DNA of 47,546 nt from Candidatus Micrarchaeota archaeon (lineage in GTDB: Archaea; Micrarchaeota; Micrarchaeia; Norongarragalinales; Norongarragalinaceae): the NCBI GenBank assembly GCA_013360305.1, contig JABWCK010000004.1:1-47546 (forward strand). The letters run 5' to 3'. Below the pieces are notes generated by a model. It ran no database searches, was not told where the DNA came from, and saw only the letters and a program-made list of their open reading frames with translations. The position numbers and the translations under genes are program-made. Within the stretch, counting starts at the first letter, position 1, and every line of letters begins with the position of its first letter. Shown piece by piece: positions 1 to 47,546 of this stretch.

Positions 1-31
1 TCAAGGACTCCATGATATCGCTAAAAGCCAT
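1..31 (-). CDS. 5' end of an unidentified gene leaving the window (MAFSDIMESL...)
   Basis: Reverse complement of 1-31 reads ATG GCT TTT AGC GAT ATC ATG GAG TCC TTG. It lies about 32 nt downstream of a copy of the palindromic promoter module (64-90). Only 10 codons are visible. Confidence 0.2.
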   Translation of the reverse strand, partial: MAFSDIMESL

Positions 32-63
32 ACTAAAGTTTCTCAAACAACAAATGTAAAACC

Positions 64-90
64 AAACTTTTAGAAAAAGTTTGACCAAAA
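64..90 (-). promoter_or_regulatory. palindromic A/T promoter-like module (copy 1)
   Basis: Minus strand reads TTGGTCAAA-CTTTTTCTAAAAG-TTT followed by G. Same architecture as the modules abutting tRNA-Val, tRNA-Ala and tRNA-Gln. Confidence 0.45.
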
Positions 91-175
91 CAGACCAATA
101 ATATAAAACCAAACTTTTACGAAAAAACACCCTTAACGCAATGCTATAAAACTATTCTCGAGCAAAATATTTTTC

Positions 176-1834
176 GTGACTACACTAAAGAAAACAATTC
201 AAGAAATAACTACTTCACTGAAAGGACTAGTCGAAGACCCTCAGGTAATAATTAACAAGGACTACGCGTTAGGGTTATTTGCAGTGCCTGTTTTTCAACA
301 AGCCAAGAATAGCAAGACAAACCCCATGGAGCTAGCTAAAAAAGTTTCTGAAGCGTTAAACAAGAAAAAACACGTTTTCTTTGAAAAAACAACACCCTTA
401 AGCGGGTACATTAATTTTCACGTTTCACAACACTACTACCAAGAAGCAGTGACTGAATTGTTTGAAGAAAAAAAACACAAGAAAAACAACAAGACGGCAG
501 TAATCGAGTTCTCTCAACCCAACGTAGGCAAACCATTCCACGTTGGACACATTCGTTCCACCATACTAGGCGATGTTGTTTCAAACTTGCTTGAAGAAAT
601 TGGTTGGAAAGTAGTGAGAATGAATTACTACGGAGATTCAGGAAGCCAAGTAGCTAAACTCATCCTAGCCATGCAAGAATTGAAAGACTTGCCTAAAATC
701 AAGAACGAGAAAGACTTGTTGGCATACTATATAGAAATACACAAGAAAATAGAAGAAGACCCATCGCTTGCGGAAAAATCACGCTCCATACTAGAAAAAA
801 TTGAGTCAGGCGACTCTAAAGTACTAAAAGAATTAAAGCTAGTGCGTGAAAAAAGTTACGAAGCATTCAACCGAAACTATGCATTGCTTGGAATAAAATT
901 CGATGAAGAATTAGGCGAAAGCGATTTTATAGAAAAAAGCAAGACGATAGTAAAAGAATGCTTGGACAAGAAAATAGCCAAGATAGAACCAGGCGGCGAA
1001 ACACTAGCAGTACTAGAACCAGAACTACCAAATCTAGTAATACTCCGCTCTAACGGGACTACGTTATACTCAACTCGCGACTTGGCTTTAGCTGAATACA
1101 AGTACAAAAAATACGCTTTCGATTACAGCTTGATTTTAACATCCAGCGAACAAAACTTGTACTTCAAACAAGTCATTTTATTGTTAAACAAATTGAAAAA
1201 ACCTTTCGCAGAGAAATACAACCACTCGGGTTTTGGATTGATTACTTTAGAAGAAGGAAAAATGAGTTCTCGAGAAGGAAGAGTCGTATTTTTGGAAGAC
1301 GTGTTAAACCAAGCAGTCGACTTAGCTAGACAACAAATCAAGGAAGCATATACAGAAAAAGAATTAATGAAAATAAGCCACCATGTAGGAATTGGTTCAG
1401 TCAAGTTCGCGATCTTGAGAATAAACGCTGAAAAAAACATTGCATTCTCGTTGAAGAAAATAGTTTCATTCGAAGGAGACACTGGCGCGTACATTCAATA
1501 TACTTGCGTTCGAGCTAAGAATATTTTACGCAAAACCAAAGAAGAAGCAGTAATTCACGAATTAAACAATTCTGAATCAATAAAACTAGCTTGCACTCTC
1601 TCGCAATTCCATTCGATAATAGAGCAATGCGCGGAAAACAAGCAAACGCAACCATTATGCGATTACTTGCTCAAGCTAAGTGCGGACTATTCAGAATTTT
1701 ACTCGAAACAACCCGTCTTGAAGGCAGAAAGCAAGCAATTAATGCAAACAAACCTAGCATTAACTAAAGCAACTATTCAAGTAATAGAAAAAGGCTTGAA
1801 ATTACTAGGAATAAACATTCCGGAAAGAATGTAA
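176..1834 (+). CDS. argS: arginyl-tRNA synthetase
   Basis: 552-aa ORF. Class I HIGH-type motif PFHVGHIRS and ArgRS-style KMSKS equivalent GKMSSREG. Length and domain order fit ArgRS. GTG start. Confidence 0.85.
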   Translation: MTTLKKTIQEITTSLKGLVEDPQVIINKDYALGLFAVPVFQQAKNSKTNPMELAKKVSEALNKKKHVFFEKTTPLSGYINFHVSQHYYQEAVTELFEEKKHKKNNKTAVIEFSQPNVGKPFHVGHIRSTILGDVVSNLLEEIGWKVVRMNYYGDSGSQVAKLILAMQELKDLPKIKNEKDLLAYYIEIHKKIEEDPSLAEKSRSILEKIESGDSKVLKELKLVREKSYEAFNRNYALLGIKFDEELGESDFIEKSKTIVKECLDKKIAKIEPGGETLAVLEPELPNLVILRSNGTTLYSTRDLALAEYKYKKYAFDYSLILTSSEQNLYFKQVILLLNKLKKPFAEKYNHSGFGLITLEEGKMSSREGRVVFLEDVLNQAVDLARQQIKEAYTEKELMKISHHVGIGSVKFAILRINAEKNIAFSLKKIVSFEGDTGAYIQYTCVRAKNILRKTKEEAVIHELNNSESIKLACTLSQFHSIIEQCAENKQTQPLCDYLLKLSADYSEFYSKQPVLKAESKQLMQTNLALTKATIQVIEKGLKLLGINIPERM

Positions 1835-2452
1835 ATGAAATCATTTAGAGAACCCACTAAACTGCCTAAACCAGAAGTTGACAAAATCATTGAAAGAACA
1901 AACGAAGTAATTAGTTTAGCAAGACAATGTGAAAAGATCCTCTCACCTAACACCTTAGACTTAATAAGTAAAAAAGCCAGTTCAAAAAAAATAGACGGAA
2001 GCATAAAAACAACCGAACAACGCAAATTGATTGACATTTTAGCCGGAAAAAAACTAAAAATAATACGCGTACTAACTGAAGATGGAAGTTACTTGACAGG
2101 GCTAGCTTCTGAAGGTGGAAAAAGCGATAGTTATGAATACATCATTGCAACAACTCACCCAAACCATGTAGAAAAACAAGTTCAAATAAAATTTCCAGAA
2201 GCACATGAAATAAATTTTGAAAAACACTTACAAGAATTTGCAAACGAAATAGGATACCCAATAAATATCAGTACAGACGAAGAAGAAGAAGCCGAAGCAT
2301 GGATACGAGAACAAAAAACAGATCGACACATTATTGGAGTAGACACTCAAAAAAAGCTTATTCTCCTAGATGCTAGACATTTAAGAAAAGAAAAAATAAT
2401 GCGTGCTTTTTTCAATCATATGCACGAAGCACCTAACTTGCGCCTTAACTAA
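1835..2452 (+). CDS. hypothetical protein
   Basis: 205-aa ORF whose ATG directly abuts the argS TAA. Contains an acidic patch DEEEEAEAW. No motif recognised. Confidence 0.5.
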   Translation: MKSFREPTKLPKPEVDKIIERTNEVISLARQCEKILSPNTLDLISKKASSKKIDGSIKTTEQRKLIDILAGKKLKIIRVLTEDGSYLTGLASEGGKSDSYEYIIATTHPNHVEKQVQIKFPEAHEINFEKHLQEFANEIGYPINISTDEEEEAEAWIREQKTDRHIIGVDTQKKLILLDARHLRKEKIMRAFFNHMHEAPNLRLN

Positions 2453-3081
2453 ACGAATTCTTTCAGCCATTTTTTCGGGTTTTTAGATTTAACAAAAGCG
2501 CTCGCAAGCAAAACACCTTCTGCGCCCAAAGCGATTGACTCGACAAAATCAGAGTGGTTAGAAACACCCGCTCCAATCAAAGGAATTGACTTGCCTCCAA
2601 CTAAGTTAATGAATTTTTTTACTAGCACAGGCTCGTGAGTAGAAACGCTTTTGCCTGAACCAATTAGTTCAGGAGGCTCAAACGCTATAGCCCAAGGGCG
2701 CAACTCAATAATTTTCTTTGCTTCACTCAGCGAATCAACGCATACAACTAGCTTGAACCCAATCTTGTTTGCTTCGAGAATAATTTTTTTTAATTCATTA
2801 AACGGTTTTTTTCGCTCTGAATGATTCAACAAAGAACCATTAACTCCAATCGATTTCAATTGAGTTAAGCCAATGCTTCCAGTAAAAGCACCGAATTCAT
2901 TAGATTCACAGTCTTGAGCAAATATTTTTGCTTTAGGGAATTTTTTTCTTAAAAACAATAATTCTTGTTGTTGAGGGCAGATGAAAACATTCTTGAATCC
3001 AAGGGCAGCTGAAACTAGTTTTTCACTATTAGGAACAGCGCTTTCTTTGTATGCTTTAAAATTTAGAAAAACGTTAACCAC
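2449..3081 (-). CDS. tpiA: triosephosphate isomerase (short archaeal type)
   Basis: 210 aa. Motifs LLNHSERK (catalytic His region), AFEPPELIGSG (catalytic Glu) and IGAGVS phosphate loop. GTG start overlaps the upstream ORF by 8 nt. Confidence 0.8.
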   Translation of the reverse strand: MVNVFLNFKAYKESAVPNSEKLVSAALGFKNVFICPQQQELLFLRKKFPKAKIFAQDCESNEFGAFTGSIGLTQLKSIGVNGSLLNHSERKKPFNELKKIILEANKIGFKLVVCVDSLSEAKKIIELRPWAIAFEPPELIGSGKSVSTHEPVLVKKFINLVGGKSIPLIGAGVSNHSDFVESIALGAEGVLLASAFVKSKNPKKWLKEFV

Positions 3082-3607
3082 TGCGCATCCTCTTCAAAAC
3101 CAATCCGCCCAACAATATTGAAACGATTATCGACGCAGCCAGAACGAAAGATTCTGCTTCGCGCGGCTTTAAGTTAGTATAAGGAATAAAAGAAGGTTGT
3201 TGTACTCTAGCGGAAGTGCAGTAATTGAATGAAGTTAATTGTTTTTCTCCTTCAAATACTGAAATAATGCAAGAACCAGTTATTACAGGCAAAACCAAGT
3301 GAATTTCTTGGTCTGGAATAAAGAATTCTCTAGTGATTATTTGACCAGTATCTCCAGACACTTCTGCAGTCTTATACCTAGAGTCAGGTACTTTGATTTC
3401 TTTCAAAACGTTGGATCCGGCTAAGTATTTCAAAACTAAAAAGTGTTCTTGGGGCAAGGAATAATCAGGCAATTCAGCATAACCGTATTCCGCTTTCTCG
3501 AAAACTAAACCAGCTTCAGTAAATTGAAGAGTTACTAGCATTGCTTGTTGTTCTACTGCTGAAGCAAACAAGGCGAAAAACATTATTGTAAGAAAAACTT
3601 TTTTCAT
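3074..3607 (-). CDS. hypothetical exported/membrane-anchored protein
   Basis: 177 aa. N-terminal signal-like MKKVFLTIMFFALFASA and C-terminal hydrophobic anchor LAASIIVSILLGGLVL followed by KRMR. ATGA overlap with the upstream peptidase gene. Confidence 0.5.
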   Translation of the reverse strand: MKKVFLTIMFFALFASAVEQQAMLVTLQFTEAGLVFEKAEYGYAELPDYSLPQEHFLVLKYLAGSNVLKEIKVPDSRYKTAEVSGDTGQIITREFFIPDQEIHLVLPVITGSCIISVFEGEKQLTSFNYCTSARVQQPSFIPYTNLKPREAESFVLAASIIVSILLGGLVLKRMRSG

Positions 3608-5355
3608 TTGTATTTACTCAACTCGTATTCAATGCTCCAAACATCCGAAGGAGCATAAACTTCTCTTTCTAGCGACTGCATTACGCTGTCTTCAAACACT
3701 TCATGCCAATTCTCGTTGGCTACGCCAGATTTTACGTCAATGCTTCTGCAAGTATTGTTAAATACTCGGCCAGCTACATTGAAGCACTCGAATCGATTGT
3801 TAAACAAGTTAGGCTGTGGATCTTTTTGAACATAGTACCCGTCGCAGCAATACCTGTCGGCTAAACCGAAAGAGTGTCCAAACTCGTGTAAAAATAATTG
3901 AGGATTGTTTTTAGTCAAGAATATTTCGTTTCCACCAGAACCGCCATACTTGTCGGTATTAATTACTACTACTGAAACGTCAGCAAAAGGACAAGCTGCT
4001 GCATAACTTTCATCAAGATCGCAATTCCAAAGCCTCGATTCTACTCCAACATCACCTAGAATGCTGCATTCAACATTGAAAGGATAATAGTAAACGTTTA
4101 GTTTATTCTGGTTTTTTTCTTCAGAGAACGGCTTTAGAGAAAAAACGGATCCAGTGAAAGAATCCACTTGGTCAAGCAATTCATTAACATTCGAGAAGCT
4201 AGACGGAGAGAAAACTACATCGATTTTTTGAGAAGAATCTCCATGGTAAAGCAATTGCTTGCAAGGACTAATAATTACTTTAACTGGCTCGGATTCAACA
4301 ATTCTTCCAGTGAACCCAATTACTCTAACGAGCAAAGAATACTGGCCATTCAAGGGAGGAATTACTTGAATACTCCAGTCTTTTCCTCCTTGAGCCTTAA
4401 ACCAATTTTCTCCATCAAAACTAACCTGCACTTCCCTAGGTTGTTTTGACGACTTAACCCGTCCCTTAACTATAAGCAATGGTTCAGAAATAATTTTTTC
4501 ACTAGTAGGATAATCAATAAACAACTCAGAATCGTCAATTAATTTTTCAGTTAATAAAAACAAAGCACGCTTATCGTTCAATTTTAATAGTTTTATTACT
4601 ATACCAGAAGCTTCAATTTCGTTTCCTTCAGTTAAAATGGTTCTAGGAATAAGCGTTTTTTCTCCTTGAGAAATCTTTATTGAAGCAGAATTAGAACCAA
4701 CGTCAACTAATTGAATAGTTACTCCTTTAAAGGAATAAACGCCGTTTTTTTCTAGTTGTTCTTGAACTGATTCGCCTAAATCGTTTACTTGCGATTCGCT
4801 TGAAGCTTTTTCAGCATTTAAGAAATCAAAAGAAGAAGATTGAACTTGAGTTGGCTTCGAAACGATTTCAACTAACTTGTTTTTTGACAAAGACAACTCT
4901 AACGGCTCCAACCTTAAAGTAACAAAACTAGCTTGTTTTATGTCAACAATTTTCTCTTGCTTTTTGAAGCCATCGAGTTCAACTTTGAAAGAAACTAGTT
5001 TTTTAGGAACATTGTCAAAAAAAACCCTTCCACTTGCAGACAATGAACCGGCCATTTCTTGGCCGTCCACTAATAACAAAACCCTAGCGCCACTAATTGG
5101 AGAATTGTCTAAAGAACTAACTACGCTCAAGTTAACGCCAGTAGTATCGCGAGGTTGTGAAAACCACCACAGCAAGGTTAAAACTAAAACACCCAGCAAT
5201 ACTAGTAACGGCAGCAGTATTTTTTTTGGTTCTTGCAGAGAGTAATAAGTCTGATCTTCTTGGTCTCCTAAACTAATTGGAGAAATTTGACCACGACCAC
5301 CCCGGGGGCGTGCCCCCACACTGGTCGACCCTCCCCCGTTAAAAATTCTCGACAT
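3604..5355 (-). CDS. membrane-anchored zinc metallopeptidase, M64 (IgA-peptidase)-like
   Basis: 583 aa. One TM segment (LLPLLVLLGVLVLTLLWWF). A CarboxypepD_reg-like stretch (ISGARVLLLVDGQ). C-terminal GGSGGNEIF...LHEFGHSFGLADRY matches the M64 HEFGHSF-GLADEY zinc motif. The N-terminal 18 aa are encoded by GC-rich repeat copy A. Confidence 0.6.
   Translation of the reverse strand: MSRIFNGGGSTSVGARPRGGRGQISPISLGDQEDQTYYSLQEPKKILLPLLVLLGVLVLTLLWWFSQPRDTTGVNLSVVSSLDNSPISGARVLLLVDGQEMAGSLSASGRVFFDNVPKKLVSFKVELDGFKKQEKIVDIKQASFVTLRLEPLELSLSKNKLVEIVSKPTQVQSSSFDFLNAEKASSESQVNDLGESVQEQLEKNGVYSFKGVTIQLVDVGSNSASIKISQGEKTLIPRTILTEGNEIEASGIVIKLLKLNDKRALFLLTEKLIDDSELFIDYPTSEKIISEPLLIVKGRVKSSKQPREVQVSFDGENWFKAQGGKDWSIQVIPPLNGQYSLLVRVIGFTGRIVESEPVKVIISPCKQLLYHGDSSQKIDVVFSPSSFSNVNELLDQVDSFTGSVFSLKPFSEEKNQNKLNVYYYPFNVECSILGDVGVESRLWNCDLDESYAAACPFADVSVVVINTDKYGGSGGNEIFLTKNNPQLFLHEFGHSFGLADRYCCDGYYVQKDPQPNLFNNRFECFNVAGRVFNNTCRSIDVKSGVANENWHEVFEDSVMQSLEREVYAPSDVWSIEYELSKYK
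5291..5340 (-). repeat. GC-rich G5/C5-hairpin element, copy A (inside coding sequence)
   Basis: Minus strand reads AACGGGGGAGGGTCGACCAGTGTGGGGGCACGCCCCCGGGGTGGTCGTGGTC. It shares the collinear blocks GGGGGA, GGTCGA, ACGCCCCC and TCGTGGTC with copy B (28905-28976). Strong local GC spike in an AT-rich gene. Confidence 0.6.
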
Positions 5356-5388
5356 TTGAAAAAATTAATGACGCATAGTTAATATTGT

Positions 5389-6135
5389 TTATTTTAGCGA
5401 ATCAAATAATTCTTTTGCGTCACACTTGACGCCTAGTTTCTTGAAATACTTGCAAACATTCCAGCAATCGCTTTCCAAAAACTCTCTAGCACGAGGATGT
5501 TCAAGAGAAACTGCTTGAGCCCAGTCAATAAAAACCGGTTTTTCGTCGCGTACTAAAATATTGAAAGAACTCAAGTCGGCATGAACTAGTCCCGCTTTTA
5601 CGCATAATTTCATGTTTTCTACTACTTCGTTGAAAAACTTTTTAGGATTGCTTAAAACAACATCTTCAAGCAAAGCACAAGGCACTCCGTCAACGCCTAT
5701 GAACTCCATTAAAACCACGTTTTCTCGGTGATGCTTGGGTTCAGGAACTGAAACGCCTGCTTTGAATGATACTTGCAAGTTAGCGTATTCTTTTCTAGCC
5801 CACAATTTTACGAATTCTCTTTTAGAGTTCTTGACAGCGTCAACGTTGAACCTAGGATCGCCTTGAATGTAATCCATTACTTTATGAAAAGAAGTCGTCT
5901 CGTACTTGAATATTTTGACAGCAATAAACGTTTTCCTATAACCACTAGCTCGAAAAACAACTGCTTCCTTGCCTTGAGAAACAGGATAATCCAAACTCTT
6001 GAATACTGCCGAATTCAAGTATTTCACTAACACTTCAAGAGTGTGGTCATCAAACACTTTGCCGGAAATCTTTAACCTTTCTTTAAACGGTTTTTCTTCC
6101 CGAGAAGGACGCTTGCGTTTACTTAAAGTAGCCAT
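5389..6135 (-). CDS. RIO-type serine/threonine protein kinase
   Basis: GKEAVVF glycine loop, VAVKIFK lysine, LVHADLSSFNIL catalytic loop and FIDWAQAV. ATG at 6135 is preferred over the GTG at 6153 used by the ORF track. Confidence 0.8.
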   Translation of the reverse strand: MATLSKRKRPSREEKPFKERLKISGKVFDDHTLEVLVKYLNSAVFKSLDYPVSQGKEAVVFRASGYRKTFIAVKIFKYETTSFHKVMDYIQGDPRFNVDAVKNSKREFVKLWARKEYANLQVSFKAGVSVPEPKHHRENVVLMEFIGVDGVPCALLEDVVLSNPKKFFNEVVENMKLCVKAGLVHADLSSFNILVRDEKPVFIDWAQAVSLEHPRAREFLESDCWNVCKYFKKLGVKCDAKELFDSLK

Positions 6136-6174
6136 AGTAAAACAATAAAGCACAAGCTAGTATTTCAATTAAAA

Positions 6175-6465
6175 CTACTTGTGTTTTTTAGCGATTTCCC
6201 ATGCTTTAGGGTTATCAGCAAAAACAGAAACTTCTTCATGAAGCTGTTTTAAACGGCGATAATAATCCGCGCCAACATTCACGCTAGGCTGTTTATCTGA
6301 ATCAGGAGACAACCTGCGTTCTAGTTCTCGTCTGAAAGCCCATAATGAAACTCTTCCATTTCGAGTATTTAATTCTTCAAGAATGTTATGACCTTCGCTA
6401 AACCTTGCTCTATTCAAAAAAGACTTTATATGAGCATAATCGTTTGATTGGTGAATTCCGGGCAT
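6175..6465 (-). CDS. hypothetical protein
   Basis: 96-aa ORF wedged between aIF1A and the RIO kinase on the same strand. No motif recognised. Confidence 0.4.
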   Translation of the reverse strand: MPGIHQSNDYAHIKSFLNRARFSEGHNILEELNTRNGRVSLWAFRRELERRLSPDSDKQPSVNVGADYYRRLKQLHEEVSVFADNPKAWEIAKKHK

Positions 6466-6500
6466 ATTATAAGAAAAGAAGAAATAGAATTTATTACTTT

Positions 6501-6797
6501 TTACTGGAATTCTTTCAAGAATCCTCTTCTTCGCAAGTGATCTGCTTGAAGAGAAGTATACCTATAAGCAACATCAGCGCGCTCGTCGCCTTGAACAGCC
6601 CAAGGAACTACTAAAACATAGTCGCCTTCTTTGACCCAAATGCGTCTCTTTATTTTTCCAGGAACTCTACATAATCGTTCTTTTCCATCTTGGCATTGAA
6701 CAATCATTCTAGCTCCGCCTTGCATGGATATGACTAGCCCGAACAACTCGCCTTTTCGGGGAAGCCTTAATCTAAATTCTTGAGGTTGATCTTCCAT
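6501..6797 (-). CDS. eif1a: translation initiation factor aIF-1A
   Basis: 98 aa. S1-like OB core GELFGLVISMQGGARMIVQCQDGKERLCRVPGKIKRRIWVKEGDYVLV is typical of eIF1A/aIF1A. Confidence 0.85.
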   Translation of the reverse strand: MEDQPQEFRLRLPRKGELFGLVISMQGGARMIVQCQDGKERLCRVPGKIKRRIWVKEGDYVLVVPWAVQGDERADVAYRYTSLQADHLRRRGFLKEFQ

Positions 6798-7201
6798 TAT
6801 CTACTCGCCGGCCTCTTTGCTCCACAAGCTTGACACACTACAGTAGTCACGCCGTCAATAGTTTTCAAGTCAGTATCGGGACGCCCGCACTCCTTGCAAA
6901 CGACTCTTCCATTAAAATAATCACTAATTTTTTCATTAACTAACCTAGCATTAACTTTAGCCTGCAAAACTAGTTGAGTACCATTTAACACGCCCGGAGT
7001 AGCTAGTTCCTTGAACAAGTACTTCATTAAATCATTAGGGTCTCTTCTTAGTTTTTGGCAAATAGCATCAAAATTTCGAATAATCGTCTTGCTTCCTTGA
7101 ATAAACAATTCTGCTTGAGGCAAAACAAACCTTTCGCCCGAACTAGTCTTGTCCGGAACCTGCTGCTTCAACTTGTCTAATAATTGTTCGTAACTATCCA
7201 A
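6797..7201 (-). CDS. eif2b: translation initiation factor aIF-2 beta subunit
   Basis: 134 aa. N-terminal YEQLLDKL helix and C-terminal zinc ribbon CKECGRPDT...CQACGA. TTG start preceded by GGAGAG. 1-nt overlap with aIF1A. Confidence 0.8.
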   Translation of the reverse strand: MDSYEQLLDKLKQQVPDKTSSGERFVLPQAELFIQGSKTIIRNFDAICQKLRRDPNDLMKYLFKELATPGVLNGTQLVLQAKVNARLVNEKISDYFNGRVVCKECGRPDTDLKTIDGVTTVVCQACGAKRPASR

Positions 7202-7258
7202 AAAACCACAACTCTCCTAAAAAAAAGCTTTTCTTGTAAAATATTCTTGAATAAAGGA

Positions 7259-8050
7259 TTATAAAAAGCTCACTGCGAACACTAGCCCACTAGCAACTAG
7301 CGAACCGCCTACTATCGGCGGCAAAGCCGGGTAATAACCCCGCCTAGCTTCCATTACTACAATCAAGCAAAACAAGCCAATTACTGAACCAATTATTGAA
7401 GCCAAACCGTAAACCAAACTAGTCTTCAAGAAAGCAGTCGCAAGCATTACAGGAATAACCAAGTCGCCTGTTCCCAGAGTAATTCTTTCTTTTTGAACGT
7501 TTAAAGAAACAGCAAAAGCCGCTTTTCTTTCTCCTAGTTTTTCAGCTAAAGCAACCATGTGCTTCGAGTAAAACACTGCATACAAGTCGTAAGCACTCAA
7601 ACCAATTCCTAGAATAACCGCAGGTAAAAAGTCAAGCGACGCGCCAAGCAATCCCCCAACTACGCCTGCAGAAAACAACAACAACGGTACACGCATTTTT
7701 TCACTCGCTAGCCTTAAACCAGCCGCTGCCAATCCGGCAATCATTGATAGTTCTTGAGAAACAAACAAGGAAGCGAATACTTGCGCGGCAGAAAAATAAA
7801 GCAAGTACTCAACAACTTGAAAAAGAGAAGCCCCCTTGTAAAACTTTAGTATCAAAAACAACATTACTGTAGAGAACAACACGTATCCAATAATGAATAC
7901 TGCGTTGCTTACGTCGCCCGGGTCTTCAAAAAAGCTTTGCCCGCTTAAAAACAAAGTCCAGCCAGTAAACAAGCCGAAGACTAAAGCAGCCGCAAAATAA
8001 ACTAGCAAAAGCCAAGAAACAAAACGAATCTTAATCATTATACCCAACAA
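7259..8050 (-). CDS. presenilin/signal-peptide-peptidase-like intramembrane aspartyl protease (A22 family)
   Basis: Polytopic 263-aa protein carrying the three A22 signatures in order: YD (SAYDLYAV), GxGD (LGTGDLVIP) and PAL (YPALPP). Confidence 0.7.
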   Translation of the reverse strand: MLGIMIKIRFVSWLLLVYFAAALVFGLFTGWTLFLSGQSFFEDPGDVSNAVFIIGYVLFSTVMLFLILKFYKGASLFQVVEYLLYFSAAQVFASLFVSQELSMIAGLAAAGLRLASEKMRVPLLLFSAGVVGGLLGASLDFLPAVILGIGLSAYDLYAVFYSKHMVALAEKLGERKAAFAVSLNVQKERITLGTGDLVIPVMLATAFLKTSLVYGLASIIGSVIGLFCLIVVMEARRGYYPALPPIVGGSLVASGLVFAVSFL

Positions 8051-8082
8051 TGAAGTAGTTTAAAATAAAAAACAAGCACTCT

Positions 8083-10128
8083 TTACCATTTTGGTCGAGC
8101 GCTCTTGATGAAGCCCGGCTTTGGCTTGTACAATTCTCCCTGTCGGAGTAATTGGTCTATAGTCGTTTGAACGAATCCTTCATCCAAGCCAATTTCGACT
8201 CCCTTCTTTAAGACTTCTTCTAGCGGAACTAAATCGAATTGTTTCTCCAAGTCCTTGATTAAATTATTAACTTGTCTAATCTTGTCAATCTTGCTCTTTG
8301 ATTGTCCTAATAATACTACGTCAACGTCTAGTTTTCCAGTGTCTTTATCCATGAATACTTCCTTCAAAACGTAATCCTTCAACTTAATCGCAGTCTCAGC
8401 GTCTTCTAAACTAACCACGTTGCTTAATCTCAACTTAGCCGAAGCTTCAGCTAACCTAACTAATCCTTCCAAGTCACGAGGAGTAATAGGAAAAGTGTTA
8501 TCCTTTTCTCCTAAACGACGCAACTCGACGTAGTAGTCTTTAATTCTTTCAATAGCAGCGTCACTCAATAAGGGGAAAATGTTTCTTCGCGAGTAAGCAA
8601 TGTATTTGCGGACTATTTCTTCAGGAATTTCTGGAGCAACCGCTATAGTCAAGTCTGCAGGCGCTAGTTTTTCTCTCGAGTGCTTGTGGCCCATTAAAAT
8701 GTGTTCAGCCATTCCCCTATCTCGACTAGAGTCAAGAACGTCTTTCAATACGAAAATCAAGTCAAACCTGGAAAGCAAAGTAGGCATGATATCAAATTGC
8801 TGTGCTACTGGCGTATTCGGGTCAAAACGACCGAACTTTGGATTAGCTGCTGCTAAAACGCTAGTCTTAGTCTTGAATTTAGTAACGATTCCGGCTTTAG
8901 CGACTGAAACGCTTTGCTGCTCCATAGCCTCGTGAATTGAAGCACGGTCATTATCATCCATCTTGTCAAACTCGTCTATAGCAACCAACCCGCCAGATGC
9001 TAGAACCATTGCGCCTGCCTTCAACACCCAGCCCTCACCAGCCTTGTCTTTTTCGGCACTAGCGGTTAAACCAACACCTGAAGCTCCTCGCCCGGCAACG
9101 TAAATACACTTGGGTGCTAGTTCTTCAGTAAACTTCAAAATCCTAGACTTAGCGACACCAGGGTCTCCAATTAATAGCATGTGCATGTCGCTTCGAATTT
9201 TTTGGCCGTCGGGCAATATTTTTTCAGGCGTGCCGCCGAATAATTGCAAAGCGATTGCTTCCTTCAACATGTCGTAGCCGTAAATGCTGGGAGCAATGCT
9301 TTTAATGAATTGTTGTTTCAAATCCGGTTCTTTAGACAAGCGCAAGATTTCTTCTTCCTCTTCTGGACTGATTTTTATTTCCTCAAACTCTTTCTCGCTC
9401 TTTTTTATGTGCACGACATCCAAGACTTTAGAATAAACAGGACTCTTGCCTTTCCCGTATTCCTTGCGAGGCATTAACCTCAAAATACCAGTTAATACAA
9501 CGTTTTCTCCAGGCAAGACCACATTAGTCAAGTCATCCTCAAACCACAAGTCAACGTGAGCAGGAGTAGACGACCCAAGCACTCTTTCAATCAAGTCTTG
9601 CATTTGGCCATACTGCATGTTAACGAAGTCGCTTGACGATTCTAGTAATTTGAAGTCTTTTCTGCCACAACGACACAACTCGGGTTGGTTGACTACAGTC
9701 TTGTCAGGAATAGTCTTCATAGTAGTACCGCAGTGAATGCATTCCCACAAACTCACTTGCATTCTAGGCTTGATGTCAGTAACTAAGTTCACGACTCCCT
9801 GAACTTCAATTAACTTATTCAAGTGATCCGCACCCAAGTCTTTTACTAAGACGTCTGTTGAATTCTGCACTCCAAAAAACCTTACTTTAGCTTTCAAAGG
9901 TTTTCCATCAAACGTTTTTTGCTTGCTTAACGCTTCCTCGGCTGCTTTATTGAAAGAATCAGGCTTGTCTTCAACAGCTAAAGCTAGTTCGTGATTAAAC
10001 AATTCTAGTTCCTTCAAATCGACTTCCAAGCTAGAAATCTTTGAATTAGGAGCTTTCAACTCGCTTAAGGCAGACTGCATGCTGCTTGAATTAAAGAACT
10101 CGTCAAACTCTTGAACAAAATCGCTCAT
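8083..10128 (-). CDS. mcm: MCM replicative helicase
   Basis: 681 aa. Zinc motif CIHCG...CRCG, Walker A GDPGVAKS, Walker B IDEFDKM and arginine finger SRFDLIF. No intein-sized insertion. Confidence 0.9.
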   Translation of the reverse strand: MSDFVQEFDEFFNSSSMQSALSELKAPNSKISSLEVDLKELELFNHELALAVEDKPDSFNKAAEEALSKQKTFDGKPLKAKVRFFGVQNSTDVLVKDLGADHLNKLIEVQGVVNLVTDIKPRMQVSLWECIHCGTTMKTIPDKTVVNQPELCRCGRKDFKLLESSSDFVNMQYGQMQDLIERVLGSSTPAHVDLWFEDDLTNVVLPGENVVLTGILRLMPRKEYGKGKSPVYSKVLDVVHIKKSEKEFEEIKISPEEEEEILRLSKEPDLKQQFIKSIAPSIYGYDMLKEAIALQLFGGTPEKILPDGQKIRSDMHMLLIGDPGVAKSRILKFTEELAPKCIYVAGRGASGVGLTASAEKDKAGEGWVLKAGAMVLASGGLVAIDEFDKMDDNDRASIHEAMEQQSVSVAKAGIVTKFKTKTSVLAAANPKFGRFDPNTPVAQQFDIMPTLLSRFDLIFVLKDVLDSSRDRGMAEHILMGHKHSREKLAPADLTIAVAPEIPEEIVRKYIAYSRRNIFPLLSDAAIERIKDYYVELRRLGEKDNTFPITPRDLEGLVRLAEASAKLRLSNVVSLEDAETAIKLKDYVLKEVFMDKDTGKLDVDVVLLGQSKSKIDKIRQVNNLIKDLEKQFDLVPLEEVLKKGVEIGLDEGFVQTTIDQLLRQGELYKPKPGFIKSARPKW

Positions 10129-10211
10129 TTTTTACCACAAAAGAATTAACTATACTGGTCTGATGATTATTATATAGTTTTTCCGGAATACCGGAATAGA
10201 GGGGTGTTGTA

Positions 10212-10319
10212 GTGGAAGAATTAAAACAACTAAAAGCACTAGTCTGGTTAAACTTACTACTAACATCCATCTTACTATTTCTAGTAATAGGTTTTATAGC
10301 AAAAACACTGCGAATTTAA
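10212..10319 (+). CDS. possible 35-aa single-TM micro-protein
   Basis: GTG start 6 nt after GAGGGGTG. Reads MEELKQLKALVWLNLLLTSILLFLVIGFIAKTLRI. Too short to be in the ORF track; support is only SD plus TM-like composition. Confidence 0.25.
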   Translation: MEELKQLKALVWLNLLLTSILLFLVIGFIAKTLRI

Positions 10320-10350
10320 AAAAAAAATTAGAAGGAAAAATAGAAAGAAC

Positions 10351-10761
10351 TTAGTCTCCGCCTGAGATTTTAGTTAGCAAGCGTCGACCCATTACTTCCA
10401 TGTATTGGATTTCTTTTCCGACTTCCAACTCGGAACGCATGTCTTCAGGAATGTCGGTTTCGAATGTCTCAAAGCTTTCTAAATCCATTAATTGAGCAGT
10501 TTGACCAGAAATTGATACTACTTGACTCTTCTTGCGTACGAGAATTGGTATTTCGCAGTCTCCGTCACTAGACTTCATCAAGTTTCTCTTAGTTCCAGTA
10601 AATAAACCGACTGCTTGAACCATTACTTTAGCAGCGCCGTGTTTTCCTGGCTTGGCTTTATCTAAAGAAACGACTCTGCAAGGCTCGTCTTCAATAATAA
10701 CGTATTTACCTACTTTCAAGTCGCCCATTTGGCCAAAAATTTTTTCTCCTTCAAACGCCAT
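10351..10761 (-). CDS. eif5a: translation initiation factor aIF-5A
   Basis: Hypusine-loop motif KPGKHGAAKV. The start is moved to the ATG at 10761 (MAFEGEKIF...) because the 16 N-terminal residues in the track look non-native. Confidence 0.85.
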   Translation of the reverse strand: MAFEGEKIFGQMGDLKVGKYVIIEDEPCRVVSLDKAKPGKHGAAKVMVQAVGLFTGTKRNLMKSSDGDCEIPILVRKKSQVVSISGQTAQLMDLESFETFETDIPEDMRSELEVGKEIQYMEVMGRRLLTKISGGD

Positions 10762-10878
10762 ATAATACCACCTAACAAACGTAAAACTAAAGTCAATTAA
10801 AAGACTCAATTATTTGAGTCTTAAAACAATAAAAAGCTTTTCAGAAACCAAAATTAAGCAAGAAAACGTGTTAAACTA

Positions 10879-11628
10879 ATGAATTTTATTGATTCTCACT
10901 GTCACTTGCAGAGGGAAGAATTTACAGAAGACTTGCCTAGCGTTATTGAAAGAATGAGAGACAACAAAGTCAAAGCGTTAGTCGACTCTGGCGGGTTATA
11001 CGATCACTCTACCGTATTAAAAATCTGCGAAGCTTACTCAGACAAATTGTTTCCAGTCTTGGGAATCGATCCGTTCACGGCAAGCCAGCCTACTTACAAT
11101 CAAGAAAAGGAATTCGATTGGCTTGAAGAAAACGCTCCAAAAGCAATAGCAATAGGCGAAATCGGTTTGGACAGACACTATTTCAAAGACGAATTAACTT
11201 GGAAAAAACAAGAAGAAACACTAGAAAAACAACTAGAATTAGCCGAAAAACTAGACAAATGCGTTTTCTTGCATACACGCGACGCTGAAGAGCGAGTCCT
11301 AGAAATATTATCGAGCTATAATTGTCGGCGTGTTCTTCATTGTTTTTTTGTTCCAAAACTCGTAGAAAAAGCAATAGACGCTGACTGCGTCATTTCAGTT
11401 CCTACGTTGAAAAGCAAAGACAAAAAGAAAACAATCGAATTAACACCAATCGACAAGTTATTGTGCGAGACTGATTCGCCGTTTCTTTCACCTTTTCAAG
11501 GCAGAAACGAGCCTTCTTTCGTGATTGAAGCGTTTAAGGAAGTTTCTGTCTTAAAGAAAGAGGATTTAAGCGTTGTTGCTGAAACTATTAATGCCAATAT
11601 AACGAGAGTATTGGGTGTAGAATTATGA
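10879..11628 (+). CDS. TatD-family metal-dependent hydrolase/DNase
   Basis: 249 aa. IDSHCHL metal-binding start, GEIGLD, FLHTRDA and CETDSPFL motifs of the TatD family. Confidence 0.8.
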   Translation: MNFIDSHCHLQREEFTEDLPSVIERMRDNKVKALVDSGGLYDHSTVLKICEAYSDKLFPVLGIDPFTASQPTYNQEKEFDWLEENAPKAIAIGEIGLDRHYFKDELTWKKQEETLEKQLELAEKLDKCVFLHTRDAEERVLEILSSYNCRRVLHCFFVPKLVEKAIDADCVISVPTLKSKDKKKTIELTPIDKLLCETDSPFLSPFQGRNEPSFVIEAFKEVSVLKKEDLSVVAETINANITRVLGVEL

Positions 11629-12077
11629 AAATGCTGGATAAATTCAAGCAAGTATTCAAAAAAGACCAAAAAAACATTGCTTGCTTCGTTGACGGGCCGA
11701 ATGTTTTACGCAAGGAGTTAGGCGTAGACTTAAGCAAAATCAAGAAAAAACTCGAAAAATACGGAAAAATCAAGGTTGCTCGAGTATACTTAGACCAATT
11801 CGCTAGCGACAAGCTAATCGAAGCCGTCACTAATCAAGGATTCAACATAGTCATAGTTCCTTCAGACGTTGACGTAGCAATGAGTGTTGACGTTACTCAA
11901 TTCGTCTTCACTGAAACCATCGACATTATTGCTATTGTTTCAAGAGACTCTGACTTCAAGCCTGCTTTAAACAAAGCCAAAGAATTCGGCAAAGACACTA
12001 TAGTCGTCGGAATGCAGCCAGACTTCTCGACTGCACTAAAGAATACAGCCGACGTCGTCATTGACTTGAAGGAATAA
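11625..12077 (+). CDS. NYN/LabA-like (TIGR00288-type) nuclease-domain protein
   Basis: 150 aa. NIACFVDGPNV at the N-terminus, VPSDVDVAMSVD and IVSRDSDF acidic motifs typical of NYN/LabA domains. ATGA overlap with tatD. Confidence 0.6.
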   Translation: MKMLDKFKQVFKKDQKNIACFVDGPNVLRKELGVDLSKIKKKLEKYGKIKVARVYLDQFASDKLIEAVTNQGFNIVIVPSDVDVAMSVDVTQFVFTETIDIIAIVSRDSDFKPALNKAKEFGKDTIVVGMQPDFSTALKNTADVVIDLKE

Positions 12078-12121
12078 AAAAGGTTCAGGTTTTAAAGCTT
12101 GAAGCGAGTAATGATTACCAA

Positions 12122-12670
12122 ATGAATCTTCCCAGAGGAAAGCCGTTAAAGCAAGGAATTGACTTAGCAACAGTTAACTTCAAGTCTTTAGTCAAGGAAA
12201 TCAAGTCCAAAAACATTACTGGCTATCTAGCGATTGCTTTGAAAGGAAACGGCGGCATAGAGGAAGGAACGATTATTTTCGACAACGGCAAAATCGTTGG
12301 ATGCGCTTACGAGTACTACAAGCATGAAAAAACATTCATGGGAAAAGAAGCCTTCCCCCGAGTGCTAAACGCGATTGCAGCCAAACAAGGAGTAATTGAT
12401 GTTTACACTCTAGAACTAGAACAAGTACACTTGATTTTCGTTGTCAATGAGGGAATGATTTTCACTCCTGAAGAAAACGCGATCGAAAAAATCAAAGTCG
12501 AATCATTCTCGCCTTTATTCGAGGAAGAATTAAAAAACACGGCGCAGAAAAAAACTAAAGAAGACGTATTGTCTAAGTATAAAATGGGAGAAATAGGCGT
12601 TACCACCAAGAAGGAAGACGTCTTCGCTAAAATAAGTAAAAATATTGAAAAGGATGCAACTCAAAAATGA
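12122..12670 (+). CDS. DUF4388/PATAN-like domain protein
   Basis: 182 aa. ITGYLAIALKGNGGIEEGTIIFDNGKIVGCAY...GKEAF resembles the DUF4388 pattern (tG.L......G.i.f.nG.iv.A...G.eA). ATGA overlap with the downstream MinD gene. Confidence 0.35.
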   Translation: MNLPRGKPLKQGIDLATVNFKSLVKEIKSKNITGYLAIALKGNGGIEEGTIIFDNGKIVGCAYEYYKHEKTFMGKEAFPRVLNAIAAKQGVIDVYTLELEQVHLIFVVNEGMIFTPEENAIEKIKVESFSPLFEEELKNTAQKKTKEDVLSKYKMGEIGVTTKKEDVFAKISKNIEKDATQK

Positions 12671-13458
12671 CTTCAATCGTTTTAGCCTCAGGTAAAGGAG
12701 GCGTTGGAAAAAGCACTATTACTCTAAACTTAGGACTAGTCCTAGCAATGGCTGGAAAAAAAGTCACAGTAGTAGACGCAGACATCGCCATGGCCAACTT
12801 GGGATTAATGCTCGGAATAGACCGAGCACCGATTACATTGCACAACGTGTTAAGCGGAGAAAACGACGTGTTGGACGCAGTATACGAAGGACCAAACAAT
12901 TTAAGATACGTTCCAGCCGGACTATCATTAGACAAAGTTGAAAACGTCGACCACGCTCGATTAAAAAACGCCGTTAAAACTCTAGACACTAAAAACGATT
13001 TCGTAATAGTTGATTCACCGCCCGGATTGGGTGACGATGCTTTAGCTGCTATCGAGTGCGCAAGTGAAATGATTTTAATAGTTACACAAGAACCTTCTTC
13101 TTTAGCAGACGTATTGAAAGTCAAGGGACTCGCTGAAAAAAGAGGAATCAAAATCAGAGGATTAATCATTAATCGCAGCTTGAACGACAAGTCAGAAGTA
13201 TCAGTTCAAGACATTGAAACAGCAATGAATTTACCAGTACTAGTAATCATTCCTGAAGACATTGAAGTCCGCAGAAGCGGAGCATTGCAAGTACCAGTCG
13301 TTGTTCGCGCTCACAATTCTCCATTCTCTAAGTCAATGGTTAAACTCGCAGCGTTATTGTTAGGACAAAAAATTGATTCCAACCCAACGCAAAAAAGACC
13401 AGGCTTGTTCGCGGGAATATCTGCATTCTTTGCTCGCTTATTCAGCAAGAAACAATAA
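12667..13458 (+). CDS. minD: MinD/ParA-family P-loop ATPase (archaeal MinD type)
   Basis: Deviant Walker A ASGKGGVGKST, DADIAMANL switch region and VIVDSPPG Walker B. Confidence 0.8.
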   Translation: MTSIVLASGKGGVGKSTITLNLGLVLAMAGKKVTVVDADIAMANLGLMLGIDRAPITLHNVLSGENDVLDAVYEGPNNLRYVPAGLSLDKVENVDHARLKNAVKTLDTKNDFVIVDSPPGLGDDALAAIECASEMILIVTQEPSSLADVLKVKGLAEKRGIKIRGLIINRSLNDKSEVSVQDIETAMNLPVLVIIPEDIEVRRSGALQVPVVVRAHNSPFSKSMVKLAALLLGQKIDSNPTQKRPGLFAGISAFFARLFSKKQ

Positions 13459-13518
13459 AGCTTATTATACTGAATGCAATTATTTCTTTTTGAATTTTTT
13501 TTGGGAGGATTGATTTTT

Positions 13519-13743
13519 TTGAGCGAAAAGAGACCATTCGATTTATTGAACGCGGCGTTAAACAACCCAGTATTAATCAAGCTTAAAGGAAGCGTTGAAA
13601 TCCGCGGTACTCTAAACAGCTTCGACGTTCACATGAACCTAGTTTTAGACAATGCTGAAGAACTAGAAAACGGAGACTTGAAGAGAAAGCTAGGATCAAT
13701 CTTCTTGAGAGGAGACACAGTCGTCTTCATCTCACCAGCTTAA
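13519..13743 (+). CDS. Sm-like archaeal protein (SmAP/LSm)
   Basis: Sm1/Sm2 fold signature: [32 protein letters not shown] ... [16 protein letters not shown] start at 13519 lies 9 nt after GGGAGGA. The track ATG at 13474 would add a hydrophobic, non-Sm 15-aa extension. Confidence 0.75.
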
Positions 13744-13820
13744 TTCTTTCTTCCTATTCTAATTTTATAAGCTTAGTTAACTAAATCTTATTCTAAAAAA
13801 AAACAAGCGAGTTACTACAA

Positions 13821-14903
13821 ATGGGTATTAGTGAAAAGATTGCTGAAATAGAAGCAGAAATGGAAAAAACCCAGAAGCACAAGGGTACTGAACACCATTT
13901 GGGAATGCTTAAAGCCAAGCTAGCGAAGCTTCGCGAACAAGCCGAATCCGGAAGCGGACGCAAAGGACCAAGCAAGGGATTCGACGTAAAAAAATCAGGA
14001 AACGCGACTATAGTATTCATTGGATTGCCCTCAGTAGGAAAATCCACTATGTTAAACGCGTTAACTGGAGCGGGTTCTAAAACAGCGGCTTATGCTTTTA
14101 CTACTTTGACAGTAGTGCCAGGCATTTTACATTACAAAGGAGCGCAATTGCAATTGCTAGACTTGCCGGGAATCATTCGAGGAGCATCAAAAGGCGTTGG
14201 TAGAGGAAAAGAAGTTTTAGCAGTTGCTAGGAATTCAGACTTGATCTTGCTAGTAGTAGACGTGAAAGACCCTGGATACGTTAACAAATTGATTGACGAA
14301 TTGGGAGAAATAGGAATTCGAGTAGACCAAAAACCACCCAACATCGTAATCGAACGCACTGAATCGGGCGGAATAGAAGTAAATTATTCAGTCAAACCAA
14401 CTCACTTGAATGACAAGCTAGTAGCTTCAGTATTAGGCGAATACGGAATTTTCAGCGCGATAGTAAACATTCGCGAAGACGCTACGGTTGAGCGATTGAT
14501 CGACGCATTGCTTGGAAACAGGCGTTTTATTCCATCCTTGCGAGTATTAAACAAAATAGACTTAGCAAAAAAAGAAGACTTAAAAAAACTCGATAAAGAC
14601 TTCGTGAAAATCTCGGCAGAAAAAAACATAGGCATTGAAGAATTAAAACAAGCAATTTACGACAAGCTTGGATTGATTAGAATATTCACTCGCAGCAAGT
14701 TCGAAAAAGCAGACATGGATGCGCCGTTAATGATGCGCCGCAACGCGACAGTAGCAGACTTGTGCGATTTAGTACACCGAGAATTAAAGAAAGAATTCAA
14801 GTTCGCAGAAGTATGGGGCAAATCAGCAAAACACCCCGGCCAAAAAGTCGGCTTGCACCACAAGCTTCAAGACGGCGACGTCGTCTACATACACAAAAAA
14901 TAA
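13821..14903 (+). CDS. developmentally regulated GTP-binding protein (DRG/Rbg, OBG family) with C-terminal TGS domain
   Basis: G1 GLPSVGKST, G2 FTTL, G3 DLPG, G4 NKID. C-terminal TGS-like VGLHHKLQDGDVVYI. Confidence 0.85.
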   Translation: MGISEKIAEIEAEMEKTQKHKGTEHHLGMLKAKLAKLREQAESGSGRKGPSKGFDVKKSGNATIVFIGLPSVGKSTMLNALTGAGSKTAAYAFTTLTVVPGILHYKGAQLQLLDLPGIIRGASKGVGRGKEVLAVARNSDLILLVVDVKDPGYVNKLIDELGEIGIRVDQKPPNIVIERTESGGIEVNYSVKPTHLNDKLVASVLGEYGIFSAIVNIREDATVERLIDALLGNRRFIPSLRVLNKIDLAKKEDLKKLDKDFVKISAEKNIGIEELKQAIYDKLGLIRIFTRSKFEKADMDAPLMMRRNATVADLCDLVHRELKKEFKFAEVWGKSAKHPGQKVGLHHKLQDGDVVYIHKK

Positions 14904-14905
14904 TT

Positions 14906-16053
14906 TTATTTGTTGGCGCGAATTTCTACCGCGTCGCGATTCTTCAAGACGTGATCTTTACCTATTTGCAGCCTAGTTTTCACGTCAACGGCTGCAATAA
15001 AATTAGTACCAAAATCAGTATGCAGCTTGAAAGCAAAATCCAACGCTGTAGTGCCAGGAGGCATTAAGAAACAATCAGGCAACACTCGACCCTGCGAGTC
15101 AGTTAAAGTCTTAGTACCAGCAGGGTAAATCGCTACGTAACCAAGCACGTTGAAGACTGCTTCTTCTAGAACGCTTTGAACACCAGTCGAACCCAACTTA
15201 TTCAAAACAGAGTCCTTAATGTAAGTTAATGCTTTAGATTGTTCTGGGCTTAATTCCTTTAATTCCTTAAAATCAGGATTTCCAGCATAATACTCGATTA
15301 AACCATTCTTTGCGGCTTTCTTTAAAGTCAATTCAGCAACAGCAGAACAAGCAATAATCTTCAAGCCAGGAAATTTTTCTCTTAATTTCTTTAAATTATT
15401 CTCAGCAGAAGGCAAATCAGCCTTGTTAGCAGCAACAACAATAGGCTTGCTTAAAGAACGTAAAAGCTTTGCAAAACTCAGCATTTCATCTTCAGTCCAC
15501 TCGCTTAATTTTTTTTCACCCAAACCAAGCTTGTCTAAACCAATAGAAATACTCTTAGCAGTAACACCAATACCACTCAAGTTTTGACTCATTGCTTCAA
15601 TCTTCTTGTTTTTAGACTCGAAAGGCATTCTTGCGAATTTAGACCAATTCTTCTTGACAACACCAAAATACCACAAGTCAACTTCCTTCTCTAAAAACTC
15701 GACATCTAAACAAGGATCGTGACTTCCAGCAGAAACCATTTCCCCCTTCTCATTAGTACTTCCACTCGCATCAACTACGTGCACGAGCACATCAGCCTGC
15801 CGCAAGTCATCCAAGAATTGGTTACCCATTCCCACGCCTTCACGTGGTTAACGCAAAAACCAGTGCGAGGATTGCATTGAGTCTTGAAATCCAAACACGA
15901 ACACGGCTTTACTCGAACAAAACCAACACCCTTGTTAGGCTCAATAGTAGTAAACGGATAACTAGCTATAGCTACATCTACCAACGTAGCAGCAGAAAAC
16001 AAAGTACTCTTTCCAGCCGAAGGCTTACCAACAAATCCAATTTGCAAAACCAA
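14906..16053 (-). pseudogene. YchF/OBG-like TGS-domain GTPase, disrupted by an internal deletion plus frameshift
   Basis: The N-terminal piece (TTG 16053; GKPSAGKST, FTTIEPN, ...CNPRTGFCVN) and the C-terminal piece (PREGVGMGNQFLDDLRQADVLVHVVDASG ... TGS-like end) are in different frames. They meet at about 15843-15856. The segment that normally carries the G3 DxxG box between them is absent. Confidence 0.6.
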
Positions 16054-16062
16054 AACACCCTG

Positions 16063-16374
16063 CTATTCATAACGCCTTAAAACTAAACCCGTAGCGCCAA
16101 AACCGCCAACTAAAATTCCTGTTTCTCCCTTACTCGAGGAAGCATGATTTTCAAAAGGCAAGTGGTTCTTAAAGTGAGCAATCAACGCAGTCAATTCTGA
16201 ACTCTTTAAAGTCCTAGAAAAAGGAATACTAATTCCTTCAACACCAATACCATCCTTCAAAGAAATAGGTTTTTTCAACAACGAATGCAAACCAGGATTT
16301 AACTCCAGTAAAGAAGTTAAAGCATGACTAGCAAAACGAGGCAAAACTTTTTCAACAACTCTAGTTTTTGGCAT
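16063..16374 (-). CDS. hypothetical protein; possibly an N-terminally truncated, degenerate trimeric dUTPase
   Basis: 103 aa. The C-terminal GGFGATG resembles dUTPase motif 5 (GGFGSTG). LPRFAS sits about 78 aa upstream, the normal motif 2-to-5 spacing. Motif 1 is absent and motif 3 is not recognisable. Confidence 0.3.
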   Translation of the reverse strand: MPKTRVVEKVLPRFASHALTSLLELNPGLHSLLKKPISLKDGIGVEGISIPFSRTLKSSELTALIAHFKNHLPFENHASSSKGETGILVGGFGATGLVLRRYE

Positions 16375-16399
16375 ACGAATAAATTCAAAACGCTTAAAA

Positions 16400-16422
16400 T
16401 GAACCCGCGGAGAATTACAACC
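16400..16422 (-). pseudogene. tRNA-Val 3'-end duplicate (tRNA remnant)
   Basis: Minus strand reads GGTTGTAATTCTCCGCGGGTTCA. The 13-nt core AATTCTCCGCGGG is identical to the T-arm/acceptor 3' end of tRNA-Val 71 nt away. It is preceded by its own copy of the promoter module. Confidence 0.5.
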
Positions 16423-16452
16423 AAACTTTTTTACTAAAAAGTTTGATCAAAA
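16423..16452 (-). promoter_or_regulatory. palindromic A/T promoter-like module (copy 2)
   Basis: Minus strand reads TTGATCAAA-CTTTTTAGTAAAAAAG-TTT followed by GG of the tRNA remnant. The AAAAGTTTGATCAAA flank is identical to copy 3. Confidence 0.5.
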
Positions 16453-16470
16453 ACCCAACAAGTGGGCAAG

Positions 16471-16543
16471 TGGGCCCGCGGAGAATTGAACTCCGGATTT
16501 CTTCGGTGTAAACGAAGCGTCTTAACCACTCGACTACGAGCCC
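16471..16543 (-). tRNA. tRNA-Val (anticodon UAC)
   Basis: 73 nt, folded by hand. Acceptor GGGCUCG/CGGGCCC, anticodon stem CUUCG/CGAAG with loop UUUACAC, T-arm CGGAG-UUCAAUU-CUCCG, discriminator A. No intron and no encoded CCA. Confidence 0.9.
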
Positions 16544-16571
16544 AAACTTTTAAGAAAAGTTTGATCAAATT
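16544..16571 (-). promoter_or_regulatory. palindromic A/T promoter-like module (copy 3), abutting tRNA-Val +1
   Basis: Minus strand reads TTTGATCAAA-CTTTTCTTAAAAG-TTT, immediately followed by G1 of tRNA-Val (zero-nt gap). Confidence 0.55.
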
Positions 16572-16604
16572 TTTCAGAAAAAAAAAACTAAAATTTAAGC
16601 AAAC

Positions 16605-16613
16605 AAAAAAAAA
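16605..16613 (-). terminator. oligo-T tract downstream of the HIT gene
   Basis: T9 run on the minus strand about 32 nt after the HIT stop codon, with a second T10 run at 16578-16587. Oligo-T is the usual archaeal termination signal. Confidence 0.35.
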
Positions 16614-16644
16614 CGCAGTAATTATAGTGATGAAAAGGGTTTTT

Positions 16645-17085
16645 CTACCTTATTCTTGCCTTGATTTTACTAGCTAAACTAGTTAATTCAACAAGAGAAG
16701 GCTCTCTGCGAAGAGAACCCTCATGCTTCAACGCCTTGTCATAAAGATCGTCGCCCATTCTACGCGGAACTAAATGCAAATGCAAGTGTCTCAAAACAAG
16801 AGTGCTTTCAGGCAAGAACGGGCGAAAATGCTGACGCAAGTCAACACCCTCACAACCAACGCCATCCATTAACGCCTTCTCTAATTTACCAATTACTTTA
16901 ACCAAGTCAAAAGCAGACTCGTGATCCAAGTCAATAAAACTCTCAAAATGCTTTTTAGGAACAACCAACAAGTGACCATCCACTAACGGGTACTTGTCCA
17001 TGAAAGCAATTACTGACTCGTCTTCAAAAACAATAGCTGCATCTAGCTTATGCTGACTAATAGAACAAAAACGACATGCCTCCAT
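16645..17085 (-). CDS. HIT-family (histidine triad) nucleotide hydrolase
   Basis: 146 aa with the triad HLHLHLVPR and an N-terminal CRFC zinc-like motif. Confidence 0.8.
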   Translation of the reverse strand: MEACRFCSISQHKLDAAIVFEDESVIAFMDKYPLVDGHLLVVPKKHFESFIDLDHESAFDLVKVIGKLEKALMDGVGCEGVDLRQHFRPFLPESTLVLRHLHLHLVPRRMGDDLYDKALKHEGSLRREPSLVELTSLASKIKARIR

Positions 17086-17169
17086 GAAAAAAATTTGAGA
17101 AACAGAGTTAAAAAAACTTTTTAATGCAACTTTTTGGTAAAGCTTTGTTGGGTTGAAAGCCTTTTTGAT

Positions 17170-17190
17170 GCAACTTTTCCTAAAAGTTGC
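17170..17190 (-). promoter_or_regulatory. perfect hairpin GCAACTTTT-NNN-AAAAGTTGC directly 3' of tRNA-Ala
   Basis: 9-bp stem with 3-nt loop, starting 1 nt after the tRNA-Ala discriminator. It is related in sequence to the promoter palindromes. It could be a 3' processing/termination hairpin or part of the HIT promoter. Confidence 0.35.
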
Positions 17191-17191
17191 A

Positions 17192-17263
17192 TGGACTCGA
17201 CGGGACTTGAACCCGCAGCCTCCTCCATGCCATGGAGGCGGTCTGCCATTGACCTACGAGCCC
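17192..17263 (-). tRNA. tRNA-Ala (anticodon GGC)
   Basis: 72 nt. Acceptor GGGCUCG/CGAGUCC includes the G3:U70 alanine identity pair. Anticodon stem CCUCC/GGAGG with loop AUGGCAU. T-arm GCGGG-UUCAAGU-CCCGU. Confidence 0.9.
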
Positions 17264-17295
17264 AAATTTTCTTTAAAAAGAAAATTTGATTAAAG
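17264..17295 (-). promoter_or_regulatory. palindromic A/T promoter-like module (copy 4), abutting tRNA-Ala +1
   Basis: Minus strand reads TTTAATCAAA-TTTTCTTTTTAAAGAAAA-TTT, immediately followed by G1 of tRNA-Ala. Confidence 0.5.
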
Positions 17296-17327
17296 AAACC
17301 TTTTTTGCTGAAAAAGCTTTACCCTAA

Positions 17328-17383
17328 ATTTAAAGGGGGTGACGAGTACACCGAAGTAGGGGGTTTCCCCCTAGGTTGGTGAT
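17328..17383 (+). repeat. GC-rich G5/C5-hairpin element, copy C (between Alba stop and tRNA-Ala promoter)
   Basis: Plus strand reads AAAGGGGGTGACGAGTACACCGAAGTAGGGGGTTTCCCCCTAGGTTGGTGATC. It shares AAAGGGGG, ACGAGT, CGARGTA, a G5/C5 hairpin and a GGTxG(R)TC tail, in the same order, with the minus strand of copy B. Confidence 0.55.
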
Positions 17384-17677
17384 CTACTTTTTGAGTGTTA
17401 GTGTGACGCTTGATACTCTACTGTTTGAACCATCTTCTGATTGTAGTTCTTCAGTAGTGACTTTGAATCCGGTTATTTCTAGCGTGTTGATGAATCGGTG
17501 TTTGGCTATTTGAGTAGCATCTACCGCGCGACTAATTGCAGCGCCTCTGGCTTTTACTTGAATTTCAGTCGAGCCTTGGTTGAATTTAGTGACTATTGCT
17601 AGCACGTAGCTCATTACGTTCTTGCTGCCGACGTAGATAATGTTTCCATCTGGTTTTTGTGTTGATTGGTCTTCCAT
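17384..17677 (-). CDS. albA: DNA/RNA-binding protein Alba
   Basis: 97 aa. NIIYVGSKNVMSYVLAIVTKF...IQVKARGAAISRAVDATQIAKHRF matches the Alba fold signature. GAGGTG SD lies 8 nt upstream of the ATG. Confidence 0.85.
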   Translation of the reverse strand: MEDQSTQKPDGNIIYVGSKNVMSYVLAIVTKFNQGSTEIQVKARGAAISRAVDATQIAKHRFINTLEITGFKVTTEELQSEDGSNSRVSSVTLTLKK

Positions 17678-17764
17678 TTTTGATTGACACCTCGAGTTTT
17701 TTGTGTAGGGATTGAATAGGAAAAAAAAATTGAAGAAATAGTAAAATAAGGAAAGAGAGTGTTT

Positions 17765-18589
17765 TTAGTTGTTTCCTTTCTTTAAGTAAAGCAACGTGCT
17801 GATGAACATGTTTCTTCCGCCCTTGCCTGAAGAAATCATTGTACCTGGGTCGAAGGCGAAGTACATGGTTTTTCCAGCTAGCAAGCCCTTGCTTTCGATT
17901 ATTGCGAATTCAGCTGGTCCTACTGGATTGTTGCCGTACTCGTCAACGTAAGCTAGTACGTCAGAGTTTGGAGTTGGAAAGATTGAAGTAACTGTTCCAC
18001 TGAATTGCAAGCCTTGCAATCCGTTAAAGATTGGGTGGTCTTGTGAAATTATTCTTACTCTGCCGTTAACGCTTCTTGATTCTGGGCCAACGATTTCATG
18101 AGCTTGAATGTTAGACAACTTGACTGGCACTACGTCTTTCAAGACAAAATCCCAACCGTAAACAGTTCGATCGTCATGAACTCGAGTGCAAGCGTTGCCA
18201 ATTAATAATAATTTCTTTCCGCCTTGAACAGCGTCGCGAACTGCTTCTCTTGCAGTTCTGTCGCAGAAGATTTCTCCTTGCATGATAATAATGTCAAAAT
18301 TCTTTAGCGAGCCTTTAACTACTGCTTCTTGAGGCAATGCAGCGATATAAGTAATTCCAGCAATTCTAGCGTCTTCGCTTCTTAATTCTTTTAATAATGC
18401 TTCTGAAGGAGTTCCTAGTACTCCAACATTAATGCGAGAACCCGGCAACAAGTTTCCTACAACGGGAACACTGCTTAAATCCAAGTAGCCAAACCTTGCA
18501 GCAATGAATAATCCTAGTACTACAATCAAAATAAGAGGTATAGCGCTCTCCATGAATGGTTGACCAGCTTGTCCTTTTGTTCTCGACAT
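17765..18589 (-). CDS. N-terminally membrane-anchored protein, paralog 1 (possible class-I glutamine-amidotransferase-like/ThuA-like fold)
   Basis: One TM (IPLILIVVLGLFIAARF), then RINVGVLG, FDIIIMQG, GGKKLLLIGNA, HPIFNGL and GKTMYFAFDP. Each block has a counterpart in the neighbouring 309-aa protein. ATG at 18589 follows GGTGGTG and is preferred to the TTG at 18604. Confidence 0.45.
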   Translation of the reverse strand: MSRTKGQAGQPFMESAIPLILIVVLGLFIAARFGYLDLSSVPVVGNLLPGSRINVGVLGTPSEALLKELRSEDARIAGITYIAALPQEAVVKGSLKNFDIIIMQGEIFCDRTAREAVRDAVQGGKKLLLIGNACTRVHDDRTVYGWDFVLKDVVPVKLSNIQAHEIVGPESRSVNGRVRIISQDHPIFNGLQGLQFSGTVTSIFPTPNSDVLAYVDEYGNNPVGPAEFAIIESKGLLAGKTMYFAFDPGTMISSGKGGRNMFISTLLYLKKGNN

Positions 18590-18679
18590 TTTTTGCACCA
18601 CCAAATACTAATATTTTCTTTTTCGAAATCGTTAAGTTTATAATATTTAATAGGCGGTTTCCAGCTTAATAAACTTTGT

Positions 18680-19609
18680 CTAGCATGTAACGAGGTAATC
18701 GAACAAGTTATTCACTAAAGCAGGAGAACGAATTTGTTCTAGTGGCACTGCAAAATAAATTATCTTGCCGGCATAACGCGATTCGAATACTGCAGGGTAA
18801 AACTCGTTGCCGTCTTTCAAGTCAGCGATTAAAGTTACTCTAGAATCGTCTTGTTTTACTAAAGCGTACTTAGGAGAATTGAACGAAACGTTAACGCTCA
18901 AACCATTATAGATAGCGTGATTGCGCAAGATTCCTCTTAATTCTACTACGCCGGAAGCGTCTTTGACGCGAATGAATTTAGCGGCGACTATTGGTTCTAA
19001 AGCATCAAATCCTTGAATCAATGATTGATTATACAATAAAGCGTACCATTGTTGTTGTTTGGCTTCAGCTAGTCTAGACTGGTACTCGAGTGAACCGATT
19101 GAAATGTTTTCTATGAGTAATTGTTCGTAAAACGAAGCGTTTTGTTCACGGGCAGTAATCAAATCAAAGTCGTCAACGTAGTGTTGCGTTCCAGAGTCGC
19201 CAATCCACACTATTGTTCCGCCTCGAGAAACGTAATCGTTTATTGTTAATACTTGGCGGGATGAAATAGTCTTGGCTTTCATGAAGATTACTGCGTCAAA
19301 ATCACTAAGCAGGCCCTGGCTAGTAGTATTGATATGGTATAGTTGTACTACTGAATTAGGCCGGACTGTTCTAAGAAATTGGTATAATTCTTGTTCATTT
19401 CCGATTCCGTCATCGCCGTAAACGATGCCTATTCTAGAGTGGGATTGTTCTACATAATCGCAGTAAATCTGGCACCAATTACCGGGAACTTGAGAACAAT
19501 TAATCCATTGAAACTTAGTCAAGACTATTAATAATATGACTAAAAGTATTGCCGCAATTAATACGTTAGGCAATTCCTTTGTTAATGATTCAAGCGCTCG
19601 ATTAGCCAT
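18680..19609 (-). CDS. N-terminally membrane-anchored protein, paralog 2
   Basis: One TM (VLIAAILLVILLIVL), then RIGIVYGD, FDAVIFMK, GGTIVWIGDSG, HAIYNGL and GKIIYFAVPL, collinear with the 17765-18589 product. Confidence 0.45.
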   Translation of the reverse strand: MANRALESLTKELPNVLIAAILLVILLIVLTKFQWINCSQVPGNWCQIYCDYVEQSHSRIGIVYGDDGIGNEQELYQFLRTVRPNSVVQLYHINTTSQGLLSDFDAVIFMKAKTISSRQVLTINDYVSRGGTIVWIGDSGTQHYVDDFDLITAREQNASFYEQLLIENISIGSLEYQSRLAEAKQQQWYALLYNQSLIQGFDALEPIVAAKFIRVKDASGVVELRGILRNHAIYNGLSVNVSFNSPKYALVKQDDSRVTLIADLKDGNEFYPAVFESRYAGKIIYFAVPLEQIRSPALVNNLFDYLVTC

Positions 19610-19647
19610 TAATAGAAAGTAATTGCTTAGAGATTATTAAAACTAAT

Positions 19648-19809
19648 TCACTGGCCAACAGTAAAGCGAAGGGCAAATTCTAGTATGATGAAAGCAATAG
19701 TGAATCCGACTACTAGCTTGGGATCCATTATTATAGCACTGCCAGTAGAGTCCTTGAAGGAAGTAATTCCCGTTTGGCTTTGAGGCGTGTAAATTTGTTC
19801 TAAACCCAT
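19648..19809 (-). CDS. secG: preprotein translocase subunit Sec61-beta (archaeal SecG)
   Basis: 53-aa ORF missed by the track. Reads MGLEQIYTPQSQTGITSFKDSTGSAIIMDPKLVVGFTIAFIILEFALRFTVGQ. It fits the Sec61-beta pattern: G(L/I)xx(Y/F)xD...P..V then a tail-anchor TM ending E..L. Confidence 0.7.
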   Translation of the reverse strand: MGLEQIYTPQSQTGITSFKDSTGSAIIMDPKLVVGFTIAFIILEFALRFTVGQ

Positions 19810-19846
19810 GTAAAGACTTTGTTTTCAAGCTAATAAATAGTTTTGC

Positions 19847-20365
19847 TTAAATCAATTTATACAATCCTTGTTTTTTTTCTAACAATTCGCCGTTTTCTTT
19901 CAAGACGAATACAAGGCTTTGTGCCGCTTCTAAACTTATTTTAAGGAAGTCGGCTATTTCTTGCACTCTACAGTCTTTTTCCTTCATGAAAGCATAAAGC
20001 TTAGGCGATTGTTGTTCGAGAAACCACTTGCTAACAATGTAATAACGCTTGTCGAAGCCACGTACGCCCAAGACGTTGCCGGATTTTATTTCAGGTTCTA
20101 ATTGAATAGATAATTCTTTGGCTTTTTCTTCATCTTGAACTACTAAAAATCCTTTATCAAGCAAACCCGTCTTCTTTGGCTTTACTTGGTGGTCAGGAAC
20201 TAGTGGGGCGAGTTCTTTCTTTAATGATTCTTTGAATACTAAAACAAAAACGCCAGGCTTGACTTCTAAAAAATCAACATCATCATTAACCCTAGCCGAA
20301 ACAGCTTTCGCTACTGAATCAGGCAATACTATAGCTAACGAATCACCGTGCTTGAATACTCGCAA
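19847..20365 (-). CDS. AbrB/SpoVT-domain protein with C-terminal winged-helix-like region
   Basis: N-terminal VFKHGDSLAIVLPDSVAKAVSARVNDDVDFLEV fits the swapped-hairpin AbrB/MazE motif. The C-terminal part (CRVQEIADFLKISLEAAQSLVFVLKENGELLEK) looks wHTH-like. TTG start lies 5 nt after AGGTGGG. Confidence 0.45.
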   Translation of the reverse strand: MRVFKHGDSLAIVLPDSVAKAVSARVNDDVDFLEVKPGVFVLVFKESLKKELAPLVPDHQVKPKKTGLLDKGFLVVQDEEKAKELSIQLEPEIKSGNVLGVRGFDKRYYIVSKWFLEQQSPKLYAFMKEKDCRVQEIADFLKISLEAAQSLVFVLKENGELLEKKQGLYKLI

Positions 20366-20415
20366 AAACCCACCTTAAACAAAAAGAACTGGAAAAAATA
20401 TAATACTACGCACAA

Positions 20416-21441
20416 TTATTCGTTTGAAGCAATTCCTTTTTGCTTCAGGAAGTTAACTGCTTCAGAATGAGTTTTAGGCCAACTAGCAAGCTTAACACTT
20501 GGATTGAAACCTCCGGAAACTAATTGTTCTAATCCGGAATAATCAAGTTCGCTCAGTTTAGCAGACGCAACTTTAGAAGCAAGAGAGTTGCTCAAACCTT
20601 GATTGGCCAAATAGCTTAATGATGCCCTATGCAATAACGCTTTAGCAAGTTCTTCCTTATTCGGATTTTTACTAGGAGAATAAGCCAAAGTTGAAATGAT
20701 TTCGGCAGCAGGTTCTGAAACAATTTCTTTAGGAAAAATACTTACTCCGCTAAAACCAGATTGAGAAGCGTGTTCATGCAGTTTAGCATAATGTGCTGAA
20801 CCAAAACAAACTAAAACACTCATTTTTTGACCTTTTAAATCAGGATATCTTTTTATTAAATCCGAACCAAGACTAGAAAAAGCAGACTTTAAATAATCTT
20901 CTCTATACCTATCTCGTTTCGATTCTAAAACTAAAGAATTCTTAAATAACTCAATAGCTCTAGACAAATTTCCATCAACTAAATGACTCGAAGCGTGATT
21001 GTTAAGTTCTCGGACTTGCTTATCCATCGAGTTTAACTGATCAAATTCCTTTTGAGAATAACGCTCTATGAAAAAAATTTTAGAACCACTATTTTCAGCA
21101 GTCTTCAAAACTCTTCCTAAAAAGGGATGGTGAGCATAAGCAGGATAATGCGTTTCGAAATTATTAGTTCCAAATTTAGACTCAATATCACGATGTACTT
21201 CTTCTCTACCGATACTTTCCAAAACAACCACAGATGGGTTTAGTTCATTAATTTTCTGCACAGCCTGATCTGCATCACTAGCGCGTTCATGATATGAAAA
21301 AGAAAAAGTAACTTTCGCCCTGGAATTATTAAGATTATTTACGTGGTCAACATACGCCCTATGGCCAAAAACGCCTAGAGCTAAAGTAGTCAATACACTT
21401 CCAACTGCAACGACTTTCCTAAACGAAAAACGATCTTTCAT
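20416..21441 (-). CDS. membrane-anchored protein, possible TraB/Tiki/ChaN-superfamily member
   Basis: N-terminal TM (VVAVGSVLTTLALGVF). Ordered candidate motifs FSYHE, VVLESIGREE, SKRDRYRED and VLVCFGSAHYAKL resemble the GxxH...E...RD...GxxH layout of that superfamily. The assignment is weak. Confidence 0.3.
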   Translation of the reverse strand: MKDRFSFRKVVAVGSVLTTLALGVFGHRAYVDHVNNLNNSRAKVTFSFSYHERASDADQAVQKINELNPSVVVLESIGREEVHRDIESKFGTNNFETHYPAYAHHPFLGRVLKTAENSGSKIFFIERYSQKEFDQLNSMDKQVRELNNHASSHLVDGNLSRAIELFKNSLVLESKRDRYREDYLKSAFSSLGSDLIKRYPDLKGQKMSVLVCFGSAHYAKLHEHASQSGFSGVSIFPKEIVSEPAAEIISTLAYSPSKNPNKEELAKALLHRASLSYLANQGLSNSLASKVASAKLSELDYSGLEQLVSGGFNPSVKLASWPKTHSEAVNFLKQKGIASNE

Positions 21442-21557
21442 TCAACAAAATTCAGTAAAACCAAAATAAAAAACCATTAGACGAAAAATGAACGAAAAAT
21501 AATAATTTGCTTTAACTCGATTAAGGTTTTTTAACGCGTTAACTCAAGAACAAAAAC

Positions 21558-23966
21558 ATGAAAAAAATACTGTTTTTGTTGTTGCTTTCAGTTTTTTCCC
21601 AAGCATTTTTGTCTGAATACAATTACTTGTTAGATGAACCGAAGGAATTCTTTTACCCTTGTTTTCCGAGCCAGCCTGAAATTTCTACAAGCCTTGGCTC
21701 TACAGAATTCAAACAAGTCATTCTCTTATTAACCGAGGCAAAGGAGGAAATAAAAAACGCGCAAACAGACGTAGCAAACAGCTTGATTATAGGCAATCCC
21801 ATCAGCAACCAGTTGTCTTGCAATGATAAAATGAAAAAAGCAGTAAAAAAAGCTCTAGAAGCAGTAAAAACTGCCAATGACTTGATTGACGAGAAGGCAA
21901 TTGTTTTGGAAAACGCGTTTTCAGAAGAATACCCCGGACTAGCTTCGGGAGTAATAAGTGAATTAAAAAGTGAAAGCGAAAAAATTCAAAAACAATCGAC
22001 AAACGGCTTGTCTGGAGACTTGGTTTCTTTAAACAAAAAACTAAGGGATTGGACGGCCTCCTATCAAGAAATAATAAACAAAGTATTCGAAAACAAAGGA
22101 ATACTATTCAAGCAGAAAGAATTAATCGAAAAAACAATTAATGGATTGAAACAATTAGAAAAAGAAAACAATGAATTAAGCAAGCAAAGTGATTCGAAAC
22201 TACAGGGAGCTAGGAAAGAATTTAAAAAAATCGATTCGCAATTGCTTGAAGCAATAAGTGATTTTGATTCAGGCGAAAAAACGCTGGTTTTTGACTGGTT
22301 TGATTCTAGGGAATCGTTTTCTGAAGTAAAGCAATTAATCGACTACGCAAATCAAGACCGAGAGCAAGCGTTGAAGAAAATAAAATCTTTAGAAAAAGGA
22401 TTCATTGGAGAAAGCAATGCTTTGCATGAGAAATCAGTAAGCGAGTCAGAACAAGCAATCCTTAAAATCAACGAATTAGAAAGAGAAGCAACAAGGATAG
22501 AAAACAACTTGGATGAAGAAACCAGTTTACTGGAAAGAAAAATAGACGACAAGCTAGACGAAGGTTCTTTTTCAACGATTAAAATCAACTATAACAAAAA
22601 AACTTTTTCCGGAGCAATTGGCAAAAGAATCAAAGATAAGTACAAATACTCTGAAGAATTGAAGGAATTGTTTTCAAAAATAGATAAGAATGATTTCTTA
22701 AAGATTGAAACGGAATCTAAAGCAGAACAATTGCTTAGCCTAATAAAAAACAATGATGATTTTTCTGAAAAAGAAAAAATAATCCAGGAATCTTTGAAGA
22801 ATTTGAATTATGCTGACGAAAGAGAACAAGAATTCTTGTATGATACAATAACCCGAACCGAGGCGGAAATTAAAGCAGAATTTTTAGAAGAATACGGTTG
22901 GATGCAGGCAAGCGCTGAAGAATTGCTTTCGCTGAGTCTTCCAAAAAAACAAGTTGATGCAGTGAAAAACGCTTTAGACTTGTTTACTTCAAGCAACGAG
23001 TTAGACTTGTCTAAAAGCAAAGAATTTGAGAAAGCTAGTGAAAACTTAAACCAAGCAATGGATTACGTTAAAGAAAATACTCCAGAACTAATTAGCTGGA
23101 ATCTTGAGGTGGAAAAACAAGAGCAGGAAATTGATTACGTTGATAAAACCGTTTTTCAAACCAAAATTACATTCACTAACCCGACTAGTTTGAGCACTGA
23201 AGAAAAAATTAAGACTAGTGAAAAAACTAGTGATGAAATAGTTTTAGGAGACGCAATTCAAGAAAATAATTTTATAATACTAAACGGAATTAACGCGTTT
23301 GAACAAAAAACAATAGTAACCGAAAAAACTACTTACTTACCTATTGAGGAATTCGAACAAACAACTATTACACCAACTATCACAACTCAACCTATCCCCG
23401 AACCAACACCAGACTTGAGTAGCGAATTCGCTTACTATCAAGAATTGTTGAAAAACAAGAGTGAAATAGAAAAAACTATGGATGCAGCTTTTGCTGGCGA
23501 TTCTTACGCGCAGAAAAGCAGTGTTGAATACCAAAAGACTCAATTGTTGATTAAAGAAATTAACACGTTGCTAGCGCCGGTAGAAAAAGCATGGCAGGCG
23601 GTGAATTCCGGGAAGAAAAACTCTTATTCTAAGGAACTAATTCAAAAAAACTTGGAAGATGCTAGAAAAAACTTAGAAGAAACAACGGAAGTAATTGAAG
23701 GTTTTAAGTCAAAAGCAGAAAACGAGGTTTCTTTAGCGGATGAAAAAACTAGCGATTACGCTATACAAGATAAAAGCATTATTGAAGACGCTAAAACCGC
23801 GTTAAAGAACGGTAATTACTTGACTGCTTTGACTATTGCGAAGAAAGTTTCTCCAGAAAAACAAAACTCAACCGACTACTTGCCATTAGGTTTCGCAGGA
23901 GTCGCTTTAGTAGGCGGCGCCACGTTCTTGTTTTTAAAATACAATAATGGAAAAAAATTGTTTTAG
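21558..23966 (+). CDS. large secreted coiled-coil-rich surface protein with C-terminal membrane anchor
   Basis: 802 aa. Signal peptide MKKILFLLLLSVFSQAF and long Glu/Lys/Leu heptad-like stretches. Thr/Pro linker TTITPTITTQPIPEPTPD. C-terminal LPLGFAGVALVGGATFLFL followed by KYNNGKK. Confidence 0.55.
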   Translation: MKKILFLLLLSVFSQAFLSEYNYLLDEPKEFFYPCFPSQPEISTSLGSTEFKQVILLLTEAKEEIKNAQTDVANSLIIGNPISNQLSCNDKMKKAVKKALEAVKTANDLIDEKAIVLENAFSEEYPGLASGVISELKSESEKIQKQSTNGLSGDLVSLNKKLRDWTASYQEIINKVFENKGILFKQKELIEKTINGLKQLEKENNELSKQSDSKLQGARKEFKKIDSQLLEAISDFDSGEKTLVFDWFDSRESFSEVKQLIDYANQDREQALKKIKSLEKGFIGESNALHEKSVSESEQAILKINELEREATRIENNLDEETSLLERKIDDKLDEGSFSTIKINYNKKTFSGAIGKRIKDKYKYSEELKELFSKIDKNDFLKIETESKAEQLLSLIKNNDDFSEKEKIIQESLKNLNYADEREQEFLYDTITRTEAEIKAEFLEEYGWMQASAEELLSLSLPKKQVDAVKNALDLFTSSNELDLSKSKEFEKASENLNQAMDYVKENTPELISWNLEVEKQEQEIDYVDKTVFQTKITFTNPTSLSTEEKIKTSEKTSDEIVLGDAIQENNFIILNGINAFEQKTIVTEKTTYLPIEEFEQTTITPTITTQPIPEPTPDLSSEFAYYQELLKNKSEIEKTMDAAFAGDSYAQKSSVEYQKTQLLIKEINTLLAPVEKAWQAVNSGKKNSYSKELIQKNLEDARKNLEETTEVIEGFKSKAENEVSLADEKTSDYAIQDKSIIEDAKTALKNGNYLTALTIAKKVSPEKQNSTDYLPLGFAGVALVGGATFLFLKYNNGKKLF

Positions 23967-24008
23967 TTCTAAATAAACATTAATAATACGCTTGCGTAAT
24001 TCGTTAAC

Positions 24009-24617
24009 ATGGATTTGTCGTTTATTCAAAAATTGTTCGAGAAAAAGAAGCCTAAACTGCATATGCTCAAATGGGGCTTGCCGGAACAAAGGCTAGTTGC
24101 CGAAGTAAAGGACGCGGATAAAACAGTGTACGCGTTAAAGAAAAACAAGGCTAAATTTGTTTCTGGCGGGGAATTCATTGACAGAATTCACGCCAAACAA
24201 CTGGGCGAGACAGCTTTTACTTACTTTATTGTTCGCACTGAAAAGAAAACCGAAAACGAGACGATATTGTTTGACGGCTACATGGCTCAAGAAGAAGAGC
24301 AATTAAATCTACAGCTTCAAAACAGTTACTCAATAGAAGAAGACTTAGATAACTTGGGTTACGCTGAAGCAGTAAACCGAGAAGTAATAGAGTGGAGATT
24401 TAATTATTCACTAATTAAAGCAAGCGTGTTTGAAATAGATGGGTTTGGTTCATTCATAGAAATAGCCATTCCTAAAACGAAGCTTGTACGCACTAGAGAA
24501 AATCAGGAAAAGCAGGCCTTCGAATTGTTGGAAAAAATAGGAATAAAAAAAGAAGAAGCAATTCCGACTGACGTAATAACTCTTCAGCTAGTACAATCAA
24601 TGCAGGAAAAAAAATGA
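24009..24617 (+). CDS. CYTH-domain protein (class IV adenylate cyclase/triphosphatase-like)
   Basis: 202 aa. The C-terminal FEIDGFGSFIEIAIP resembles the CYTH LD.v.GLG.FvEIE strand. The N-terminal AEVK is only a degenerate ExExK. Confidence 0.4.
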   Translation: MDLSFIQKLFEKKKPKLHMLKWGLPEQRLVAEVKDADKTVYALKKNKAKFVSGGEFIDRIHAKQLGETAFTYFIVRTEKKTENETILFDGYMAQEEEQLNLQLQNSYSIEEDLDNLGYAEAVNREVIEWRFNYSLIKASVFEIDGFGSFIEIAIPKTKLVRTRENQEKQAFELLEKIGIKKEEAIPTDVITLQLVQSMQEKK

Positions 24618-24624
24618 GACGGTT

Positions 24625-24720
24625 TTATTCGTCTTCGTCGTCAAAATCTTCTTCGTCCCATTCTTCTTCGTCGTCAAAATCTTCTTCTTCATCAAAGTCG
24701 TCTTGTTTTTCTTTAGGCAC
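24625..24720 (-). CDS. 31-aa hyper-acidic micro-protein
   Basis: GTG start 8 nt after GAGGTGG. Reads MPKEKQDDFDEEEDFDDEEEWDEEDFDDEDE. Contains an in-frame 23-nt direct repeat (24632-24654 and 24665-24687, period 33 nt). Last ORF of the psmB-aCPSF1-Fap7 string. Confidence 0.4.
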   Translation of the reverse strand: MPKEKQDDFDEEEDFDDEEEWDEEDFDDEDE

Positions 24721-24776
24721 TTTTTAGTCCACCTCTATTGTGAAAATGAGTTAGCAAATTATAATTGAATGTGATT

Positions 24777-25283
24777 TTAAGCTTTTTGCAAGCGAGAATG
24801 CTTTTTAATCGTTTCCTCGTTCAACCAGCGTACGTTTGAATCAAATTTTTTGTTTAAAAAATTCGCTAAAGCACGACCGCGAGTATTATCTAATTGCCTT
24901 ACGGTCGCATAATTTTCTTCACTTTTTATCAAACAATAATCTAGCGCTTCAAGCAACACGTTGTCTAAAACTTTTTTCTTCGAATAATTTCTCGCATTCA
25001 AGCGTTTTTCTAATTCTTTCGGGTTGCAGCGCAACACGATTACTTCTTTCCCTAGAGAAAACTCGCACAACAAGTGCGATTCAATAATGCAATCGTCTTT
25101 TTTTTCTAGTTCTTTTTTCAATTTCTTTAAGTCTACTTCCAACTCGCGTCCTTGTTTTTTGTAAATTTTTTTTTCTTTTACTAAGGCAGTAACATCTACT
25201 AGTTCCAAGCCTAGTTTTTTAGATAGTTCTTTAGCGAAGAAAGTTTTTCCTGTTCCAGGAGTACCAGTTATTAGTATGTTCAT
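24777..25283 (-). CDS. Fap7/adenylate kinase isoenzyme-6-like NTPase
   Basis: 168 aa. P-loop ILITGTPGTGKT at the extreme N-terminus. Size and layout fit archaeal Fap7/AK6. 4-nt overlap with aCPSF1. Confidence 0.7.
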   Translation of the reverse strand: MNILITGTPGTGKTFFAKELSKKLGLELVDVTALVKEKKIYKKQGRELEVDLKKLKKELEKKDDCIIESHLLCEFSLGKEVIVLRCNPKELEKRLNARNYSKKKVLDNVLLEALDYCLIKSEENYATVRQLDNTRGRALANFLNKKFDSNVRWLNEETIKKHSRLQKA

Positions 25284-27187
25284 CTCAAGCGGATGGTATC
25301 CAAGTTCATTATAGAACGCGACTCGATGTGCATCATTTTGTTCAATGAGCGTGCTAGTTCTTCACACTTTGCTTCGTCCCCGTGGTTAGTAAAGATTCTT
25401 TGAGGCTTTGGTCTTAAGTTGCGTATGTAAGCTAGCAATTGTGATCGGTCAGCGTGTCCAGAAAAGCCATCTACAGTATAAACAGACATGTTTATTTTCA
25501 AAGCGTCAAGCTTGCTGCGTTCATTCATTACCGGAACTTCTTTAGCGCCTGACTGGATTTTCCTACCTAGCGACAAAGCGCTTTGATAACCAACGAATAC
25601 TAACGAGTTCTTTTCATCGTGGGCAAGCATTTTTAGGAATTGAAGACTAGTTCCGCCAGAAAGCATTCCTGCAGGAGCTAGAATTACGGCTGGTTCCTCG
25701 CTTTCAGCAATGTCTTTTCTTTCCTTTGAAACTACATTGTTGAACATTGGGTGTTCGAATGGAGAATTGTTTTGAAGAATCCTGCGTTGAACGTTTTTCC
25801 TCAAGTATTCAGGGTAAACCGTGTGTATTGCTGAGGCTTCCTTGCTCATGCCGTCAATGTATACGGGAACGTTTAAGTCTCTCAGCCCGTTTTCTAGTAT
25901 TAGCATGATTTCTTGAGCGCGGCCTACTGCAAAGACAGGAATCAATACTTTTCCTTTTCTCTCAATAGCGTCGCGAATTATTTTAACTAGTCTTGACTCG
26001 CAGTCTTCCAACCTAGGCTGCAAGTCGTCTTTTCCACCATAAGTGCTTTCTAAAATCAAGGTTTCGGCTCTAGGGAATCGAGTTTCAGCTGGGTCAAACA
26101 AGTTAGTTCGACCGTACTTGATGTCTGCACTGTACACTAAGTTGTGCAAGCCGTCTCCAATATGCAAGTGAACGCTTGCTGAGCCTAAAATGTGTCCAGC
26201 GTTGTAGAAAGTAAACCTAATGTCAGGAGTAACGTCTGTTACTTCTCCATAATCTCGGCAAATCATGTTGTTTAATTGCTTCTTGACGTCTTTTTCTCCA
26301 AAAGGAGCGCCTGATTGAGTTTCTGAATTCATTACGTTCATGCAGTCTTGTTGCAGCAAGACCGTCAAGTCCCTAGTTGGAGGAGTACAATAAACAGGAC
26401 CATCATAACCGTACTTGTACAAGTAAGGAATGAATCCAGAGTGGTCCAAGTGAGCATGGCTCAAAATAACTGCATCTAATTGGTCTAATGACAAGCCCAT
26501 AGCGCTCAAGTAAGGGTACGCTCGAGTTGGGTCTGAGGTATCAATATTCATTCCGCAATCAAGCAATACGTTGCTCTTAGGGGTTTGAATCAATATACAA
26601 CTCCTACCTACTTCCTTGAATGCGCCTAACGCAGTCATTTTAACCCAATCGCAAGACGATGGAGGCGAAAGCATTTTCTTGCCTAGAGTATTCAAGAACT
26701 TCTTGCGTGACTCGCTGTTGATTATTAAAGAATTGCGAATTGCTTTCTCTATCTCGCTGGGACTAGTTGGAGATCGCAATACGCGAGGACTCCAGCCGGT
26801 TGTTAAAATAATTGACTTCAACACAGACCCGCCTTTTCCAATAACTAAACCGGGTTTTAATGCTTCAATTACTACTTCGTGAAAAACAGGATCAAACTTA
26901 ATGTCTGCCACGCCTGCTTCTACTGGAATCAAACTCTTGACTTCTTCTAACGCTTTAGTTGGAGGCATTAATGCAGAAGCGTCTACTCTCAACAAGATTT
27001 TCTTCCTGACTTTAGCCGCGATCTTAGTAATCAACTTGTCGTCTTCATAAAACGCTTTAATGTTTTTCAAATACAAGACGACTTGAGGGCCTTCAGGCTC
27101 TACTTTAGTCAACTCGCACTGAGGAGGAAGCACTTCCTTAACTAAGTGTTCTAAATCCTTTACAGTAACTGCATTATTCGAATCCAT
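25280..27187 (-). CDS. archaeal CPSF1-type beta-CASP ribonuclease (KH domains plus metallo-beta-lactamase)
   Basis: 635 aa. N-terminal KH-like VIGKGGSVLKSI, MBL motif LSHAHLDHSG, beta-CASP region and C-terminal FSGHAD...HGD. Confidence 0.85.
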   Translation of the reverse strand: MDSNNAVTVKDLEHLVKEVLPPQCELTKVEPEGPQVVLYLKNIKAFYEDDKLITKIAAKVRKKILLRVDASALMPPTKALEEVKSLIPVEAGVADIKFDPVFHEVVIEALKPGLVIGKGGSVLKSIILTTGWSPRVLRSPTSPSEIEKAIRNSLIINSESRKKFLNTLGKKMLSPPSSCDWVKMTALGAFKEVGRSCILIQTPKSNVLLDCGMNIDTSDPTRAYPYLSAMGLSLDQLDAVILSHAHLDHSGFIPYLYKYGYDGPVYCTPPTRDLTVLLQQDCMNVMNSETQSGAPFGEKDVKKQLNNMICRDYGEVTDVTPDIRFTFYNAGHILGSASVHLHIGDGLHNLVYSADIKYGRTNLFDPAETRFPRAETLILESTYGGKDDLQPRLEDCESRLVKIIRDAIERKGKVLIPVFAVGRAQEIMLILENGLRDLNVPVYIDGMSKEASAIHTVYPEYLRKNVQRRILQNNSPFEHPMFNNVVSKERKDIAESEEPAVILAPAGMLSGGTSLQFLKMLAHDEKNSLVFVGYQSALSLGRKIQSGAKEVPVMNERSKLDALKINMSVYTVDGFSGHADRSQLLAYIRNLRPKPQRIFTNHGDEAKCEELARSLNKMMHIESRSIMNLDTIRLR

Positions 27188-27222
27188 TTTATCAGTCTCT
27201 ATTCATTAAAATCAAAAAAAAA

Positions 27223-27852
27223 CTATTTGGCTAAAAAGTTTTTAACTTCGTCCTTGGAAAAACGCTTGATGCCTTTTTCCGTAACGACTAACGCATCAAT
27301 TCCGTCACCAGTAGCTGAATCCCTCTTCATAGCTGAAGAAACAGCTTTCACTGCCAAACGAACTGCGTCATCTTGACTCATTCCATCCTTAAAGTAATCG
27401 TCTAAAACACCATAAGCAACAACACTGCCTGAACCAGTCGAAACATAGCGTTCTTCCATTAAACCGCCTAATGGGTCTAAATCAAACAATCTTGGCTGCA
27501 CGTCAAAACCAGCAACAATCATTTGAACCAAGTAAGGAAAATACTTGTTTCCTTGAAGAACGTTAGCCAAGAGAGTAGCAGCGCCCTTAATAGACATTTC
27601 TTGACCGCGAGAATACTTATACAAAGCAAGTTCTGCTTTCATTATTCGTACCAGAGTTTGAGCGTCGCCTACTCCGCCTGCCATAGTCATTGCAACGCGA
27701 TCACCGACTACTTGAATTTTTTCTACTTCCCTAGAAGCAATGAAAGTCGAAAAACTAGCACGCTTGTCAGCAGCAATAACTACTCCGTCCTTGAAAGTAA
27801 CGCCTACAGTAGTAGTGCCTTTGAATATTTTTTGCTCAGTTTGCTCAGTCAT
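27223..27852 (-). CDS. psmB: proteasome subunit beta
   Basis: Short propeptide, then the Thr1 site KGTTTVGV; also GDAQ and SGSG motifs. ATG at 27852 follows GGGTGAT by 6 nt and is preferred to the GTG at 27867. Confidence 0.85.
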   Translation of the reverse strand: MTEQTEQKIFKGTTTVGVTFKDGVVIAADKRASFSTFIASREVEKIQVVGDRVAMTMAGGVGDAQTLVRIMKAELALYKYSRGQEMSIKGAATLLANVLQGNKYFPYLVQMIVAGFDVQPRLFDLDPLGGLMEERYVSTGSGSVVAYGVLDDYFKDGMSQDDAVRLAVKAVSSAMKRDSATGDGIDALVVTEKGIKRFSKDEVKNFLAK

Positions 27853-27867
27853 TAGAATATCACCCAC

Positions 27868-27898
27868 AAAACTTTTTATTAAAAAGTTTGGTTAAAAA
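27868..27898 (-). promoter_or_regulatory. palindromic A/T promoter-like module (copy 5), upstream of psmB
   Basis: Minus strand reads TTTAACCAAA-CTTTTTAATAAAAAG-TTTT, then GTGGGTGATATTCTA-ATG. The palindrome centre is 27 nt from the psmB ATG. Confidence 0.5.
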
Positions 27899-27978
27899 AA
27901 CGAATAACTAATTCGAAGGATTGCAAAACAATATAGGCTGCTAGGCTTTAAAAACCTTGCATTTTGTTATTATAAAGT

Positions 27979-28683
27979 ATGAAGTTATTCAAAGCAATCG
28001 CAAGTGACTACACTCGTTTGAGAAGAAACTCAGCGCTAGATAAAATAAGCGCGTTCCACCCAGAATTGTCAAAAGACTTGGCTGAAAAAAAAATTAATTT
28101 AAGACACATAGCGAGAGTATTAAACGAACACGAACGCGGCTTAAGCAAAGAAGACAAGAAAATAAACGCAACACGACATTTTGCAGAAACGCTTAGAACA
28201 CTAATCAATGAAGGTTACTATACAGATTTCACTGCTACTCGGTTGAAAAACTTGTTTTTGAAATACCGAAAAAAACCCAGCAACACCATAGCTATATCCG
28301 ACAAAATGAAGGACTTTTTTTCAACTTTAAAACCAAGCGATTCAGCACGAATTAAAGACTACTTAGATTTCTTGAACGCAGGGTTGCAAAGAAACAAACA
28401 AATAGAAGAAGCATTAGAAAAAAAAGCAATTAGCTTAAGTACAACTGAATTAAGGCAAGCTAGAATAAGAACGGTTTTCAACCCATTAACGTTAAGCGAC
28501 GTGTTCAAAAAACTAGTTTCTTCACCTAATTTTAGAGAGTACCACTCGATTTACTGGGATGCAGTAACTAAAGGAGATGCTGAATTGCTTGAAAAAATAA
28601 TAAGTCTCGACCCTAAAACAATGGATCAAGAAGAAATAAAGAAATACAAAGAAAAAGTAACCGCATTGCTAAGAAAAAAATAA
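27979..28683 (+). CDS. hypothetical basic protein
   Basis: 234-aa Lys/Arg-rich helical-looking ORF. No motif recognised. Confidence 0.45.
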   Translation: MKLFKAIASDYTRLRRNSALDKISAFHPELSKDLAEKKINLRHIARVLNEHERGLSKEDKKINATRHFAETLRTLINEGYYTDFTATRLKNLFLKYRKKPSNTIAISDKMKDFFSTLKPSDSARIKDYLDFLNAGLQRNKQIEEALEKKAISLSTTELRQARIRTVFNPLTLSDVFKKLVSSPNFREYHSIYWDAVTKGDAELLEKIISLDPKTMDQEEIKKYKEKVTALLRKK

Positions 28684-28685
28684 AA

Positions 28686-28850
28686 TTAAGCAAAAGAAAG
28701 AGAAGGAATAGAAACTTGTTCTTGAATGCTTGGAACGCAGTCTAGAATGACTCTTCCGCCTTGATGGATTATTTCTCTAACGTTGTAATCCGCGTCGGAA
28801 AAAACTCTTTCTAAATCCTTGTACGAAATCCTTGAAACATCAATCTTCAT
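28686..28850 (-). CDS. possible 54-aa small protein
   Basis: ATG 10 nt after GGAG. Reads MKIDVSRISYKDLERVFSDADYNVREIIHQGGRVILDCVPSIQEQVSIPSLSFA. Not in the track and no family recognised. Confidence 0.3.
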   Translation of the reverse strand: MKIDVSRISYKDLERVFSDADYNVREIIHQGGRVILDCVPSIQEQVSIPSLSFA

Positions 28851-28904
28851 ATTGCTTCATCTCCCCGCACTTGTGCGGAAATAGACAACTGAAGCTGGTT
28901 TAAA

Positions 28905-28976
28905 AACCAAAGACCGACCACGATTCCGGTGTCCGCATGGGGGCGTTGTACCTCGACCGGACTCGTTTTCCCCCTT
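28905..28976 (-). repeat. GC-rich G5/C5-hairpin element, copy B (intergenic, directly after the GT2 stop codon)
   Basis: Minus strand reads AAAGGGGGAAAACGAGTCCGGTCGAGGTACAACGCCCCCATGCGGACACCGGAATCGTGGTCGGTCTTTGG. About 60% GC over its core (hand count), against an AT-rich background. Shares collinear blocks with copies A and C. Confidence 0.6.
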
Positions 28977-29684
28977 TCAGCGGATTCGTTCGTATTCTTT
29001 TTCTGATTTTCCTAGGAAGTGGATTTCGAACAAGTTTTTGACGTGAAAGGCAGTGAATTTAAGCAGTCCCCAAGCACGAATTCTTCTGGGAGAAATAGTT
29101 ACAAACGACTTGGGTTCGAATACTACTTTCCCGCGTTTTTTTAGTTTTTTTAATAATTCAATATCTTCAGCAGTTACTAGTTCGGTCTTGAATCCCTTGA
29201 CTGCGTCAAAGTCTTTCTTGCGTACGGCAATATTAAAACCCGCTCCTGAAGGCATTCCTAGCACTGCTAGAATCCACAAGTAACTCGAAAAAGCGGGTCG
29301 AGCGAATAATTTTTCCAAGAAAGTAGGGTTAGCTACTTCGGCAGTACCGTAAACAGCGACTACGTTAGGATCATTGAAGCGGTTAGCCATTATAGCAAGC
29401 CAGTCTTTTGGAGCGATAGTATCTGCATCAGTGAAAACAAGTATTTCTCCAACTGCGTGACCGCATCCAGCTTGTCTTCCTGAAGCAATAGTGTGCTTGA
29501 TTTCTTTGTATACGCCTTTAATGTATTTTTTAGCTATTTCTCTAGTATTATCCGTACTTTCTCCGTCGGCGACAATGATTTCAAAAGGTTGCTTGAATTC
29601 TTGCGATAAAATCGACTCTAGAGTGCGAGCGATATTTTTCTCTTCATTATAAGTAGGAATAACTACAGAGACTAGCGGTTTCAT
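28977..29684 (-). CDS. family 2 glycosyltransferase
   Basis: 235 aa. VSVVIPTYNEEKNI start, ADGESTD and FTDADT (DxD) motifs typical of GT2/GT-A enzymes. Confidence 0.8.
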   Translation of the reverse strand: MKPLVSVVIPTYNEEKNIARTLESILSQEFKQPFEIIVADGESTDNTREIAKKYIKGVYKEIKHTIASGRQAGCGHAVGEILVFTDADTIAPKDWLAIMANRFNDPNVVAVYGTAEVANPTFLEKLFARPAFSSYLWILAVLGMPSGAGFNIAVRKKDFDAVKGFKTELVTAEDIELLKKLKKRGKVVFEPKSFVTISPRRIRAWGLLKFTAFHVKNLFEIHFLGKSEKEYERIR

Positions 29685-29720
29685 TATTGAAAAATAACTC
29701 CATTCTAGAATTTAAAGCTC

Positions 29721-32700
29721 TCAAGCAGAACTCAACTTGACTTCTACTAGTTTGGAGCCTTCTTTGCCTTGCATTGCTACTCCAACCAAGCAACCCGCCT
29801 TCTTGTAAACCGTTTCGTTATGAGTAACAACCAAGAATTGTGTTCCGTTACTTAAAGCAGAAATTAATTCCTGTAGTTTTCGAGAGTTTTCATTATCTAA
29901 CGCGGCATCCGCCTCGTCTAAAACATATATTCCAGAAGGATTAACGCCTTGCATGGCGAATAGGAACACTAATGCAATTAGTGACTTTTCTCCGCCGCTC
30001 ATTAACTCCAAGTACTTTACTTCCTTGTTGTCCAACTGTACTTGTATAGTAAGTCCTCCTTCGAACGGGTTTTCACTATTTTCCAAGAATAACGATCCCT
30101 TGCCGGTAAATATTTGGCCGAATAAGTGTTGGAAGTTTTTGTTTATTGCGTTGAATGAATCCATGAAAGTAGCGATTTTCCTTCCTTCAATCTCGTTAAT
30201 TATTCCAATAACTGCCTCGCGTTCTTGACCTAATTGGTCTACGCGTTGTCTTTGTTCCAACAAGTCTTTCGCTTTTCGGTCATAGTCTTCAATAGCACGC
30301 ATGTTAATGCTGCCCAAACTAGTTATCAATGAATGGACTTCGTCTAATTCACTCTGTAAACCAGGCTTGTCTTCAAAGTTTTTCTTTAACACAGTTACTT
30401 CGCCCAAGTCATCTAGTTGGAATTTGACTGACTTGATTTTTTCTTCCAAGCCAGCGCGTTTGACTTCGTTGCTTTGCTTGTTTGGCTTGATTTTTTCTTC
30501 CAACTCGAATTGGAGTTTGGATTTCTTTTCACCAAAATCACGAATCTTTTTTTCTAAACCGCTTCTGGCGTCCCATAATTCCTTCAAGTTGCCTGCGACT
30601 TTCTTTTGTTCTTCTAATTTTTCCCTCAAGTCATCTCGAGCTTTTTTAATACGAGAGTCAGCTTCCTTGCATACTTTAGCATAATCGTTTTGCTGTTGAA
30701 TTAATTCGTCTTCTTGTTTCTTTATTGAAGCTAGTTGTTTTTCGAAAACAGAGTGCTTGGTTTCAGCTGACGATTTTTCGCTAGATAACTGTGAAGCGCG
30801 TATTTTCAAGTCTGAAACTTTTCGTTCTTTTTCTTTAACTGAATTGCCGAATGCTTCTTGTTTTTCTACGTCGGTTTTTTCCTTGTATTGCAAGTACTCA
30901 ATATTGATTTGAGAGAGTTTGCGAACTAGTTCGCGACGTTCTTCTTCTCCCGAATTGACTGCTTCTAAGCAGGAAAGGATTTCTTTTTCTAGTTCAGAAA
31001 CTGCTTTCCTGACGTCGGCTAGTTTTTCCTTGTTTTCTTTTTCTTCCTTTTCCAAGTGTTGTATTTCTAGATCAAAAGTCTTCTTGCGCAATTCAGCCTC
31101 AGCTTTCTTTTTGCGCGACTCGCTAGCAGATTCTCGGTTTGAATTTAATGAATCAATCACGCTCAAGCGAGTTGATTCTAGTTCTTTTAGTTTTAAGTCC
31201 CACTTGTCTAATTCTTTTGATTCAAGGAATGGATTGATTTTTCCACTAGAAGCGCCTCCAGTAACTAATCCCGACTGCTCGAATAACTCGCCGTCCATTG
31301 TTACTAAACGCGCTTCGCCCACTAGTTCTTCAGCGGAATTAAAGTCTTTCATTACTAGCGTGTTCCCGCAACAATACTCTAAAGCTTTCTTGTATTGCGC
31401 GTCAAAATCGAGCAAGTTAATCAAGAAGTCAACGCTGCCTTTTTCTTTCTTTAAAGACTCGTCTTGTTTAGATACTCCAGAAGCTTGAATCTTGTCTAAA
31501 GGAATAAATGACATTCTCGTCAAGTTGTTTTTCTTCAAGTGATTAATGCATTTTCCAGCAGTTTTTACCGAGTCAACTACTATGAAAGACAACCTAGCAC
31601 CCAAACCAATCGATATAGGCACTGCATATTTTGAATCAAAGTCAACTAGTTCTTGCACTACCCCGTAAACGCCATCGAATTGTTTTAATGAATTACTGGC
31701 TTCCATTAAGCCACTAGACCCGCCGGCTTGTCTTAGTCTTTGTTCGTGGAATGAAACCTTCTTTCTAGCTTCAATCAAGTCCTTCTCTGCTTCCTGGAGA
31801 GACTTGTTTAAAGTTTTTTCTTCACTAAACAACTCGCTTACTTGCTTGTCGTAATAAAACAAGTCTTTTTCTACAGCCTTTAACCCATCGAGTAATTCTT
31901 TTAGTTTGGAAGAATTTTCTTCAACTACCCCACGCTTCAAGCGATCTAATTCGTGTTCTTTTATTCGCTGTAATTCTTTTTGCTTGCCGTTTTCTGCTTG
32001 AATCTCGTTTAATCGTTCTTTTACTGAAAGCATTTCTTCTTCTAAAGACTGCATTTTCTTTACTGAAGAATGAAAATCCTTAGTCAAAGAAGAATTTTCT
32101 CCCACTAATGAAAACAATTCGCCTTCTTCTTTCTTCAATAATACTGAAACTTCGCTTAATTCTGAAGTCAACTCGTCTAAAACTATTTTTTGAGCCTTGA
32201 CTTCATCAAACGCTTTTTGCTTTTCAATTCCTAACTCCTTATGCTTAGCTTCAAGCTTTTGAGTCTCGGCCTTTTTTTCATCAATCAACAACTTGCCTTG
32301 ACTAATCAAATTGTTTAACTCGTCAATTTCCCTCTGCAAGTCAACTTCCTTGCCTTTTCCTTTCAAGAGAACTTGCTGGTTTAATTCTTCCACTTGCTTT
32401 TGGCTAGAAATTATTTCTTCATCTACTAACTTGATTTCTTCATGCAGCTTTTTGATTCTAGACTCCAAGTCTAAATTGCTTGAAACAAGCGAGTCAAAAT
32501 CCTTCTGCAAAGCACTCAAGTCAATAGAAAACAAAGTAGCCTTTAGGGTTTTCATCCTAGCATCTAGTTCAATGAATTTCTCGGCGTTTTCTTTCTCTTC
32601 CGCCAAATCCTTCAAAAAACCTTCCTTTTCGCCTAATAACACGTTGGACTCGTTGAGTTTTTGCTGGACTTTATTCAATTCCCCAAGAGCTTCCTTCTTC

Positions 32701-33170
32701 TTAGACTCGTACTCTGAAACATTAGCAACGAAATCAATCAAACCCCTTCGGTCCTTGGGGTTCATTTCAACAATTCTCTGCACTTCACCCTGCTTGATTA
32801 CATTATGCAAAGAAATCTTATGCTTGGATAAGAATTCTTCAATCACGTACTTCTTCACTCGGCGGCCATCCATAGAATACTTTTGCTTTCCATCCTTGCG
32901 GATTACTCTAGCAACTGAGTGTTTTTTCTCGCCATCACTCAAGACAACAGTTACTTCAGCCACTCCAGCATTAGACGCCAACAAATCACTCGTCTTCTTA
33001 ACCCGCATAGCTTTCAAAGACGATTCTCCGAAAGCAAATAGCAATGAATCGACAATATTCGTTTTTCCGCTTCCATTAGGACCGACTATAGCGTTAAAAC
33101 CAGAATCAAAAGCAACGTTAGCACTCTTGAACGACTTGAAATTCCTTAAAGAAACCGATTCAACAAACAA
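29721..33170 (-). CDS. smc: SMC chromosome segregation ATPase
   Basis: 1149 aa. Walker A GPNGSGKTN, long coiled coils flanking a hinge (GVVQELV...), signature LSGGEKSL and Walker B YVLDEADAALD. TTG start. Confidence 0.9.
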   Translation of the reverse strand: MFVESVSLRNFKSFKSANVAFDSGFNAIVGPNGSGKTNIVDSLLFAFGESSLKAMRVKKTSDLLASNAGVAEVTVVLSDGEKKHSVARVIRKDGKQKYSMDGRRVKKYVIEEFLSKHKISLHNVIKQGEVQRIVEMNPKDRRGLIDFVANVSEYESKKKEALGELNKVQQKLNESNVLLGEKEGFLKDLAEEKENAEKFIELDARMKTLKATLFSIDLSALQKDFDSLVSSNLDLESRIKKLHEEIKLVDEEIISSQKQVEELNQQVLLKGKGKEVDLQREIDELNNLISQGKLLIDEKKAETQKLEAKHKELGIEKQKAFDEVKAQKIVLDELTSELSEVSVLLKKEEGELFSLVGENSSLTKDFHSSVKKMQSLEEEMLSVKERLNEIQAENGKQKELQRIKEHELDRLKRGVVEENSSKLKELLDGLKAVEKDLFYYDKQVSELFSEEKTLNKSLQEAEKDLIEARKKVSFHEQRLRQAGGSSGLMEASNSLKQFDGVYGVVQELVDFDSKYAVPISIGLGARLSFIVVDSVKTAGKCINHLKKNNLTRMSFIPLDKIQASGVSKQDESLKKEKGSVDFLINLLDFDAQYKKALEYCCGNTLVMKDFNSAEELVGEARLVTMDGELFEQSGLVTGGASSGKINPFLESKELDKWDLKLKELESTRLSVIDSLNSNRESASESRKKKAEAELRKKTFDLEIQHLEKEEKENKEKLADVRKAVSELEKEILSCLEAVNSGEEERRELVRKLSQINIEYLQYKEKTDVEKQEAFGNSVKEKERKVSDLKIRASQLSSEKSSAETKHSVFEKQLASIKKQEDELIQQQNDYAKVCKEADSRIKKARDDLREKLEEQKKVAGNLKELWDARSGLEKKIRDFGEKKSKLQFELEEKIKPNKQSNEVKRAGLEEKIKSVKFQLDDLGEVTVLKKNFEDKPGLQSELDEVHSLITSLGSINMRAIEDYDRKAKDLLEQRQRVDQLGQEREAVIGIINEIEGRKIATFMDSFNAINKNFQHLFGQIFTGKGSLFLENSENPFEGGLTIQVQLDNKEVKYLELMSGGEKSLIALVFLFAMQGVNPSGIYVLDEADAALDNENSRKLQELISALSNGTQFLVVTHNETVYKKAGCLVGVAMQGKEGSKLVEVKLSSA

Positions 33171-33264
33171 TTCAACAAAACCCTTTCCAAAACTAGTCTC
33201 AAAACACTTATACTAGCTACGAAAAATAACGTAGAAAAAGAATTTTAACCCTTCGAAAGAACCG

Positions 33265-33285
33265 CTTTCTTTTAATAAAAGAAAG
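33265..33285 (-). promoter_or_regulatory. A/T palindrome CTTTCTTTT-NNN-AAAAGAAAG between tRNA-Gln and smc
   Basis: Perfect 9-3-9 palindrome of the same CTTTT...AAAAG type as the promoter modules, about 95 nt upstream of the smc start. Role uncertain (promoter or terminator of tRNA-Gln). Confidence 0.3.
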
Positions 33286-33322
33286 CCCTTCACGAGAAAG
33301 AAAACTAACCGAAAACAAGGAA

Positions 33323-33395
33323 TAGCCCCGGGCAGATTCGAACTGCCGTCTACGGCTCCAAAGGCCGCTATACTTGACCACTATACTACGGGGCT
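33323..33395 (-). tRNA. tRNA-Gln (anticodon UUG)
   Basis: 73 nt. Acceptor AGCCCCG/CGGGGCU with the A1:U72 pair typical of archaeal tRNA-Gln. Anticodon stem GCGGC/GCCGU with loop CUUUGGA. T-arm GGCAG-UUCGAAU-CUGCC. Confidence 0.9.
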
Positions 33396-33425
33396 AAACT
33401 TTTTGAGAAAAAGTTTAATCAAAAA
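33396..33425 (-). promoter_or_regulatory. palindromic A/T promoter-like module (copy 6), abutting tRNA-Gln +1
   Basis: Minus strand reads TTTGATTAAA-CTTTTTCTCAAAAAG-TTT, immediately followed by A1 of tRNA-Gln. Confidence 0.55.
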
Positions 33426-33478
33426 AGAAAAAAAAACAGGAATAGTATTCTGTTAAAAAGAGTTTTTTAAATGCTCTC

Positions 33479-34900
33479 TTAATACGATTTGGCGAAGTAA
33501 TGCATGCTTTTAGTAGGCTTGCCGGTAATCACGCATTTTCCTTCTTCTTTAGTTAATTCAATCAAGCGGCTAGTGGCTTGAGTGTCTTGCTTGATGATTT
33601 CTTCAGCTGCTTCATCACAACAATAAGCTTGGACTAGTTTCTTGTGTTCCAATCCAATCTTTAAGTCCTTGTATTGGTCTGCAAAAATAATTGATGAGTC
33701 TAAAAATAGTTTAGCTCTAGAAAACAAGTTTGTTTGAATATCCTGCATTGCATTTAAAACGAAGTCGATTACTTTTTCTTCACTGACGAAATCCTTGTCT
33801 ATGCCGTCTCTTCGAGCAATAGTGACGCCTTGCTTGGCTAAGTCGCGCAAGCCTATTTCAATGCGTACTGGCACTCCGTAGAGTTCCCACTCGTTGAATT
33901 TGAATCCCGGAGACTTGTCTTCCCGGTCGTCTACGTGCACGCGTACGCCTTTTTCTCTTAATTGTAAAACGATTTTGTTAGCTGAAAGCAAAGCCATTTT
34001 CTTTTCTTCCAAGTCCTTAAAGATTGGAACGATAACGACTTGCACTTGAGCGATTTTTGGAGGCAACACTAATCCCTTGTCGTCAGAGTGAAGCATTATT
34101 GCTGCGCCTATTAAGCGAGTGCTGACTCCCCAGCTAGTCATCCAGCAATATTCTTGTTTTTCGTCGTTAGTTTTGTATTTGACGTCAAACATTTTAGAAA
34201 AACTCTGACCCAAATTATGGGAAGTACCGCATTGCAGTGCTTTGCCGTCTGGCATTAAAGCTTCTACAGTAGTCGTATACTCTGCTCCGGGAAACGTTTC
34301 AGACCTGCTTTTTACTCCCGCCATTACAGGCATTGCTAGCAAGTCTTGGCATACTTCGCGGTACCAGTTTAATGCTTTAGCTACCATTGCTTCAGCGTCT
34401 TCTCTTGACGCGTGGGCAGTGTGTCCTTCTTGCCACAAGAATTCCCTAGTACGCAAAAAGGGTTTTAGGGTCTTGGTATCCCAGCGAATAATGTTAGCCC
34501 ACTGGTTTAATAGCAATGGAAGGTCTCTGTGTGACGAAACCCACTTCGCGTAAGTAGAGTAAATAATAGTCTCACTTGTAGGGCGAAGCGCCAAAGGCTC
34601 GCTTAAGTCTTCGTTTCCGCCTTTAGTAACCCAAGCTACTTCAGGAGTGAATCCTGCAAAGTGTGATGCTTCTTTCTTGAGCATGGATTCAGGAATAAAC
34701 ATTGGGAAGTAAGCGTTTTGAACACCCTCTTCGGCGAATTTATTGTTTAAAAAGTCTTGAATTTGTTGCCAGACAAAGTAAGCACGGGGTCGAATAATCA
34801 TGCATCCTTGAATTGGACTGTACTCCATGAGTTGTGCTTTCTGCACTAGTTCCAAGTACCACTCGCCAAAGTTTTCATTCTTCTTGTTTTCTAAAGCCAT
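33479..34900 (-). CDS. proS: prolyl-tRNA synthetase (archaeal/eukaryotic type)
   Basis: 473 aa. Class II motifs (RPTSETIIY, FLRTREFLWQEGHTAH, GTSHNLGQ) and the conserved C-terminal tyrosine (...HYFAKSY) of the archaeal-type enzyme. Confidence 0.85.
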   Translation of the reverse strand: MALENKKNENFGEWYLELVQKAQLMEYSPIQGCMIIRPRAYFVWQQIQDFLNNKFAEEGVQNAYFPMFIPESMLKKEASHFAGFTPEVAWVTKGGNEDLSEPLALRPTSETIIYSTYAKWVSSHRDLPLLLNQWANIIRWDTKTLKPFLRTREFLWQEGHTAHASREDAEAMVAKALNWYREVCQDLLAMPVMAGVKSRSETFPGAEYTTTVEALMPDGKALQCGTSHNLGQSFSKMFDVKYKTNDEKQEYCWMTSWGVSTRLIGAAIMLHSDDKGLVLPPKIAQVQVVIVPIFKDLEEKKMALLSANKIVLQLREKGVRVHVDDREDKSPGFKFNEWELYGVPVRIEIGLRDLAKQGVTIARRDGIDKDFVSEEKVIDFVLNAMQDIQTNLFSRAKLFLDSSIIFADQYKDLKIGLEHKKLVQAYCCDEAAEEIIKQDTQATSRLIELTKEEGKCVITGKPTKSMHYFAKSY

Positions 34901-34977
34901 ACTAAAAGTATAGAACGAGTAGTTTTAAGATTCTTTAGCAAGACAACGAATTTAAACAAAAAAACGGTGTTAAGTAA

Positions 34978-35445
34978 GTGAATTACACTGAGCGAGCGCC
35001 TTTAGGTGTTTTGGGTAAGGCAATGGTTTTCGTTTTCCCAATTTTAATTTTAGTCATTAATTTCTTGTTTTGGAGTTTACCTGTGCCTTTTGAAGCTCGA
35101 TTGATTCAAGCAATAGTTTCAATAATAGTAATACTAGCATTAACCGCGTTTTGGTTTACTAGCTTTGGATTTAGTTCCAAAGAAGTAACAGCTAGCTTTG
35201 GACCAATCAAGTATTCTGTTTCGTTTAAAGATATCGAGTCAGTTCAAGTAGTTAGCGTTCCGTGGTATTTTGGTTTAGGTGTGAGAATGTATTTCTGGAA
35301 GGGAAACACTATTGGGTTTATTACTCGCCATAACAAGGCAGTCGAGTTGAAGAAAAAAACTGGTTTCTTTAAAAGAGTTTTATTGACTACTCGCGATCCT
35401 GAAGATTTTGCTGAAAAAATCAAGAAAACAACAAAACACAAGTAA
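34978..35445 (+). CDS. hypothetical membrane protein (two N-terminal TM helices plus soluble domain)
   Basis: 155 aa with a GTG start. Hydrophobic segments VFVFPILILVINFLFW and IVILALTAFWFTSFGF. No catalytic motif. Confidence 0.45.
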   Translation: MNYTERAPLGVLGKAMVFVFPILILVINFLFWSLPVPFEARLIQAIVSIIVILALTAFWFTSFGFSSKEVTASFGPIKYSVSFKDIESVQVVSVPWYFGLGVRMYFWKGNTIGFITRHNKAVELKKKTGFFKRVLLTTRDPEDFAEKIKKTTKHK

Positions 35446-35502
35446 TACAAACAAGCAGGAACCAAAATATTTTACAGTAATTAAAAAAAAGGTGTTTAGA
35501 TA

Positions 35503-35673
35503 ATGAATGAAGGAAAAAACTTATACGCTTGTACAGGCGAGTGCCACGGAGTATCAGACAAGCCAGGAACTTGTCAAGCGCATACGTGCGGAAAGCATGG
35601 AAAACCATTAGTAAAACAAAAAACTTGCCCTTGCTATAAGAAAGATAATTGTCGTTGCAAACACGCTCAATGA
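35503..35673 (+). CDS. Cys/His-rich small metal-binding-like protein (56 aa to the TGA)
   Basis: ATG 8 nt after AAGGTG. Reads MNEGKNLYACTGECHGVSDKPGTCQAHTCGKHGKPLVKQKTCPCYKKDNCRCKHAQ (8 Cys, 4 His). Not in the ORF track. The in-frame sequence after the TGA continues ICPCNEQCNCGK to the TAA at 35710-35712. Confidence 0.5.
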   Translation: MNEGKNLYACTGECHGVSDKPGTCQAHTCGKHGKPLVKQKTCPCYKKDNCRCKHAQ

Positions 35674-35714
35674 ATATGCCCATGCAATGAACAATGTAAT
35701 TGCGGGAAGTAAAA

Positions 35715-36320
35715 ATGGCTACAGCGTATTCTCACTACTTGCTAGGCTTGATTGCAGTAGTATTCTTGCTGCAAGTAGCTACAGGCTTGGAGAATGGAGT
35801 AATAACTAGCTCGCTTATTTTAGAGCCTGCTACGTTTTTCAGCGAGCCTTGGAGAATAATAACATCCATGTTATTGCATGGAAGCTTCTTCCACTTGTTT
35901 TTCAACGGCTTTGCGTTGTTAATGTTCGGCCCCTTGCTTGAACAACGAATTGGTCGAAAAAACTTTATAGGAGTATTCTTAGCAGCAGGAGTAATAGGAG
36001 CGTTGTTGTACTATGCTACAATCGTGATAGGAATCATTCCACCATTACCTGCTTTAGGTGCTTCTGCAGGAATTTACGGCATTCTAGGAGCGCTAGCAGT
36101 GTTATTCCCTGAACTAAAATTATTCTTGTTTGGTTTAATTCCGTTGAAAATGAAGTACGCGGCAGTGCTTTGGTTCTTTTTAGAATTGTTCGGAAGCTTC
36201 AACGCTTACAGCGGAATAGGCAGCGCAGCCCACTTAGGCGGATTGTTGCTAGGCTTGGCAGCTGGTTTTTACTTCAAAAAACCCCCTACTCAAAAATACG
36301 AAGTCCAATTCATCGAATAA
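35715..36320 (+). CDS. rhomboid-family intramembrane serine protease
   Basis: Polytopic protein. HGSFFHLFFNGFALLMFG (HxxxN region), catalytic GASAGIYG (GxSxG) and AAHLGGLLLG (catalytic His). ATG at 35715 is preferred to the TTG at 35700. Confidence 0.8.
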   Translation: MATAYSHYLLGLIAVVFLLQVATGLENGVITSSLILEPATFFSEPWRIITSMLLHGSFFHLFFNGFALLMFGPLLEQRIGRKNFIGVFLAAGVIGALLYYATIVIGIIPPLPALGASAGIYGILGALAVLFPELKLFLFGLIPLKMKYAAVLWFFLELFGSFNAYSGIGSAAHLGGLLLGLAAGFYFKKPPTQKYEVQFIE

Positions 36321-36357
36321 AAGAGACTTTTATAACTGGTTTTACGTTTATTCTTTC

Positions 36358-36807
36358 ATGATTTTTCTCGGCTGCGACCACGCTGGTTTCAAAGCAAAAC
36401 AAGCCGCAATTAAGTTTCTTGAAAAGAAAAAAATCGAGTTCAAAGACTTAGGCGCTTTTAATGATGAAAAAAGCGATTACCCTGATTATTGCTTCCCAGT
36501 AGCTAGAAGCGTTGCCAACAAAAAAAACAGTTTCGGATTATTATTCTGCGGTTCAGGAGAAGGCGCAGTAATTTGCGCGAACAAAGTAAAAGGAATCCGA
36601 GCTGCGCTAGTATTCAATGATTATACTGCAATCCAGCCCCGCGAACATGAAGACGCTAACATCGCTTGTTTTGCTGCTAGAATTCATTCACAAAAACAAA
36701 TACTAAAATGGATTGAATTATTTTTGAAAACAAAACCATCCAATGCACAAAGACACAAGAAGCGAGTTAAAAAAATCAACGAGTTTGAAAAAAAATGGTT
36801 GAAGTAA
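36358..36807 (+). CDS. rpiB: ribose-5-phosphate isomerase B
   Basis: 149 aa. GCDHAGF start, LFCGSGEG and RIHS... layout of the RpiB/LacAB family. Confidence 0.8.
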   Translation: MIFLGCDHAGFKAKQAAIKFLEKKKIEFKDLGAFNDEKSDYPDYCFPVARSVANKKNSFGLLFCGSGEGAVICANKVKGIRAALVFNDYTAIQPREHEDANIACFAARIHSQKQILKWIELFLKTKPSNAQRHKKRVKKINEFEKKWLK

Positions 36808-37406
36808 GTCCATCAATACTTGATGCTTCGTTAAAGCAAGCTGAAGAATTAAAGGGACTTGTTTCAAGAATGCATATAGACGTAATGGACGGATTATTTG
36901 TTGAACAAAATACTCTCAAAAAGTTTGACGCAAAAAAAATTAGTGCTTGGAACGCTTTTGAAAAAGACGTTCACTTGATGGTTGAAAAACCAGAGAAATT
37001 CATTTCAAAATATTCCAAAAACAATCGATTGATTTGGTTTCATGTTGAAGCTACTAAAAAACCTTTTGAGGTAATAGAAAAAATTAATGAGAAAAAAATG
37101 CTTGCAGGCATAGCAGTCAAGCCGTCAACGCCTTTGAAGGATTTTGCGTTTTTGTTGAACTACGTTGATTCGGTTTTAGTAATGACGGTCGAACCAGGCA
37201 AAGGAGGCCAAAAATTCATTCCGAAAATGCTTGAAAAAATCTTTTTGATTAGGAGCGTTTTTTCTAGAGAAATATGCGTTGATGGCGGAATAAACCCTTT
37301 AACAGCAAAACAAGCCGTCAAAGCAGGAGCTAGTTGTATAGTAGCGGGATCATTCATCTTTAAAGGAAACGCAGTAAAGAATACTAAGAAATTGTTGATA
37401 ACATGA
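36795..37406 (+). CDS. rpe: ribulose-phosphate 3-epimerase
   Basis: 203 aa. SPSILDAS, HIDVMDGLFV, VMTVEPGKGGQKF and VDGGIN motifs. Confidence 0.8.
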   Translation: MVEVSPSILDASLKQAEELKGLVSRMHIDVMDGLFVEQNTLKKFDAKKISAWNAFEKDVHLMVEKPEKFISKYSKNNRLIWFHVEATKKPFEVIEKINEKKMLAGIAVKPSTPLKDFAFLLNYVDSVLVMTVEPGKGGQKFIPKMLEKIFLIRSVFSREICVDGGINPLTAKQAVKAGASCIVAGSFIFKGNAVKNTKKLLIT

Positions 37407-38227
37407 AAGAATTAATGTTGACGGCAAACAAAATCAGGCAAGACGTTATCGAAATGCTAGTCGAAGCCGGTTCTGGCCACTCGGCCGGGCCTTTGGGAAT
37501 GGCGGACGTCTTTACTGCTTTGTATTTTAATCACGCTAGAATCAATCCTAAAAAACCCTGGGATGAAAACCGAGACCGAATAGTGTTAAGCAATGGACAC
37601 ATTTGTCCAGTTTGGTACGCAACTCTAGCGGAAAGAGGATTCTTTCCAGTAAGAGAATTAAAGACGCTTCGCAAAATTAACTCGCGCTTGCAAGGACACC
37701 CTCATGCTCGCGAGCTTCCGGGAATAGAAAACTCAGGCGGACCGCTTGGACAAGGTTGCAATATTGGAGTAGGCATGGCTCTAGCAGGAAAAATGGATAA
37801 AAAAAACTGGAGAGTTTACGCCTTGTTAAGCGACGGAGAATTAAACGAGGGTTGTGATTGGGAAGCATTCATGCTTGCTGCGAAATACGAGCTAGACAAC
37901 TTGTGTTTTATTATTGACAGGAACAATATTCAAATCGAAGGGCCTAGCGATAAAGTAATGCCGTTAGAACCGTTAAAGAAAAAACTAGAATCTTTCAACT
38001 TGCACGTTATTGAAGTAAACGGGAATGACTTTAAACAAGTACTAAATGCTTTGGAAAAAGCAGGAAAAACTAAAGGAATGCCTACAGCGATTATTGCCAA
38101 GACTACTCCAGGAAAAGGAGTTAGTTTCATGGAGAACGATTACAAGTGGCACGGCAAGCCTCCTAACAAGGAAGAAGCAGAAAAAGCATTAAAGGAATTA
38201 AGAAGACAGAGGACTGAATTGCTTTGA
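37403..38227 (+). CDS. transketolase, N-terminal (TPP pyrophosphate-binding) subunit
   Basis: 274 aa. SGHSAGPLGMAD, LSNGH and the GDG-type SDGELNEG TPP motif. ATGA overlap with rpe. Confidence 0.85.
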   Translation: MKELMLTANKIRQDVIEMLVEAGSGHSAGPLGMADVFTALYFNHARINPKKPWDENRDRIVLSNGHICPVWYATLAERGFFPVRELKTLRKINSRLQGHPHARELPGIENSGGPLGQGCNIGVGMALAGKMDKKNWRVYALLSDGELNEGCDWEAFMLAAKYELDNLCFIIDRNNIQIEGPSDKVMPLEPLKKKLESFNLHVIEVNGNDFKQVLNALEKAGKTKGMPTAIIAKTTPGKGVSFMENDYKWHGKPPNKEEAEKALKELRRQRTELL

Positions 38228-39180
38228 TTTTAAATCCGAAATTGTTTGAAGAAGTCGAAAAAACGCCTACTCGCGACGGTTATGGCAAAGGCGTGTTGAA
38301 GGCAGGAAAAACCAACAAAAACATCGTCGTCTTGAGTGCAGACTTGGCAGAGTCAACTAGAAGCCATTGGTTTGCTGAAGCATTCCCGAAGCGATTTATT
38401 GAAGTAGGCGTCGCAGAACAAAACATGATGGGAGCAGCTGCCGGCTTAGCGTTAAGCGGAAAAATTCCATTCGTTTCTTCTTACGCAGTATTTTCTCCAG
38501 GCCGCAGTTGGGACCATTTGAGAGTAGCTGTTTGTTACACTAACGCTAACGTAAAAATAATAGGCGCCCACGCAGGAATAAGCGTTGGTCCTGACGGAGC
38601 AACTCACCAAGCTTTGGAAGATATTGCGATTACTCGAGTACTGCCTAACTTAGTAGTGGAAGTACCTTGCGATGCGTTGGAAGCAGAAAAAACTACTCTA
38701 GCAATAATCAAACGCAAAGGACCGTGTTATTTGAGGCTTGGACGCGAGAAGACACCAGTTATTACTACTAACAAAACCCCGTTCAAAATAGGCAAAGCAG
38801 AAGTATTTCGCGAAGGAAGAGATGTTTCAATAATTGCTTGCGGATCAATGGTTTACGAAGCACTATTAGCTGCGCAGCAATTAGCTAAGGAGGGTATTGA
38901 TTGCGAGGTTGTTAATAATCATTCTATAAAGCCTATTGATGAAAAAACGATTTTAAAAACCGCTAGAAAAACTGGACGAGTTGTTACTGCGGAAGAACAC
39001 CAAGTTTTTGGCGGAATGGGTTCAGCAGTAGCTGAAGTCTTAGCGCAGCATCCGACAAGGATCGAATTCGTGGGAATGCTTGATTGTTTTGGAGAGAGCG
39101 GAAAACCATCCGAATTAATGGCTAAGTACAAAATGGACTCTAAAGCAATAATAAAAGCAGTTCACAAAATACTACAGTGA
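38224..39180 (+). CDS. transketolase, C-terminal (pyrimidine-binding) subunit
   Basis: 318 aa. FIEVGVAEQNMMGAAAGLA and GPDGATHQALEDIA motifs. TTG start overlaps the N-terminal subunit stop. Confidence 0.85.
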   Translation: MILNPKLFEEVEKTPTRDGYGKGVLKAGKTNKNIVVLSADLAESTRSHWFAEAFPKRFIEVGVAEQNMMGAAAGLALSGKIPFVSSYAVFSPGRSWDHLRVAVCYTNANVKIIGAHAGISVGPDGATHQALEDIAITRVLPNLVVEVPCDALEAEKTTLAIIKRKGPCYLRLGREKTPVITTNKTPFKIGKAEVFREGRDVSIIACGSMVYEALLAAQQLAKEGIDCEVVNNHSIKPIDEKTILKTARKTGRVVTAEEHQVFGGMGSAVAEVLAQHPTRIEFVGMLDCFGESGKPSELMAKYKMDSKAIIKAVHKILQ

Positions 39181-39190
39181 GTTTTTTAAA

Positions 39191-40588
39191 TTGATTGAAA
39201 AACGAGAACCTCAGCAGACGCTGGCTAATGAAATAGACTTGCGAAAGTCTAGAGAGTATTCTATTAAAGACGGTTTTTTTTACGCATTAATGACTGGGTT
39301 CGGGACTTCATTCATTACTCCATTTGCTTTGCGATTAGGAGCAACTATTAGCGACATTGGGTTATTGCAAACGCTACCTCAATTGCTTTCTGGATTGCTT
39401 CAATTAAGTTACGCTAAAATAACAACGTTATTCAAAAGCAGGAAGGAAATAGTAGTCAAACTAGTATCAATTCAAGCACTAATGTGGATTGGCTTGATTT
39501 TGGTTAGTTTATACGCTAAAAACTCGGCGATAAACTGGCTGATAGCTATTTACAGCATTTACGTGATTAGTGAAGCTCTAGCTAACCCTGCTTGGACTAG
39601 TTGGATGGGTGACTTAGTTCCTGAAAAACACAGAAGCGAGTATTTTGGTAAAAGAAACGAAATCACTGGCTTCGGAGCTTTTATTGCATTAATAATAGCT
39701 GGCTGGCTGCTAGGTTTTTTTGAAGACTTGTTTTCAGGACTAGCTGCTTTTACGATATTATTCTCGATAGCATTCGTTGCTAGAATGGTTTCAATATATT
39801 ATTTAACCAAGAAAATAGAACCAAGAACTGAAATAACAGTTAAAGAAAATTCTTTCGCTCACTTTTTAATTCACTTGCGCGAAACAAACTTCGGAAGGCT
39901 AGTAATATACCAATCGGTTTTAACATTCGCAGTGTTTGTTTCAGCGCCTTATTTTGCAGTCCACATGCTTGAAAACTTGGGTTTCGACTACTTTACTTTC
40001 GCGTTAATTATTTCTTCATCTCAAATAACTTTATTCTTGACAATGGTTTATTGGGGTCATGAAATACAAAGAATCGGAAACAAAACGACACTATACGCCA
40101 GCAGTTTAGTAATTGGGTTAGTACCAATATGGTGGATTTTGTTCAAAAACCCGTTGTACTTGTTTATCATCGAGTTGTTTACTGGAATTGGTTGGGCGGG
40201 TCACCGCATTGCGTCTTTAAACATGATTTTGAAAAACACGCCGCAAGAAGAAAAAACCAGGTTGGTAGCGTATTATAATTTCTTCCAAGGAATAACGATA
40301 TTCGCAGGATCAATGGTTGGAGCAGTACTAGCAGGATTCTTTCACGACAACCCGACAATACTAGGAACAGGATTAATGGGAGTATTCCTAGTATCAGGAG
40401 TATTGAGGTTGTTGTCAGTAATATTATTCCTGCCTAGAATTCAAGATACTGAAAGTACTCCGATCAAAAGCAAGTCCTTGCTAGTAAAACTAGTAACTAT
40501 ATACCCCATGCGAAGCGCTATGGCGGAAATACAATTCGGAATAAAACACAGCATTAATACGGCTAAAAAAATCAGTAAAATAAAATAA
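39191..40588 (+). CDS. MFS-type transporter
   Basis: 465 aa with about 12 predicted hydrophobic helices in a 6+6 arrangement. TTG start. Substrate unknown. Confidence 0.6.
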   Translation: MIEKREPQQTLANEIDLRKSREYSIKDGFFYALMTGFGTSFITPFALRLGATISDIGLLQTLPQLLSGLLQLSYAKITTLFKSRKEIVVKLVSIQALMWIGLILVSLYAKNSAINWLIAIYSIYVISEALANPAWTSWMGDLVPEKHRSEYFGKRNEITGFGAFIALIIAGWLLGFFEDLFSGLAAFTILFSIAFVARMVSIYYLTKKIEPRTEITVKENSFAHFLIHLRETNFGRLVIYQSVLTFAVFVSAPYFAVHMLENLGFDYFTFALIISSSQITLFLTMVYWGHEIQRIGNKTTLYASSLVIGLVPIWWILFKNPLYLFIIELFTGIGWAGHRIASLNMILKNTPQEEKTRLVAYYNFFQGITIFAGSMVGAVLAGFFHDNPTILGTGLMGVFLVSGVLRLLSVILFLPRIQDTESTPIKSKSLLVKLVTIYPMRSAMAEIQFGIKHSINTAKKISKIK

Positions 40589-40590
40589 AG

Positions 40591-40944
40591 TTAATTTCTA
40601 GCCGGCATATTCAAAAACGTTCGCAGCAAGTTTTCATGATCTGGAGTTAATTTATGCATCTTGATTCTAAAATTTCCATTCTGTTGGTTAGGAGAAAGCA
40701 ACTCGTAAGGAGTAGTTCCTTTAGGAAGATTTTTATTGAACTTAGCTAACTTGCTTTTAAGTTCTTGATGCAAATTACTCCTCTCAAGGATTTTCGGAGA
40801 GTCTACCTCTAATAGGGAATGGTCATCCTCATGTGCAATTGACACGCCCTTAAAATCATTAGCGCCCAATAAACCGGAAAAAAAAGCTATCCTATTGCCG
40901 TGGTTTTCAAATTCGTTGCTTCGTATAACCCTAAGTTTAACCAT
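40591..40944 (-). CDS. hypothetical protein
   Basis: 117-aa ORF. No motif recognised. Confidence 0.4.
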   Translation of the reverse strand: MVKLRVIRSNEFENHGNRIAFFSGLLGANDFKGVSIAHEDDHSLLEVDSPKILERSNLHQELKSKLAKFNKNLPKGTTPYELLSPNQQNGNFRIKMHKLTPDHENLLRTFLNMPARN

Positions 40945-41031
40945 ATGTTCATTAATAGGTTAAAAACGTTTATAAGACAATATACTGTTATTAAAAAAAA
41001 AAAAAACAATCATAAAAACGCTTGAGGCAGA

Positions 41032-41316
41032 ATGATAATAAAAAAAGTAACTTACAAAGTAAAACCAAGAGAACTAGAAACAGTAAAAAAAGCAGTTAGA
41101 GTTTTTGTTAAAGCAATTCATTCAAGCGAGCCTGAAACTATTTATGAAGCTTACGAGCACTCTGGGGATGAAACTAGTTTTACTCACTTCATGGCTTTTC
41201 CTAATCTTAAAGCAGAAAAAAAACACCAAACTGCAGAATATACTCTGCGTTTCGTGAAAATACTTTACCCTAATTGCAGTAAAAAACCAGTATTCACGGA
41301 CTTGAAGAAAGTTTAA
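41032..41316 (+). CDS. ABM/Dabb-like (antibiotic-biosynthesis-monooxygenase fold) small protein
   Basis: 94 aa. The pattern of a beta-strand start (KKVTYKVKP), then FV.A...EP....Y and F.HF..F is reminiscent of the ferredoxin-like ABM family. Confidence 0.35.
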   Translation: MIIKKVTYKVKPRELETVKKAVRVFVKAIHSSEPETIYEAYEHSGDETSFTHFMAFPNLKAEKKHQTAEYTLRFVKILYPNCSKKPVFTDLKKV

Positions 41317-44168
41317 ATCGTTACGGTAATCTTTGCTTCGCCAACTTTGCACTCGTGGTTGAAGCCTTGTTTTTCTTCAAAAACTATCTTCTTTGCTTTA
41401 ACGTCAGAAGCAAGTTTTTGCAATAGTGGAGAAATCAATTCTTGTTGGTCTTTGCTTAATCCATTGATTGCGGCAAACTCGATGACGTCAGTGATTTTCT
41501 TGCCTGACTTCTTGCGTGCTTCTTGAATGTTTCTAGCCAATTCGTTAAACAAGCCTTCTGCTTTTAATTCAGGCGTCAAAATCGTTTCTAAATACAATAA
41601 TTTTCCTTCACTTAATTCAGTAAACACGAATCCTTGTTCTAATTCAGAACCAGCTGAATCAGCAAAATCGATTTTCTTTACATTCAACTCGCCCGCTAGC
41701 ACTTCACTTAATTCTTTAGACAATTCTACGCCGACTAAGACTGCTTTAGCTAGTGGTTGTTTTTGTTTTAACGAGCTTTGAGCCCTAATCTTGCGTCCTG
41801 CTTCCACCAATAATCTTAATTCAGTCATTTGTTTTTCTAATTCCTCACTTGATTTTTGAGGAACAGGATAGTCTTGCAAGTGGACGCTTTCGGATTCGCC
41901 GACGCGTAGCCAAACTAATTCAGCCAAGAAAGGAGTAAACGGAGCAATGGTTAAAGCAATTTGTTTTAAGCAGTAACGCAGTGTTTCAAACGCTTGAGTG
42001 GAATCGTCATTTTTTTCTTGGCTAGTAAAACGATCCCTGCTTCGGCGAATAAACCAATTGCTTAAATCGTTTAACACGAATTCTTCTAAAGCACGAGACG
42101 CTTTGTGAACGTTGTGGATGCTTAATTCTGCTTCTACTAAAACAATAGTTGAATTCAATCTTGAAACAATCCATTCGTCTAGCGTGTTCTTGCTTGCTAG
42201 TTTAGAGTGTTTGAAGCCGTATGCTTGAGAGTAAGTCTCGTAATAAACTAAAGAATTGTATAAAGTAGAAATAAAACGGTTGTATGCTTCAGCTACAGTG
42301 TCTTCGCTGAACTTAGTCGGCTCCCAAGGAGGATTTCCGGTAAACAAGCTCCACCTTAACGCGTCAGCTCCGTATTTTTCGAACATTGCGTCAGGCGAAA
42401 CAACGTTTCCCTTGCTTTTGCTCATTTTAATTCCGTTCTTGTCTAAAACGTGTCCCAATACTACACACGAGTCATAAGCGGGAGAATCAAACAATACGGT
42501 TCCTAAAGCGTGAAGCGTATAAAACCATCCCCGCGTTTGGTCTATTCCTTCTACTATGAAGGAAGCAGGAAAGTTTTGTTTGAATAATTCTTTGTTCTCG
42601 AAAGGATAATGCCATTGAGCGAATGGAGCACTGCCAGAGTCATACCAGCAATCAATTACTTCAGGCACTCTCTTGAATTCCTTGCCGTCTTTTGCTAGAA
42701 TTATTTCATCAACTACTGGCTTGTGTGGGTCGAATTTAGCTGGATAATTCTTAGCTAGTTTTTTCAACTCGTCAAACGAACCAATACAGATTTTTTCGCC
42801 GTCTTCTGCAACCCATATAGGTAAAGGCGTACCCCAGTAACGGTTTCTGCTCAACGCCCAGTCTTTGACTTCGTTCAAGAATAATCCAAAACGACCAGTG
42901 CGAATAGTGTCAGGATACCAAGCAATCTTGTTGTTGTTTGAAATTAATTGTTCGCGAACTTGAGTCATTTTAACGAACCAACTCTTGCGAGCAATATACA
43001 TTAACTTAGTATCGCACCTCCAACAATGAGGGTAAGAGTGCAAGTATGGTTTTTTCTTAACAATCAAGTCGTTTTCTTCCAAGTGCTTTAGTACTTCATT
43101 GTTGGCTTTAGTAAAGAATAATCCTTTCAGCCAAGAAATTTGGTCGTCGAATTCTCCTGTTTCGTTAACATAAGAAACAATTGGCAACTTGTTTTTTACG
43201 CAATTATTATAGTCTTCTTCACCATAAGCACCGGCTTGAGTGACGATTCCAGTACCGTCTTCTTGTGAAACGTAATCAGCGTGAATAACGAAAAACGCTT
43301 TTTCTTTTACAGGAATATCTTTCAGTAATTGCTCGAATTCTCTTCCGATTAACTCGCTTCCTTTGACTTTCTTTAATACTTTAGCATTCTCTAAAGCGCT
43401 TTCAAGCAAGGGTTCAGCTACGTAGTATTTTTGGCCTTCGAACTCGGCTAGAACGTAAGTAAAATCTTTCCTAACAGCTAGACCAACGACTCCGAATAAA
43501 GTCCAAGGCGTAGTAGTCCAGGCTAGTAGAAAAGCATCTTCGTCTTTAAGCTTGAATTTAGCATAAACTGACACATCGGTAACGTCTTTGTATCCTTGTC
43601 CTACTTCGTGGCTTGACAAAGCCGTACCGCAACGAGGACAGAGTGGAACAATCTTGTATCCCTCGTACAACAAGCCTTTGTCCCATATTTGTTTCAAACT
43701 CCACCAAACGCTTTCAACGTAATTAGAATCAAAAGTAATGTAAGCGTCATTAAAACGAATCCAGAAACCAACGCGCTTGCTCATTTCCTTCCAAGCACCC
43801 TCGTACTTGAACACGCTTTCCTTGCACTTCTCGTTAAAAGCAGCTACCCCGTACTCCTCAATGCCTTTCTTATTCTTCAATCCAAGCGCTTTTTCGACTT
43901 CCAATTCAACAGGCAAACCATGAGTATCCCAACCCGCCTTTCTTGGAACATAAAAACCCTTCATAGTCTTGTACCTCAAAACTAAGTCTTTGTGAGCGCG
44001 TGTTAAAACATGGCCTGGGTGAGGTAAGCCGTTAGCAGTAGGCGGACCCTCTACGAAAACGAAGGGAGTTTTTCCTTTGCGGTGCTCGACGCTAGTTAAG
44101 AAAGTGTTTTCTTTATCCCACTTTTCTAATACTTCCAATTCTAATTCAGGAATAGTTTTGCTAGTCAT
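41313..44168 (-). CDS. ileS: isoleucyl-tRNA synthetase
   Basis: 951 aa. GPPTANGLPHPGH (HIGH), GWDTHGLPVELEVEK, CP1 editing signature WTTTPWTL and KMSKSKGN. Confidence 0.85.
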   Translation of the reverse strand: MTSKTIPELELEVLEKWDKENTFLTSVEHRKGKTPFVFVEGPPTANGLPHPGHVLTRAHKDLVLRYKTMKGFYVPRKAGWDTHGLPVELEVEKALGLKNKKGIEEYGVAAFNEKCKESVFKYEGAWKEMSKRVGFWIRFNDAYITFDSNYVESVWWSLKQIWDKGLLYEGYKIVPLCPRCGTALSSHEVGQGYKDVTDVSVYAKFKLKDEDAFLLAWTTTPWTLFGVVGLAVRKDFTYVLAEFEGQKYYVAEPLLESALENAKVLKKVKGSELIGREFEQLLKDIPVKEKAFFVIHADYVSQEDGTGIVTQAGAYGEEDYNNCVKNKLPIVSYVNETGEFDDQISWLKGLFFTKANNEVLKHLEENDLIVKKKPYLHSYPHCWRCDTKLMYIARKSWFVKMTQVREQLISNNNKIAWYPDTIRTGRFGLFLNEVKDWALSRNRYWGTPLPIWVAEDGEKICIGSFDELKKLAKNYPAKFDPHKPVVDEIILAKDGKEFKRVPEVIDCWYDSGSAPFAQWHYPFENKELFKQNFPASFIVEGIDQTRGWFYTLHALGTVLFDSPAYDSCVVLGHVLDKNGIKMSKSKGNVVSPDAMFEKYGADALRWSLFTGNPPWEPTKFSEDTVAEAYNRFISTLYNSLVYYETYSQAYGFKHSKLASKNTLDEWIVSRLNSTIVLVEAELSIHNVHKASRALEEFVLNDLSNWFIRRSRDRFTSQEKNDDSTQAFETLRYCLKQIALTIAPFTPFLAELVWLRVGESESVHLQDYPVPQKSSEELEKQMTELRLLVEAGRKIRAQSSLKQKQPLAKAVLVGVELSKELSEVLAGELNVKKIDFADSAGSELEQGFVFTELSEGKLLYLETILTPELKAEGLFNELARNIQEARKKSGKKITDVIEFAAINGLSKDQQELISPLLQKLASDVKAKKIVFEEKQGFNHECKVGEAKITVTI

Positions 44169-44223
44169 AAAAAATCAAGTTTTAGGTTAAAAACTGGAAT
44201 AATATAGTGAAAAAACAAGAATT

Positions 44224-44739
44224 TTAAGGCTTTAGAATCTTGATTACTGCCTTGCAGAATGCAGGCAAGTCGTCTGGCTTGCGAGAAGTAACGAGTTTTC
44301 CATCCACTACGACTTCTTCATCAGAATACTTGGCACCAGCATTTACTACGTCGTCTTTTATGGAGAAGAAACAAGTTGCTTTCTTTCCTCTTAAAACATC
44401 TGCTGAAGCAAGAACCCATGGCCCGTGGCATATGGCGGCTACTACTTTGCCGCGGTCGTTCATTTCTCTAACGAACGAAACTACTTCCTTATATCGACGC
44501 AAGCGGTCTGGAGCATAACCTCCAGGGATTACTACGCAATCGTAATTCTTGGCTTGCAATTCTTTAAACGCGCGGTTGGCTTCAATTGGATAGCCTTCTT
44601 TAGAGTCGTATTCTTCCTTGTCGAAGCCAAAAACATCGACAGTAAACCCTTCCTCTCTAAAGCGAAGCAATGGATACCATACTTCTAATACTTGATAATC
44701 ATCTTCAACTACGATTGCTATTTTAACCATGTTTTTCAC
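44224..44739 (-). CDS. DJ-1/PfpI-family protein (intracellular protease/deglycase type)
   Basis: 171 aa. Nucleophile elbow AAICHGPWVL and YDCVVIPGG. Confidence 0.8.
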   Translation of the reverse strand: MKNMVKIAIVVEDDYQVLEVWYPLLRFREEGFTVDVFGFDKEEYDSKEGYPIEANRAFKELQAKNYDCVVIPGGYAPDRLRRYKEVVSFVREMNDRGKVVAAICHGPWVLASADVLRGKKATCFFSIKDDVVNAGAKYSDEEVVVDGKLVTSRKPDDLPAFCKAVIKILKP

Positions 44740-45820
44740 CTAACAATTTTCTTCCTAGATTAAAGTAAAACTCTTCAGCTATCAACGTTTCTCTTATTGA
44801 AACGAATTCTTCAGCACAATGAGCTAAAGACTCCGGCCCCGGACCCAAGTCTATTACTTGACTGCCTAGCTCGTAAAAAAAGCGAGCATCGCTTGCTCCG
44901 CTTTCTTTTAATAATTCAGGAAAAACTTTCAATTCTCTTAAAGAATCAACGCTTTTTTTAACTAAAAAAGCATCTTTTGGCTCGACGAATCCTTGAGAAA
45001 CCGCTTGAGTAGTGAAAGTAAAATCTAATTGTTCAGCCAACAACTCGAAATCCTTGATGAAAGATTTAACGTTCAAAGAAGGAGGGAGCCTGAAGTCTAC
45101 TATAGCTTCACAATAATCAGGAACTATATTCGCAGCATGCCCGCCTGAAATCATGCCGATATTCATAGTCTTCTTATAAAAACGGTCGTCTTCCAACCCG
45201 TCTTCAGTAGAAAACCTTGAAGACAAGTAATTCAATAACTTGAACATTTTTTTAATCGCATTAACCCCAAACTCTACCCTATCCACGTGAATAGCTTTTC
45301 CTTTAGTAATGATTTTCAATTCAACCAACGATTTTTGTCCTCGGATTATTTTCAAATCACTCGGTTCACCAGTAACCACGAAATCCGGTTTAGGCAAGTG
45401 AGAAATTACTGCCTGTGCGCCGTTCTTTCCCGAACCTAGTTCTTCATCGCCAACTATTGCTAAATAAACAGAACCACTTAGTTCTTGACTAGCTAATCGC
45501 AAGAACGCGTTTATTTCAGCAGCCAAACCAGCTTTCATGTCGCAAGAACCCAATCCATACAATCGGTCTCCAGTTACTCTAGGTTTAAACGGGTCAGTCT
45601 TCCAGTCGCCGGCAGGGATAGTATCGTAGTGAGCGTTAAACAATAATTTTTTACCAATTTCTTTCTTGAAAGCAATCAAGTTTTCTACATTGTTTTTCTT
45701 AACTCGCTTAATAGTAACTCCCTTAGCATGTAGTAATGGCTCGATAAAGTCAAGAATCTCGGGCTTGCTGTCTACTGAATCTATAGAAATCAATTTCTTA
45801 GCCAAGTCAATAGTCTTCAT
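44723..45820 (-). CDS. M20-family metallopeptidase (ArgE/DapE-like deacylase)
   Basis: 365 aa. NAHYDTIP, GSCDMKAG and GDEELG metal/catalytic motifs. Overlaps both neighbours (17 nt and 4 nt). Confidence 0.75.
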   Translation of the reverse strand: MKTIDLAKKLISIDSVDSKPEILDFIEPLLHAKGVTIKRVKKNNVENLIAFKKEIGKKLLFNAHYDTIPAGDWKTDPFKPRVTGDRLYGLGSCDMKAGLAAEINAFLRLASQELSGSVYLAIVGDEELGSGKNGAQAVISHLPKPDFVVTGEPSDLKIIRGQKSLVELKIITKGKAIHVDRVEFGVNAIKKMFKLLNYLSSRFSTEDGLEDDRFYKKTMNIGMISGGHAANIVPDYCEAIVDFRLPPSLNVKSFIKDFELLAEQLDFTFTTQAVSQGFVEPKDAFLVKKSVDSLRELKVFPELLKESGASDARFFYELGSQVIDLGPGPESLAHCAEEFVSIRETLIAEEFYFNLGRKLLGEKHG

Positions 45821-47091
45821 TTCAATACCTTCACTAAGTCTTTTTCTGAAAGCAATTCTTCTTTTCCTGAAGACATGTCTCGGACTTTAAACTTGCCTGA
45901 TTTTAATTCTTGTTCTCCGCAGAAAATAACAAAACTAATTCCTTGCTTTGAAGCGAAATCCAAGTTCTTGGAAACGCCTTTCTCATTCAAGTCAACCAAC
46001 GCGTTAACGCCATTGCTTCTGAGAGTTTGAGTTAGTGCTATTGCTTGAGGCAAGGTCTTAAACGGAATTACTAAAACATTGACTACGCTTTGTTTAGACT
46101 CAGTTTTCTTTAATTCTTCACACAAAACATCCAACCCAAAACTAATTCCAACAGCAGGAACCTCGCCCCTGCCTGAGAACTTTCCAATCAATTCATCGTA
46201 GCGACCGCCAGCTGCAATGCTTGATTTTATTTCAGAATCCTTCAAAAACGCTTCAAACACTATGCCCGTGTAATAATTCAATCCCCTAGCAAGAGTAGGA
46301 GAAAACTCCACGATTTTTACATTAAATTCGTTCAAGAATTCAAAAAATTCTTTCAACTCATTAAAACCAGCTTCAGCGTCAGCATTACCAATCTTAGAGT
46401 AATCACTCAACTTCTTGGATTCAAGTAATTTCAAAGCATTAACAACGATTTTCTCACTAAAACCTTTGTCTACTAATTCTTTTTTTACGCCAGAAACACC
46501 AATTTTTTCCAGCTTGTCTAAACTCAAAATAAAACTAGCTTCCTTATCCTTAGAAACACCCGCTTTCTGCAGTACTCCGTTCAACAACTTACGACTATTA
46601 ACTTTAACGACTACACTCAAGCCTAATTTTCTAAAAGCATCTTGTGCTAGAGCCATTAACTCTGCTTCGGCAGAAACACTCTTTACTCCAAGCACGTCAA
46701 CATCGCATTGAACGAATTCTCGGTAGCGCCCTGCTTTGAGTGGGCCGTCCCTCCACACTTTGTCTATTGCGTATCTTTTGAAAGGCATTGGGAAACTGTT
46801 TCCGGCTATCAATCTAGCTAAAGGCACAGTCAAGTCATACCTCAACCCTAACTTTCGTTTGCCTTGGTCTTCCAACTGGTAAGTTTCCTTCAAAATCTCT
46901 TCCCCGCCAGCGAATTTTGATGACAATACTTCAATATTTTCTAAAGCAGGCGTTTCTAACGGGTTGAACCCATAAGACTCGAATACGCTCGAAAGCTTCG
47001 CTACCGCCGAATTCCTCAATATTTTTTCACTCGGCAAAAAGTCTCTCGAACCACGCACTGCAGTTAAATCCATAGCATAATCACTAACCAT
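45817..47091 (-). CDS. hisS: histidyl-tRNA synthetase
   Basis: Class II motifs RGSRDFLP, GRYREFVQCDVDVLG and AAGGRYDELI. Start set to the ATG at 47091 (or 47073), because the track's upstream extension runs through tRNA-His. Confidence 0.85.
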   Translation of the reverse strand: MVSDYAMDLTAVRGSRDFLPSEKILRNSAVAKLSSVFESYGFNPLETPALENIEVLSSKFAGGEEILKETYQLEDQGKRKLGLRYDLTVPLARLIAGNSFPMPFKRYAIDKVWRDGPLKAGRYREFVQCDVDVLGVKSVSAEAELMALAQDAFRKLGLSVVVKVNSRKLLNGVLQKAGVSKDKEASFILSLDKLEKIGVSGVKKELVDKGFSEKIVVNALKLLESKKLSDYSKIGNADAEAGFNELKEFFEFLNEFNVKIVEFSPTLARGLNYYTGIVFEAFLKDSEIKSSIAAGGRYDELIGKFSGRGEVPAVGISFGLDVLCEELKKTESKQSVVNVLVIPFKTLPQAIALTQTLRSNGVNALVDLNEKGVSKNLDFASKQGISFVIFCGEQELKSGKFKVRDMSSGKEELLSEKDLVKVLK

Positions 47092-47116
47092 TTGAAGAAT
47101 TAAAAGAAAACGAAAG

Positions 47117-47188
47117 GGCGCTAACCGAGAATCGAACTCGGGACGCAAGCTCCACAGGCCCGCGTGATACCATTTCACCATTAGCGCC
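47117..47188 (-). tRNA. tRNA-His (anticodon GUG) with genomically encoded G-1
   Basis: G(-1) plus acceptor GCGCUAA/UUAGCGC plus discriminator C73, giving the 8-bp His-type acceptor. Anticodon stem CGGGC/GCUUG with loop CUGUGGA. T-arm CCGAG-UUCGAUU-CUCGG. Confidence 0.85.
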
Positions 47189-47321
47189 ATCCCAAAAACT
47201 AAGGCTGCTGAAAAATTTTAATAAAAAGACAGAGTTAAAACTAGTAATGAGAGAACGAAGCTGAATGAAGTAAATCACTATTCACCATTTTAACTCCTTA
47301 ATAAAAAATGAAGTCAATCCC

Positions 47322-47546
47322 TTAAAAACGTATCTCAAAAGAATCAGGTAGTTTTTCTTCAACTTTTTCCTCGCTTAATTCTTCAACGTGCAAGCCATAA
47401 TCAGAATCCGGATTGCCTTGAACAAAGATTTTTTTCTTGAATTCAGAAATATCTCCATCAACAACTACTTCCACGGTGCCGTCTTTTAAGTTTCGAGTCC
47501 ATCCCTTCAAAGATAATTCTCTAGCTATTCTCGCAACGAATGCTCT
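47322..47546 (-). CDS. acyP: acylphosphatase (5'-truncated by the window end)
   Basis: The frame is open to the window edge. RAFVARIARELSLKGWTRNLKDGTVEVVV fits the acylphosphatase F(R)xFVxxxAxxLxLxGWVRNxxDGxVE core. Confidence 0.6.
   Translation of the reverse strand, partial: RAFVARIARELSLKGWTRNLKDGTVEVVVDGDISEFKKKIFVQGNPDSDYGLHVEELSEEKVEEKLPDSFEIRF

Follow-up and report, generated by a model that had tools for sequence, protein, structure and literature searches.

Three short GC-rich islands, here called A, B, and C, stand out in an AT-rich archaeal contig, each carrying runs of five G and five C residues. The question they raise is whether they are copies of one element and, if so, whether that element works as RNA or spreads as DNA. 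The initial annotation described them as a three-copy family of hairpin elements, either REP/MITE-like or a structured RNA. The island sequences that it quoted match exactly those in the AT-rich background of the window, by which we mean the whole 47,546-nt stretch of DNA that was analyzed (38.7% GC).

GC-rich islands of the window

The top protein matches of the window are to Candidatus Micrarchaeota, indicating that the DNA is from a DPANN archaeon, and its genes include those for Alba, a RIO kinase, a proteasome subunit, SMC, MCM, and aCPSF1, in addition to four tRNAs. The spacers are short and AT-rich, with a GC content of typically 0.14 to 0.35. A, B, and C are the sole non-tRNA GC-rich islands in or adjoining these spacers: their 40-nt GC peaks reach 0.80, 0.70, and 0.62, respectively, and the 40-nt maximum in all other spacers, except those holding a tRNA, is at most 0.57. 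Runs of at least five G or C residues number 13 in the window, and 8 of the 13 fall inside A, B, and C. When 13 runs were placed randomly, a fraction of 5.5e-5 of the trials gave at least three loci at which a G5 and a C5 fell no more than 60 nt apart. The C5 also lies at a similar distance from the first G5 in the three elements (29, 31, and 32 nt). Elsewhere, only two G5/C5 pairs were found in ~330 kb of DNA from other Micrarchaeota, and such pairs are scarce too in ~450 kb of Thorarchaeota DNA, both sets having a higher GC content than the window. Independent Logan assemblies of three other samples contain A and B without a single base difference, so neither is an assembly artefact; look-ups using Alba and HIT returned no independent record of C.

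Shine–Dalgarno motifs are nearly absent before the start codons of the window and TATA-like boxes lie ~25 to 30 nt upstream of them, which suggests that the mRNAs of this genome are probably predominantly leaderless. Shine–Dalgarno mimicry, in which the G5 runs would pair with CCUCC, was set aside as a role for the islands because the genome is nearly without Shine–Dalgarno motifs and has mostly leaderless promoters. Elsewhere in the window, the longest form of the ORF at 45817-47190 (minus strand) overlaps tRNA-His (47116-47187) by 75 nt, and its real start codon therefore probably lies further downstream.

The three sites in a related genome

An Alba-based scan identified a Micrarchaeota metagenome-assembled genome, GCA_043822385.1 (contig JBDRBT010000006.1), whose Alba is 83% identical to that of the window. 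The sister sequence used for comparison comprises 41,276 nt of this contig, joined from three loci; it is collinear with window positions 176-36320 (~36 kb), with proteins 40 to 86% identical. A, B, and C are all missing at the orthologous sister sites, and the 41 kb of sister sequence contains no G5/C5 pair and no GC-rich spacer island. Spacers between the two genomes differ by tens of nucleotides anyway at this divergence. Moreover, the presence/absence comparison rests on one sister genome with no syntenic outgroup, so that gain here and loss there are indistinguishable. A contig from SRR22388092, tried as an outgroup, showed no synteny at any of the three loci; a JGI metagenome scan with aCPSF1 gave a best match of 73% identity and no usable orthologous spacers; and GT2 glycosyltransferase homologues at 42 to 45% identity lie in neighborhoods where the adjacent genes are not conserved. 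The word-indexed protein search missed the sister GT2 ortholog (59% identical) even though other proteins of the same contig were indexed, so absence from that search is no proof against close relatives.

The two genomes also differ in gene content. The ORFs at 27979-28683 (plus), 20416-21441 (minus), 1835-2452 (plus), and 6175-6465 (minus) have no counterpart at collinear sister positions, and none of the four gave a convincing Pfam match. In the sister, the stretch from the small ORF to the proteasome gene holds two other genes, one GPN-loop-type ATPase-like and one HGSNAT_cat. The window MCM (8083-10128, minus strand, 681 aa) has no intein; the sister MCM (L035 4728-8360), 1210 aa as called and 1230 aa by ORF call, contains an intein and LAGLIDADG domains; and in L037, which is more distantly related, MCM contains two inteins and topoisomerase VI A and B contain inteins as well.

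Element A lies in the following setting.

5290-5346, minus strand: element A, ~57 nt, 19 codons (IFNGGGSTSVGARPRGGRG), placed in frame behind codon 3 of its host gene
3604-5355, minus strand: host gene of A, 583 aa, membrane-anchored, metalloprotease-like

The initial annotation treated the islands as three equivalent intergenic 3′ elements, a description from which A departs: delimited there as 5291-5340, it is contained within the ORF at 3604-5355, where it forms codons 4 to 22 and, read in frame, extends the N terminus. The host gene gives weak metalloprotease and CarboxypepD_reg matches. Its sister ortholog, 565 aa long and 56% identical, begins with MRAQLSPIS, which aligns with window residues 21 to 29 (RGQISPIS), and the protease ATG lies 33 nt from the RIO kinase stop codon in the window compared with 39 nt in the sister. 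An ortholog that starts at residue 21 behind a like-sized upstream spacer indicates that the window gene carries ~19 extra in-frame codons. These hold a G5, a G5-CACG-C5 segment, and the 8-bp palindromes GGTCGACC and CCCCGGGG. They are rich in codons that are otherwise rare (three GGG, 6% of Gly codons; CGG, 3%; CCC, 10%) and their GC content is above synonymous expectation (p=0.02), which argues that the nucleotide sequence of A was not shaped by translation. Relative to shuffles, A folds with z=-1.6 (minus strand) and z=-2.8 (plus strand). It spans approximately +10 to +66 of an mRNA with the promoter spacing that indicates leaderless initiation. AATTT and TCAAAT repeats flank A, with no match at B or C. 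Excision of A as an archaeal bulge-helix-bulge (BHB) intron, whose boundaries would show two 3-nt bulges with a 4-bp helix between them and helices on either side, would restore a sister-like N terminus; a custom search of both strands found no BHB motif with an excised length matching the inserted segments, and in B no BHB motif at all. The N termini of distant protease homologues are unrelated and too variable to polarize A.

Element B has a composite structure, in which two lineage-specific blocks are combined with older spacer.

28905-28976, minus strand: element B, GC-rich island extending from the GT2 stop codon to the promoter of a conserved 54-aa ORF
28961-28976, minus strand: B block 1 (AAGGGGGAAAACGAGT), holding the G5; absent in the sister alignment
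28933-28954, minus strand: B block 2 (GAGGTACAACGCCCCCATGCGG), holding the C5, in the loop of a conserved CCGGT/ACCGG hairpin; absent in the sister
28901-28932, minus strand: ancestral spacer part of B (ACACCGGAATCGTGGTCGGTCTTTGGTTTTTA), kept in the sister as ACCGGAATTGAGGTTCGCCTTTGCTTTTTA
28977-29684, minus strand: GT2 glycosyltransferase gene; B adjoins its stop codon
28686-28850, minus strand: ORF of 54 aa downstream of B, conserved in the sister (76% identity), with homologues adjoining SMC in other Micrarchaeota

B directly follows the GT2 stop codon (TGA, 28977-28979), as had been noted. Readthrough of the stop codon into B was rejected on the grounds that GT2 orthologs, that of the sister included, share the position of their last residue. 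The sister site reads TAA-CCGGTTCCACCGGAATTGAGGTTCGCCTTTGCTTTTTA and retains only a CCGGT-TCC-ACCGG hairpin and a T-rich tail, which identifies the tail of B, TCGTGGTC..GGTC, as old spacer. Thus, although TCGTGGTC does occur in B as a word in common with A, as the initial annotation stated, it and the GGTC tail belong to the sister-conserved spacer. This ancestral part comprises a terminator-like hairpin and a T-tract, and the 54-aa ORF downstream probably has its TATA box here too. A G5…C5 stem, proposed for each copy, can be drawn on paper, but the nested fold of B is like that of shuffles (z=+0.27 for the minus strand and -0.55 for the plus). A pseudoknot, in which G5:C5 would cross CGAGUCCGGU:ACCGGAAUCG, was rejected since its crossing-stem score of 31 compares with a shuffle mean of 30.8 (p=0.48).

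Two features near B are worth recording in their own right. A micro-protein of 50 to 54 aa (MKIDVSRISYKDLERVFSDADY...) adjoins SMC in several Micrarchaeota (window 28686-28850; L034 7809-7961; L039-L041); it has no Pfam match, and its leader carries a conserved GGGGAG before the ATG, among the very few Shine–Dalgarno-like motifs in the window. In the sister, a small single-copy hairpin on the opposite strand at the B site (L034 7718-7740) reads TTCCGGTGGAACCGG, which may resemble the TTCCAGTGGAAA dyad of archaeal origin-recognition boxes; no Orc1/Cdc6 gene lies near it.

Element C, at 17328-17383, is located between the Alba stop codon and tRNA-Ala.

17340-17372, plus strand: lineage-specific core of C (TGACGAGTACACCGAAGTAGGGGGTTTCCCCCT), absent in the sister
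17357-17373, plus strand: perfect 7-bp hairpin of C, TAGGGGG-TTT-CCCCCTA, with a strong GC stem
17335-17339, plus strand: first G5 of C, ancestral; the sister has CTTTCCCCCTTATTTT at the same place (Alba sense strand)
17384-17677, minus strand: Alba gene
17191-17264, minus strand: tRNA-Ala(GGC), downstream of Alba

C abuts the Alba stop codon (17384-17386) in the opposite orientation, in agreement with the initial annotation, and is inverted relative to its host gene in comparison with A and B. The gene order Alba, tRNA-Ala, HIT, tRNA-Val is the same in the sister, and the spacer from Alba to tRNA-Ala measures 119 nt in the window versus 68 nt in the sister. The sister site reads TAA-AAACCTTCTTTCCCCCTTATTTTTTG; it has no hairpin but does contain one C5 run, equivalent to the first G5 of C on the plus strand of the window. 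Thus the runs of C, which had been counted as part of the family, include an ancestral one. C is the only element with a strong hairpin (z=-2.3 on the plus strand, -1.85 on the minus strand relative to shuffles), the strongest perfect GC hairpin of the window outside tRNAs. Only four such GC hairpins exist in the window, C included, and one of the others is a tRNA stem.

Relationship and origin of the islands

Similarity among the islands was assessed by local alignment against dinucleotide shuffles (the strict test) and against shuffles that preserve the G5/C5 runs (the lenient test). Under strict scoring no pair is significant (p=0.35 for A-B, 0.15 for A-C, and 0.09 for B-C), and the alignments are thus no better than shuffles; under lenient scoring A-C reaches p=0.007, with A-B at 0.05 and B-C at 0.13. 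The A-C alignment runs end to end through G5, spacer, G5-loop-C5, and then a GGT-rich tail, and the copy orientation originally assigned outscores the opposite orientations. The islands thus have a layout in common, and the alignment offers modest evidence of A-C homology, far below what a young repeat family would give. Further copies or donors were sought in 900 kb of DNA, which yielded chance 11-12-mers only, and an exact 20-mer search of IMG/VR for copies of A, B, or C returned none. No terminal inverted repeat or consistent target-site duplication was found at the boundaries defined by the sister, no transposase (by Pfam), RAYT/TnpA included, was found among the unassigned window ORFs scanned, and there is no covariation among the three, the common pairs being invariant G5:C5 only.

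G5/C5 hairpin elements were also observed in two other Micrarchaeota contigs, at L053 15085-15150 and L044 17430-17460. Both lie upstream of an orthologous AbrB/MazE-like gene of ~170 aa, whose window ortholog is at 19847-20365. The first, GGGGG-TAC-GGGGGCAACACTGGTAGCCCCC-GAGTGGAC, has the layout of A and C (G5, G5-loop-C5, G-rich tail), has the direct repeat AGTGGACAAA at its flanks, and matches nothing in Rfam; the second reads CCCCCACCGGCAAGGGGG.

Collectively, the islands are present here and absent in the sister, and they are GC-rich with a common G5…C5 layout. The explanation that we favor, tentatively and at somewhat short of an even chance, is that A, B, and C are lineage-specific, short, GC-rich palindromic or hairpin-forming insertions produced by one DNA-level insertional process. 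Such insertions, ~35 to 57 nt long, would have entered an AT-rich, mostly leaderless Micrarchaeota genome, most likely through a tiny non-autonomous mobile element or one spread by gene conversion, of a GC-cluster or REP/MITE-like kind. Their positions, just after stop codons and in what is presumably a non-conserved cytoplasmic N-terminal tail, would reflect tolerance rather than function. We infer a common origin, and insertion here rather than deletion in the sister, from several lines of evidence: the empty orthologous sites at all three loci, the non-random clustering and like spacing of the G5 and C5 runs, the end-to-end A-C alignment, the rare codons of A, and the precedent of yeast mitochondrial GC clusters. 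In addition, the orientation of C to its host gene is opposite to that of A and B, which accords with a DNA-level element but not with a common mRNA signal. Because AT bias should erode GC-rich sequence, A, B, and C would be either recent or maintained. Other observations argue against the insertion reading. Active mobile families are usually near-identical and these copies show low identity; B consists of two blocks around a conserved hairpin arm and not of one insertion; the first G5 of C is ancestral; inverted repeats, target duplications, a transposase, and further copies are lacking; and the spacers of the two genomes diverge in length in any case. The REP/MITE-like label of the initial annotation accordingly keeps its support from the absence at sister sites, the varied contexts, and the use of both orientations, but not from the copies themselves, which are not near-identical and lack the terminal repeats, duplications, and transposase of such elements.

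The main rival to this explanation, which we consider unlikely, is that palindromes grew locally at each site by template switching, snap-back synthesis, or slippage, with no movement between sites. The seeds would be the ancestral C5/T-rich motif after Alba and the ancestral CCGGT/ACCGG hairpin after GT2, and the process would yield inverted copies of G5/C5. Indeed, the new 5′ arm and loop of C, AGGGGGAAA, are the exact reverse complement of the sister TTTCCCCCT after Alba, beside a second CCCCCT, and at the B site one arm of a hairpin already present in the sister has new sequence on either side of it. The low identity between copies, and the lack of a target-site duplication, terminal inverted repeat, or transposase, also fit local growth. 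It leaves unexplained, however, why the same G5…C5 layout and spacing should arise at three sites and nowhere in the 41 kb of the sister, as well as the end-to-end similarity of A and C; moreover, no seed for A is visible in the sister sequence.

Lineage-specific RNA hairpins acting in cis are comparably improbable as an explanation. Here B and C would protect the 3′ ends of the GT2 and Alba mRNAs or aid termination, and A, located close to the 5′ end of a leaderless mRNA, would tune stability or initiation. Such roles accord with the start of B and C at the first base past a stop codon, with the strength of the C hairpin, with the conserved terminator-like tail of B, and with the position of A at about +10 to +66 of a leaderless-type transcript. 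In contrast, B is no more stable than shuffles, the same genes in the sister do without all three islands, C comes to lie antisense to its host gene in the orientation behind the A-C similarity, and no covariation is available in support.

It is quite improbable that the three islands are unrelated and alike by GC content only, A being a G/R-rich N-terminal tail, B a diverged 3′ spacer, and C a hairpin. The strict alignment is not significant, the common words are partly ancestral, and spacers diverge widely anyway, all of which this explanation accommodates; the G5/C5 clustering (P ~5e-5), the lack of any other GC-rich spacer in either genome, the A-C similarity (p=0.007), and the aberrant codon usage of A speak against it.

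RNA-family searches bear on the remaining proposal. At the gathering threshold, Rfam 15 matched four tRNAs only in the whole window; at E<=10 it gave no match to B and, for C and A, sub-threshold noise that falls mostly outside the elements. ARAGORN likewise found four tRNAs in the window and none at A, B, or C, and neither a T-loop nor a complementary D-stem could be discerned by eye in B. Readings by eye for C/D box, H/ACA, K-turn, hammerhead, SECIS, and tRNA halves gave no convincing fit. GC-rich islands of AT-rich archaeal genomes are often RNA genes, which counts toward such an identity. Genes of a new small noncoding RNA family, comprising B, C, and a cryptic A, nevertheless seem very improbable: B on the minus strand and C on the plus strand are each followed by five T residues, and the G-richer strand of A and of C folds better, but there is no Rfam match at E<=10 even in tiny search spaces and no tRNA, the sister lacks the elements, no TATA box lies at about -26 from the G5 start, A is translated, and B has no excess structure and a T-tract that is ancestral spacer. 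The reading of A, B, and C as a structured RNA family is not supported by the Rfam, tRNA, covariation, and folding-energy results and should be dropped.

If the islands are instead local hairpin expansions or unrelated, they are of modest interest, as an oddity in how spacers evolve. Whichever holds, the notion of a new structured RNA family is removed and the annotation of copy A is corrected to coding.

Comparison with known elements

The conserved tail of B (ACCGG..TCGGT, then CTTTGGTTTT) fits the simple pattern of an intrinsic terminator, a hairpin followed by a T-tract. Unlike a terminator family, however, the part of B that matches is ancestral and is not the G5/C5 part, and A is within a coding region. 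Termination in archaea depends on the T-tract and not on a hairpin.

Archaeal MITEs, for example the SM elements of Sulfolobus, are non-autonomous elements of 80 to 350 bp with the terminal inverted repeats of a parent IS and target-site duplications. The islands are likewise candidate insertions in an archaeon, but the inverted repeats and target duplications of MITEs are absent here.

REP/BIME elements, mobilized by RAYT, and the IS200/IS605-derived PATEs are short imperfect palindromes found just after stop codons; REPs have a GTAG head, and their similar copies number in the tens to hundreds. C begins GTAG-GGGGTTTCCCC-CTA (GTAGGGGGTTTCCCCCTA), which resembles the REP head. In contrast, A and B lack a GTAG head, no RAYT/TnpA is encoded by the scanned ORFs of the window (47.5 kb), and the copies number three, weakly similar, within 47.5 kb.

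Rickettsia palindromic elements are inserted in frame in protein genes and translated as an extra peptide; they are ~100 to 150 bp long, bacterial, and present in many recognizably homologous copies. A shares with them its in-frame position and its translation, but is 57 nt long and has no clear homologue.

A further comparison is to the GC clusters of yeast mitochondria. The GC42 clusters are 42-bp, hairpin-forming, and mobile in the AT-rich yeast mitochondrial genome, where their copies are numerous, nearly identical, and accompanied by an AG target duplication (PMC4478555). A, B, and C differ from GC42 in being three poorly similar copies with no target duplication and in residing in an archaeal host. 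As in yeast mitochondria, they are GC-rich hairpin segments of ~40 to 60 nt in AT-rich spacers, present or absent between relatives, and with no protein of their own in cis. The hairpin-capable, GC-rich segments in AT-rich surroundings are seen here, though B folds like shuffles, and so is presence/absence at orthologous sites, with one sister genome.

A larger claim, that the islands represent a new class of ~35 to 60-nt GC-rich palindromic mobile elements in DPANN archaea, is one we regard as possible yet doubtful. They would multiply within a streamlined, AT-rich genome, landing just after stop codons or in frame within genes as a G/R-rich peptide. If they are mobile mini-palindromes, they could serve as strain markers for Micrarchaeota populations, and such DNA would be able to remodel protein N termini and 3′ untranslated regions. 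Tiny, streamlined, symbiont-type archaeal genomes would then host selfish DNA as AT-rich organelles do, and the islands would be an archaeal counterpart of the mitochondrial GC clusters.
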